NCBI GenBank assembly: GCA_045047115.1
Contig: JASFYR010000024.1
Location: 1 to 32,536 of the forward strand
Reading direction: 5' to 3'
Length of the DNA: 32,536 nt
Origin: Sulfurospirillum sp.
GTDB lineage: Bacteria > Campylobacterota > Campylobacteria > Campylobacterales > Sulfurospirillaceae
Shown here: positions 1 through 32,536 of the stretch, piece after piece
Numbering within the stretch: position 1 is the stretch's first letter
Layout: every line of letters begins with the position of its first letter
The notes under the pieces: model-generated
What the model saw: the letters and a program-made list of their open reading frames with translations, nothing else
Database searches by the model: none
Told to the model about the DNA's origin: nothing
Position numbers and translations under genes: made by a program

Positions 1-1
1 G

Positions 2-724
2 ATAAATGATAGAGTTACTGATATGCTCGCGCGAGTCAGTCTTCAAGGGTTTGAAAAAAAGAAGGTTACTGAACTCTCAGGGGGTCAGAGACAAAGAGTA
101 GCAATAGCGAGATCTTTGGTGATGAAGCCATCTATTCTTCTCCTTGATGAGCCACTTGGTGCACTTGATAGAAAACTTCGGGAACATATGAAGATAGAGT
201 TAAAACTGCTTCAAAAAGAGCTTGGAACTACATTTATATATATAACTCATGACCAATCGGAGGCACTTGTGATGAGTGATAAAGTTGCTGTTATGAATAA
301 AGGTCGATTTGAGCAGATAGATACTCCCAGGAATCTATATAAAAATCCAAAAACTGCTTTTGTGGCAGGTTTTGTCGGTGAAAGTAATAGACTCGAGTTA
401 AAGAGCAAAGACGGTGATTTTATCACTACAAAAGATGGCTGGAAGCTTGAAAAAAAAGGCTTGAATTTCAATCCGGAAGTTTTATATATTCGACCAGAGG
501 CTTTTATATTGACCCCAACAGGTGATCTTGGAGATATAAGTAGATTTCAAGTCAAGATAAAGACTGTTTTGTTTGATGGTTCAAATACTAAAGTTTCTGC
601 AATCGAGACGACAAGTGGAGCTGAGATCTTGATATCTCTTCCTCAAAATGCAAAGTTTGAAAATTTACAAGAGGGTGATACAGTCGAAGTCGGTATAAAT
701 TACGATAATCTAAAATGTTATTAA
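2..724 (+). CDS. ABC transporter ATP-binding protein, PotA-like (5' partial)
   Basis: LSGGQRQR signature, Walker B LLLDEP, H-loop ITHD and a TOBE-like C-terminus. Walker A is absent and the frame is open to the window edge, so the gene starts upstream of the window. Confidence 0.93.
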   Translation: MNDRVTDMLARVSLQGFEKKKVTELSGGQRQRVAIARSLVMKPSILLLDEPLGALDRKLREHMKIELKLLQKELGTTFIYITHDQSEALVMSDKVAVMNKGRFEQIDTPRNLYKNPKTAFVAGFVGESNRLELKSKDGDFITTKDGWKLEKKGLNFNPEVLYIRPEAFILTPTGDLGDISRFQVKIKTVLFDGSNTKVSAIETTSGAEILISLPQNAKFENLQEGDTVEVGINYDNLKCY

Positions 725-731
725 GGAGACT

Positions 732-1598
732 ATGGTGAAAAATAAAAAAAGCTTTAATATTACATTTTATCTGCTGATTTTACCAGTGCTTTTATGGCTT
801 ATAATTTTGATTGTGTTGCCACATCTGGATCTTCTTATAAGCTCATTTCAAGTTGATAGTGATACGGGTGGCAAGGTGTTTTCATTTGAGCATTATGCAA
901 CATTTTTTGAGAGTAAGATATATTGGTTGACATTTGTAAATACGGCTGCTTATGCTATTGGGATAACAATTTTAGCATTTATCGTGACTTTCCCTGTGGC
1001 TTTTTATCTAACAAAAGTTATATCTAAAAAATACTCTAGTTTTTTGGCTTTGCTGCTTCTTATTCCTCTATGGGTTGGAGAGTTGGTAACTGTATATGGA
1101 TGGATGATTATCTTGGGAGACCACGGTATTATCAACCAATTCCTTATATATATAGGTTTAATTGATAAGCCTATAGATATGCTGTATACAAACTTTAGTA
1201 TGACTATAGGATTGCTTTATGTCTCTATGCTTTTTATGGTTGTTCCGATTATGTCAACACTTGAGAGTCTGGATGATTCACTCATAGAGGCTGCAAGTGA
1301 TTTGGGTGCATCAAAGTGGACTATTTTTACTAAAATTATTATCCCCTACTCTATGCCTGGTATCACCTCGGGTGGAATTATAGTTTTTATGCTTGTGATT
1401 GGTGATTATGTTGCACCTGATATTTTGGGAGGAAAGAGTTCCTTGTGGTTTACGGAACAGATTTACAATGAATTTTTATCAACATTTAACTGGGGTGAGG
1501 GAGCGGCGTTTGGTTTCTTGCTGTTGATGATATCTTCTAGTATAATTTGGGTTGCACTAAAGTTAACCGGTCAAAAGCTTGAAAGGGTTGGATCATGA
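732..1598 (+). CDS. ABC transporter permease, PotB-like
   Basis: Multiple TM segments, EAA loop (LIEAASDLGA), AAGGAG RBS. Confidence 0.92.
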   Translation: MVKNKKSFNITFYLLILPVLLWLIILIVLPHLDLLISSFQVDSDTGGKVFSFEHYATFFESKIYWLTFVNTAAYAIGITILAFIVTFPVAFYLTKVISKKYSSFLALLLLIPLWVGELVTVYGWMIILGDHGIINQFLIYIGLIDKPIDMLYTNFSMTIGLLYVSMLFMVVPIMSTLESLDDSLIEAASDLGASKWTIFTKIIIPYSMPGITSGGIIVFMLVIGDYVAPDILGGKSSLWFTEQIYNEFLSTFNWGEGAAFGFLLLMISSSIIWVALKLTGQKLERVGS

Positions 1599-2452
1599 TT
1601 CGTTCACTACCAAATTCACCATTATATAAGTATACATATAGATTTTATATTACATGTTTTTTCATCTTTTTGGTTATGCCACTCATTGCGATTTCCGTTT
1701 TGGCATTTAATAATTCAGACTTTATAGCCCTGCCATGGAAAGGTTTTACGCTAGATTGGTTTTTTGCAAATACAGATCAGAGGACAGGACTTTTAGCAGA
1801 CGACGGCTTAGTCCAAAGTATTTTTATAAGTATCAAGACAGCATTTTATGTTGCGACTATTTCAACTGCGGTGGGTACCGCTGCGGCATTGCTTTTTGAA
1901 GAGGAACAGTTTAGGTTTAAGGGTTTGTTGTATTTCTTAGCCCTATCTCCGCTTGTAATTCCAGGGGTGATTCTTGGTATATCGATACTTCTATCTTCAA
2001 CTCTTGCAGGAAGCTATCTTGAGCAAAAATTTGGCTGGGATATTGGGTTTTTAAGTCCTAGTTTTTGGCTTGTTGTTTTGGGACAGTTTTCTTTTGGAGC
2101 TACTTATGTCATGCTATTAGTTGGCGCAAGATTAAAAAAATTTGATAGAACTCTTGAAGAAGCCGCACTTAGTCTGAAAGCTACAAGATTGCAGTCCATT
2201 TGGTATGTTACTATTCCATTTCTAAGACCTGCAATTATAGGAGCATTTGTTGTAGCATTTTTAATCAGTTTTTCAAACTTTAATACCACTATATTTTTGA
2301 TTGGTTCAGATCCAACATTGCCAGTTGATTTGTATTCTCGTATCAAATTTAGCTCTACTCCTGTATTAAATGCAGTCTCTTTTTTAATAGTTGTATTTAT
2401 AACAGTGACAGCGCTTATATCTCTGTTTGTAAATAGAGATAAAAAGCAGTAG
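1595..2452 (+). CDS. ABC transporter permease, PotC-like
   Basis: WKGFTLDWF motif, EAA loop (LEEAALSLKA), ATGA overlap with the previous gene. Confidence 0.92.
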   Translation: MIRSLPNSPLYKYTYRFYITCFFIFLVMPLIAISVLAFNNSDFIALPWKGFTLDWFFANTDQRTGLLADDGLVQSIFISIKTAFYVATISTAVGTAAALLFEEEQFRFKGLLYFLALSPLVIPGVILGISILLSSTLAGSYLEQKFGWDIGFLSPSFWLVVLGQFSFGATYVMLLVGARLKKFDRTLEEAALSLKATRLQSIWYVTIPFLRPAIIGAFVVAFLISFSNFNTTIFLIGSDPTLPVDLYSRIKFSSTPVLNAVSFLIVVFITVTALISLFVNRDKKQ

Positions 2453-2463
2453 AAGAAAATAAA

Positions 2464-3255
2464 TTGAAATTTATTCAGATAAGTGACCCTCATCTAATCG
2501 GAGATGAGCGGCCGTCTTTATACGGAATTGATCCTAATTTTAGACTAGATAAAGCATTTGAAAGTATAAAAAAATGGCATAGTGATGCTAAGTTTGTGGT
2601 AATAACCGGTGATTTAAGCAATAGCGCCTCAGACTTGGCTTATGCCAAACTGCAAACAGTTATAAAAAACAGTAAATTTAGTGTGTATCCAATTTTGGGA
2701 AATCATGATAAAAGAGATATTTTTAAATCATATTTTTCAGAGTTTACAAATGATGGTTTTATCCAATATGCAAAAAAGATAGATGATAAAGCTTTTCTTT
2801 TTTTAGATACTTTGATGGAAGATAAATCGTATGGTGAATTATGTGATAGTCGTATAAAATGGCTTAAAAATCAGTTAGAAATTTATAATAATAAATTTTT
2901 GTATATATTTATGCATCACCATCCAATTTCTTGCGGGATGCACGAGATGGATACTGTGGCAAATTTTAAAACTCAGCAAAAATTTTGGGATTTACTCAAG
3001 CCATATAAAAATATAAAACATATCTCTTTTGGACATATTCATCGCATAATGCATTCATCTAAAAACGGCATATCTTTACACTCTACAAGAAGTACAACTT
3101 TTCAAGTAGCTTATAAGCCTGACAATAAGGTGGAATATTTAACAAATGAAGAAAACCCTACCTATGCGATTATCAATATAGACAAAGACGGTAACACAAG
3201 AGTGCACCATCACGAATACTTGAGCGAAGATAGATTTTATCTAGGAGAGTGCTGA
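2464..3255 (+). CDS. Calcineurin-like metallophosphoesterase, CpdA/Icc/GpdQ family
   Basis: Motifs SDPH, TGD, GNHD, HHHP, GHIH; TTG start. Confidence 0.9.
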   Translation: MKFIQISDPHLIGDERPSLYGIDPNFRLDKAFESIKKWHSDAKFVVITGDLSNSASDLAYAKLQTVIKNSKFSVYPILGNHDKRDIFKSYFSEFTNDGFIQYAKKIDDKAFLFLDTLMEDKSYGELCDSRIKWLKNQLEIYNNKFLYIFMHHHPISCGMHEMDTVANFKTQQKFWDLLKPYKNIKHISFGHIHRIMHSSKNGISLHSTRSTTFQVAYKPDNKVEYLTNEENPTYAIINIDKDGNTRVHHHEYLSEDRFYLGEC

Positions 3256-3274
3256 TTACTCAAGAACCCTAGCT
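3205..3274 (+). repeat. Diverged direct repeat, copy 1 (3' end of phosphodiesterase gene plus junction)
   Basis: 3240-3274 matches 5313-5347 at 30/35 nt; similarity extends back to 3205/5279 with one 1-nt gap. Confidence 0.85.
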
Positions 3275-3366
3275 CTTTAAAATAGACATTTCAAAATACC
3301 ATGCAGACGATACAAATAAATAAACATTTTAAATTGAAATTCACATCCAAAGGTGATATAGTGTCC

Positions 3367-3416
3367 ACTAATAAATAGAGTTGTTCGTACCCGCTACGCG
3401 GGCGCGACCGTTAGCA
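3367..3416 (+). repeat. Degenerate attC-like site
   Basis: ACTAAT, then GC-rich hairpin TCGTACCCGC-TAC-GCGGGCGCGA (3385-3407), then GTTAGCA (3410-3416) directly before the TA promoter. Confidence 0.45.
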
Positions 3417-3422
3417 TCACAT

Positions 3423-3460
3423 TTGAACATTAAGTCTTAATTCGGCACAATAAAAAGACT
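3423..3460 (+). promoter_or_regulatory. Putative TA promoter with operator repeats
   Basis: TTGAAC (3423-3428), 17 nt, CACAAT (3446-3451); palindrome ATTAAG-T-CTTAAT (3429-3441) and inverted pair AGTCTT/AAGACT (3433-3438/3455-3460). Confidence 0.5.
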
Positions 3461-3472
3461 AAAGGAGATTTT

Positions 3473-3745
3473 ATGCAAATTGTAAATGATATAAAGCCTG
3501 TTACCTATCTAAAAAGTAGAGCAGCTGATGTTCTAAAATATATCAATGAAACTCATAGACCTATGATAATCACACAAAATGGTGAAGCTAAAGCTGTTAT
3601 ACAAGATCCAAAGAGTTATCAAGATATGAAAAATGCTCTTACTATAATGAAGCTTCTTTCATTTGCAGAAGAAGATATTAGAAATGGAAATCTTCATACC
3701 CAAGAAGATGTTTTTAACTCTATTGAAGAACTCCTTATCAAATGA
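3473..3745 (+). CDS. Phd/YefM-family antitoxin
   Basis: IKPVTYLKSRAADVL...PMIITQNGEAKAV pattern; AAGGAG RBS; ATGA overlap with the toxin. Confidence 0.9.
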   Translation: MQIVNDIKPVTYLKSRAADVLKYINETHRPMIITQNGEAKAVIQDPKSYQDMKNALTIMKLLSFAEEDIRNGNLHTQEDVFNSIEELLIK

Positions 3746-3951
3746 GTAAAACTTATAAAGTTAAATGGACTTCAAATGTAAAAGAAGACCTTTTAAATAT
3801 TGTTAATTATATCAAAAAAGATAGTTTAAGTACTGCAAGAAAAGTTTATGAACAAATAAAAGAAAAAGCACAATCTAGCAACTTTTTTCCTTTCAACAGA
3901 TTGAATAGTAAAGATATAACAACCGTTATATCACACAAGGGAGTTAAATGA
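3742..3951 (+). pseudogene. Truncated RelE/ParE-family toxin
   Basis: N-half typical (YKVKWT..KEDLLNIVNYIKKDS..ARKVYEQI..FFP); similarity stops at about residue 50 and the C-terminal half is missing. Confidence 0.75.
3913..3932. repeat. Perfect 8-bp inverted repeat, possible collapsed attC core
   Basis: GATATAAC-AACC-GTTATATC, immediately upstream of the EAL gene RBS. Confidence 0.4.
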
Positions 3952-5159
3952 ATTCAATTCAAAAAACATTTGATATTAAAAGTGCAATTCAAAATAATTT
4001 ATTTACACTATATTATCAACCAAAAATAAATCTAAAAACAAAAAAAGTAGAGTCATGTGAAGCACTGATACGATTAATAATCAATGGAAAGATTATCTCT
4101 CCAGACAACTTTATTCCACAAGCTGAAAAAGATGGGAGTATTGTCGAGATAGATAAATGGGTATTTAAAAAAGTTGTAGAAGATGCAAGAAGGATTTTTA
4201 CTAAAACTTTCGAGGAAGAAATTATAATCTCTTTTAATATCTCTCCAATTCATTTTAGCAAAGATGATGTTTTTAAAAATTTAATGAATATTTTTGAAAA
4301 AACCAAAGATTTCAATTCCCACTTTGAGGTTGAAATAACAGAAAGTGCATTTATAGAAGATAAACAGAAATCTTTTGAGATTATAGATAGACTAAAAGAG
4401 GAAGGTTTTAAGTTTGCTCTTGATGATTTTGGAACAGGATATGCTTCTTTATCATATCTCAAAGACCTCCCAATTGATACACTTAAAATTGATAAATCTT
4501 TTATTGATGATATGATAATAGATGAAAAAACTCTTGCTATCGTCGATACTATCCTGTATTTATCAAAAAAGCTCAAAATAAAAAGTGTCGCAGAAGGGAT
4601 AGAAAATATTGAGCAAGCCGATCTACTATATCAGATGAAGTGTGATGAGATACAGGGTTATTACTACTCCAAACCACTGCCGATTGAGAAATTTATCCTC
4701 TTTGTTCTCTCTACAAACAAAGCAGAAAAAGAGAACCAATTTATCCGCTGGTCAGATAAATATGCTACTCACCTTATGGCAATTGATTCGCAACATATAA
4801 TTATTGTTAATCTTTTAAATAAACTTTATACTGTGTTAAAAGATAAGGAGTTAAGAGAAAAAACTACGATAAAAAATTATCTAGATATTGTCGACGAGTT
4901 CATTCATATGCATTTTGGAACAGAAGATAACTATATGCAAAAATATAACTATCCAAAAACAAAAGAACATATGATTCAACATAAAAATTTTATAAAACTA
5001 TTCCAAGAGTTTAAAGATACCCTATCTACCACAACAAATGAGAGAAATATTTTTAATCTATTCAAATTATTGAAGAAGTGGTTTTTAGAACATGAGTTCA
5101 TAAGTGATAAAAAATTGGCTAATTTTATAAAAGCTCACATTAGAAATGTAAAGAAATAA
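3948..5159 (+). CDS. EAL-domain phosphodiesterase fused to C-terminal bacteriohemerythrin
   Basis: YQPK, EALIR, EITE, DDFGTGY, KID, AEGIE, QGYY; hemerythrin ligands IDSQH, HFGTE, HMIQH, HEFISD. Confidence 0.92.
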   Translation: MNSIQKTFDIKSAIQNNLFTLYYQPKINLKTKKVESCEALIRLIINGKIISPDNFIPQAEKDGSIVEIDKWVFKKVVEDARRIFTKTFEEEIIISFNISPIHFSKDDVFKNLMNIFEKTKDFNSHFEVEITESAFIEDKQKSFEIIDRLKEEGFKFALDDFGTGYASLSYLKDLPIDTLKIDKSFIDDMIIDEKTLAIVDTILYLSKKLKIKSVAEGIENIEQADLLYQMKCDEIQGYYYSKPLPIEKFILFVLSTNKAEKENQFIRWSDKYATHLMAIDSQHIIIVNLLNKLYTVLKDKELREKTTIKNYLDIVDEFIHMHFGTEDNYMQKYNYPKTKEHMIQHKNFIKLFQEFKDTLSTTTNERNIFNLFKLLKKWFLEHEFISDKKLANFIKAHIRNVKK

Positions 5160-5219
5160 AAACATACGAGCCAATAAGTTACCCAAGGGCAACTTATTGG
5201 CTATCTTTAGTTGTTAGCC
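5157..5219 (+). repeat. attC-like site / strong hairpin (could also act as terminator)
   Basis: AGCCAATAAGTT-ACCCAAGGGC-AACTTATTGGCT (5169-5202) preceded by AAAAAC at the EAL stop and followed by GTTAGCC (5213-5219). Confidence 0.5.
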
Positions 5220-5278
5220 CAAAATGATGAAAATATCATATTGCCAATAAATCTGGTGAAAAGTGTCTGACATGCTTT

Positions 5279-5347
5279 CATCATCAAGAATATATGAATG
5301 AAGATAAGTCTGTCTAGGAGAGTGCTAATTGCTCACAAACTCTAGCT
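5279..5347 (+). repeat. Diverged direct repeat, copy 2 (pseudo 3' end of phosphodiesterase gene)
   Basis: Encodes HHQEYMNED..(1-nt gap)..CLGEC* versus HHHEYLSEDRFYLGEC* in the intact gene. Confidence 0.85.
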
Positions 5348-6539
5348 TGATTACATCTTTTGGTTTTAATTCTATATCTTTCCATGGTATATTTATGCTC
5401 ATAAACGGAAATGCATGTATATTTTTCTTGTAAATCATTCTGCCATTTAGCAGAACTTTTATCACCCCTTTTGCCCTTTTTTTCAATCTGAGTGCGGTCA
5501 AATGTTGTTTTGTGGGCGATTTTAAATCTATCATACTTGGATAATACCAAGATAGATTTTCATCAGCCTCTATTTTGATGAGCTCTGGCTCATGTTTAAA
5601 TCTTATAAAATCATGAATGCTTTTTGCTACTTTTTTACCTTCAAAATAGCATTTAAAAGCTGCCAAAGCACCTCTTAGGGCATTTCCTGCGACAAAGAAA
5701 CCATCATTTTTGGCTTGAAAATTTTGTGAAATGTAGAGCGAATTATTGCTAAGGTTAAAATCATCAAAAGATTTTTGCATGATTGAACTCTCTGGTATAA
5801 ATTGACCGGTAAATATAACGCCATCACATGGTATTTCTCTTTCGCCCTCTTCAGTTGATACAGTCACGCTGATCACTTTTTTGTCTTCCCCATTTATATT
5901 TTTAAGTTTTGTATTTGTAAGCACAGGAATTTTCAATAGATACTTAACCATATATTTGACGATACAAAAAGTGTCTATTTTATCTTTTTCTTCTATGATT
6001 GCTTCGATTTTTATACCGGCATGTTTTGCACTCATGATAGCTGAAAAACTGACTATCTCACTTCCGATTATAACAGCTCTGTCAAATGGTTTGATTTTTT
6101 GCAGATAAGCAAATCTTTGCAAAGTTCCCGTGGTGATGATATTAGGACTTCTAGTGCCTGAAACGAGTCTGTCCGGTCTTGGAGTCTCTCTAGCACCAAG
6201 AGCAAAAAGTGTACATGTGGGTTCATATTGCTTGACACCATCTGGTGTACTAAAGGTGAGCACTCCGTCTTCTATCTTTGTAAGTGTAGATTTTAATTGT
6301 ATGTTGATGCTGTTTTGTGAAGCTAGGCTAGCTAATTTTTTTGCATAGTCCGGTCCAGATAAAATTCTTTTGAATTCAAATATTCCAAAACCCAAATGTC
6401 CACAATGTCTCGGTGTGCCGCCTATTTCATCTTCTCTTTCAAAAACAATCAAATCACTATACCCTAGCTTTTTTAATTCCAGTGCTGCACTGATTCCGGC
6501 AGGTCCTGCTCCAACGATAGCTATTTGTACATTATTCAT
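5325..6539 (-). CDS. NAD(P)/FAD-dependent oxidoreductase (partner of GlpA-like dehydrogenase)
   Basis: GAGPAG dinucleotide motif, GGTPRHCGHLGFG, ALGARE, FVAGN. Confidence 0.88.
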   Translation of the reverse strand: MNNVQIAIVGAGPAGISAALELKKLGYSDLIVFEREDEIGGTPRHCGHLGFGIFEFKRILSGPDYAKKLASLASQNSINIQLKSTLTKIEDGVLTFSTPDGVKQYEPTCTLFALGARETPRPDRLVSGTRSPNIITTGTLQRFAYLQKIKPFDRAVIIGSEIVSFSAIMSAKHAGIKIEAIIEEKDKIDTFCIVKYMVKYLLKIPVLTNTKLKNINGEDKKVISVTVSTEEGEREIPCDGVIFTGQFIPESSIMQKSFDDFNLSNNSLYISQNFQAKNDGFFVAGNALRGALAAFKCYFEGKKVAKSIHDFIRFKHEPELIKIEADENLSWYYPSMIDLKSPTKQHLTALRLKKRAKGVIKVLLNGRMIYKKNIHAFPFMSINIPWKDIELKPKDVIKLEFVSN

Positions 6540-7941
6540 GATTTTTCACCTCATTTTCGCAGATTTGAGTCACAGCTGCTTCACAGTTGAAACCTTGACA
6601 TCGTCCCATCATAGCTCTCGTTCTTCTTTTTAAGCCACCGATATTTCCAGCTCCGCTTCCGCCGTGACACGCATTTTTTATTTCTCGCTCAGTTACGCAT
6701 TCACAATGGCAAACTATTTTTCCATAACCTTCTTTTTGATTATCTCTAGGGGCAAATTCACTTATATTTGGAACGGATATTTTTTCATCGGCTTTTGGAC
6801 TTTTTTTATATTTTGTATTATTAAGTTCAAATATATGTTTCGCGAGTCCCAAAGAAGAGGTAAGTCCGGTTGACCTTATGCCACCCACTGTTATCCAGTT
6901 TTTGTCATCATTGATTCTTACTCGATAATAAGTTTCATCAGATGCCGGTCTGAGTCCTGCGAAAGTTGCAGTAATTTTATGATTTTTTAAAGAAGGTAAC
7001 ATGCGAAATGCTTTAGTTTTTAAATCTTCGAGTGTTTCTTTGGTTGTTTGAGAGTCTGTTCGACTCTCTTGGTCCTCCGCAGTAGGCCCTACTAAGATAT
7101 TACCAAAAGCAGTTTTGGTGATCACAACTCCTTTGGTTCTTTTTGTAGGAACAGGTAAAATTATAGAGTTTATAAGGTTGTAAGCAGTTTCGTCAAAGAT
7201 TACAAACTGCCCCTTTCTAGGTATAATCTTAAAATCTTTTGTTCCTTTTATGCTGTCAACTATATCACCATAAAGTCCTGCTGCATTGATAATAACTTTT
7301 GCTTTTATAGGTTTTTGTGAAGTTAAGAGTTCCCAGCATTTGCCATTGTGATGTCCATCTTTCACTTCATGAGAAAATGCAGTCTTTCCACCGCAGTTGA
7401 CACCTTTTTTAAGATATGCAAGAGGTGCACTCCAAGGGTCTATCAGAGATTCGCCATGAACTAATATTGCTCCTTTTGCATCAAGAGAAAGATTTGGTTC
7501 GCGTTTTATAATTTGCTCATGAGATAAAATTTCTAGCTCTTTTACGCCATTGCCGATACCTTTTTTAAGTATGCCGTCAAGCTTTTCTAATTGTTCATTA
7601 TTCCAGGCAACTACAAGGGCTTTTGTATTTAGAAAAGGCAGATTGTAATCATCTTTTATCTTCATATATTCTGCGTATCCTCTTTGAACACACTCATGTT
7701 CTAGAGTATCTGGTGGAGCATCAAATCCTGTATGCAAGATAGCACTATTGCCTTTGCTAGCACCTTCTAATATATCATTTGCTTTTTCAACAAGTACACA
7801 TTTTGCACCTTGTTCGCAAAACTCCTTAAAGATAGCGCACCCTACAACACCAGCGCCAACGACTGCCACATCGAAAATTTCATTTTTACCAAAATTAGAT
7901 GTTTTAGTGGGAAAAAGGTGATTTAAGTCAATAGATTCCAA
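6532..7941 (-). CDS. FAD-dependent oxidoreductase with BFD-like [2Fe-2S] domain, glycerol-3-phosphate dehydrogenase (GlpA/LhgO)-like
   Basis: GAGVVG, ASKGNSAILHTGFD, FAGLRP, GIRSTGLTSS; C-terminal CHCE...GRCQGFNC; GGAG RBS before TTG. Confidence 0.88.
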   Translation of the reverse strand: MESIDLNHLFPTKTSNFGKNEIFDVAVVGAGVVGCAIFKEFCEQGAKCVLVEKANDILEGASKGNSAILHTGFDAPPDTLEHECVQRGYAEYMKIKDDYNLPFLNTKALVVAWNNEQLEKLDGILKKGIGNGVKELEILSHEQIIKREPNLSLDAKGAILVHGESLIDPWSAPLAYLKKGVNCGGKTAFSHEVKDGHHNGKCWELLTSQKPIKAKVIINAAGLYGDIVDSIKGTKDFKIIPRKGQFVIFDETAYNLINSIILPVPTKRTKGVVITKTAFGNILVGPTAEDQESRTDSQTTKETLEDLKTKAFRMLPSLKNHKITATFAGLRPASDETYYRVRINDDKNWITVGGIRSTGLTSSLGLAKHIFELNNTKYKKSPKADEKISVPNISEFAPRDNQKEGYGKIVCHCECVTEREIKNACHGGSGAGNIGGLKRRTRAMMGRCQGFNCEAAVTQICENEVKNHE

Positions 7942-8073
7942 GAGAGACTCCTTTTATAGAAGAAAGGATTATAGCACTAGAAGTATTAATCTTCAAGATA
8001 GGTATAAAATTAATTGTCTAAATTTAAGTTTTGGTTGCTTATTTGTTTGAGTAACCAAGAATCAGCAGGTTGT

Positions 8074-8102
8074 AAAAAAGAGACTTTAAAAGTCTCTTTT
8101 TT
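8074..8102 (-). terminator. Intrinsic terminator-like hairpin after SHOCT gene
   Basis: AAAAAAGAGACTTT-A-AAAGTCTCTTTTTT inverted repeat with A/T tails. Confidence 0.7.
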
Positions 8103-8328
8103 ATGCTAGACTTTTTTTCATATCCTCAAACTCTTCTTTTGAGATTTCGCCTCTTGCATATCTTTTTTTGAGCACTTCCAGTGCCGACTCGCTTTTTGTT
8201 CCAAAATTGTTATTTATGTTTGTTCGATTGAAAATCATATAAACAACATAAAGAAATATCCCCAATCCAATTAAAGGAAACAACCACATAAATCCACCTC
8301 CCATTCCATAGTATCCTTCAGCCATCAT
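8101..8328 (-). CDS. Small membrane protein with SHOCT domain
   Basis: Gly/Met-rich N-terminus, one TM helix, SALEVLKKRYARGEISKEEF; AAGGAG RBS. Confidence 0.9.
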   Translation of the reverse strand: MMAEGYYGMGGGFMWLFPLIGLGIFLYVVYMIFNRTNINNNFGTKSESALEVLKKRYARGEISKEEFEDMKKSLA

Positions 8329-8496
8329 TTTTGACTCCTTTTTTGTTTTGTGACAAAATTATATATCTAGGTTTTAAATACAGAATCAATCAACTTTAAC
8401 AGAAAATAACAAAAGTAAAAATTTTGTATGAAAAGTATATAATTTGTAAATAATAAAATGCTACAATACTCCCATTTTATTGCATTAGGATTGCTT

Positions 8497-9309
8497 ATGG
8501 GATTTTGGGAAAATTTTGATAAAAATAAAAAGCTTATAGTTGCACATAGAGGAGCTAGGTCTATTAGGCCGGAAAATACTATGTCAGCTTTCAAAGAAGC
8601 TATGAAAAACAGTGATTTTATAGAGTTAGATGTTGCGTTCAGTAAAGATGGAGTTCCTGTCATCATACATGATAATACGCTTGAGCGAACCAGCAATGTA
8701 AAAGAGTTTAAAGAGTTTAAAAAACCTTATAGAGTTAGAGATTACACATATAAACAGCTCTCAAAGTTGGATTTTGGTTCTTGGTTTTTAAGAGATGATC
8801 CATTTAAGACGATAGAAAACGGAACTGTTACGATAGAAGAGTTAAAAGCCTTGAAAACCCAAAGAATATTGACATTAGATCAAGTTTTGAAAGTTTTGAA
8901 AAAACATAGTTTTCCTGTAAACATAGAGATAAAAGATCTCTCTAGAACAGATTATGATAAAACAGCTGTAAGAACTGTAATAGATCTTATTGAAAAACAT
9001 GTTATGGTAAATCTAGTTCTGCTCTCATCTTTTAATCATAAATATTTAAAACAGGCTTTTAAAATCAATCCAAATATTGATACAGCGGCACTAGAAGAAA
9101 AAAATTATTCAAAAGATTTGGTGAAACGCTTAAAGCGACTAAGAGTAAGAAGTTATAATCCTGCTTTAAAAATAGTAGATTCGGATTTGATAAAAGATCT
9201 CAGTAATGCTGGAATTTTTGTGAATATATTCACGGTGAATGATAAGAAAGATAGACTTAAACTTTTTGAAGAAGGGGCAAAGGCAGTTTTTACTGATGTG
9301 CTAGAATGA
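8497..9309 (+). CDS. Glycerophosphodiester phosphodiesterase (GDPD, UgpQ/GlpQ family)
   Basis: AHRG, PENT, ELDV, HD, NIEIK, SSF, FTD motifs; start set to ATG 8497 after AGGA. Confidence 0.92.
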   Translation: MGFWENFDKNKKLIVAHRGARSIRPENTMSAFKEAMKNSDFIELDVAFSKDGVPVIIHDNTLERTSNVKEFKEFKKPYRVRDYTYKQLSKLDFGSWFLRDDPFKTIENGTVTIEELKALKTQRILTLDQVLKVLKKHSFPVNIEIKDLSRTDYDKTAVRTVIDLIEKHVMVNLVLLSSFNHKYLKQAFKINPNIDTAALEEKNYSKDLVKRLKRLRVRSYNPALKIVDSDLIKDLSNAGIFVNIFTVNDKKDRLKLFEEGAKAVFTDVLE

Positions 9310-9604
9310 AAATTTTTATCTCCACTTTTTTATTATATTGTGGAGGTATTAGCGGTAGCGAATTAAGGTCTTTGGCAAAACAAAATGACTTGGAATCTAC
9401 CCCTAAAAGTTATAATCAGCTGCCAAAATTATTAGATAACCCAAAAAATCATATGACTGCAAAAGAAATCAGCTTTGAAAATATCAAAAAAGCTATAGGC
9501 GCATATGAGAGGATACTTCTCACAAGAGGAAAATATGATGATTTTTTAGATGGAGACAACTTAGGCCATCTCTGAAAAGGCGAAAGATGGTTGAGAGCTT
9601 ATTT
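9306..9604 (+). pseudogene. Remnant of diheme cytochrome c peroxidase (CcpA/MauG family)
   Basis: N-terminal LDNPKNHMT joined directly to inter-domain ISFENIKKAIGAYERILLTRGKYDDFLDGD, then frameshifted AISEKAKDG*EL; no CxxCH remains. Confidence 0.7.
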
Positions 9605-10069
9605 AAACAGGCTCTCTATCTCTTTGTAAGTTTTTGTTTTATTCCAGTCAACAGCCCCGATATAAACTCTAAAAATTTTACCTTTTTTGTCCACTATAAA
9701 TGTTTCAGGAACTCCAGTTGTATTGTATCTGTTTTTGACAGTACCATTTGTATCAAGAAGTATAGGAAATTTAAGTTTTAAATCCAATGCATACATCTGT
9801 ACTGTCAGGGGCACATCTTGAGTATCGATATTTACAGCAAGCATTTCGAATTGATTTGGATATTTGGCATTTAGTTTGTTATAAAGCGCTTGCATTGAAG
9901 GCATCTCTTCTTTGCATGGTGCACACCAGGTTGCCCAAAAATTGATAAAAAGAACTTTTCCTTCCAAATTTTTTGTATCTATCGTACCCCCTCTTAAAGT
10001 AGGCAGTGAAAATGCGATATAAGGGTCATTTGTCTCTAAAAATTTTTTGACCTCTATTTTTTTAAACAT
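9599..10069 (-). CDS. TlpA/ResA-family thiol-disulfide oxidoreductase
   Basis: INFWATWCAPCKEEMP and GVPETFIVD motifs. Confidence 0.92.
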   Translation of the reverse strand: MFKKIEVKKFLETNDPYIAFSLPTLRGGTIDTKNLEGKVLFINFWATWCAPCKEEMPSMQALYNKLNAKYPNQFEMLAVNIDTQDVPLTVQMYALDLKLKFPILLDTNGTVKNRYNTTGVPETFIVDKKGKIFRVYIGAVDWNKTKTYKEIESLFK

Positions 10070-10126
10070 AAATCATCCTTATTGATGAATTATATATTTA
10101 AATAATAAATAGAAAATAAATATTTA

Positions 10127-10148
10127 CAGTCATTTTTAAAAATGACTG
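10127..10148 (-). terminator. Palindrome downstream of M20 gene, possible terminator
   Basis: CAGTCATTTTT/AAAAATGACTG perfect 22-bp palindrome. Confidence 0.5.
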
Positions 10149-10159
10149 ACGAAAAAATA

Positions 10160-11257
10160 TTATATATTTCCCTCTAAAAATCCTTCAAAAATCTTAGTTG
10201 AAAGATTAATCCTTTGGGTAAAACTACTCTTTAAAGCTCTCTCATGTGAAGTGTGGTCGCCATCTCCAAAAGGACCAAATCCATCAATCGCCGGAGTTCC
10301 GTTTGACGAGACTATGTTTGCATCACTCACTCCGCCTCTGGATTCTGTGAGAAGTTTTTCTCCTATGTAATTTTCTATGTTTTTTAAAAATATACTCTGG
10401 GCAACATTTTCTTCCATCACATCTCTTTGGATACCCCCACTCAGATATGCGCTGGTGCCTCTTACATGTGAACTGTTTACAATTTCGTTTATGCCCCCAA
10501 GTATGCGGTCCCTTTCGCTTATATGGGTGTATCTGGCTTCAAAGGTGAGTTTTGCGCAAGGTGAGATAGTGTTTGCTCCGACACCACCTTCTATCTTGCC
10601 TACATTTACAGTGGTTCCCTCTTTTAGATTTGTAAGTTTGATAATCTCCTGGGTTTTATAGGCTGCTTCAAGATTTGCATCGATTCCTAGTTTGTAGTTA
10701 TTGCCTGCATGTGCTGCTTTACCTTCTATGTCTATATAAAATGTTCCTGCGCCTTTTCTTGCAACCACGACTTCAAGATTAACCCCGGCAGCCTCATAAA
10801 CCATACAGTAGTTATAATTTTTGGAGATACTCGCAGTTGCAAATTTTGAATCGTCACTTCCACCCTCTTCATCACTGACAAGCATAAAGTCGATATTTTC
10901 AACCCTGCCAAATTTTTTATATATATTTCTGAGAGCCTCAACGGCCACAATATTTCCACCTTTCATATCACATACTCCCGGCCCGTATATCCACTCTTCA
11001 TCTTCTTTGAAGTCACAAAAAGAGCCTTTTGGAAAAACGGTATCCATATGTCCTAGAAGAAGTAGCTTTTTACCATCTCTCTTCGGAGATTGAAAAAGCA
11101 GATGATTGCCTATGTGCTCTCTTTCAAATACTCTACATGTAAAGCCTAGTTCACTCATTATTTTTTTATAAATCTCACCATTTTTGTCTACACCCTCTTT
11201 ATTTTTAGTGTACGAGTTTATCTCTATAAGTTTTCTTAGTTCTTCAAAGTTTTTCAC
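10160..11257 (-). CDS. M20-family metallopeptidase (glutamate carboxypeptidase-like)
   Basis: GHMDTV, GVCDMKGG, DEE, YE, GKAAHAG, GGVSDAN, DHTSHE; GTG start. Confidence 0.92.
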   Translation of the reverse strand: MKNFEELRKLIEINSYTKNKEGVDKNGEIYKKIMSELGFTCRVFEREHIGNHLLFQSPKRDGKKLLLLGHMDTVFPKGSFCDFKEDEEWIYGPGVCDMKGGNIVAVEALRNIYKKFGRVENIDFMLVSDEEGGSDDSKFATASISKNYNYCMVYEAAGVNLEVVVARKGAGTFYIDIEGKAAHAGNNYKLGIDANLEAAYKTQEIIKLTNLKEGTTVNVGKIEGGVGANTISPCAKLTFEARYTHISERDRILGGINEIVNSSHVRGTSAYLSGGIQRDVMEENVAQSIFLKNIENYIGEKLLTESRGGVSDANIVSSNGTPAIDGFGPFGDGDHTSHERALKSSFTQRINLSTKIFEGFLEGNI

Positions 11258-11313
11258 CGGTGATGCCTTGCTTTTTTCACAATTATACTCCCTTTTCTGT
11301 AAATTTTAGCATA

Positions 11314-11339
11314 ATGAGACCATTGTGTAATGGTCTCAT
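11314..11339. promoter_or_regulatory. 11-bp inverted repeat between divergent genes
   Basis: ATGAGACCATT-GTGT-AATGGTCTCAT. Confidence 0.45.
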
Positions 11340-11416
11340 AATTTATCTATATAAAATATAAAATTTGCTATAGTCTATAGAGGGTATCTCTCAAATTAAA
11401 AGTTTAGGATTCTTAT

Positions 11417-11833
11417 ATGAAAAAGGCATTTTCTCTTATAGAGCTTATGATCGTCATCATAATACTTGGTCTTTTGGCGTCTTTGGTATTGCCAAATCTT
11501 TTAGGGCAGAGTGAGCAGGCAAAAAGAAAGCTTACCTGCGTGCAGATGCACTCTTTGTCAGATGCTCTAAAGTCCTTCAAGCTCTCAAACGGAACATATC
11601 CTACCACAAGTGAAGGTATGAAAGCTCTAATAAAAAATCCAAACCCATCTGTTTATACATCTTATCCTGTCGGAGGTTTTATAGACAGTAAAAAAGTACC
11701 GCTTGATCCTTGGAAAAGCCCATATATCTATATAAAGACTTCAGGTTTTTTCGATATTATCTCGCTTGGAGGCGATAAAAAAGAGGGTGGAGACGGCAAT
11801 GATGCAGACATAAAACTATCCACATGCGAGTAA
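11417..11833 (+). CDS. gspG: Type II secretion major pseudopilin
   Basis: A|FSLIEL prepilin motif, YPTTSEGMKALI, PLDPW, SLGGDKKEGGDG.DADI. Confidence 0.93.
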   Translation: MKKAFSLIELMIVIIILGLLASLVLPNLLGQSEQAKRKLTCVQMHSLSDALKSFKLSNGTYPTTSEGMKALIKNPNPSVYTSYPVGGFIDSKKVPLDPWKSPYIYIKTSGFFDIISLGGDKKEGGDGNDADIKLSTCE

Positions 11834-12366
11834 AAGCTTTTACTCTTATCGAATTATTAGTAGTTATTTTACTGCTTGGTATCATTTTTTCTTTGGCTCT
11901 TGGTACTTTTAGCTCTAAAAAGAGCATCTTCAAAAGTCCAAATATAGATAACCTACCCCAATACATAAAAAAAATTGAATTTCAAGGTAGCTCAATTTTT
12001 TATATATATGGAGATAAATGTGATAAAAATACTATATTGCATCTTGAAAAAATTTACAGTGACAGTACTGTTGCTCCATTTTCCAATACCTATAAGATTT
12101 ATAGCGAAGATAAAGCGGGATTTTTGAAAATTATTGATTATCCACCTGCTATTTTAAATAAAAAAAGGCAACATATCTGCTTTAAGCTAAATTTATATGC
12201 CGGAAAATTTATTGATAAGTTGATAGTGGATACAGGCACTAAATTTCTTCTTTTTTATCCTTTTTATCAGAAGGTGATCAGTTTTAATACTCTGAAAGAG
12301 GCCCGTAAAGCTTACTTTAAAGACGATATGTTTCCCAGGAGCATAGATGATTACTACCACAAATAA
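11824..12366 (+). CDS. Minor pseudopilin, GspH-like
   Basis: A|FTLIELLVV prepilin motif; position after gspG. Confidence 0.8.
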   Translation: MRVKAFTLIELLVVILLLGIIFSLALGTFSSKKSIFKSPNIDNLPQYIKKIEFQGSSIFYIYGDKCDKNTILHLEKIYSDSTVAPFSNTYKIYSEDKAGFLKIIDYPPAILNKKRQHICFKLNLYAGKFIDKLIVDTGTKFLLFYPFYQKVISFNTLKEARKAYFKDDMFPRSIDDYYHK

Positions 12367-12763
12367 CAAATCAGCATATATATTGATGGAAGTAATCATA
12401 AGCATCATTATTCTCAGTGTTGTCGGAATTTCGCTTTTGAGAGTAAATTCAAATGAAAAGCGACTCTATATGATATCTGACTCGAAACTGAAGTTTTTAA
12501 AGTATGTATCTATTCCGCTTAATCAGCACTCTATGGATCTACACAATAAAGAGTCAAATTTGTATGATTTGCTTAAAAACAGGTATGATTTTAAAAGTGA
12601 CCTTTTGATTAAAGAGCTAAAAAATACAAAAGTGATGTACAAACAAAAATACAAATCTATGGTCAATTTTATCCATGATGAGAGCAGTGTCAATCTTCTT
12701 ATAGATCAAATAACACTAAAAAACAGAAGTGCTACATCAAATTTTTTGACGGTTAAAAAGTGA
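12347..12763 (+). CDS. Minor pseudopilin, GspI-like
   Basis: A|YILMEVII prepilin-like motif plus hydrophobic helix. Confidence 0.72.
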   Translation: MITTTNNKSAYILMEVIISIIILSVVGISLLRVNSNEKRLYMISDSKLKFLKYVSIPLNQHSMDLHNKESNLYDLLKNRYDFKSDLLIKELKNTKVMYKQKYKSMVNFIHDESSVNLLIDQITLKNRSATSNFLTVKK

Positions 12764-13263
12764 TGAAAAGAGCTTTTACACTTATAGAGATTTTAGTTTC
12801 TATTGTACTTTTGGGGTTGATTAGTATATTTGTTACATCTACTATCTATCAAACAAAAACAGGTATCGAGATTTTTAAGAACAAAGTGGAAGAAACCAGT
12901 AAAATAGAAAAATTTCAAGATGTTTTATATAGAGATCTCCTGCAATCTAATGAGCTAAATACACAGGAGTACAAACGGTACTCGGTTGTCTATTTTAGAA
13001 GTAAAAATACAGTTTACGGCATAAGCAATCCTTATATCGTTTGGTTTGTGTCAAAAAAAGACGATACTTTAGTGAGAATTGAATCTTCAAGGCAGATACA
13101 ACTGCCCATATTGGAGGAGAATCTAAAGTACATGTTTCTAGACAGCACGCTGAAAAACTGTAAAGTATTTTTAGTGAAACTCTCAAAAGACAAAAAAGAT
13201 ATCCTGGTATATATAAAAATCAAAAATCAAAAATCAACCATTTTTGAAATAGCTAAAATATAA
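12763..13263 (+). CDS. Minor pseudopilin, GspJ-like
   Basis: A|FTLIEILVS prepilin motif, LYRDL, LVRIES. Confidence 0.8.
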   Translation: MKRAFTLIEILVSIVLLGLISIFVTSTIYQTKTGIEIFKNKVEETSKIEKFQDVLYRDLLQSNELNTQEYKRYSVVYFRSKNTVYGISNPYIVWFVSKKDDTLVRIESSRQIQLPILEENLKYMFLDSTLKNCKVFLVKLSKDKKDILVYIKIKNQKSTIFEIAKI

Positions 13264-13327
13264 AAATAATCTTATGCTCATAATAGAAGTTAATAATTAA
13301 TGTAAAATTAATAATTAACTATTTTGT

Positions 13328-13351
13328 AAAAAGCAACCTCTGCTTTTTTTT
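13328..13351 (+). terminator. Weak intrinsic terminator after pseudopilin genes
   Basis: AAAAAGCA-ACCTC-TGCTTTTT followed by a T run. Confidence 0.45.
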
Positions 13352-13674
13352 GAGATTTTGGTACTCAATTGCAAGATATTGTTGTGCTGAAGGAGAGTTG
13401 GACTTTTTTTAGCTTTTTGCTACAAGTTTTTTTGATAGTTATAAAAAAATATTATATATTTGACTAAATTATATACATTATAATAAACTATAATACACAT
13501 ATAATATAACTGTGTTTGTATTGCTACTTATCGTAACATCATATAGTAAAATATATATTTATAAATTATCTATTTTTTACATTATATCTGTATCTTATGC
13601 CTTTATATCGTACTTTAGACAGCTTTAATATGATATTTCCTTATAAAAAAGTATTTTTAATTATAATCTTTTCT

Positions 13675-13695
13675 TAAGTTTAAAAATGATAAAAT
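13675..13695 (+). promoter_or_regulatory. Putative sigma70 promoter of sox operon
   Basis: Extended -10 TGATAAAAT (13687-13695) preceded by TTAAGTTT, about 60 nt upstream of soxC. Confidence 0.5.
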
Positions 13696-13756
13696 AGTGA
13701 CATTAAAATATTTCAATATTAATTATTATTATATTTTTATATGAAAGGAGATGTAA

Positions 13757-15127
13757 TTGAAAGAGATAAAAATAGATACAAAAAATTCTAGTTCTTCTAC
13801 TTCTGATTTGATTAGAGAAGTTGCAAAAGAGATAGAAAAAACTCCTAAAGAAGGCAGAAGAGATTTTCTACGAAAAGGATTTTTCTTTTCTGTAACTGCT
13901 GCTGCAGCCTTAGGAGGTGTCGGAGCGACAAAACTTCAGGCGGAATCACATGTAAATCCAAAAAACTTACCGCCAAATAATCCTGAGTGGGGTTTAAAAT
14001 GGGGCAGAGACAATAATGCATTTCCATATGGATTGCCATCTAGATATGAACAAAATGTTGTCAGAAGGGATGTTCCTTGGTTAACAGCTGATCAAAAAGC
14101 ATCTATCAGCTTCACCCCGTGGCAAGATTTAAAAGGAATTATAGTTCCAAATGGATTGCATTTTACAAGATGTCATGGAGGCGTTATAGATATAAATCCA
14201 CTTGAATGGAGACTTTTAATACATGGTCTTGTAGATAAAGAAGTTGTTCTCACGCTTGAAGATATCAAAAGATACCCAAGTGTAAGTGTGATTCACTCTT
14301 TTGAGTGTGCTGCAAACAACGGCATGGAATACAGAGGTCCGGGTCTAAATTCACTTCAGGTTACGCACGGTATGCTTGCCTGCTCCGAGTGGACAGGAGT
14401 TCCTTTGAAAGTTATACTGGAAGATATCGGACTAAAACCAGAAGCCAAATGGATGTTTCCTGAGGGATCTGATCCAGCAGGTGTAGGGAGAAGTGTTCCT
14501 ATCGAGAAAGTTTTAGATGATGCAATGTTGGTATATGCGATGAATGGTGAGGCACTCAGACCTGAACAAGGCTATCCTGTAAGACTGTTTCTTCCTGGTT
14601 GGGAAGGAGCTATCCAGGTTAAATGGTTAAAAAGATTGAAGTTTGATACAAAATCATGGATGGTAAGAGAAGAGAGTACAAAATATACCATGCTGGAGTA
14701 TGACGGACATGCAAAGATGTACAATTGGGTCATGGAGGCAAATTCTGTTATTACTTCGCCTTGTCCTGAGCGAAACTGGAAAGGCCTTAAAAAAGGTGTG
14801 GTAAAAGTAGAAGGAATCGCATGGTCAGGAAGAGGAGCTATTACTCATGTTGATGTCTCAACTGATGGCGGTAAAAATTGGAAAGAGGCTAAGTTTACCA
14901 GTTTGGTTCTTCCAAAAGCAGTCACAAGATTTGCGATAGAAATCAATTGGGATGGAAAGCCGATGATGCTGCAAAGCAGAGCAACTGACGATACCGGCTA
15001 TACTCAGCCGACAGCAAAACAGATAGTTGCAGCCCGCGGAAGAGAGGCGGTATATCATAGAAATGCCATTCAAACCTGGGAAGTCAAGAGCAATGGGGAG
15101 GTAAATAATGTACACATCTATGCGTAA
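13757..15127 (+). CDS. soxC: Sulfane dehydrogenase molybdopterin subunit SoxC
   Basis: Tat motif RRDFL, GLHFTRCHGG, ECAAN, NGEALRPEQGYP, QSRATDDTG, YHRNAIQTW; AAGGAG RBS with TTG start. Confidence 0.95.
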   Translation: MKEIKIDTKNSSSSTSDLIREVAKEIEKTPKEGRRDFLRKGFFFSVTAAAALGGVGATKLQAESHVNPKNLPPNNPEWGLKWGRDNNAFPYGLPSRYEQNVVRRDVPWLTADQKASISFTPWQDLKGIIVPNGLHFTRCHGGVIDINPLEWRLLIHGLVDKEVVLTLEDIKRYPSVSVIHSFECAANNGMEYRGPGLNSLQVTHGMLACSEWTGVPLKVILEDIGLKPEAKWMFPEGSDPAGVGRSVPIEKVLDDAMLVYAMNGEALRPEQGYPVRLFLPGWEGAIQVKWLKRLKFDTKSWMVREESTKYTMLEYDGHAKMYNWVMEANSVITSPCPERNWKGLKKGVVKVEGIAWSGRGAITHVDVSTDGGKNWKEAKFTSLVLPKAVTRFAIEINWDGKPMMLQSRATDDTGYTQPTAKQIVAARGREAVYHRNAIQTWEVKSNGEVNNVHIYA

Positions 15128-16259
15128 TCTTACACTGTTGATAGGCTCAGTTGCTTTTGTAACGAACTTAGGAGCCGCAAAACTTGACTATACACCAGCT
15201 GGACCAAACCACTATCCTTACCCTAGTGTTGAAAAAAATAAACAGGGACTTGAAACAAATGTAGATGGTGCGATAATCAGAAAAAAAGTTATCAAAGTAA
15301 AAGAAGTATATAAATCACAAATAAGTGGAAAAAATCATAATTTTGGAAAAAAAGCATCAAGAGAGATTATAAAAGCATGGAATACTGATGTCAGACCAGA
15401 TGGCAAAGGCTTACCTGATGGCAAGATGAGTGTTGAAGAAGGGGCGCAGGTATTTGCAGCAAAATGTGCAGTTTGTCATGGTGACTTCGGAGAAGGAGTA
15501 GATAGATTTCCAGTCTTAGCAGGTGGAATCGGTACCTTGAAGCTTCACCCAAAATCAGGAGGAGACCCGGGGCCTCTGAAGACAATAGGAAGTTATGCTC
15601 CTTATATCGCACCGTTTTTTTGGTACATACAGACAGCTATGCCACTATCTGCTCCAAAATCACTTAGTAATTCTCAGGTTTATGGGATACTTGGATATTT
15701 ACTTCAGTTAAATGAGATAAAAGTAAATGGTGTTGATATAGAGGATAACACCATCATAGATAGAAAGTTTATCAAATCTGTTCACCTGCCAAATGAAAAA
15801 GGATTTGAGTATAACAACCTTAGAAAGCCTGATACCCACAATACAAGATGTATGAAAGATTGCACAGAGAAATCGAAAATGATAGTTATGCATATCAAAA
15901 CAGATGCTACTGTAGTAGACCCGCCATTTGGCAAAGGAAGATACTATTTTGGTACAAATTATAGCAGGACTGTAGAAGCAAAATATCCAAACCATACTAA
16001 AAAAATCTCAAAAGATGATGGAATTGGAAAGAGTGTGTACGAAAATACTTGTGCAGGATGCCATAATTCAGGAGTGGCAGGTGCTCCAAAATTTGGAAAT
16101 AAAGCTGATTGGGCACATGTTGGAAAAGAGAATTTAAAAACAGTATTTGATCATGCTATCAATGGCTTTAATTCAATGCCTCCAAAAGGTGGAGATACAA
16201 CACTTAAAGATGCTGATGTAAAAGATGCCGTTAAATATATGCTGAAAAATAGTAAATAG
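15108..16259 (+). CDS. soxD: Diheme cytochrome c SoxD
   Basis: DVRPDGKGLP, CAVCH, TIGSY, AMP, RCMKDC; second c5-like domain with CAGCH. Confidence 0.93.
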   Translation: MYTSMRNLTLLIGSVAFVTNLGAAKLDYTPAGPNHYPYPSVEKNKQGLETNVDGAIIRKKVIKVKEVYKSQISGKNHNFGKKASREIIKAWNTDVRPDGKGLPDGKMSVEEGAQVFAAKCAVCHGDFGEGVDRFPVLAGGIGTLKLHPKSGGDPGPLKTIGSYAPYIAPFFWYIQTAMPLSAPKSLSNSQVYGILGYLLQLNEIKVNGVDIEDNTIIDRKFIKSVHLPNEKGFEYNNLRKPDTHNTRCMKDCTEKSKMIVMHIKTDATVVDPPFGKGRYYFGTNYSRTVEAKYPNHTKKISKDDGIGKSVYENTCAGCHNSGVAGAPKFGNKADWAHVGKENLKTVFDHAINGFNSMPPKGGDTTLKDADVKDAVKYMLKNSK

Positions 16260-16270
16260 AGTAGATAAGA

Positions 16271-16346
16271 GACCGCAAGGTCAAGCTTTAGTGCAATGAA
16301 TTTATCAGTAATTTACTTCCTGATAAAGAAAACAATTAAATAAAAA
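16271..16346 (+). repeat. Two-hairpin structured repeat, copy 1 (upstream of soxX)
   Basis: GACC-GCAA-GGTC, AAGCTTTAGTGCAATGAA, TTTATCAGTAA-TTTAC-TTCCTGATAAA, GAAAACAATTAAATAAAA, then RBS. Confidence 0.85.
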
Positions 16347-16355
16347 GGAGAAAAG

Positions 16356-16724
16356 ATGATAAACGCAAAGAAATTATTAGCGATAGCCATAATGGGTACA
16401 GTCATTACTTCTGCGGCAAATGCTGCAAGTAATGATGCACTAATCAAAGAAGGAAGAAAAGTATTTGTTACTAAAAAACTTGGTAACTGTCTAGCTTGTC
16501 ACTCGGTTCAAGGTGATCCTAATATTCCCCAAACTGGCAATATTGGTCCAAAACTTGCAAACTTGGATACCTATCCTAAAGCATATCTGTTTGATAAAAT
16601 TTGGGATCCAAATAAAACAGTACCAAATACTCTTATGCCACCTATGGGTAGAAATCATAAGATAACAAAACAACAAATCGATGCAATAGTAGTATATCTA
16701 CAAGCAACAACAAAAGCAAAATAA
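16356..16724 (+). CDS. soxX: Monoheme cytochrome SoxX
   Basis: GNCLACH, GNIGP, IWDP...TLMPP. Confidence 0.95.
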   Translation: MINAKKLLAIAIMGTVITSAANAASNDALIKEGRKVFVTKKLGNCLACHSVQGDPNIPQTGNIGPKLANLDTYPKAYLFDKIWDPNKTVPNTLMPPMGRNHKITKQQIDAIVVYLQATTKAK

Positions 16725-16736
16725 GGAGAGTTAAAT

Positions 16737-17192
16737 ATGAAAAGAAGAAATTTTTTAGGATTAGGTTTTACAACAATGGCGGTAGCAGCTCTACAAACAA
16801 TAAGTAGTGCAAACATACTAAAAGAGCATCCGGCTGCTTTTGATGCTACAAAAGGAGATGCTGCGATAAAGGGAGTTTATGGCACAACAACTGTAGTAAA
16901 AGACGACAAAGCAGTACTGAAACTGCCAGATATCGCTGAAAACGGAGGCGCTGTTCCTGTAACAGTATCTACTAGTTTGGATAATGCAAAATCAATGGCT
17001 CTTATAATAGATGGAAATCCTCGCCCACTGGCAGTTGCTTGGGAACTGCAAGAAGGTACAATTCCAAAATTTTCAACCAGAATAAAAATGAGAAAAACAG
17101 GAAAAGTAAGACTAATTGTAGAAGATGCAAATGGAAAACTGCATGAAGCAATCAAACAGGTAAAAGTTACAGTTGGCGGCTGTGGCGGTTGA
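16737..17192 (+). CDS. soxY: Sulfur carrier SoxY
   Basis: Tat KRRNFL, IAENGGAVP, STRIKM, C-terminal VTVGGCGG. Confidence 0.97.
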   Translation: MKRRNFLGLGFTTMAVAALQTISSANILKEHPAAFDATKGDAAIKGVYGTTTVVKDDKAVLKLPDIAENGGAVPVTVSTSLDNAKSMALIIDGNPRPLAVAWELQEGTIPKFSTRIKMRKTGKVRLIVEDANGKLHEAIKQVKVTVGGCGG

Positions 17193-17222
17193 TACTGGTC
17201 ATCAATAATAGTTCCAAAAAGT

Positions 17223-17436
17223 TCTTATCCAAAGAGTTGTTCTTTGATAAGATGACAATTAAATAAAAAAGTTTCTGACCGTAAGGTCAAGCTTTAGTAG
17301 CGTGTGAATTAACTAGGAATTTACTTCCTAGTTAAGATGACAATTAAATAAAAAAGTTTCTGACCGTAAGGTCAAGCTTTAGTGCAATGAATTTATTAGG
17401 AATTTACTTCCTAATAAAGAAAACAATTAAATAAAA
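17223..17436 (+). repeat. Tandem structured repeats, copies 2 and 3 plus a partial unit (soxY-soxZ spacer)
   Basis: 85-nt period; perfect 51-bp direct repeat 17248-17298/17333-17383; hairpins at 17223-17252, 17276-17289, 17309-17335, 17361-17374, 17392-17418. Confidence 0.9.
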
Positions 17437-17448
17437 GAGGAAATTAAA

Positions 17449-17745
17449 ATGGGAATAAAGGCGATAGCAAAAGTTAAACATGATATAGCAACAGTAAAAT
17501 TACTTGTAAAACATCCGATGGCATCAGGTAAAATTGGCGGTGGCAAAGGTGATCCAAAATACATAAATCATCTTACAGTAAAACATGGTAGCAGATTGGT
17601 ATATGATATGTACCCTACATCAGCAATATCAAAAAACCCCTATATAAAATTTGCATTTAAAGGTGCAAAAAAAGGTGATACAGTTACTGTAGAGTGGAAA
17701 GACAATACGGGAGCAACGGAAAAAAGAGATATCAAGCTAAAGTAA
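17449..17745 (+). CDS. soxZ: SoxZ
   Basis: KHPMASG, ISKNPYIKF, WKDNTG. Confidence 0.96.
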   Translation: MGIKAIAKVKHDIATVKLLVKHPMASGKIGGGKGDPKYINHLTVKHGSRLVYDMYPTSAISKNPYIKFAFKGAKKGDTVTVEWKDNTGATEKRDIKLK

Positions 17746-17781
17746 AAAACTTTAATTTTTACAAATAAAAAGGAGAACAAT

Positions 17782-18690
17782 ATGTTAAAAAAATTGATAA
17801 AAATTGCCATTATATCTATGATAAGTGGCTCAATTTTGTTTGCGGCAAACTTTAATGCTCAAGCAGAAAAAGACAGACATGCATTTGTAAACTACTTCTT
17901 AAAGAAATTTGCAAACCCTCTTAAAAACAGGGCAGAGTATTTCCCAAATGTCTCAGCTGCAGAAATTAAAAAGGACTACATATATCCTCTGAAGTTTCAA
18001 GATTTTCAAGATGGCACCATGAGTTGGTATAGGCCAAGTAAAGAACAATTTGCAGAGATTAATGATTTCCCTCCGTACGAGATTCCGCTAGATGATGGAG
18101 AGGCATTGTTTAAAAAACCTTTTGCAAATGGAAAAACATACTCTAGCTGTTTCCCAAATCCTGCTATCAGACAAAATTATCCATACTATGATATACATAG
18201 AGATGAGATAGTTACAATTGGTATGGCGGTAAATGAGTGTAGAGTGATAAATGGAGAAAAGCCACTCAAATATGGAAAAGGAGATCTTGCAAAAGTTGTT
18301 GCATATATTGCTTTCAAATCAAGAGGCAAAAAAATAGATATAAAGATACCAAATGCAAATGCCGCAAAAGCCTATGAAGAAGGCAAGAGAATGTTCTACA
18401 AACAAAGAGGTTATCTGGCTTTAAGCTGTAATGAGTGTCATGTAAAGAGTGCCGGTAAAAGACTAAGAGCCGAAGCTTTGAGTCCAGCTCTTGGTCAAAC
18501 TACACAAATGCCTGTATATAGACTTAAGTGGGGTGGACTAGGAACACTTCAAAGAAGACTTGTGGGCTGTATAAAGCAAACAGGCAGTGAAAAACCTAAA
18601 ATACAAAGCAAGCCGCTCAAAGAGTTATCATACTTCTTGACATATATGTCAAACGGTATGAAGCTTAATGGCCCAGATACAAGAAAGTAA
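17782..18690 (+). CDS. soxA: Monoheme SoxA
   Basis: FPPYE, degenerate first heme site NGKTYSSCF, CNECH, PVYRLKWG..GTLQRR..GC, MSNG. Confidence 0.95.
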   Translation: MLKKLIKIAIISMISGSILFAANFNAQAEKDRHAFVNYFLKKFANPLKNRAEYFPNVSAAEIKKDYIYPLKFQDFQDGTMSWYRPSKEQFAEINDFPPYEIPLDDGEALFKKPFANGKTYSSCFPNPAIRQNYPYYDIHRDEIVTIGMAVNECRVINGEKPLKYGKGDLAKVVAYIAFKSRGKKIDIKIPNANAAKAYEEGKRMFYKQRGYLALSCNECHVKSAGKRLRAEALSPALGQTTQMPVYRLKWGGLGTLQRRLVGCIKQTGSEKPKIQSKPLKELSYFLTYMSNGMKLNGPDTRK

Positions 18691-18700
18691 AGGAAAAAAT

Positions 18701-19009
18701 ATGAAAAAATTACTTTTAATAAGCACGATAACGGTAGCATTTCTAGCTGGCTGCGCGATGAACACCCCGTCTGCATCAAATGAAGCAGATAGTGCCATAG
18801 CAAACGCACAGATGAAATATAATGAAGCCCACAAGCAGGAAGTTGCTTGGAAAAATACAAAAAAAGAGTTGGAAAATACAAAAAAATTGGCAAAAAGTGA
18901 TCCAAAAAAAGCTATAGTTTTGGCAAATGAAGTAGCATATGAAGCACAGACTGCTATGGATGAATCAGCAGAGTTTGAAAAAACCTGGCGTGCAGAAGTT
19001 CCGAAGTAA
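18701..19009 (+). CDS. soxK: SoxAX-binding lipoprotein (SoxK/SAXB-like)
   Basis: Lipobox LAGC, helical AWKNTKK...KAIVLA pattern, position between soxA and soxB; ATG 18701 follows AAGGA. Confidence 0.7.
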   Translation: MKKLLLISTITVAFLAGCAMNTPSASNEADSAIANAQMKYNEAHKQEVAWKNTKKELENTKKLAKSDPKKAIVLANEVAYEAQTAMDESAEFEKTWRAEVPK

Positions 19010-19021
19010 AAAAGGTAAATA

Positions 19022-20800
19022 ATGAGTTCATTAAATAGAAGAGAATTTTTATATATGATGTCCGTTTTAGGGGCATCATCTATGTTTGCAAAATCACATC
19101 AAAAACTTTTTGATGTAAAAAATTTGAATGATTACTATAAGATTCAAAATTTTGGTAATGCCAGATTTTTGCACATGACAGACTGTCATGCGCAGTTGAT
19201 GCCGGTACATTTTAGAGAGCCAAGTGTAAATCTTGGATTTGATTCAAATTATGGAAAACCCCCGCATATTGTAGGGAGCCACTTTTTGAAGTATTATGGC
19301 ATATCTGAAAATTCAAGAGCCGGTTTTGCTATGACTTGTATGAATTATGTCCAAAATGCACATAGGTTTCATAGAGTTGGCGGTTTTGCACATATAAAAA
19401 CTTTAACCGACCACTTAAGAGGAAATTTTGGAAAAGATAAAACTCTGTTTTTAGATGGTGGCGATACTTGGCAAGGTAGTGCAACTTCGCTCTATACCAG
19501 AGGTAAAGATATGGTTGAGGCTATAAATATACTAGGGGTTGATGTCTGTACAGGGCACTGGGAATTCACATACAAAGAAAAAGAGATTCTAGCGAATATC
19601 AAAGCACTAAAGTCCGATTTTATCGCTCAAAATGTATTTGTAAAAGATGAAGCACTTATGAATGGTGCCGAAGCTTACAATGAAGACACAGGAAGGGCAT
19701 TTAGACCATATGTTATGAAGAAGATGGGTGATCACATGGTAGCTGTTATAGGACAGGCCTTTCCTTATACAACTATCGCAAACCCTCAGAGATTTATACC
19801 TGATTGGTCATTTGGCATCAAGCCTGATGAGATGCAAGAGCTTATAGACGAAATAAAGATAAAAGAGAAACCGGATGCAGTGATGGTTATATCTCACAAT
19901 GGATTTGATGTTGATAAAAAGATGGCACAAGTTGTCAGTGGTATCGACTTTATACTTGGAGGTCATACTCATGACGCTGTTCCTGAAGCAGTTCCTGTTA
20001 AAAACTCAAAAGGTGTAACACATGTCATAAACTCCGGTTCAAACGGTAAGTTTATAGGTGTGCTTGACATCGACATAAAAGACAAAAAAGTAAGAGACTT
20101 TAGATTTACTCTTATGCCTGTTTTCTCTGATCTTTTACCAGAAGATGCTGAGATGAAAAAGTATATCGAAAAAGTAAGAGCTCCTTTTATTGATAAACTC
20201 ACCAAACCGTTGGCAACAACTGACAATCTCCTTTACAGAAGAGGAAACTTCAACGGGACATTTGATCAGATCATTTGTGATGCTCTTCGTGAAGTAAAAG
20301 GGGCTGAGATATCTATGAGCCCTGGCTTTAGATGGGGAACTTCTGTTTTACCGGGGGAGGCTATTACATTTGATGATTTGATGAACCATACATCTATGAC
20401 CTATCCTGAGACTTATGTAAGAGATGTCAAAGGTGGAGATTTGCACGGTATCTTGGAAGATGTTGCAGATAACCTTTTTAATAAAGATCCATTTTTGCAA
20501 CAGGGTGGAGATATGGTGCGAACAGGCGGTCTTTCATATAAGATAGATCCTAGAAAAGATATAGGTAAAAGAATCACAAATCTTGAACTAAGCTCAGGAG
20601 AGAAGATAGATGCAAACCGAATCTATAAGCTCGCAGGCTGGTCAACAGTCGGAAGTGCCTCTACGGGTGAGCCTGTTTGGGATACTGTTGAGAAGTATCT
20701 AGGAGATCACAAACATATTAAAAATTTAAAACTTGAGACTCCGGATATCATAGGTGTTAAAAATAACCCCGGTATCGAACTCTCACTTTACAAAAATTAA
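19022..20800 (+). CDS. soxB: Thiosulfohydrolase SoxB
   Basis: Tat RREFL, HMTDCHAQL, REPSVN, DGGDTWQGS, GHWEF, SHNG, GGHTHD, PGFRWG, QQGGDMVR. Confidence 0.97.
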   Translation: MSSLNRREFLYMMSVLGASSMFAKSHQKLFDVKNLNDYYKIQNFGNARFLHMTDCHAQLMPVHFREPSVNLGFDSNYGKPPHIVGSHFLKYYGISENSRAGFAMTCMNYVQNAHRFHRVGGFAHIKTLTDHLRGNFGKDKTLFLDGGDTWQGSATSLYTRGKDMVEAINILGVDVCTGHWEFTYKEKEILANIKALKSDFIAQNVFVKDEALMNGAEAYNEDTGRAFRPYVMKKMGDHMVAVIGQAFPYTTIANPQRFIPDWSFGIKPDEMQELIDEIKIKEKPDAVMVISHNGFDVDKKMAQVVSGIDFILGGHTHDAVPEAVPVKNSKGVTHVINSGSNGKFIGVLDIDIKDKKVRDFRFTLMPVFSDLLPEDAEMKKYIEKVRAPFIDKLTKPLATTDNLLYRRGNFNGTFDQIICDALREVKGAEISMSPGFRWGTSVLPGEAITFDDLMNHTSMTYPETYVRDVKGGDLHGILEDVADNLFNKDPFLQQGGDMVRTGGLSYKIDPRKDIGKRITNLELSSGEKIDANRIYKLAGWSTVGSASTGEPVWDTVEKYLGDHKHIKNLKLETPDIIGVKNNPGIELSLYKN

Positions 20801-20805
20801 ACAAT

Positions 20806-20833
20806 TTTCAGCAAGGCGATTGCCTTGCTGAAA
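20806..20833. other. Strong 12-bp hairpin after soxB
   Basis: TTTCAGCAAGGC-GATT-GCCTTGCTGAAA; no U-tract on the + strand, so more likely a stabilising or partial-termination hairpin. Confidence 0.6.
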
Positions 20834-20848
20834 GAATTCGGAGCTATA

Positions 20849-21760
20849 ATGAAAAAAACCATACTTCTTCTAACTTTACCAATTTTTTTATTTGCAAATT
20901 TTTTTGAGTTTAAACCACTTGAAATAACAAAAGATATATCTTGTTTTATAGGCGACTATAACCCTGTTTTAAAATCAAACAGAGGTTTTGTGTCAAATGT
21001 ATGCTACATAGATATGGGAAATTTTTTGGTTTTACTTGATACAAGTGCTACTTATAATTTTGCAAAAGAGTTAAATGCTTTTATAGAAAAATCTACAAAT
21101 AAGAAAATCAAATTTGTTATAGTTACAAATTATCATGATGATAGACTTTTGGGAGCTTCATACTTTAAGGAAAAAGGTGTAAAGATAGCAGGTGCATCAA
21201 GTTTGCCAAAGCTCATCAAATCTCACCCCGATACATACAGGAGAACAATGACTGCACTGCCAAAAGATTTGACCAAAAATACAAAAGCTGTCACTCCTGA
21301 TTTATTGATAGATAAAGAGCTTGAGATAAAAGGAAGCAATAAGAGAATCTATGTCATAAAGCCTTCAAAAGGCACACAGAGTGCTGCAGATTTGATAGTC
21401 TATAGTCCAAAAGACAGTTTTATCTTTACAGGAAATACGATATTTAACGGAAGATTCGTAAACTACGCGAGTGACAGCAATATGAACGAATGGATAAAAG
21501 CCCTAAAACTCATAAAGAATAAAAACGCAAAGTATGTGATGGGCGGGCATGGAAAGAGATTTGATGCAAACTCATACAAGCCAACTTTAGAGTATCTTCT
21601 TATGTTGAGAAAACAAGTCAAAAAGGCTTATGAAGAAGATATTGATCCAGCAGATTTGGAAAAATATGTGCATACGGACAAATTTAAAGATATACCCCAT
21701 TACAAAGAGTTATATCTAAGAAATGCCAGACACTATTTTGACCAACTAGAGTGGCAATAA
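20849..21760 (+). CDS. Exported MBL-fold protein, SoxH-like
   Basis: Signal peptide, NRGFVSN, VTNYHDDRLLG (variant of HxHxDH), GGHG; ATG 20849 after GGAG. Confidence 0.8.
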   Translation: MKKTILLLTLPIFLFANFFEFKPLEITKDISCFIGDYNPVLKSNRGFVSNVCYIDMGNFLVLLDTSATYNFAKELNAFIEKSTNKKIKFVIVTNYHDDRLLGASYFKEKGVKIAGASSLPKLIKSHPDTYRRTMTALPKDLTKNTKAVTPDLLIDKELEIKGSNKRIYVIKPSKGTQSAADLIVYSPKDSFIFTGNTIFNGRFVNYASDSNMNEWIKALKLIKNKNAKYVMGGHGKRFDANSYKPTLEYLLMLRKQVKKAYEEDIDPADLEKYVHTDKFKDIPHYKELYLRNARHYFDQLEWQ

Positions 21761-21769
21761 GGATATGTG

Positions 21770-22210
21770 ATGAAAAAACTGATACTGATTTTATTGATAG
21801 GAATTTTTGCTTTTGCAAAAGTCGATTTTGCTACACCAAAGCCTAGTTTTGAAAATCCAAGACAGTGGCTTATAAGAATAAACAGCAGTGAAACAAAAAA
21901 GTTAAATCATATACTAAATGCCGTAAACAATGTCCTGAAGGGTTACCCACAGGAGGCTCTTCATGTTGAGCTTATTTTTTATGCAAATGGTATAAGAGCT
22001 GCTAGGAAGGATTATAATAAAAAAATCTTAAAAAGGATAAAATCCCTGATGCTTTATGACAATATAGATTTTGTAGTTTGTAAAAATACGATGGATACGA
22101 TGGGTTGGAAAAAGAAAGATTTTATAAGCGGAGTGACATATGTTCAGATAGGTATAGCCGAAGCTATCGAGAGAATAGCTGATGGGTGGATAGATGTTTC
22201 ACCATACTAA
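21770..22210 (+). CDS. Exported DsrE-like protein
   Basis: Signal peptide, FYANGI, FVVCKNTM, GIAEAI...GW. Confidence 0.8.
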   Translation: MKKLILILLIGIFAFAKVDFATPKPSFENPRQWLIRINSSETKKLNHILNAVNNVLKGYPQEALHVELIFYANGIRAARKDYNKKILKRIKSLMLYDNIDFVVCKNTMDTMGWKKKDFISGVTYVQIGIAEAIERIADGWIDVSPY

Positions 22211-23015
22211 AAAGAGATTTGTCATAATCTTGTTTCTATTTTTGTCCATAAGCCTGTTTGCTGACTATAAAACAGGTAAAAAGATTTTTGAGCAAAAATG
22301 TGCATCTTGTCATACAGGTTACATTGCAGGAAAAGTGCTTGAAGATAATTTTTACAAAAAAGACAACAAAGTTTTAAAGCTGAAAGCACCAACTGTAAAT
22401 ATGCTTGCATACTTTATGAAAGAGGCACCGATACACATAGGTGACAAATCTGATCCTGAGATGCAAAGAGTTGAGATTGGTGATTTTATCCAAGATTATG
22501 TCTATAATCCAAATAAAAACAACAGTGTCATACCGCATAGATTTCTAAAATATTTTGGTAAAAAAGAGAGCATGAAGGGTATAGTAACTCAAGAAGAGCT
22601 ATCAAATATAGCAGATTATCTCTTTGATTATAAAAAGATGAGACTCAAAAACCATCCCCGTGCTAAGAAAATTCTAAAAAACCTAAGTACAAAAGAGCTC
22701 ATACAAAAAGCCAAAAAAGAGCAAAAAATCATACTCATAGAAGCGATGTCAAAGACATGCTACTACTGCAAAAAGATGGAAAAAGAGGTATTATCACTCC
22801 CTGATATACAGCAAGTTATAAACAAGGACTTTGTCTTTATAAAAATAGATGTGGACAAAACTAAACTGCCTCTTGGTCTGGACAAAAAGTACAAAAAATT
22901 CACACCAACATTTTTTATCCTGACCCCCGATGGAAAATTTATGAATGACTACCCCGGAGCTTGGAGCAAGAGTGATTTTTTACTGATTTTGGATGAAAAT
23001 ATTAAAAAATATTAA
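22194..23015 (+). CDS. Cytochrome c domain fused to SoxW-like thioredoxin
   Basis: Signal peptide, CASCH, then CYYCKKM...FTPTFF...PG thioredoxin fold. Confidence 0.82.
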   Translation: MFHHTKKRFVIILFLFLSISLFADYKTGKKIFEQKCASCHTGYIAGKVLEDNFYKKDNKVLKLKAPTVNMLAYFMKEAPIHIGDKSDPEMQRVEIGDFIQDYVYNPNKNNSVIPHRFLKYFGKKESMKGIVTQEELSNIADYLFDYKKMRLKNHPRAKKILKNLSTKELIQKAKKEQKIILIEAMSKTCYYCKKMEKEVLSLPDIQQVINKDFVFIKIDVDKTKLPLGLDKKYKKFTPTFFILTPDGKFMNDYPGAWSKSDFLLILDENIKKY

Positions 23016-23035
23016 GCAAGATTTTTATCATTTTT

Positions 23036-23044
23036 TGTTATCAT
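23036..23044 (+). promoter_or_regulatory. Putative extended -10 promoter
   Basis: TGTTATCAT about 120 nt upstream of the transglutaminase-like gene. Confidence 0.45.
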
Positions 23045-23165
23045 TCACAAATAGATTGCATATTGCCCAAGGTTTGGGCTGACATAATGTTGCATGATTT
23101 CTACATGTAAGACTACTTCTCGTCATATTTTGCAATAAAATCGAAACATTTACAAGGATACAGCT

Positions 23166-24263
23166 ATGAAAAGAAGAGAATTTTTAGTGGGTTCTGCTTT
23201 GACAATCGGTGCTATAACTATAGTGCCTAGTGAACTGTTTGCAGGAGAGATTAGTAGAAAATTTAAAGTGATTTATGACTTTGATTTAAAGTATGATGAA
23301 AAGAGTTTTCCGGCAAAACTTTGGAATCCGCTTCCATTTAACAGTGACTACCAAAAGGTAAGATTTTTAAAGTTTAGTGGAAACTATGATGATTACAATA
23401 TCAACTCAAACAACCCTTATGATGCAAGGGTTTTGTATGCTAGCTGGAACAAGAGCGACAAGAAAAAGACTCTACATGTAGAGATGGAGATAGAAACAAC
23501 TCCAAGAGAAGTGAGCTTAAAACTCATCAAAAAAGCCAGCAAGCAGAAGCTTCCATTGCCAGAGAATGTCAAGTTTTATCTTGAGCCGACCGAGCATATT
23601 CCGACTGATGGAAAGATAAAGGAGATAGCAGACAAGCTGACCAAAAATATAAACGATACATTTGAAAAAGTCCAAGCCATCTATGACTGGGTGACTCAGA
23701 CTACATTTAGAGATCCAAAGGTGATAGGTTGTGGTGTCGGAAATGCAGGAAAGATGGTTGAGAGTGGGTATTTTGGCGGAAAGTGTACTGATATCAGCTC
23801 TCTTTTTGTAGCACTATTAAGGGCTGCTGGTATACCTAGCCGTGAGGTTTTTGGTATAAGACTTGGAAAGTCATATTACTCAAGAGCTTTGGGAAAATCA
23901 GATAAAAATGGTTTTGCAAATATATCCACATGGCAACACTGTCGAGCTGAATACTATATAGCAGGAATTGGTTGGATACCAAGTGACCCTGCAGATATCA
24001 CCAAGCTTGAGCTTGTAGAAAAGTTAAAGTATGATGACAAAAAAGTACAAGAGTTGCGGGCTAGATATATACACTCATGGGAGATGAATTGGGTGGGATT
24101 TAACCATGCGAGAGATTTTGTGTTGTATCCGAAACCAGAGCAGTTTCCTCTAAATATGCTGGGTTATCCTTATGGCGAAGTTGATGGAGATGTACTGAAT
24201 TACTACTCTCCAAGAGCTTTTTCATACAAAATCACTTCACAAGAAGTTAAATTACTCCACTGA
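23166..24263 (+). CDS. Tat-exported transglutaminase-like protein
   Basis: KRREFL; Cys-His-Asp triad in GGKCTDISS, QHCRAE, WIPSDPAD. Confidence 0.9.
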   Translation: MKRREFLVGSALTIGAITIVPSELFAGEISRKFKVIYDFDLKYDEKSFPAKLWNPLPFNSDYQKVRFLKFSGNYDDYNINSNNPYDARVLYASWNKSDKKKTLHVEMEIETTPREVSLKLIKKASKQKLPLPENVKFYLEPTEHIPTDGKIKEIADKLTKNINDTFEKVQAIYDWVTQTTFRDPKVIGCGVGNAGKMVESGYFGGKCTDISSLFVALLRAAGIPSREVFGIRLGKSYYSRALGKSDKNGFANISTWQHCRAEYYIAGIGWIPSDPADITKLELVEKLKYDDKKVQELRARYIHSWEMNWVGFNHARDFVLYPKPEQFPLNMLGYPYGEVDGDVLNYYSPRAFSYKITSQEVKLLH

Positions 24264-24518
24264 CTAAGTACACCAATTTTTGATGTTTTAGTTTTGTTCA
24301 TAGACAAGACAGATTTTTGCAGGCTTAGCCAAAGCTAAGTCAATAAAATCTAACGAAGTATATGGACAAAACTAAAGCACCCGAAGGGAAAACAGATATA
24401 GGGCAATCTTTAAAGAGAAAAATTCTTGAATTAGCAAATGCTAGTCCTTTAAATTTTTCTATTCAAATCTCACCCTATCTCTATTTTTCAAAAGTTGGTG
24501 TATTTAATCAGTGGAGTA
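24253..24518. mobile_element. 266-bp palindromic MITE-like insert
   Basis: Terminal inverted repeats (24251-24283/24488-24520, 30/33 match), flanking AT dinucleotides, two long internal stems and central CCCGAAGGG; no transposase. Confidence 0.72.
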
Positions 24519-24522
24519 ATAA

Positions 24523-25098
24523 GTGAAGCTAGACTGTAAAGACCTAGACTGCCCCCAGCCTGTCATAAGGACAAAAGAGGCTTATGAGGCTTTAGGGGAT
24601 GATGATGTTTTGGATGTGGATCTAAACTCCTACTCATCGATAGAAAATGTCAAAAGATATGCTAAAAAACAGAGCATCTACTTTGAAGTTCAACCAAAGA
24701 TTGATGGTATCACAACCATCACTTTGGTCAAAGGTTATGAGTGCGGACTTGAACCAAAAAAGAGTGATAGATCTTTTGTAGCCATCATCGCTGGCTCGCT
24801 TGTCTCTGCTCTTCTTGCAAGCACTTGTTGTTTAGCTCCTTTTTTGTTTTTTGTTTTTGGAGTAAGCATGAGTTCGCTCTCTTTTTTGCAGGTTTTTGCA
24901 CCTTATAGTAGATATTTTTCACTCATCTCTGTTCTGCTTGTCGCCTATCTTTGGTATGATTATTTGAGACATAGAAAAGATAAACTAATGTGCGATACCT
25001 GGCTGTCTAAAAACTATAAAATACTTTTGATAATAGGCACAGTTTTTGTTGCTATTTTAATCACATATCCCTACTGGGTGAATTATATATTGGAGTAA
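24523..25098 (+). CDS. TusA/SirA-like domain fused to MerT-like membrane transporter
   Basis: N-terminal LDCKDLDCPQPV; C-terminal three TM helices with LASTCC; GTG start after GGAG. Confidence 0.82.
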   Translation: MKLDCKDLDCPQPVIRTKEAYEALGDDDVLDVDLNSYSSIENVKRYAKKQSIYFEVQPKIDGITTITLVKGYECGLEPKKSDRSFVAIIAGSLVSALLASTCCLAPFLFFVFGVSMSSLSFLQVFAPYSRYFSLISVLLVAYLWYDYLRHRKDKLMCDTWLSKNYKILLIIGTVFVAILITYPYWVNYILE

Positions 25099-25099
25099 T

Positions 25100-25366
25100 A
25101 TGAAACATATTTTTTTAATTTTAGCTATTTTTTCACTCTCTTTTGCAAAAGTAGCGACTATACATGTAGAGGGTATGACTTGCCCACTTTGTACTATGGC
25201 TATAAAAAAGAGTCTAAGGAAGATAGATGGTGTAACAAAGGCAAAAGTGAGATTAAATACCAAAAAAGCAACCGTAACTTTTGAAAAAGGTGTGAGTAAA
25301 AAACAACTTCTAAAAGCTATAGAAGATGTAGGATATAGAGGCAAAATCATCTCAATAAAAGATTAG
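25100..25366 (+). CDS. Periplasmic heavy-metal-associated protein, MerP/CopZ-like
   Basis: Signal peptide, GMTCPLC, AIEDVGY. Confidence 0.9.
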   Translation: MKHIFLILAIFSLSFAKVATIHVEGMTCPLCTMAIKKSLRKIDGVTKAKVRLNTKKATVTFEKGVSKKQLLKAIEDVGYRGKIISIKD

Positions 25367-25776
25367 ATTTTAGAGCCTTTTTTAGATATGTCTTTTATGC
25401 TTGATTCTCTGAAAAGTTTTTGTATCAAAAGTTTTGGTTTCATCCATTGATCGTGCATGGCACATTTGCAGTGAGTATCACAGGCTCCTATACCCAGTAG
25501 ACACTGTTCATCTTTAATGGAATCATTGAAAAGACTAAGTATATCATCAACACTTATTTTCCCGGAATCATTTTTCAATCTAAAGCCACCATCTCTGCCT
25601 CTTACGGACTCCACAAACTCAGCCTTGACGAGCTTAGTCATAATTTTAGTAAGAAATTTATATGGGATATTGAGTGTTTCAGAGAGCTCATTGGCGCTGA
25701 GTAAGCGGTTATCTTGCTCTCTAGCGATATAGCTTAAGATTCTTATGGCATATTGAGAAGTGTTGTTTAGCTGCAT
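25363..25776 (-). CDS. Rrf2-family transcriptional regulator
   Basis: YAIRIL, IPYKFLTKI, SVRGRDGGF, Cys cluster CLLGIGACDTHCKCAMH. Confidence 0.93.
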   Translation of the reverse strand: MQLNNTSQYAIRILSYIAREQDNRLLSANELSETLNIPYKFLTKIMTKLVKAEFVESVRGRDGGFRLKNDSGKISVDDILSLFNDSIKDEQCLLGIGACDTHCKCAMHDQWMKPKLLIQKLFRESSIKDISKKGSKI

Positions 25777-25840
25777 ATGTTCACCTTTTTACATCACTAT
25801 TATAATTTAAAAAAATTAAAATCATCTTAATAATATTATT

Positions 25841-25904
25841 ACTACCTAAAGGTAGAATTAATAATTTTTCGATAAAATTCCAATCACTACTTTGAGGTAG
25901 AATT
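25841..25904 (+). promoter_or_regulatory. Two palindromic operators flanking a -10 box upstream of norC
   Basis: CTACCT-AA-AGGTAG (25842-25855) and CTACTT-TG-AGGTAG (25887-25900), both followed by AATT; TAAAAT at 25873-25878. Confidence 0.65.
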
Positions 25905-25920
25905 TAAAATAGGAGTGGAA

Positions 25921-26367
25921 ATGACTGAGCGTATTACTAAAGATATGGCCAGAAATATCTATTTTGGCGGTGGTCTTTTTGCAATCTTGGTATTTGTGGG
26001 ATTGACATTTGATACTGTAAAACAGATTCCAAAATTGAGCCATGAAAACAAGATAACAAAATCTGTTGCTCTTGGAAAAAAAGTATGGGAAAATAACGAC
26101 TGTGTAGGTTGTCATACTCTAATGGGTGAGGGTGCATACTATGCTCCTGAACTGGGAAATGCATTTAAAAGACTTGGCGGTGGAAATGAAGCGGCGTTTA
26201 AAGCTTATCTTGCAGGTTGGATGGCAGCTCAGCCTCTACATGTAAAGAACAGAAGAAAGATGCCGCAATTTCATCTGACACCATCGCAGGTAAACAATCT
26301 TGCAGATTTTTTAATTTGGACATCTAGGGTTAACAACCAAGACTGGCCACCAAACATACAAGGATAA
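25921..26367 (+). CDS. norC: Nitric oxide reductase cytochrome c subunit
   Basis: ARNIYFGG, CVGCHTLMGEGAYYAPEL, RRKMPQF, WPPN; ATG 25921 after AGGAG. Confidence 0.96.
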   Translation: MTERITKDMARNIYFGGGLFAILVFVGLTFDTVKQIPKLSHENKITKSVALGKKVWENNDCVGCHTLMGEGAYYAPELGNAFKRLGGGNEAAFKAYLAGWMAAQPLHVKNRRKMPQFHLTPSQVNNLADFLIWTSRVNNQDWPPNIQG

Positions 26368-27759
<1,392 letters not shown>

Positions 27760-29529
27760 ATGGATGAAAAAGTCGGTAAGTTTTGGGATAAATATCTGAC
27801 CAAAAAAGCATCCCGACTTTTTGAACATCAAGAGGTTTTATTTGAAAAAAAAGAGAGATCTCTGAAGATATTTTATCACCTCTTAGGGGGTGATAAAGCT
27901 AAAGAGTTACATATAACCGATAAGAGATTTATCAAAACTTCAAGAACTATTTTAGAAAAATTTTCAGGAAAAGGGAGGAGCTTTTTTCTTGCCTGGCAAG
28001 ATGAGAAAGCCCTCTATTTTCCTACAGCCCTCTCATATTTTGATGATAAAAAACTAAATGATATGCACTACTATTGGCTATGTGCAATGCTTTGCAATGT
28101 TGATGTAAGAAATGGCAACATAGCACAAGAAAACAAAAAAGTGGCAGATGAGCTGATAGCAAAGTATCAAGGTTTTGAAGAATTTTATACAAAAGCTAAG
28201 AAATTTTTACTCGAGAACTATTCTGAATTATCATATATTGACTCTTCTTTAAGCGAAGATTTACTAGATGATAACAGTTATCCAAATCCGCTTTGGATTT
28301 ACCCTAGTATCTCTAGCAACTCCAAACTTCTTGATTTTGGCGATGAGGAGATGGGTAGAAAAGATGGTAAAGAGGATAATACTGAAGAGTTAAAGATGAA
28401 GAAAAAAGCAAATCAAACAGATGATGAAAAAGAGAGTGATGGTCTTTTGCTCTTTTTGCCCGAATCTTTGATGAGCTTTATGGAACAAGTCAATGTTGAC
28501 AGACAAGAAAACGACAGCTTCGATGAAGATGCCCTGTACAATGCAGCCGAACTGGACGAGATAACACTCGGAAGAAAAGATGCAAATCTCTCCTCGAGAG
28601 TAAAAATGGACTTGGATATTTCCTCGCAGGATGTAGAGGATTATCCACTGGGTGATGGTTTTTACAGAGATGAGTGGGATTATAGAAAAGAAAATTATAT
28701 AAAAAAGTATGTCCGTCTCCTACCTCAAGTTGCTCTACATGTAGAGCCTGTACCTCTGCCAAAAAGATTAAATAAAATGATGAAAAAGATTCAATCCGAG
28801 CTCGATATGATGGAATTGGACAGGGTAAAGATAGACAATCTTCCATATGGAGATGAGATAAATTTTGATTCTTGGATAGATTACAAGGGGCATCAAAACA
28901 AATCAAATCATTCTCAGAGATTTTTTCAGAGCTTCAAAAAAAAGACAAGAGATATGTCAACACTTCTTTTAGCAGATATATCACTCTCCACAGAGGCGGG
29001 AGTTACTCAGGATATACGAGTGATTGATATGATAAAAGACTCACTTATGGTTTTTTCCGAATCTCTCCAAAGGCTTGAGGATAAGTTTAGTATCTATGCC
29101 TTCTCTTCTATAAAAAACAAAAAAGTAAATTTTCATATAATCAAAAATTTCAAAGAGAGGTATAGTGATTTGGTACGAGGCAGAATCGATGTGATGAAGC
29201 CCGGGTACTATACTCGTTTGGGTGCTGCCATAAGAGAGAGTGCAAGAGTTTTGCAAAAACAGCAGAGTCAAAACAGACTGCTTTTGATACTAAGTGACGG
29301 AAAACCAAATGATACAGACAGATATGATGGACGATATGGGATAGAAGATACCAAAAAAGCCATAGAAGAGGTAAAACAGAAAGGAATAGTTCCATACTGT
29401 ATAACCATCGATGTAGAGGCGAGAGAGTATCTACCCTACCTGTTTGGAAGAAATTCTTATGCACTTATCCGTGATGCAAAGAAACTGCCTAAGGTTTTAA
29501 CGGAAATCTATATGAATTTAACAAAATAA
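27760..29529 (+). CDS. norD: NO reductase activation protein with vWA domain
   Basis: DEWDY, MIDAS DISLS, YTRLGAAIR, LSDGKPND, YGIEDT. Confidence 0.93.
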   Translation: MDEKVGKFWDKYLTKKASRLFEHQEVLFEKKERSLKIFYHLLGGDKAKELHITDKRFIKTSRTILEKFSGKGRSFFLAWQDEKALYFPTALSYFDDKKLNDMHYYWLCAMLCNVDVRNGNIAQENKKVADELIAKYQGFEEFYTKAKKFLLENYSELSYIDSSLSEDLLDDNSYPNPLWIYPSISSNSKLLDFGDEEMGRKDGKEDNTEELKMKKKANQTDDEKESDGLLLFLPESLMSFMEQVNVDRQENDSFDEDALYNAAELDEITLGRKDANLSSRVKMDLDISSQDVEDYPLGDGFYRDEWDYRKENYIKKYVRLLPQVALHVEPVPLPKRLNKMMKKIQSELDMMELDRVKIDNLPYGDEINFDSWIDYKGHQNKSNHSQRFFQSFKKKTRDMSTLLLADISLSTEAGVTQDIRVIDMIKDSLMVFSESLQRLEDKFSIYAFSSIKNKKVNFHIIKNFKERYSDLVRGRIDVMKPGYYTRLGAAIRESARVLQKQQSQNRLLLILSDGKPNDTDRYDGRYGIEDTKKAIEEVKQKGIVPYCITIDVEAREYLPYLFGRNSYALIRDAKKLPKVLTEIYMNLTK

Positions 29530-29611
29530 GTATTTCTCAAACTCACTTCTTAGAGGCAAATCCTCCCGTTGGTCTGAGCCTCACAAAGCGAGTTTGAGAA
29601 ATACTTATTTT
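29523..29611. repeat. 89-bp long inverted repeat between norD and norQ
   Basis: Perfect 22-bp arms AAAATAAGTATTTCTCAAACTC / GAGTTTGAGAAATACTTATTTT plus inner GAGGC/GCCTC. Confidence 0.85.
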
Positions 29612-29635
29612 AAGATAGCAAAATTAAGGAAAATT

Positions 29636-30430
29636 ATGTCAAAAACTTACTATTTACCACAGTCAAATGAGGTTGAACTTTTTAAAGCGGCAGCTGGTAT
29701 GAATCTGCCTATTTTGATAAAAGGGCCTACCGGATGTGGAAAAACAAGATTTATAGAAGCTATGGGTGAAGAGCTTGGAAGAGATGTTTACACAGTAGTA
29801 TGCCACGATGATTTGAGTGCGGCGGATTTGGTAGGCCGTCACTTGATAGATGAGAATGGAACATATTGGCAAGATGGCCCACTCACAAAAGCTGTGCGAA
29901 ATGGAGGGATTTGCTATCTTGATGAGATTATTGAGGCAAGAAAAGATACTACTGTTATCTTGCACTCTCTGGCTGATTATCGTCGAGTTTTGCCGATAGA
30001 CAGAACGGGAGAAGTGATAGAAGCACATCCTGACTTTATGTTGGTTGTTTCTTATAACCCTGGTTATCAAAATGTTTTAAAAAGGATGAAACCTAGCACC
30101 AAACAGAGGTTTATATCTCTCAGTTTTTCTTATCCAAAATCAGATATCGAAAAAGAGGTTATAGTCAAAGAGAGTGGTGTAAATGAAGATATAGCACAAA
30201 AACTTGTGAGTATCGCAGGAGAGATTCGTCGCCTAGATGACGATGAAATTCAAGAAGCAGTATCAACCAGACTTTTGGTGTATGCAGGAAAACTGATAGT
30301 TAAAGGTTTTGATCCATACCAAGCTTGTATACACTCTATAGTTGAGTCTTTGAGCGATGAAGAAGATGTGCTTGAAGTATTGGAAAAACTCATATCACTA
30401 CACTTCCAAAAGAGTGAGCATGTCAAGTAA
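29636..30430 (+). CDS. norQ: CbbQ/NirQ/NorQ AAA+ ATPase
   Basis: KGPTGCGKTRF, CHDDL, WQDGPL, YLDE, SYNPGYQ, STRLL; ATG 29636 after AAGGA. Confidence 0.95.
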   Translation: MSKTYYLPQSNEVELFKAAAGMNLPILIKGPTGCGKTRFIEAMGEELGRDVYTVVCHDDLSAADLVGRHLIDENGTYWQDGPLTKAVRNGGICYLDEIIEARKDTTVILHSLADYRRVLPIDRTGEVIEAHPDFMLVVSYNPGYQNVLKRMKPSTKQRFISLSFSYPKSDIEKEVIVKESGVNEDIAQKLVSIAGEIRRLDDDEIQEAVSTRLLVYAGKLIVKGFDPYQACIHSIVESLSDEEDVLEVLEKLISLHFQKSEHVK

Positions 30431-31016
30431 ACAATTAACAAGAGAGCCGTATCCTCCCGGGGATTTTGCTATTTGGATCATCATATATGTTGAGTTGGTG
30501 ACTTTTGGACTGCTCTTTGTGGGTTATGCCTTTTCAAGGCGAGCTGATGTGTTGACATTTAACAAATCGCAGTTGATCTTAAATCAAACTTCAGGATTTA
30601 TAGATACTCTTATACTTATAACTAGCAGTTATTTTATAGTCAAAGCTCTTCAGGCCATAAAATCACCGGATTTAACTCTTAAAAATGCAAATCATACAGC
30701 TTCAAAGTGGTTGCTCTCGGCCATAGCTTTTGGAGGTATGTTTTTGGTAAATAAACTCTTGGAGTTTTCGGCTATATTTGGGCAGGGCATTACTTTGAGT
30801 ACAAATAAATTCTTTATGTTTTATCTCTTGCTTACGATGTTCCATTTTATGCATGTAACACTAGGAACTGTTATACTTTTTAATATTTTCAAAAAGACAA
30901 AAAAAGAGGGCTATAGCAAAGAAGATCACAGGGGTTTAGAGACGGGTGCTGTGTATTGGCACCTTGTGGATCTGTTGTGGATTGTACTTTTTCCACTTAT
31001 TTATATCATCAGATGA
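30420..31016 (+). CDS. norE: Cytochrome c oxidase subunit III-like protein NorE
   Basis: PPGDFAIW, ELVTF, LITSS, FHFMHV, YWHLVDLLW..LFP. Confidence 0.88.
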   Translation: MSSKQLTREPYPPGDFAIWIIIYVELVTFGLLFVGYAFSRRADVLTFNKSQLILNQTSGFIDTLILITSSYFIVKALQAIKSPDLTLKNANHTASKWLLSAIAFGGMFLVNKLLEFSAIFGQGITLSTNKFFMFYLLLTMFHFMHVTLGTVILFNIFKKTKKEGYSKEDHRGLETGAVYWHLVDLLWIVLFPLIYIIR

Positions 31017-31024
31017 GGTGTGAA

Positions 31025-31149
31025 ATGAAAAACAAAAAAGCTGAAATAGTATGGATAATTTTGATATTTTTTACGATATTTGCATACCTACTTGGAAAAT
31101 TAGCACTTATAAATACCATGTTGGTAGGAGTTCTGCTATTTACTACTTT
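31025..31149 (+). pseudogene. norF: norF-like (cytochrome oxidase subunit IV family) 5' fragment interrupted by IS21
   Basis: GAGG RBS, VWIILIFFT..AY two-TM start; sequence switches to the IS end at 31150. Confidence 0.7.
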
Positions 31150-31255
31150 TGCCTATGACGCTCAAACTGGCCACCAATCGCGGTGACATTCGGCCACTTC
31201 TTTAAGAGATATTTTCTATGGTGCTATTTTATCATAAAGTGGCCGGATGTTCACT

Positions 31256-32008
31256 TTAATATTCATTATTTTTCATAACAGAATTGATTTTTCTCATAGA
31301 TTCACCCTTTAATTCTATCCTGTGAGAAGAGTAAACAATTCTGTCAAGTATTGCATCTGCAATAGTATTGTTATTTAAATAATTGTACCATTGATCCACA
31401 GGAAGCTGTGAAGTAATAATCGTAGATTTTATATTGGTTCTCTCTTCTATAATCTCAAACAAATTTGTAGCATCATCATCTATCATGGGAGCCACACCAA
31501 AGTCATCTAGCACAAGAAGACTAAATCTTGAATACTTTTTGAGAAGATTTGTATATGTTCCATCAATCCTTGAAATCCTTATCTCTTCTAAAAGTGAAGG
31601 TGTTCTTATATAGTAAACTCTAAAACCATTAAATATTGCATGATTGGCAAGTGCTTGGGCGAGATTACTTTTTCCCGTACCAGTTTTTCCTGTGATTATT
31701 ATATTTTGACAAGAGTGTATAAAATTTAACTGTGCCAAAGATTGTATCTGGGCTTTGTTGATATTCCTGCCTACTCTATAATCAATAGCATCAAGAGAAG
31801 CTTGTTTATCCTTGATTTTAGATAATCTGTGATTCATGATAACTCTTTTGTTTTTTAAAAATATTTCCTGTGCATCAAGAAGTTGAAACAACCTCTCCTC
31901 AAAGCTCATGGAAGAATAAGCTATATCTTCACTCTGCCTTTGGTATGCCTCTTTAAAGCCTTTATATCCTAATACATCTATCTTTTGTGAAAGCTGTGTG
32001 TTTGTCAT
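31256..32008 (-). CDS. istB: IS21 helper ATPase IstB
   Basis: GKTGTGKS, LLVLDDFG, EIIEER, TSQLP, ADAILDRIVYSSHRIELKGESMRK. Confidence 0.95.
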   Translation of the reverse strand: MTNTQLSQKIDVLGYKGFKEAYQRQSEDIAYSSMSFEERLFQLLDAQEIFLKNKRVIMNHRLSKIKDKQASLDAIDYRVGRNINKAQIQSLAQLNFIHSCQNIIITGKTGTGKSNLAQALANHAIFNGFRVYYIRTPSLLEEIRISRIDGTYTNLLKKYSRFSLLVLDDFGVAPMIDDDATNLFEIIEERTNIKSTIITSQLPVDQWYNYLNNNTIADAILDRIVYSSHRIELKGESMRKINSVMKNNEY

Positions 32009-32437
32009 TTTTTTTATCTAAAATAGAGGTAATCGATTTTACTCTTGGTATTCTTTTATGTGTAGCATACATCAATGCTAATTCTAACTCCATATTTCCA
32101 TATCTTTTTGCAAGCGAGAGTACTGCCACTATCTGACGATAAGCATTTGCTTTGTGCTTTACCGCTTCAAATGAATCTTCTACAAACAGACTGCTGTACT
32201 GGTCAATGCGTTTAGCCCATGCACGGAGTCTATCTGGGTTCATCTTTTCATTGACATATTGATGTTCTCGTGGCATATGCTCATGAAGTGTTGAAGTTTG
32301 ACCTGGAGTTCTAAGTCTTGGATGTGTTGCTATGAGAGTGTTTTTGAAGTATATTTTTACATGGTTAGTTGAATATCTAAGCTCTACCTCTTCTTTTAGA
32401 TATTTATATGGTACTGAGTAGTTACACTTCTTAAGAG
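31962..32437 (-). pseudogene. istA: IstA transposase C-terminal fragment
   Basis: Frame reads NYSVPYKYL...IATHPR...HMPREHQ; in-frame TAG at 32442-32444 lies inside unrelated sequence. Confidence 0.82.
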
Positions 32438-32536
32438 TATACTACCCCAAGAAAACTAAACAACATTTCAACAAACCTTATTCTAAATACGATAAAATAA
32501 GGACAATAATTATGAGGGTAGAAAGATGAGCAGAAC
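32438..32536 (+). mobile_element. Probable left end of an IS3-family element nested in istA
   Basis: TATACTACCCCAAGAAAACTAAACA resembles IS3-family IRs; TAAAAT at 32493; ORF start MSR.. at 32526 runs off the window. Confidence 0.55.

Follow-up and report, generated by a model that had tools for sequence, protein, structure and literature searches.

A two-hairpin repeat in the sox cluster of a Sulfurospirillum genome belongs to a dispersed, probably mobile family at translation start/stop junctions

We analysed a 32,536-nucleotide stretch of a Sulfurospirillum sp. genome (assembly GCA_045047115.1, contig JASFYR010000024.1), hereafter called the window. It carries a sox cluster comprising soxC, D, X, Y, Z, A, a SoxAX-binding-protein-like gene and soxB. 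The names of soxC, X, Y, Z, A and B were confirmed by scores above the NCBIfam cut-offs, and the closest named relatives of soxA lie in Campylobacterales genome bins, including Sulfurospirillaceae and Sulfurospirillum, at 79-87% identity. Copies of a structured repeat occupy the spacers in front of soxX and soxZ:

15108..16259, + strand: soxD-type c cytochrome gene, upstream of copy 1; named by its place behind soxC, with no NCBIfam model over cut-off
16271..16345, + strand: repeat copy 1, of the subtype without its own start codon (covariance model R2, 72.3 bits); hairpin 1 16271-16282, linker 16283-16300, hairpin 2 16301-16327, tail 16328-16345
16346..16358, + strand: start codon of soxX with its native ribosome-binding site, immediately following copy 1; the same site is found in relatives with an empty junction
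16356..16724, + strand: soxX (TIGR04485)
16737..17192, + strand: soxY (TIGR04488)
17225..17268, + strand: 5'-truncated, decayed remnant of the repeat; hairpin 2 17225-17250, tail 17251-17268
17277..17353, + strand: repeat copy 2 (covariance model R2, 91.3 bits); hairpin 1 17277-17288, linker 17289-17308, hairpin 2 17309-17335, tail 17336-17353
17362..17436, + strand: repeat copy 3 (covariance model R2, 83.9 bits); hairpin 1 17362-17373, linker 17374-17391, hairpin 2 17392-17418, tail 17419-17436
17437..17451, + strand: start codon of soxZ with its native ribosome-binding site, immediately following copy 3
17449..17745, + strand: soxZ (TIGR04490)

An initial annotation, made from the letters of this stretch, had described three full copies with a hairpin-linker-hairpin-tail layout; their starts at 16271, 17277 and 17362 were confirmed, and its fourth, partial unit proved to be a remnant consisting of hairpin 2 and tail. 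The 256-nt gap that it reported between soxY and soxZ is correct, and copies 1 and 3, which are 91% identical to each other, do end at native ribosome-binding sites. Other parts of that description held only in part: the second stem of 11 bp has one T-C mismatch in copy 1, which forms 10 of the 11 pairs; the GNRA first loop and the supposedly invariant TTTAC second loop hold inside the window, but genome-wide they make up only 5 of 35 four-base first loops and 15 of 63 second loops, respectively. A stop codon precedes the full copies and an intact native site follows them, and each carries an open frame with no start in front. Copies 2 and 3 are predicted to fold better than their shuffled versions (z -3.7 and -3.5), whereas copy 1 taken alone folds no better than shuffles (z -1.5).

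The window holds other elements besides. A nitric oxide reductase-type cluster lies near sox at 25915-31016 (cytochrome c, COX1-family subunit, VWA protein, NorQ ATPase, COX3-like), and the spacer between its norD-like and norQ-like genes contains a second palindromic dispersed repeat (29523-29611), whose core recurs on nine other contigs and of which a copy on contig C3 (~1359-1430) has attC-like complementary ends. At 24251-24520 we found a 270-bp MITE-like element with 33-bp terminal inverted repeats, present in full on C10 and C11 (87-89% identical) and in an ends-only form on C12. A 35-base hairpin repeat with two copies (3240-3274 and 5313-5347, 86% identical) sits at gene ends and was found nowhere else in the genome. 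Among relatives, the soxZ-soxA spacer of two loci (L063, L064) carries a different insert, ~120 bases long, whose ends are short inverted sequences and whose minus strand forms a GTAG-type hairpin.

The repeat seen at sox measures ~80-85 bases over the genome as a whole and consists of hairpin 1 (4-6 pairs, closed by C-G), a linker that hardly varies (GCTTYAGT followed by five to seven bases and GAA), hairpin 2 (11 pairs and a five-base loop) and a purine-rich tail. Over 63 copies of this genome, the commonest second loops are CTTTG (22) and TTCAC (17), followed by TTTAC; GNNA accounts for 26 of the 35 four-base first loops, and 17 further copies have an AAA triloop. The tail exists in two subtypes: one consists of a Shine-Dalgarno sequence plus an ATG (39 of the 63 aligned copies of the genome), and the other, to which the sox copies belong, has a stop-like, A-rich end in front of the native site.

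Covariation of the stems, claimed in the initial annotation, is real and strong in both hairpins. Among 130 distinct copies from this genome and its relatives, 91.8% of cells were paired, 14 of 16 pairs showed changes on both sides, and the covariation score was 0.71 as compared to 0.22 for shuffled and at most 0.20 for slid alignments, in an alignment fitted to the covariance model and made of related copies, whose counts are therefore not independent events. An unfitted alignment gave 96% pairing with double changes in 9 of the 11 hairpin 2 pairs; hairpin 1 was counted there in a three-base-loop register and is thus under-scored. Mismatches of the G-T type were favoured over A-C (74:14, and 17:2 in distinct stems), which indicates that the sense strand is the folding strand. 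This bias fits RNA and single-stranded DNA equally well, and strand-biased mutation could contribute to it. The sense strand was also predicted to fold better than its complement in 121 of the 130 copies. In 68 copies the Shine-Dalgarno core was predicted to be open (0.84 unpaired). A closing stem that hides the Shine-Dalgarno sequence can be drawn for some variants; we rejected it, as neither mutual information nor accessibility supported it. Two separate observations concern the anatomy. In its commonest variant, the linker is similar to the sarcin-ricin loop of the same genus (23S rRNA of genome G012, locus L179), agreeing with it at 11 of 13 aligned positions but lacking one A of the bulged-G strand, a likeness noticed post hoc. 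A GC-rich insert of ~37 bases with an apparent 5-base duplication is nested in the loop of hairpin 2 at several places (G000 C9:65226 and C11:39454; L065; the nusG-rplK spacer of G003), apparently a second small element that targets the repeat.

The 2.14-Mb genome contains ~80 copies of the repeat at 69 loci, 52 of them single and 17 double. An iterated profile search returned 86 matches in the genome and none in the reversed genome, so the repeat is not a product of chance; covariance model R2 found 77. The downstream genes, which we named from their translations, presumably include rplK, rplL, rplM, rpsG, rpoC, rpoZ, secY, dnaK and clpB, as well as guaA, purS, argF, leuB, thrB, hemN, flgE and flgG. 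With such a range of unrelated genes behind it, the element is not specific to sox. Its orientation is fixed rather than random, random orientation being what the initial annotation had set against its own proposal: in gene calls from a simple ORF script, the downstream gene was co-stranded with the repeat at 57 of the 59 loci with a called gene, and 54 of the 59 had a co-stranded upstream gene. Downstream, the two exceptions were one shadow ORF opposite rplL and the copy within the RNase P RNA; among 96 matches in relatives, all 12 orientation exceptions are likewise shadow ORFs opposite rplL or rplK. Replication does not explain the orientation: 50 loci lie on the leading strand, 15 on the lagging strand and 4 are unclear (genes: 1178, 729 and 146), a slight leading-strand enrichment only, and the 15 lagging loci still follow transcription. 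Sites inside operons are preferred (52 of 57 loci as compared to 78% in the background, p 0.007).

Searches with model R2 covered the phylum Campylobacterota. In the family, 50 of 61 genomes had matches, from none to at least 74 copies per genome: the window's own genus carries 21 to at least 74, two other genera 7-52 and 11-40, and a fourth, genus g4, only 0-3, with no match in 11 of its 28 genomes. In a sample of the phylum, matches were found in 11 of 151 genomes, with 1-5 copies in four other families and none in the 53 and 60 genomes of the two largest families of that sample; a second sample, largely overlapping the first, gave 7 of 101. Low-copy genomes share recurring sites (hemB-argF, grpE-dnaK, flgD-flgE and the RNase P RNA). 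Some copies are old: at hemB-argF, RNase P and grpE-dnaK they have persisted in orthologous positions in different genera, and this conservation suggests a benefit to the host.

Among the 11 close relatives that cover the sox junctions, soxY-soxZ is filled in seven, soxD-soxX in three and soxX-soxY in two; variants and numbers vary, with up to five matches at soxD-soxX, and no copy was found at the sox junctions of 13 distant loci. The variant of sox copies 1 and 3 has its best match outside the window in front of an rpsJ-like gene in genome G003 (88-89% identity), closer than any copy at a sox locus (at most 74% for copies 1 and 3). Copy number ranges from 0 to 5, with differing variants, at sox, nusG-rplK, rplA-rplJ, rpoB-rpoC, rpsL-rpsG, hemN, thrB and guaA; in the rpl-rpo region, the relatives listed have from 0 to at least 5 copies per junction, and variants differ at orthologous sites. 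At rpoB-rpoC, three genomes have a stop/start overlap; filled genomes keep the overlap and add the repeat and a second start behind it. The hemN junction is empty in four genomes, which show one site, filled in eight and uninformative in one, and in three filled genomes (G000, G009, G002) a native AAGGT site and start codon still stand upstream of the repeat. At guaA, 7 of 14 genomes are filled and the native site is retained in front in the same way. At thrB of G003 only the repeat tail is left, serving as the ribosome-binding site. Comparing empty sites with filled ones at hemN, rpoC, guaA and soxD-soxX revealed a short direct duplication whose length varies between ~4 and 14 nt. Within arrays, the 5'-most unit is often truncated, as at 17225-17268.

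One copy sits inside helix P12 of the RNase P RNA of the window's genome. The same repeat extends P12 in five genomes of three genera (G000, G015, G020, G021, G026) and is missing from 9 of the 10 parsed genomes of its own genus; G044 has a related, rearranged insert. We rejected an origin of the family from P12: most of the order has a short P12, and a full repeat was seen in 0 of the 30 parsed loci outside the family (45 of 47 loci could be parsed in this comparison). Insertion into P12 is hence the simpler account, although the direction is not proven. Insertions of dispersed repeats into RNase P RNA are known from Rickettsia RPE and cyanobacterial STRR; what they have in common with the present case is a dispersed repeat tolerated in P12, and what differs is the element itself. 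Helix P12 is described as variable and sometimes dispensable (PMC2858038). Other long P12 insertions were seen in L124 (G149; 147 bases), L118 (G224; 90) and L147 (G004; 78), and the one in G149 contains a hairpin resembling hairpin 2.

At 46 loci, the flank upstream of the repeat matched the gene's own start over a mean of 5.5 nt, compared to 4.6 nt after permutation (reached in 0 of 2000 permutations). An ATG lies 75-90 nt upstream in 24 of the 66 start-bearing copies, 23 of them at 79-83; of the mini-ORFs that open there (26-28 codons), 16 terminate on the real start or shortly ahead of it, 2 are in frame with it and 6 end in some other way. The remaining 42 copies have no such ATG, and some of the upstream "old starts" are tails of earlier tandem copies rather than native sites. 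Of 40 distinct copies, 29 are open in the frame that runs into an ATGA overlap, as compared to 8.5 in shuffles (13 and 11 for the other frames), and 36 of 39 genes behind start-bearing copies begin with ATGA, against 54% of 1075 background starts (p 2e-7) and 9 of 15 genes behind the start-less subtype; the copies being related, neither count consists of independent events, and the fourth base of ATGA may belong to the repeat itself.

Searching for an enzyme that could move the repeat, we found no mobilising enzyme adjoining any copy and no reverse transcriptase. The genome encodes three Y1 transposases, one IS110 transposase and one integron integrase, all away from the copies, and the flanks of these genes do not match the repeat profile: the contigs of two Y1 genes are devoid of repeat matches, and the third gene is 14.5 kb from the nearest copy. 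The integrase (G000 C2:58983-59927) scores over its curated cut-off and lies near a contig end. Behind it, a palindromic, GC-rich stretch lies on the opposite strand, and no cassette array is assembled on that contig. Integrase genes occur in 9 of 13, 8 of 14 and 2 of 3 genomes of the repeat-rich genera as compared to 1 of 28 in the repeat-poor genus. A RAYT-like Y1 gene (L089 1450-2238, G000 C7) is present in 52 of the 61 family genomes, often as one close copy; it was rejected as the mobiliser, since it does not track copy number. In G000 C7 this gene has a short flanking inverted repeat and looks domesticated. Another contig (L087, G000 C20) carries an IS605-type element whose tnpB frame is apparently interrupted by a stop near its 5' end. 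In viral contigs, the linker pattern gave one exact match, apparently by chance, in coding-like sequence without hairpins.

All together, we consider it probable, though by no means certain, that the repeat is a non-autonomous mobile interspersed element that colonises translation start/stop junctions inside transcripts. Copies have been gained and lost, expanded in tandem and exchanged for other variants at orthologous sites; several inserted copies retain the old ribosome-binding site and start codon upstream; and an open frame runs through start-bearing copies to the ATGA overlap. Such an element would enter by a strand-specific event involving the folded sense strand, as DNA or RNA, with a crossover in a short core common to the repeat tail and the start/stop contexts. 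Of 696 occurrences of the six-base core in spacers, only 228 are in sense and co-directional; the core is too common to account for the choice of site, and selection or a transcription-linked step must add to it. After insertion, the old start would drive a mini-ORF of 26-28 codons ending on the new start, and translation of the gene would resume through coupling or from the site that the repeat brings, so that insertion would cost little. For the sox copies, whose tails carry no start, this coupling step does not hold. Arrays would lengthen by duplication in place, be worn down from the 5' end and undergo conversion among copies; loss would occur by recombination between repeated ends and may leave the tail behind as the ribosome-binding site of the gene. 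The stems would be kept mainly because spread needs them, and some old copies may also stabilise mRNA or pattern its decay. A candidate role in mRNA processing or stability is plausible, and the fairly high occupancy of soxY-soxZ means that the copies may have a local effect on the sox mRNA.

The initial annotation had put first an RNA structure that acts inside the operon and sets subunit stoichiometry, with a domesticated dispersed repeat as its second option. The copies found throughout the genome support the second option, perhaps with partial domestication. A regulatory RNA peculiar to sox, riboswitch-like or protein-binding, that tunes the levels of SoxX and SoxYZ would suit the positions before soxX and soxZ and the close identity of copies 1 and 3; we give it next to no credence, because ~80 copies stand before unrelated genes, the rpsJ-like match in G003 is closer than any copy at a sox locus, and the sox junctions of several relatives are empty, their occupancy being patchy with differing variants and numbers. 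A more general host-selected module for processing or stabilising mRNA inside operons, with spread as a secondary matter, is compatible with a mobile repeat and keeps a modest chance of being the main explanation. Endonucleases of the RNase Y/J type set off a logic of cutting followed by 5'-3' decay, in which protection of the 5' end matters; an endonuclease might thus cut in or before the linker, and hairpin 2 together with the ribosome might shield the new 5' end, raising the downstream cistrons. The strand-specific folding, the near-invariant unpaired linker, the preference for operon-internal sites, the many highly expressed downstream genes, the predicted openness of the Shine-Dalgarno core and the old conserved copies, with soxY-soxZ filled in most relatives, all agree with it, and there is a precedent in bcr3, described as correlated with longer half-life (PMC3446304). 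Against it, orthologous junctions are empty in near relatives and hold up to five copies elsewhere, many g4 genomes do without any match, a cleavage site within helix P12 of RNase P would be a liability, and duplicated starts with an open coupled frame point to insertion. Somewhat less probable, and in our estimate unlikely, is an RNA-type self-propagating element that homes on initiation regions through a transcription-linked intermediate and an enzyme new to such repeats, has given dozens of core genes (about one gene in fifty in this genome) a ribosome-binding site and start codon of its own and uses the linker as a protein- or ribosome-binding motif. If this were true, the repeat would be both a parasite and a genome-wide, fast-evolving layer of translational and mRNA-decay control.

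The resident enzymes suggest two further routes to mobility, neither of which we think has much of a chance. Gene-less attC-like units moved by the integron integrase into secondary sites would agree with the integrase of this genome and its tracking of repeat abundance at the genus level, with the head-to-tail oriented arrays, and with GTTRRRY, which we take to be the attC core motif, in 23 of 130 tails. The attC site is, as a rule, one long imperfect palindrome with complementary cores at both ends; in the repeat, 1 of 130 copies has the complementary 5' core, complementarity between the ends does not exceed that of shuffles, and two separate hairpins replace the single palindrome. Moreover, genomes of the rich genera with and without integrase do not clearly differ (45.6 and 30.5 copies, p 0.07), genome G029 has the integrase and no copy, and the genera offer few independent contrasts. 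This makes the integron route very improbable, and we rate a little lower still a palindrome of REP/REPIN or IS200/IS605 descent that a Y1 (HUH) transposase moves by acting on single-stranded DNA hairpins. Most first loops read C(GNNA)G or C(AAA)G, which to our mind recall stable DNA mini-hairpins, and three Y1 genes are at hand; but no copy flanks any of them, IS605 ends differ from those of the repeat, the RAYT-like gene is present in 26 of the 28 repeat-poor g4 genomes and was not found in G011 (29 copies) or G012 (21 copies), GTAG occurs in only 27 of 130 copies, and inverted pairs were never seen.

If the preferred reading of a mobile repeat at start/stop junctions holds, a tiny element can enter the most constrained non-coding sites that a compact genome has, since it restores what its arrival breaks. 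Ribosomal, RNA-polymerase and biosynthetic genes are entered at their starts, and the RNase P RNA is not spared. Mobility and effects on translation are testable, as the 61 family genomes span 0 to at least 74 copies and offer empty and filled alleles and low-copy relatives. In practice, start codons are easily mis-called in these genomes, as in-frame or overlapping extensions of 27 codons, and covariation together with a place before a pathway gene is not in itself an indication of a pathway-specific regulator.

Concerning known classes, Rfam gave no match in the window at the gathering threshold, and none of the matches up to E = 10 covers a copy, in line with the earlier remark that no known riboswitch fits. 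Several classes were tried and rejected: REP/REPIN (GTAG as above, CGTC in 13 of 130, and no RAYT gene flanked by copies); MITE (longest complementary end run 3.75 as compared to 3.67 in shuffles, 130 copies); integron attC, on the core counts given above; an IS200/IS605 derivative (ends unlike the resident IS605, and no profile match on that contig); and an intrinsic terminator, as no stem with a U-run lies on the + strand at the copies and the scan overall gave 8 hits against 6.0 by chance, including two weak antisense matches at hairpin 1 of copies 2 and 3. No sigma-70-like site was detected inside the three window copies, in a scan that stayed at chance level overall (32 vs 37).

We found no description of this repeat in the openly readable literature; it is an undescribed family that works like the MIRUs and resembles Neisseria REP2. 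How MIRUs spread is, to our knowledge, still open. As far as the accessible parts of the sources go, MIRUs are 40-100 bp long, present in dozens of copies, located in operon spacers and transcribed, with empty and filled sites, short direct repeats and an internal ORF coupled to the downstream gene at -4 spacing (PMC12548453, PMC3184786). Compared by these described features, our repeat shares the dispersal in operon spacers in the orientation of adjacent genes, the empty and filled sites with a short direct repeat and, in its start-bearing subtype only, hence not in the three sox copies, the internal ORF coupled at -4. It differs in its phylum, in being AT-rich with two covarying hairpins and a near-invariant linker, in bringing its own Shine-Dalgarno sequence, in having a second subtype with neither start nor usable ORF, and in that no terminal inverted repeats were found. 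The bcr1 and bcr3 repeats of Bacillus cereus are reported as mobile, transcribed and often located in housekeeping operon spacers, with compensatory changes that keep the RNA structure; bcr1 is a MITE-like cruciform of ~155 bp with a 5-bp duplication, for which the accessible text describes no start-codon targeting (PMC3184786, PMC3446304). REP/BIME families of the GTAG and CGTC types have been reported, in the portion of the source at hand, for Sulfurovum (PMC3733652); they too are short palindromic intergenic repeats, but REPs are 20-40 bp long, often form inverted dimers, lie mostly downstream of genes and are common between convergent genes, whereas our repeat measures ~83 bp, is arranged head to tail, lies upstream of starts and has no constant tag. 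Neisseria REP2 and Borrelia IR-A/IR-B are described as having two internal stem-loops, a ribosome-binding site as well as an ATG directly upstream of genes and no terminal inverted repeats; REP2, of 120-150 bp, is said there to carry a promoter and to head co-regulated genes (PMC3184786). Our repeat likewise joins two stem-loops to a ribosome-binding site and ATG, the latter two in the start-bearing tails only, but most of its copies are operon-internal, and for REP2 the accessible text mentions neither tandem arrays nor old starts that were retained. The strategy of rebuilding the invaded site is known from MIRUs, and the present repeat is a second, structured case of it.
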